From: Octopus sinensis
Taxonomy: Eukaryota
Assembly (NCBI RefSeq): GCF_006345805.1
Contig: NW_021826990.1
Location: 1 to 11,454 of the forward strand
Direction of reading: 5' to 3'
DNA length: 11,454 nt
Of the stretch, positions 1 through 11,454 are shown piece after piece. Numbering within the stretch: position 1 is the stretch's first letter; every line of letters starts with the position of its first letter. A program made the position numbers and the translations under genes. The notes below the pieces were generated by a model. It searched no databases, was not told the origin of the DNA, and was given only the letters and a program-made list of their open reading frames with translations.

Positions 1-1487
1 AAACTGTAAAGGGGGAAGCAGATAAGGTTATCCGTGGGAAGAAAAGCCTACGGAAAAGACCATGGTAACCTCGGTCAATATTGTTACATGTTACCACATT
101 TGTTTGCAAGTAGGTAACCCTGTGTTTTAAATTTTCCGGGTTCATAGGATTATGCTCAAGGTGGCTTCGTCATTCATACGTGCCATCCTTGCTACATTCA
201 CCGATCTTTTTTTGAAACATTTGCTAGACAAAACTTGCCTCTCTACTCTCACTTTCCTTTTCAAGTGATACTCGAAGAAGTTGATGAGAGATTGACCAGA
301 GAGGAAAGTGTTTGTCTCCAATCCTTTCAGACGCGTCTACCAGATACATTCTTTCGCCATAGCCACAAGGATGATGAAAATAGCTCTTCCTTCCCGTTTG
401 AAGGAAGGAGGCGTGACAATATTAACGATAGACTCGGCTGATAAACCGACTCGTCCCACACGTGACAGCAGTTGTTCGACAGAAGCCCACAAAGTTGGGA
501 ATTGTTGGACACCACACGAGATGCATGCAGAACGGTTTCGTCACTCTGACCGCACCTCGGGCAGGTCGGCCCCGTGTTTCTCGAGCCGTGTCTGTAGAGC
601 TTATCCCAAACGGGTAGCGCTTCTCGATAGCACTGCCAGGCCAGGGATCTCTGGAAGTTGTCCATGGGCCCTGGCCTGAAAGTCGTCCTGAACGGGCGGG
701 TCAGGTATTCCTCGTCGACGTCCAGGTTCGCCCCGAGCTCGTCATCGTACCTCCCCTCCACTAATCCCCTATAGAATGCTTTGGTTGTGTTGAAGTCACT
801 CAAGGTCGACCCGAGACGGCATAGTTGCTTGAGAGCAACGCGACACTCGCGGTGCCATTCGCCCTTCCTTGGCCTCCTTTTGATCCACGACTGCAGTTCG
901 GTCATGGAGACGAGTTGCGGGAAAGCGTGCCTCACAAACAGCGACCACATCTGTTCACCGTCGTCTACGTAGAGCCTGAGATGCCGCAGTCTCAGCGCGT
1001 GTCTGCGTATCATCAACCACGGCATGCCCAGTCCTACTTTTAACGGGTGTTGACAGCAAATGGATCGCCTGACCATCGGGACGCATCCTTTCCACAGGAA
1101 GTGAAAGAGAATGCGTTCTAGTTTGGTGATGGTAGGGTCGGGACAAGGCACGACGGTCAGGTGGTAGTAGATGATGGAGTTCACCACCTCCGCCCGAACT
1201 TTTAGGGACAGTTTCCTCTCGGCTCATTGCACGTTTGCGCCTTGTCGACCAGTTTCTCGATGACAAGCACCAACCTCTTGGCTAACACCTTGGCCAAAAT
1301 TTTCAAGTCTGCATTAAGCAGAGTGATGGGCCTAAAGTTATCTATTACGTCCCCCTTGTTTAGATCTTTCTTCAGCAGTGTTACAGCTCCTCGGCTCACA
1401 AACCAGGAATGCTCCCGTTTTGCTGCCAGTTGCAGCACACCACTGCCAAGACGTCTCTAAACAAGTCTGGCATACAACTGTAAAGCT
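1..1487 (-). mobile_element. L1/Tx1-clade non-LTR retrotransposon, 5'-truncated, internally deleted; 3' UTR runs off the window start
   Basis: Minus-strand translation shows the RT N-terminus (LYSCMPDLF..NWQQNGSIP / RGAVTLLKKD..NFRPITLLNADLKILAKVLAKRL), then RKLSLKVRAEVVNS, FLWKG..GLGMP and a zf-RVT CCHC knuckle (CPRC..ETVLHA/LVWC). Clearly more GC-rich than the flanks. Homology ends at ~1487 next to GATA/TA repeats. Confidence 0.92.
142..1485 (-). pseudogene. Disrupted ORF2 (RT remnant plus C-terminal zinc knuckle) of the Tx1-like LINE
   Basis: Combines track ORFs 1202-1438 and 327-1187. After two frameshifts near 500-520 the frame continues LWASVEQLLSRVG..AKECIW*TRLKG..KRKVRVERQ..TLSIIL* to a stop at 142-144. 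Internal stop at 337-339; frameshift near 1410. Confidence 0.88.
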
Positions 1488-1491
1488 AGTT

Positions 1492-1528
1492 AGGTAGATG
1501 GATAGATAGTTATGTATATGTGTTTGTC

Positions 1529-1572
<44 letters not shown>
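1492..1572. repeat. GATA-like plus (TA)n microsatellite
   Basis: Direct reading; TA run ~1529-1572. Confidence 0.95.
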
Positions 1573-1573
<1 letters not shown>

Positions 1574-1947
1574 AATTTCATGTTCAGTTAAATGAAGGAA
1601 AGAAAATGGAGAGTTAAGATGATAATAATTATTTGTTATTAAAAAATTGGTAATCTTTACTTCTTACAGCCGTTTCCATTAGTGCTCAAATAAATAAATT
1701 ACAAATTTATGCTTTAAATTTGTATTTATATGTTATGAGATAATTTCATCAGAGAAAGATTTACATTACATTAAGATATGCTCATAACATATAAATACAA
1801 ATTTAAAGCATAAATTTGTAATTTACTTATTTGAGCACTAATGGAAACAGCTGTAAGAAGTAAAGATTACCAAATTTTTAATAACAAATAATTATCATTA
1901 TCTTAACTCTCCATTTTCTTTCCTTCATTTAACTGAACAGGGAATTT
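1573..1947. repeat. Long inverted repeat: arms 1573-1739 and 1781-1947 (167 bp each), 41-bp spacer
   Basis: Manual reverse-complement alignment gives 7 mismatches and no gaps (~96% identity). Confidence 0.95.
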
Positions 1948-2068
1948 CTCCTTAATACATTCCTATTGATTTGAAGAAATTTCATTTCCCAAAATTACTT
2001 GGTATAAAGTTAGTATTTATTTGGATGCAAATATCTCTTTACGGGGTTAACTTATCCTCTAATCAACT

Positions 2069-2406
2069 TATATGTATATATACATACACACACACGCATG
2101 CACACACACACACACACACACACATACACACATACATATATAGATATACATATATACACACATACATATATACATATACATATATGTACACATACATATA
2201 TACATATACATATATACACACACACAAATATATTTACATACATATACATTTAACTGCATATATTCATTCATACATACACATGCATATATGTACACACACA
2301 CATATGTGTGTGTATACATGTATATATGTATACATATATATATATATATATATACATGTATGTGTATATGTGTATACATATATGTGTGTGTATAGGAGTG
2401 TGTCGT

Positions 2407-2439
<33 letters not shown>

Positions 2440-2450
2440 CACACACATAC
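2069..2450. repeat. Compound (CA)n/(TA)n/(TG)n microsatellite
   Basis: Direct reading; source of the spurious Y/T/H/I/V/C-rich ORFs in the track. Confidence 0.97.
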
Positions 2451-2707
2451 AAATGTACTTTAAAAGAAAATAAAGAGATCTCAAGAATTTGAAACTTGAT
2501 AACTCTTGGAGTTTCATATCCATATTTATGTGTTAATAGCTATTCAGACTGGCTGAGTTGATATCCTACTCAAGATATTTAAGAACAGGATTGAATTGGA
2601 AATTATAGCACACATGTGTTAATACAGAAATAGGTTAATACAGAAAAACCTACAGCAACGGGAAAGAAATACAAAAATTCCTTAAAACGAAATTAAAATT
2701 TGAGTAT

Positions 2708-2890
2708 AGGCACTGGTGTGGCTGTATGGTGAGGAGCAAGCTTCTTAGAATACGGCCATACTATATTCACAACTACATGATTTCAGGTTCAGTTCCACTG
2801 CATGACACCTTAGGCAAGTATCTTCTACAACAGCCCTAGGCATTGCCAGTAGATCTGGTTGATGGAAACTGAAAGAAGCCTGTCATATAC
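2708..2890 (+). mobile_element. tRNA-derived SINE, 5' (head) part
   Basis: A-box-like TGGCTGTATGG (2719-2729), B-box-like GGTTCAGTTCC (2786-2796), CCTTAGGCAAGTATCTT central motif, ending GGAAACTGAAAGAAGCCTGTC before a microsatellite. Resembles octopus SINE heads from recall. Confidence 0.8.
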
Positions 2891-2913
2891 ATATCTAAAT
2901 CTAGCTATCAGTC

Positions 2914-3029
2914 TATATATATGTGTGTGTGTATATATGTGTGTATGTATATATATATATATATATATATGCACACACACACACACACATATATATATAT
3001 AGTATACAATTAGAAGAAAATATATACAA

Positions 3030-3079
<50 letters not shown>

Positions 3080-3128
3080 ATATATATATGTATATGCATA
3101 TATATATATATACACACACACACACTAT
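2914..3128. repeat. Compound (TA)n/(TG)n/(CA)n microsatellite
   Basis: Direct reading. Confidence 0.95.
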
Positions 3129-3752
3129 ATGATGGCTCTCCACTCGTGACCGAGGAAGACCATTGCTAACCTTGAGGAGCATTGTGTGCTCTGGGACTAA
3201 CTTATAATTTGCATTTGCAGCTCCGTTAGTGCCTAATGAGTCCTGCTCTGACAAGCATACACGACTGCAAACATTGCAGACCAAGCTTTTCCCATTCACT
3301 ACGCTAGCAGAATGCTTAAGTTCTTCATGCAGAATACATGCTCTCTCAAAAGTGTCGATCCCCTCTTTAACTTGCTTCCTCCATCTTTGGTGATGATAGG
3401 TATTGTTCTCCCAGTCAGTCCCCTGCATATCGCAGACCTTTAAGGAGGACTTGACACAGTCTTTAAATCACGGCCTTGGTTTCTGCCAGGGTGTCTTTCC
3501 ATTCACAAGTTCCCCATATAGCACCTGCTTAGGGATTCTGCTATCCTTCATTCTAATAAGGTGTCCAGTCCAACATAACCGGTGCCTGTGCACCATCACC
3601 TCAATACTCAAGATATTAACTGTTCACAGGACCTGGAGTTTTTAAGGTCCAACCAACATTCAGAATGTGTCTGTAACATCTTTGATGAAAGCATTCAAGG
3701 ACCCTTACATGACGTTTGTAAAGGGTCCATGTCTCACATGAGTATATAGTGT
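3129..3752 (-). mobile_element. RTE-clade (BovB-like) LINE 3' fragment: ORF C-terminus, zinc finger and short 3' UTR
   Basis: Minus strand reads YSCETWTLYKRHVRVLECFHQRCYRHILNVGW ... SIEVMVHRHRLCWTGHLIRMKDSRIPKQVLYGEL..*FKDCVKSSLK..WE..RWRKQVKEGIDTFE..CNVCSRVCLS/RAGLIRH*RSC, all RTE hallmark motifs. Stops and frameshifts present. Confidence 0.92.
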
Positions 3753-4052
3753 GTGTGTGTGTGTGTGTGTATGTGTGTAATATATATATATATATATATA
3801 TATATGACTATAAATATACACTATATACTCATGTGAGACATAGACCCTTTACATACATGGAATATATATATATATATATATATATACACACTATATATAT
3901 GTATGTATATTATTACACACACACATATATATATATATACACACATATATAGTATATATAATATATATATATATAATATATATAATATATACACATATAT
4001 AGTATATATATATATATATTAATTAGAAGAATATATATACTACATACATACA
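3753..4052. repeat. (GT)n/(TA)n microsatellite array interrupted by a 36-bp inverted copy of the RTE 5' end (3818-3853)
   Basis: Direct reading. Confidence 0.9.
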
Positions 4053-4299
4053 CCTATAAATTAAAAGGAAAAAGGGATAAAAAAAATCCTGGTAGATATG
4101 AATAAAGCACTCTGTATTAAAAGAATTGGTTGTTAAATGTTCAGCAATCAGATACCAATAAATGTAATTAGAATATATATCCCAGGTAAATCCTCATGCA
4201 TGACAGGTAAATCCAAACATCCTTTGGCAGAATTTTGAGAAATTTAAAATATTTAACAACAAAAATTACGTTTAGATAAAATTATATCCTTATTATAGA

Positions 4300-6566
4300 T
4301 CTTCCCTATGAAGAAGACTCAAGCCATATCCAACGTGAATTTCCTTAAAGCAAAATGGTAATGAATTTGCAAAGAGATCCACAAACAAAACTGGTCCAAC
4401 AGTCTGTGTATGTAAGACATTGATATGAAACGCAGTCAGTTTATGTCAACAGTGCACGTTGTATGCACTAAATATACCCGAGAAAGAAAGACCAGCATAC
4501 CAACAAACAAGATTCCCAGGGACAGAAAAATTCTTATGTGACGCACATCAAAAGTCTCAAACTAGTTGAATAGACAACTGGAGGATAGGAAGAAGTCTAT
4601 TTTAATACAGACACTCCTAGAAATCAAAAGCAAGATCATACTCTCTCATGGAAAGGGAAGAGCAGAGAAAATAGAGCTGTAGAAATCATAAAAACAAACC
4701 CTAAAGCTTTCTATAAACTTGAAAAAAAAACCCAGCCACAATGCAATTTAAAATAGGACCATTGTTCCAAGGAAATAACTCACTAACTGCAGACCCAGAG
4801 AGGATAAGTGAGATATTCAGTGAACAATTTAACAATGTCTTCACTTCCCCACTTGGACACATGCAAATGAAAATCCAAGCTGAATTCTTTAATATTGCAG
4901 CCCTAAAAAAGGGGGAACCAACCATCAATTACATTAACATTGAGGAGACAGGTGTAACAGTGGCCATACATGAAATGAGTTCATGCTCTGCCACTGGTCC
5001 TGATGGCTTCCCAGTTATTCTCCTAAAGTCATGTCAGCAGGCTTTAGTGAAACCACTTCAGATACTTTTCCAGTTTCCTTGCAAGTAGTAAACTTCCTAA
5101 AAAGCTAAAAGGTGGCATTATATACCCTATCCACAATGGTGGAAGCAGAGTAGAGGCCAAAAACTACAAGCCACTTTCTCTCTGACTTTACATATCAGTT
5201 AAGTCATTGAGTGAATCATCAGAAAGAAGTTAATAATGTGCCTGGAAGAAAATGACCAACTGAACAATACTCAGCATAGCTTTCATCCAGAAAGAAGCTG
5301 CCTCCCACAGCTCCTATACCACTATGAATGGGTTTTGAAACAGCTGTTTGATCATTCAGATGTCAGTGGGATATATCTTGACTTTGCAAAAGCATGTCAT
5401 AAGCTGCAAAACCTTGGCATTGCTGGTGAACTGGGAGAGTGGCTGCTTGACTTCCTTAAAGGCAGTTGCAGCCAATGGTACCCTTTCTGAGGAAGCTCAA
5501 ATCTTAAGTAGTGTCCCCCAGGGAAATGTTCTAGAGTCATTACTATTCATAATAGCTCTCTTAGACATACCAATGGTCACTTGGACAAATACTGTCACTA
5601 GTTACACCAATGATACAAAATTATGACAGGCAATAAAAAAACCAAGATGATGTTGCAAGCTTACAAGTGGAACCTGAATGCAAATTTCAAATGGGTCAGA
5701 GTAAACAACATGCAGTTTAATGCTGGAAAATTTCAAGCACTGCACTATCAACTCATAAATGTACTGCAGCCAGCATGTGCAGGACCCAAAGTCACTGCAA
5801 TTCCAGAGTCACAAGCAGTGAAAGACTTTGGGGTCAGTATGTACAAGGATGCATCATTTCATAAGCACAATACCAAGATGGCAGCAAAGTGCAGACAACT
5901 GGCAAGATGGATAATGAGGTCCTTCAAGAAAAGAGACCAAAAATCTATGTTGACCCTGTGGAGAACCTTTGTTCTCAACTGCCTGGACTACTGCTCTCAG
6001 TTATGGTCACCACATAGTGCCAAACTAACAGCAGAGCTTGAAGCAGACCAACACCACTGTACTAAAAAGGAGGCTGGAAAAACTACAACTTTACTCCTGG
6101 AGCAAAGATGCGACAGATACATAATAATCTTCATATGGAAAACTCTTGAAGGGCTAGTACCAAACTTTGACATTGAGTGTTATACAAATGCCAGAACTTG
6201 ACGCCATTGTATTGTACCAAAGGTACCATCCGCTCCATCTAAATTCAGGACCAGACGCTGCAATAGTCTAGGGTTCTAATGTTCTGCCACAAAAATTAAG
6301 AAATCAGCATAAGGTGGAAGTAGATGTCTTCAAAAAGGAACTAGACATCCTCCTCCCCACAATACCAGATGAACCTGACATGAGGTACTGACCAGGGCAG
6401 CAGCATCAAACTCTCTTATACACTAAATGATCCAGCAGCTGGGACAAAGGCACATACAGGAATGGTGATGTGAAACACCCCAGACTGAGGAAATCAGCAA
6501 AACCACAGTGGTGCTCCAGCATGACCACGGCCACATGGCTGAAACAAGTAAAAGAATAAAAGAATA
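4300..6566 (+). mobile_element. CR1/Jockey-group LINE, 5'-truncated (endonuclease absent), decayed ORF2 plus 3' UTR
   Basis: Motifs in order: NFLKAKW, IPRDRKILM, IKTNPKAFY, IGPL..QFNNVFT..GPDGFP..LLKSC, NYKP, QHSF..RSCL.QLL, IYLDFAKA, VPQGNVL, YTND (for YADD), LDYCSQLWSP, RYIIIFIWKTLEGLVPN, FKKELD..IPDEP, RAAASNSL. Ends in (AAAAGAAT)2. The 5' boundary is approximate. Confidence 0.92.
4335..6424 (+). pseudogene. Reverse transcriptase pseudogene of the CR1/Jockey-group LINE
   Basis: Track ORFs 4741-5088, 5236-5490, 5348-5626 and 5623-6201 are consecutive pieces in different frames. Catalytic YADD is mutated to YTND and the FDKVDH-like segment after LDFAKA is missing. Confidence 0.9.
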
Positions 6567-6585
6567 ATTGTTTCTGTTGCATTAA

Positions 6586-6587
6586 CC

Positions 6588-6620
<33 letters not shown>

Positions 6621-6640
6621 AACATATATGTACATATATT
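6586..6640. repeat. (TA)n(CA)n microsatellite
   Basis: Direct reading. Confidence 0.93.
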
Positions 6641-6708
6641 GAAAATGTCATTAAAATTAATATTATATCTCAAAAATTTATTAACTTTAATTATGCATAT
6701 ATATATGT

Positions 6709-6771
6709 ATGTATCCTTAAAATCCTTAAAATGTTTTAGCTCGAAGGCTGCAGCCATGCTGGGGCACCACC

Positions 6772-6772
<1 letters not shown>
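6709..6772 (-). mobile_element. Short retroposon (SINE/LINE) 3' tail fragment
   Basis: Minus strand GGTGGTGCCCCAGCATGGCTGCAGCCTTCGAGCTAAAACA followed by (TTTTAAGGA)2; similar to the LINE tail at 6508-6566. Confidence 0.7.
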
Positions 6773-6813
<41 letters not shown>

Positions 6814-6867
6814 TATATATATATACATGTATGTATGTATATCTTTTTCTTTTTAAATATATATATA
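6773..6867. repeat. (TA)n microsatellite
   Basis: Direct reading. Confidence 0.93.
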
Positions 6868-7316
6868 CTAGATGTACCCGCCATGAACTGTGGGTCACAA
6901 ACACTCGAAGATGAAAATGTCAAAGTGTGGCAGGAGGGAAAAATTCTCTTGCAAAGTTCTTCATGCAATAAAATTCTTAAATAATACAGTTCTCCTGATT
7001 AATATTTTATTTTATATAAAATAACAATTTCCCTTTAAGAAAAAAAGTACCTGCAATTCAAAAGATATCTCAAAAAAATGTAAGCATAATTCCTTTTCTT
7101 TCAGTCTACGATTCCTGATTCAAAAGTTGTATAAATGATTAAAGGAAGAAAAAAGAAAGTAAGGAAAAGGATGGACAGCAGAAGCTGAGGACGAATCTTT
7201 GAAGGGTCAACATTTTCAATTGCCTTGTTTTCTTAAAGGGGAAATGACTATTTTATTTGTAATCTTTATCTTCTTAATCAAATGGCAGGAAAACAAACTT
7301 TGAGTTTTAGTATAAT

Positions 7317-7321
<5 letters not shown>
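6868..7321 (-). mobile_element. Probable non-autonomous Helitron (454 bp)
   Basis: Minus strand starts A|TCTATATTATACTAAAA (7322|7321) and ends CTAG|T (6868|6867). An imperfect GC-rich hairpin ACCCGC..GTGGGT (6876-6895) lies a few bases before the CTAG. No TIR or TSD, which matches the Helitron TC...CTRR, A|T insertion signature. Confidence 0.7.
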
Positions 7322-7408
<87 letters not shown>

Positions 7409-7416
7409 GAGAAGAG

Positions 7417-7458
<42 letters not shown>

Positions 7459-7462
7459 GAGA
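7322..7462. repeat. (GATA)n/(GA)n microsatellite
   Basis: Direct reading. Confidence 0.96.
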
Positions 7463-7472
7463 TGGGATATAG

Positions 7473-7920
7473 AATAATAAGGGTGGCTTATTCGCAATTT
7501 ACAACCCAAAGGCAGAACCATAGACATCACTAAAGTGAGAGAGGGTACTAGTTAGCACCAGCATTGCTAGAAATAACAGTCAAAGCAACTCTTATCCATG
7601 ATAAAGCACTTGTCTTGTGACTGCCAAGGGAGGCAAGCTCCTTACAGCTTCCAGGACATTGTCTATAGTTCTGCTTTCACTTATAAATTGTGAATAAGCC
7701 ACCCTTATTATTTATAATTTTCACTTTTAGCATTTATGATAAGGCAAGCTAGCTTAACCTTAAGCAGCCAAGTAAGAGCCACTGATGCGAAATCACTGGT
7801 AATCTGGCAAAGTCCAGATGCTGTAGGGAGCTTGCCCTGCTTGTCAGTCATAATGATAAGTGCCTTATCATGGCTAAGAGTTGTTTTGACTCTTATTTCT
7901 AGCAATGCTGATGCTTACTA
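7473..7920. repeat. Interlocked inverted repeats A(7473-7526) B(7549-7657) A'(7660-7712) B'(7812-7920)
   Basis: Manual alignment: A/A' 6 mismatches + 1 gap (~87%); B/B' ~15 mismatches + 2 gaps (~84%). Confidence 0.88.
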
Positions 7921-7930
7921 AAACCCTTTT

Positions 7931-9161
7931 CTGACATCTCATTTTATCAGATATATTTACCAAAATTACATGAAAATACCTTGAAATACTAAACAGTAAA
8001 TTTATTCAATAAAATCCCCATTGGCTTCAACCATGGCCTCCAGATGACTTTGGAATCTCCTGCAACTCTTCTGGATGGTCTCCTTGTTTAAGTTGGTGAA
8101 TGCTGCCATAATCCTTGCCTTCAGTTCATCTTTGGTGTTGCAAAGAGTTTTGTTGGTCTCTCGCTCAACAGTATCCCACACATAATAATCAAGGGGGTTG
8201 CAGTCTGGAGAGTTAGATGGCCAGATGTTAGGGGTGATGTGGTCACAGAAATTGTCTGATAGCCATGATTGGGTTCTCCTGCTTGTGTGGCATGGTGCAG
8301 AGCCCTGTTGCCAGCCATAAGGTCTTCCAGCAGCCACTCCCTTGACCCAGGGCAGCATTACCTACTCCAGGCACTTGATGTAGGCCTCCGTGTTGACTGT
8401 GAGCCGTGCAGGAAGATGAATGGAGGCATAACATTGCCATCACTAGTGATCACTCCAAGCACCATGATGTTGACTGGATGTTTAATTTTTATCACTTTCA
8501 GATCATATTTTGGGGACACAGTAAGCCAATGGTTGTTCTGTATGTTCACTATCTGATCTTGACAGAAATTTTTTCTCGTCTAAGAAAAACCAAAGCATGT
8601 TCAATTGGAAGGGATGCTTGAGTTTGTTCAAAAGCTTCATAGCACAATCTTTCTTCTTGCCCTTGATGGCTTGGGATAAAAATTGGCCCTTTCTCACCTT
8701 GTATGAAGACGACCAAATATCTTCATGCACTACCTATCTAAAACTCAGACATGCCCATTCTTCTGGAGATGAACCTGATTGACTTGGAAGGATTGTTGTC
8801 AATTATGGCCAGGATCTCATCAAAAAATTCAGGAGTCCTTTTTCTAATCAGAACGATCAGAGTTTTCCAAGCTGCCATACCTTCGTAATCACCATTAGAC
8901 TCATCCAACTCTTTCCAAATTTCTTGCACTGTCCACAAATTGACAGCCAAACACTCTGAAATGTTCGTACTGGAGCTTCCGGCATGAATGCCAAGCAGTA
9001 CAGCATGTCGTTTCCAAATTTCTGGATAAGTGAATTATATCATGGTCCTACTTTTCTCACAGATGGTGCCAAACTGACACTACAATAATGTGTAGTCGAC
9101 AAAATCAAAACCACAATGCACGAAATTATGAATATAAAATGGCAACAATTTAGCCATTACA

Positions 9162-9165
<4 letters not shown>
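7931..9165 (-). mobile_element. Tc1/mariner superfamily DD37D (maT-type) DNA transposon, decayed, 3' end apparently clipped
   Basis: Transposase pseudogene inside; no matching TIR pair found; boundaries approximate. Confidence 0.8.
8002..9043 (-). pseudogene. DD37D transposase pseudogene
   Basis: ATG at 9043. Pieces read WKRHAVLLGIHAG, IIDNNPSKSIR, WFFLDEK (1st D), KHPVNIMVLGVITSDG, WQQGSAPCH (2nd D mutated to G), NSPDCNPLDYYVW (3rd D), GDFIE*. Exactly 37 residues separate the 2nd and 3rd catalytic positions. Several frameshifts and a stop. Confidence 0.9.

Positions 9166-9212
<47 letters not shown>
9161..9212. repeat. (TG)n(TA)n microsatellite
   Basis: Direct reading. Confidence 0.95.
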
Positions 9213-9214
<2 letters not shown>

Positions 9215-9218
9215 AATA

Positions 9219-9517
9219 CATGGTGGTATCAAAGTGTTCGTGGACTAGTTCTATAGCATGCTCACAGATGACAGAATATAGTCGTGTGTGCAGTGAAAGC
9301 TTGCAGTGACGTTCATGAGGCAGTGTGCCAAGTGCCATCGCTGTGTTTACTCTGCAAGTTGTGATTTTTGTGATTTTGCAATCATATCTTGGCGTTAGGA
9401 AGGGCATCCAGCTGTAGAAACACTGCCAGATCTGACAGGCCTGGTGCAGCCTTTTGGGCTTCCCAGACCCCGGTCAAACCGTCCAACACATGCTAGCATG
9501 GAAAGCGGACGTTAAAC

Positions 9518-9548
<31 letters not shown>

Positions 9549-9665
9549 TATGCTGTAATCTTGTGATTTTGTTATGGACAGGAACAAAGAGCCAATGCGA
9601 AAGTTTGCGATAAACTTGCTACAGAGACGTTAAGCACGATTCAACAAGCTTATGCCAATGAGACA
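9219..9665 (+). mobile_element. Mariner-type transposon 5' fragment, split by a SINE-like insertion
   Basis: TA|CATGGTGGTATCAAAG TIR-like start. ATG at 9574 gives MDRNKE, then by frameshift RANAKVCDKL/ATETLSTIQQAYANE, matching the mariner N-terminal EQRxxxKFCVKLGKSATETxxMLxxAYG pattern with small deletions. Confidence 0.7.
9389..9547 (+). mobile_element. 5'-truncated SINE-like retroposon with (GAT)10 tail
   Basis: GGCGTTAGGAAGGGCATCCAGC...CCGTCCAACACATGCTAGCATGGAAAGCGGACGTTAAAC(GAT)10 interrupts the mariner leader; resembles octopus SINE 3' halves from recall. Confidence 0.8.
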
Positions 9666-9666
9666 A

Positions 9667-9838
9667 ACGCTCCTAAGTTTTTTATTCTCTCTCTGTTTAT
9701 TTCCTCGTGTTCCTTTCCGTTGAAGAGCGTAGGCTCAAAACGTAAAAGACTTTCTCACCTTTCAAAGTATTAAACTAATACACCTGTTTGTTGTTTATAT
9801 TCCTATCTTCATCTTTTATTTTTTTGTAAATTTCAACT
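9667..9838 (+). mobile_element. Short non-coding repeat with a decayed hammerhead-like layout (possible Penelope-like terminal remnant)
   Basis: Abruptly truncates the mariner fragment, contains the motif at 9713-9748 and ends at a (TA)n tract. Confidence 0.4.
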
Positions 9839-9898
9839 ATATATACATATACATACATACATATATATATATATATATTATATATATATATATATATA
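9838..9898. repeat. (TA)n/(CATA)n microsatellite
   Basis: Direct reading. Confidence 0.93.
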
Positions 9899-9928
9899 CC
9901 AGAGTAAGCACATCAATGATTCTTAAAC

Positions 9929-9972
9929 AAACTGTCTGATGAATGGGAATGTGAAACTCTGAGTAACAGTTT
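9929..9972 (+). ncRNA. Minimal type I hammerhead ribozyme motif with intact catalytic core
   Basis: AAACTGT (stem I, 9929-35), CTGATGA (9936-42), ATG-GGAA-TGT (stem II with GNRA loop), GAAA (9953-56), CTCTGA, GTA (cleavage triplet 9963-65), ACAGTTT (stem I', 9966-72, perfect 7-bp complement). The helix III region ACTC-T-GAGT is an interrupted palindrome. Confidence 0.8.
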
Positions 9973-10005
9973 TTGTGATATTTTGCTGCTTTTTAATAAA
10001 GTATT

Positions 10006-10037
10006 TATATGTATGAGTGTGTGTGTGTGTGTGTGTG
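10006..10037. repeat. (GT)n microsatellite
   Basis: Direct reading. Confidence 0.93.
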
Positions 10038-10038
10038 A

Positions 10039-10361
10039 AGGTGCGTGGTTTAGTGGTTAGGGGCATTTGGCTCATGATTGTAAGGTCATGAGTTCAATTC
10101 CCAGTGACGCATTGTGTCCTTGAGCAAGACACTTTATTTCACATTGTTCCAATCCACTCAGCTGGCAAAAATTAGTAGTACCTGTATTTCAAAGGACCAA
10201 CCTTGTCACACTCTGTGTCACGCTGAATCTCCATGAGAGCTATGTTAGGGGTACGCGTGTCTGTGGATTGGTCAGTCAATTGCACATTAATTTCAAGAGC
10301 AGGCTGTTCCGTTGATCGTATCACCTGGGACCCTCATCGTCGTAACTGATGAAGTGCTACA
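10039..10361 (+). mobile_element. Near full-length tRNA-derived SINE
   Basis: A box TGGTTTAGTGG (10046-10056), B box GAGTTCAATTCC (10090-10101), and central TGTGTCCTTGAGCAAGACACTT motif typical of conserved-domain SINEs. Ends at a TA tract. Confidence 0.85.
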
Positions 10362-10480
10362 ATATATATATATACACACACCAATATATATTCAGAGAGA
10401 GAGAGATTTAGGAGTGCAATTATGTGGATAAGCAAATTAGATATATTAAATATAACAGTTTGGGCATGAAATATAAAATG

Positions 10481-10685
10481 TGCATAATACTATAGTACAT
10501 TTTATGAACTATTGCAGGTATAGACGACTAGCTCATCAGATCAACAGAATATCATAGTTTCATCAACTTTTCAACTTCCGTGGTTACTTCAATTGAAAAA
10601 ATGATTTAACTATGATATTCTGTTGATCTGAGGAGCTAGCCTTCTATACCTGCACTAGTTAGAAAATGTACAATAGTACTATGCA
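10481..10685. repeat. Inverted repeat: arms 10481-10559 and 10608-10685
   Basis: 7 mismatches + 1 gap over ~79 bp (~90%). Weaker complementarity continues inward and outward (10439-10486 vs 10721-10770). Confidence 0.9.
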
Positions 10686-10936
10686 TGTTTATAATATATT
10701 GAATCTCTTTGCAACTTTGATATGCAAAAATGTGTATAACTCTCAATGCCAAAAAACTGTTATTGTATCTTTTCGTAAACTGTCCACTTTTTGTTCTCTT
10801 TACTGGCCACTTACAGCTTGACGCTTACAAACTTCCGACACTTGGATCCCTATATCATATTTATACAGTGGTATATATATATATATATATATAATACACA
10901 CATATACGTTATTAATAAAGCTGCAGTGACATCAGA

Positions 10937-10982
10937 AAAACTGTTACTCAGAGTTTCATGTTCCTAATTGTCAGACAGTTTT
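10937..10982 (-). ncRNA. Degenerate copy of the same hammerhead motif (core CTGACAA, probably inactive)
   Basis: Minus strand AAAACTGT-CTGACAA-TTAGGAACAT-GAAAC-TCTGA-GTA-ACAGTTTT; 8-bp stem I intact, G8 mutated to A, stem II disrupted. Confidence 0.65.
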
Positions 10983-10983
10983 G

Positions 10984-11129
10984 GTTGTCCTACGAATGGG
11001 AACGTGAAACTCTGAGTAATAGTTTTTGTGATGCCTTTGCAGGTTTATTAATGAAGCATAGTACTCTACTTCTGGTATTTGAGTACCACTTTTTCCACCT
11101 TGCTTCATATTTATGTGCTTACTCTGGTA
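10984..11129 (+). mobile_element. Third copy of the hammerhead-bearing short element, with its 3' end
   Basis: CCTACGA-ATGGGAACGT-GAAAC-TCTGA-GTA-ATAGTTT (core has 2 substitutions). Downstream GTTTTTGTGATGCCTTTGCAGGTTTATTAATGAAGCAT aligns with 9969-10003. Ends ATGTGCTTACTCTGGTA at a microsatellite. Confidence 0.7.
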
Positions 11130-11185
11130 TGTATGTATATATATTTACACATACATATATGTCTGTATATCTGTGTGTGTGTGTG

Positions 11186-11385
11186 TGTCTTTATGCCCCC
11201 CTCCCACTGCTGCCTGACACTCGATGTTGGTTTGTGTACATCCCTGTAGTGGTTCGGCAAAAAGTGACTAATAGAATATGCTTGTAAAAAAAGTATTGGG
11301 GTCAATTTGTTCAATTAAGCCCCTGAAGATGGAGCTCCAGCATAATGGCAGTTTAGTAACTGAAAAAAAACAAATGATAAACAAT
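11186..11385 (+). mobile_element. SINE 3' half with LINE-like tail
   Basis: ..GATGTTGGTTTGTGTACATCCCTGTAGTGGTTCGGCAAAA..TGGGGTCAATTTGTTCAATTAA..GGAGCTCCAGCAT..GCAG..ACTGAAA, with a tail similar to 6508-6566. Resembles the microsatellite-containing octopus SINE from recall. Confidence 0.7.
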
Positions 11386-11411
11386 ATGTGTGTATGCATG
11401 TGTGTGGTGTG

Positions 11412-11442
<31 letters not shown>

Positions 11443-11454
11443 TGTGTGTGTGTG
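11386..11454. repeat. (TG)n microsatellite
   Basis: Direct reading. Confidence 0.96.

What the first reader, a model, noticed from the sequence alone, without database searches (positions are those of the whole stretch)
9929..9972. Intact minimal type I hammerhead ribozyme in a short non-coding mobile element
Seen: all conserved core nucleotides (C3-A9 CUGAUGA, G12-A14 GAA, A15.1-U16.1, cleavage triplet GUA), a perfect 7-bp stem I and a GGAA-capped stem II. Comparing the three copies (ATG-GGAA-TGT, ATG-GGAA-CGT, TTA-GGAA-CAT) points to an ancestral ACG-GGAA-CGT eroded by CpG decay. Helix III (ACUC-U-GAGU) can barely close alone but is self-complementary. Known: metazoan Penelope-like elements and retrozymes carry minimal type I hammerheads with palindromic helix III that cleave as dimers. 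Inference: a ribozyme-processed, possibly circRNA-forming, non-autonomous retroelement family in this genome; whether it is already described needs a search.
Basis: partly seen in the sequence, partly recalled or inferred. Interest (0 to 1): 0.85.

Follow-up and report, generated by a model that had tools for sequence, protein, structure and literature searches.

The report
Relic hammerhead ribozyme in octopus retroelement
A sequence-complete but structurally weak hammerhead ribozyme motif sits in one of three decayed copies of a short repeat that looks like the tail end of a Penelope-like retrotransposon in an octopus-type genome, which is the usual home of such minimal ribozymes.

Summary
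The motif is real. Window 9929-9972 (+) carries every invariant hammerhead core base, a perfect 7-bp stem I, a 3-bp GGAA-capped stem II (one A-U, two G-U) and a palindromic helix III. None of 3000 shuffles gave a motif as good. No Rfam hammerhead model matches it, and as a monomer it does not fold as a hammerhead; only a two-copy double hammerhead is predicted.

It belongs to an ~80-nt repeat with three copies: A 9929-10008 (+), B 10981-10899 (-) and C 10985-11060 (+). B and C have dead cores.

The anatomy fits Penelope-like element (PLE) insertions:
- head-to-head inverted copies;
- (TA)n at the outer edges;
- the ribozyme ~60-100 nt from the 3' terminus;
- an AATAAA hexamer;
- a shared terminal piece, CCAGAGTAAGCACAT, found only beside these copies.

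The host is an Octopus-like genome, where PLEs are abundant. There is no tandem array, no RT/GIY-YIG ORF in the window, and no excess conservation of the ribozyme. Retrozyme or circRNA behaviour is therefore unsupported, and these copies look like relics.

No further copies could be reached with these tools. Whether the source element is autonomous, and why every copy starts at stem I, stays open. It is a new member of a known kind; interest is low to moderate.

The parts
9838..9898 (.). (TA)n/(TACA)n microsatellite abutting the left edge of locus A. Probable insertion target.
   Evidence: Read directly. (TA)n is the reported preferred target of several PLE clades (PMC8557442).
9899..9928 (-). 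Inverted terminal fragment. 9899-9913, CCAGAGTAAGCACAT, is the exact reverse complement of 11113-11127. The match extends with mismatches into the TA-rich flank (9879-9917 versus 11109-11147). Read as a tiny inverted copy of the element's 3' terminus ('tail').
   Evidence: two exact matches on opposite strands. pair I5: 39 nt, 90% complementary; local alignment; absent from 82 kb of other octopod DNA.
9929..9972 (+). Hammerhead copy A with a complete core. Stem I 9929-9935 / 9966-9972; CUGAUGA 9936-9942; stem II plus GGAA loop 9943-9952; GAA 9953-9955; palindromic helix III 9956-9964; H17 = A9965 (cleavage site 9965|9966).
9973..10008 (+). 3' region of copy A, shared with B and C, including an AATAAA hexamer at 9995-10000. 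It runs into (TG)n at 10016-10037.
10855..10871 (+). Short possible terminus-like fragment, TCATATTTATACAGTGG, followed by (TA)11 at 10872-10893, just outside copy B. Only the first 10 nt (TCATATTTAT) align exactly with 11105-11114; the rest was matched by eye.
   Evidence: Weak evidence.
10899..10981 (-). Copy B, with the hammerhead-homologous part at 10938-10981. The core reads CUGACAA (G8A) and stem II is broken (UUA/CAU). An AATAAC hexamer lies at 10908-10913.
10985..11060 (+). Copy C, head-to-head with B (the axis is near 10982-10984). The core reads CCUACGA (U4C, G5U) and the 5' strand of stem I is truncated. The site equivalent to H17 is A11018. An AATGAA hexamer lies at 11050-11055.
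   Evidence: pair I1: 75-nt arms, 80% complementary, 8 nt apart.
11061..11104 (+). Spacer specific to copy C, between the shared 3' region and the terminal piece. It contains a small inverted repeat (GTACTC...GAGTAC). Origin unknown.
11105..11127 (+). Terminal piece TCATATTTATGTGCTTACTCTGG, abutting a TA/TG-rich microsatellite at 11128-11170. It is the partner of 9899-9917.

Best explanation
The motif is a genuine minimal, dimer-type hammerhead ribozyme inherited by an ~80-115-nt repeat. That repeat is the 3'-terminal (pseudo-LTR-type) part of a Penelope-like retroelement, or of a short derivative moved by the same machinery, in an Octopus-like genome.

In an active source element (inferred from what is known of the family), a transcript carrying two such ribozymes pairs them through the palindromic ACUCUGAGU. 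This forms a double hammerhead in which the core of one copy cuts after the GUA of the other. That trims a longer-than-unit transcript. Reverse transcription then starts a short way downstream of the ribozyme, and integration goes into (TA)n, often as head-to-head pairs.

What the window holds (shown) are relics of two such insertion events:
- Locus A is a tiny inverted terminal fragment plus a sense copy.
- Locus B/C is two sense-start-to-sense-start copies.

B and C have lost invariant core bases. A keeps the core but has lost stem II strength to CpG decay, and it has no intact partner nearby. Self-cleavage at 9965 in this locus is therefore unlikely today.
For: Shown:
- Complete core and helices at 9929-9972; 0 of 3000 shuffles as good.
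- Three homologous copies, with the CpG-decay signature TG/CA/CG at two sites. This places a better ribozyme (CUGACGA core, G-C closing pair in stem II) in their common ancestor.
- The predicted dimer MFE has an intermolecular helix III and swapped stem I, which is the double hammerhead. For the version with the CpGs restored, the full double hammerhead is itself the MFE at -21.1 kcal/mol.
- B and C form a 75-nt-arm inverted pair.
- Both loci abut (TA)n.
- The ribozyme lies about 60 nt (copy A) to 100 nt (copy C) from the terminus, and an AATAAA-type hexamer is conserved in all copies.
- The 15-nt terminal piece occurs only beside these copies.
- The host is Octopus-like.

From the literature:
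- Minimal type I hammerheads with a short palindromic helix III lie in PLE pseudo-LTRs. They act as dimers with low activity and also occur as opposite-strand pairs 100-700 bp apart (PMC4209133).
- PLE insertions are heavily 5'-truncated. They often carry an adjacent inverted 5'-truncated copy and a 30-40-bp 'tail' at either end, and they prefer (TA)n (PMC8557442).
- PLE reverse transcription starts internally, shortly downstream of the ribozyme (PMC11167929).
- O. vulgaris has 31 recently active PLE families (PMC13282606).
Against: - No RT or GIY-YIG coding remnant lies anywhere in the window; the RT remnants present are LINE-type.
- No full-length element carrying this ribozyme could be retrieved, so the link to PLEs rests on anatomy, not homology.
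- The helix proportions differ from the published PLE consensus. That consensus has helix II of 6-8 bp, helix I of 4-5 bp, a bulged base after A9 and G10.1-C11.1. Here helix I is 7 bp, helix II is 3 bp and 10.1-11.1 is A-U.
- All sense copies begin within about 5 nt of the first base of stem I, which random 5' truncation does not predict.
- No Rfam hammerhead model matches.
- No extra copies were found in 102 kb of octopod sequence.
- Cleavage is untested.
Confidence: 0.65

Rival explanations
1. This is a dedicated short (~80-115 nt) non-autonomous element whose RNA begins at the ribozyme itself. It would be a 'solo pseudo-LTR' or mini-retrozyme copied in trans by PLE enzymes, rather than truncated pieces of a long coding element. 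This is.
For: - Homology among all three copies starts within about 5 nt of stem I. Two independent insertion events are involved (locus A and locus B/C).
- No coding remnants are adjacent.
- Animal non-LTR retrozymes have been shown to derive from PLE pseudo-LTRs (bioRxiv 10.64898/2026.07.22.740005).
Against: - With only two events, a preferred template-switch point at the base of stem I would give the same picture.
- There are no tandem direct repeats and no promoter evidence.
- No further copies were seen in 102 kb of octopod DNA.
- There is no sign of circular-RNA junctions, which cannot be tested here.
Confidence: 0.2
2. 9899-11127 is one composite DNA-transposon or foldback element of the MITE type. 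It would have terminal inverted repeats CCAGAGTAAGCACAT and TA target-site duplications, with the hammerhead-like repeat simply part of its subterminal repeats.
For: - The 15-nt inverted termini are exact, and each is flanked by TA (pair I5).
- Copy A is 86% complementary to copy B (pair I3), as subterminal inverted repeats would be.
- Tc1/mariner remnants exist in the window.
Against: - The interior is unrelated nested repeats: a SINE at 10034-10374, microsatellites and another palindrome.
- The arms are not mirrored. Reading inward from the right terminus there are 44 nt of spacer and the antisense copy C before copy B.
- A possible terminus-like fragment sits in direct, not inverted, orientation at 10855-10871 (weak).
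- This model leaves unexplained why a complete 11-base ribozyme core, a palindromic helix III and an AATAAA hexamer sit in a transposon arm.
Confidence: 0.08
3. The hammerhead match is a chance resemblance inside an unrelated repeat and was never a ribozyme.
For: - Only one of three copies has the core.
- No Rfam model matches.
- The monomer fold is no better than shuffles.
- In a genome of roughly 2-3 Gb a relaxed descriptor would give thousands of chance hits, scaling from 0.014 per 11.4 kb.
Against: - 0 of 3000 shuffles match the observed quality, and there are 0 hits in 82 kb of real octopod DNA.
- The differences in B and C are mostly transitions away from a still better ancestral ribozyme, two of them at CpG sites.
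- The context (inverted pairs, (TA)n, a near-terminal position) is the known context of such ribozymes.
Confidence: 0.05

Closest known systems
Minimal type I hammerheads of Penelope-like elements (Cervera & de la Pena 2014, PMC4209133; Lunse et al. 2017, cited in PMC6765202 but not held in the library)
   Same: - Type I topology with no loop-loop tertiary contacts.
- A very short palindromic helix III that only becomes stable in a dimer.
- Many decayed solo copies, and pairs on opposite strands.
- Association with heavily 5'-truncated, inverted insertions in microsatellites.
- A position near the 3' end of the unit.
   Different: - Helix proportions are reversed: helix I is 7 bp and helix II 3 bp here, against about 4-5 and 6-8 bp.
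- There is no bulged base between A9 and 10.1.
- 10.1-11.1 is A-U rather than G-C.
- No linked RT/GIY-YIG ORF was found in this window.
Metazoan non-LTR retrozymes (Cervera & de la Pena 2020, PMC7229834; Li et al. 2026 preprint, 10.64898/2026.07.22.740005)
   Same: - Non-coding, hammerhead-bearing and AT-rich.
- Thought to derive from PLE pseudo-LTRs and to be mobilised by PLEs.
   Different: - Retrozymes are head-to-tail tandem arrays of 150-450-bp units with canonical hammerheads (loop 1-loop 2 contacts), and they yield circRNAs.
- Here there is no tandem array, no loops for tertiary contacts, and a unit of only about 80-115 nt.
Dimer-dependent satellite hammerheads of newts and salamanders, and the double hammerhead of Forster et al. 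1988 (as described in PMC7229834 and PMC6765202)
   Same: A weak, palindromic helix III. Activity is expected only when two copies pair, with each core cutting the other copy's site.
   Different: Those sit in 330-350-bp tandem satellite units and keep the loop-loop contacts. This one is dispersed and minimal.
Schistosoma Sm-alpha / Sj-alpha SINE-like elements with hammerheads (as described in PMC6765202)
   Same: A short, dispersed, non-coding retroposon-like unit that carries a hammerhead.
   Different: Sm-alpha has a promoter ahead of a canonical, active hammerhead. By eye, no pol III A/B boxes lie in the 80-nt unit here, and the ribozyme is minimal.

Membership tests
Hammerhead ribozyme (type I) | Invariant core: C3 U4 G5 A6 N7 G8 A9, G12 A13 A14, A15.1-U16.1, and H17 not G | tested here: met
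   Copy A only. B has G8A; C has U4C and G5U.
Hammerhead ribozyme (type I) | Three helices around the core that can form in one molecule | tested here: inconclusive
   Stem I has 7 Watson-Crick pairs. Stem II has 3 pairs, two of them G-U, and is predicted to be destabilising. Helix III as 4 bp with a 1-nt loop is impossible. The hammerhead conformation scores +0.3 to +0.5 kcal/mol against an MFE of -4.1.
Hammerhead ribozyme (type I) | Match to the curated covariance models (Rfam hammerhead families) | tested here: not met
   No hammerhead hit at the gathering score, at E<=10 on the whole window, or at E<=10 on 9900-10000.
Hammerhead ribozyme (type I) | Mg2+-dependent self-cleavage 3' of H17, giving 2',3'-cyclic phosphate and 5'-OH ends | not testable with these tools
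   Needs in vitro transcription or end-specific RNA sequencing.
PLE-type minimal hammerhead | Short palindromic helix III that gives a stable double hammerhead with a second copy | tested here: met
   The dimer MFE of -15.3 kcal/mol has an intermolecular ACUCUGAGU duplex and swapped stem I. For the CpG-restored version, the full double hammerhead is the MFE at -21.1.
PLE-type minimal hammerhead | Sits in the pseudo-LTR of an element that encodes a telomerase-like RT plus a GIY-YIG endonuclease | tested here: inconclusive
   No such ORF remnant in the 11.4-kb window. The source genome could not be searched, and no related copies were found in 102 kb of octopod loci.
PLE-type minimal hammerhead | Published consensus details: a bulged base after A9, G10.1-C11.1, long helix II and short helix I (PMC4209133) | tested here: not met
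   There is no bulge, 10.1-11.1 is A-U, helix II is 3 bp and helix I is 7 bp.
PLE-type insertion anatomy | 5'-truncated copies, an adjacent inverted copy, an optional terminal 'tail', and a (TA)n target (PMC8557442) | tested here: met
   B and C are an inverted pair with 75-nt arms. An inverted terminal fragment lies at 9899-9917. (TA)n lies at all outer edges.
Non-LTR retrozyme | Head-to-tail tandem repeats of 150-450 bp, each with a hammerhead | tested here: not met
   The only direct pair, A and C, is 1053 nt apart and shares 47-80 nt. The DNA between them is a SINE, microsatellites and a palindrome.
Non-LTR retrozyme | Canonical type I hammerhead with loop 1-loop 2 tertiary contacts (PMC7229834) | tested here: not met
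   Stem I is an uninterrupted 7-bp helix with no loop or bulge, and loop 2 is a plain GGAA tetraloop.
Non-LTR retrozyme | Expression as small circular RNAs | not testable with these tools
   No transcriptome data are available here.
Tc1/mariner-type MITE | Terminal inverted repeats flanked by a TA duplication, with the arms mirrored | tested here: inconclusive
   Exact 15-nt inverted termini with TA on both sides at 9899 and 11127. However, the interior is not mirrored and is made of nested unrelated repeats.

The most novel reading that the evidence does not exclude
The unit is a free-standing mini-element of about 80-115 nt whose RNA starts exactly at the first base of the ribozyme. It would carry a ribozyme, a short 3' recognition region and nothing else, be copied in trans by Penelope-like enzymes, and be inserted as head-to-head pairs. 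That would make it the smallest hammerhead-bearing retroposon described, and would imply that the ribozyme fold itself marks the 5' end of the template.
Probability: 0.15. Interest if true: 0.55.

Novelty: new member of a known kind. Interest (0 to 1): 0.25.

Why it matters
Minimal hammerheads in Penelope-like elements are already known to be widespread in animals, so this mainly adds a cephalopod example with unusual helix proportions. The held literature has no description of hammerheads in octopus genomes.

Two points could repay a genome-wide follow-up:
- Every copy starts at the first base of stem I. This may say something about how PLE reverse transcription ends or switches template.
- In the dimer geometry, a copy with an intact core cuts its partner's site rather than its own. 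This changes what 'intact copy' means when such motifs are counted in genomes.

Tried and rejected
- Rfam at the gathering score, at E<=10 on the whole window and at E<=10 on a 101-nt stretch gave no hammerhead family. The many sub-threshold 'miRNA' hits lie on microsatellites and are artefacts.
- Exact-pattern scans of viral, metagenome and prokaryote-genome contigs gave nothing or chance hits. GGAANNNGAAACTCTGAGTAA found nothing in viral contigs. GAAACTCTGAGTAANAGTTTTT found four hits in the metagenome and genome contigs, three of them the same stretch, and none has a hammerhead arrangement.
- To reach the host genome I pulled 20-kb loci around relatives of window-encoded transposon proteins. 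These came from Argonauta hians, O. vulgaris, O. bimaculoides and an unnamed ENA assembly. An nhmmer profile of the three copies found no further members in 102 kb.
- Exact-protein look-ups of three window ORFs, meant to extend the window, were not on record.
- I translated the open frames of the repeat and searched the protein collections for spurious ORFs called over other copies. The word-indexed search returned nothing. The exhaustive search returned two proteins that do not match the ribozyme-encoded part of the query; one is a tandem-repeat ORF. I judged both unrelated.
- A literal search of paper texts for the motif sequence found nothing. The supplement of the O. vulgaris repeat paper holds no consensus library. 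Lunse et al. 2017 is not held.
- Rejected idea: a snap-back of the cDNA at stem I as the origin of the B/C palindrome. That would leave one ribozyme core in the loop, not two complete cores.

Full report
**1. The observation**

Window 9929-9972 (+) reads AAACTGT CTGATGA ATG-GGAA-TGT GAA ACTC-T-GAGT A ACAGTTT. In hammerhead numbering, every invariant base is present: C3 U4 G5 A6 (U7) G8 A9, G12 A13 A14, A15.1, U16.1 and H17=A. Stem I is seven Watson-Crick pairs. Stem II is A-U, U-G and G-U closed by a GGAA tetraloop. Helix III is the palindrome ACUCUGAGU. Cleavage would fall after 9965.

A descriptor scan of my own found this motif and no other on either strand, and none in 82 kb of real octopod DNA. 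The descriptor was CUGANGA, a helix II hairpin, GAA, A...U, non-G, and stem I. Among 3000 dinucleotide-preserving shuffles of the window, 36 had a hit to the relaxed descriptor. Three had I>=5, II>=3, III>=2. None was as good as the observed motif. The motif is therefore there, at the stated coordinates, and is not a window-level chance event.

**2. How good a ribozyme it is**

No Rfam hammerhead family matches it at the gathering score, at E<=10 over the window, or at E<=10 over 101 nt. The monomer MFE is -4.1 kcal/mol, no better than shuffles (z = +0.41), and is not the hammerhead fold. The hammerhead conformation itself scores +0.3 to +0.5 kcal/mol.

Two copies together are predicted to pair through ACUCUGAGU and to swap stem I strands. 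That is the classical double hammerhead (dimer MFE -15.3 kcal/mol). In copy A, stem II still does not form in the MFE. With the CpGs restored, the complete double hammerhead is the MFE at -21.1. There is no loop or bulge in stem I for the tertiary contact that fast natural hammerheads use. This is a minimal, dimer-dependent and probably slow hammerhead.

**3. The repeat it belongs to**

Three homologous copies exist:
- A, 9929-10008 (+)
- B, 10981-10899 (-)
- C, about 10985-11060 (+)

Homology starts within about 5 nt of the first base of stem I in all three. It runs about 80 nt, through TTGTGATG..TGCAGCTTTATTAATAAAG(C/T)AT, which contains an AATAAA-type hexamer.

The cores read CUGAUGA in A, CUGACAA in B (G8A) and CCUACGA in C (U4C, G5U). 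Only A is complete.

Two dinucleotide sites show the three-state pattern TG / CA / CG: core positions 7-8, and positions 11.3-11.2 of stem II. That pattern is the signature of CpG decay. It points to an ancestor with CUGACGA (position 7 is free in hammerheads) and a G-C closing pair in stem II.

Eight of the ten variable ribozyme columns are transitions. The ribozyme columns are no more conserved than the 3' region (31/41 versus 22/33 invariant, Fisher p = 0.44). These genomic copies have therefore drifted neutrally. With three copies no covariation test is meaningful.

**4. Arrangement**

B and C lie head to head: 75-nt arms, 80% complementary, 8 nt apart. As RNA, this pair would fold into a -84 kcal/mol hairpin that buries both motifs.

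Copy A is preceded by 9899-9928. Its first 15 nt, CCAGAGTAAGCACAT, are the exact reverse complement of 11113-11127, which lies at the far end of copy C's 3' extension. The match continues, with mismatches, into the TA-rich flank (pair I5).

This piece is absent from 82 kb of other octopod DNA, so it appears to belong to the element. Both loci therefore look like an inverted fragment joined to a sense copy. All outer edges abut TA-rich microsatellites.

The DNA between A and B is a SINE (10034-10374), microsatellites and an unrelated palindrome. There is no tandem array.

**5. Host and coding context**

A window RT remnant is most similar to proteins that include one from Argonauta hians. The mariner remnant is 84% identical in DNA to a copy on an O. 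vulgaris chromosome and 83% to one in O. bimaculoides. The window's SINEs recur many times in the O. vulgaris locus. The window is therefore from an Octopus-like octopod.

The RT remnants in the window are LINE-type (RVT_1 and zf-RVT hits). No stop-to-stop fragment near the ribozyme copies hits an RT or GIY-YIG domain.

**6. Interpretation**

Established descriptions of Penelope-like elements (PLEs) match the anatomy point by point:
- Minimal type I hammerheads with a short palindromic helix III sit in the pseudo-LTRs. They work as dimers with low activity. They are mostly found as solo motifs or as opposite-strand pairs (PMC4209133; PMC6765202).
- Insertions are heavily 5'-truncated. They often have an inverted 5'-truncated copy attached and an optional 30-40-bp tail at either end, and they favour (TA)n (PMC8557442).
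- Reverse transcription starts internally, a short way downstream of the ribozyme, which explains why the ribozyme lies near the 3' end of copies (PMC11167929).
- Octopus genomes carry many PLE families, some recently active (PMC13282606).

I therefore read the three copies as relics of two PLE-type insertion events, and the ribozyme as the element's own processing ribozyme. The link is by anatomy. I could not show homology to a coding PLE.

**7. What does not fit, and the rivals**

The helix proportions are the reverse of the published PLE consensus: long stem I and short stem II here. The A9/10.1 bulge and the G10.1-C11.1 pair are also missing.

All copies start at stem I. Random truncation does not predict that. 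The defining retrozyme features, tandem arrays and canonical loops, were tested and are not met.

The exact inverted termini with flanking TA also allow a MITE or foldback reading of 9899-11127 (about 0.08). However, the arms are not mirrored and the interior is nested junk. Pure chance is unlikely (about 0.05).

**8. A mechanistic point**

In the double hammerhead, the core of one copy cuts the other copy's site. Copy A's intact core could in principle cut after 11018 in copy C on a shared transcript. The composite A-core/C-site structure scores -8.6 kcal/mol, although the predicted A&C MFE of -16.0 is a different fold. Cleavage after 9965 would need an intact partner, which this window lacks.

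**9. Limits**

The tools hold no searchable copy of the host genome. DNA pattern scans of the available collections, protein-route tricks and 102 kb of fetched octopod loci gave no further family members. Copy number, 5'-end distribution, covariation and linkage to an RT/GIY-YIG ORF all remain to be done on the assembly itself.

**10. Verdict**

This is a new member of a known kind: a PLE-type minimal hammerhead in a cephalopod. The copies present here are probably inactive. Interest is low to moderate.

Noticed in passing
window 1573-1739 and 1781-1947: Two 167-nt arms, 96% complementary, separated by 41 nt, next to a (TA)n tract at 1527-1572. This looks like a young foldback or MITE-like palindrome.
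   Followed up: no
window 10476-10690: A palindromic unit of about 215 nt. The inner arms are 10507-10574 / 10593-10660 (88% complementary) and the outer arms 10476-10503 / 10663-10690. It lies between hammerhead copies A and B and is probably another MITE-like element.
   Followed up: no
window 9389-9552 and 10034-10374: SINE-like repeats. The second has a tRNA-like head (GGTGCGTGGTTTAGTGGTTAGG...GAGTTCAATTCCC), but ARAGORN calls no tRNA. Both recur many times in a 20-kb O. vulgaris locus (L006) and not in the O. bimaculoides, Argonauta or ENA loci.
   Followed up: partly
window 7931-9161 (-): A decayed mariner/DDE_3-type transposase remnant, 84% identical in DNA to a copy on O. vulgaris OX597814.1 and 83% to one in O. 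bimaculoides. This was used to place the host.
   Followed up: partly
window 191-1470 (-) and 4741-6201 (+): Two frameshifted LINE-type reverse transcriptase remnants. The first gives weak RVT_1 and zf-RVT hits. The second has LINE-like RT motifs by eye but no Pfam hit. Neither looks Penelope-like.
   Followed up: partly
window 2070-3130, 3720-4050, 6570-6840, 9150-9230: All strong sub-threshold Rfam 'microRNA' hits (mir-297, mir-466, mir-3149 and others) fall on TA/TG/CA microsatellites and are composition artefacts.
   Followed up: yes
window 10898-11062: A transcript across the head-to-head B/C pair would form a near-perfect ~75-bp hairpin (-84 kcal/mol). This is a potential double-stranded RNA substrate (small-RNA or A-to-I editing pathways) rather than a ribozyme.
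   Followed up: partly
window 9929, 10981-10982, about 10985: All three sense copies begin within about 5 nt of the first base of stem I. This is unexplained by random 5' truncation, and could reflect a template-switch point or a defined RNA 5' end.
   Followed up: partly
window 7315-7460: A long compound (GATA)n/(GA)n microsatellite.
   Followed up: no
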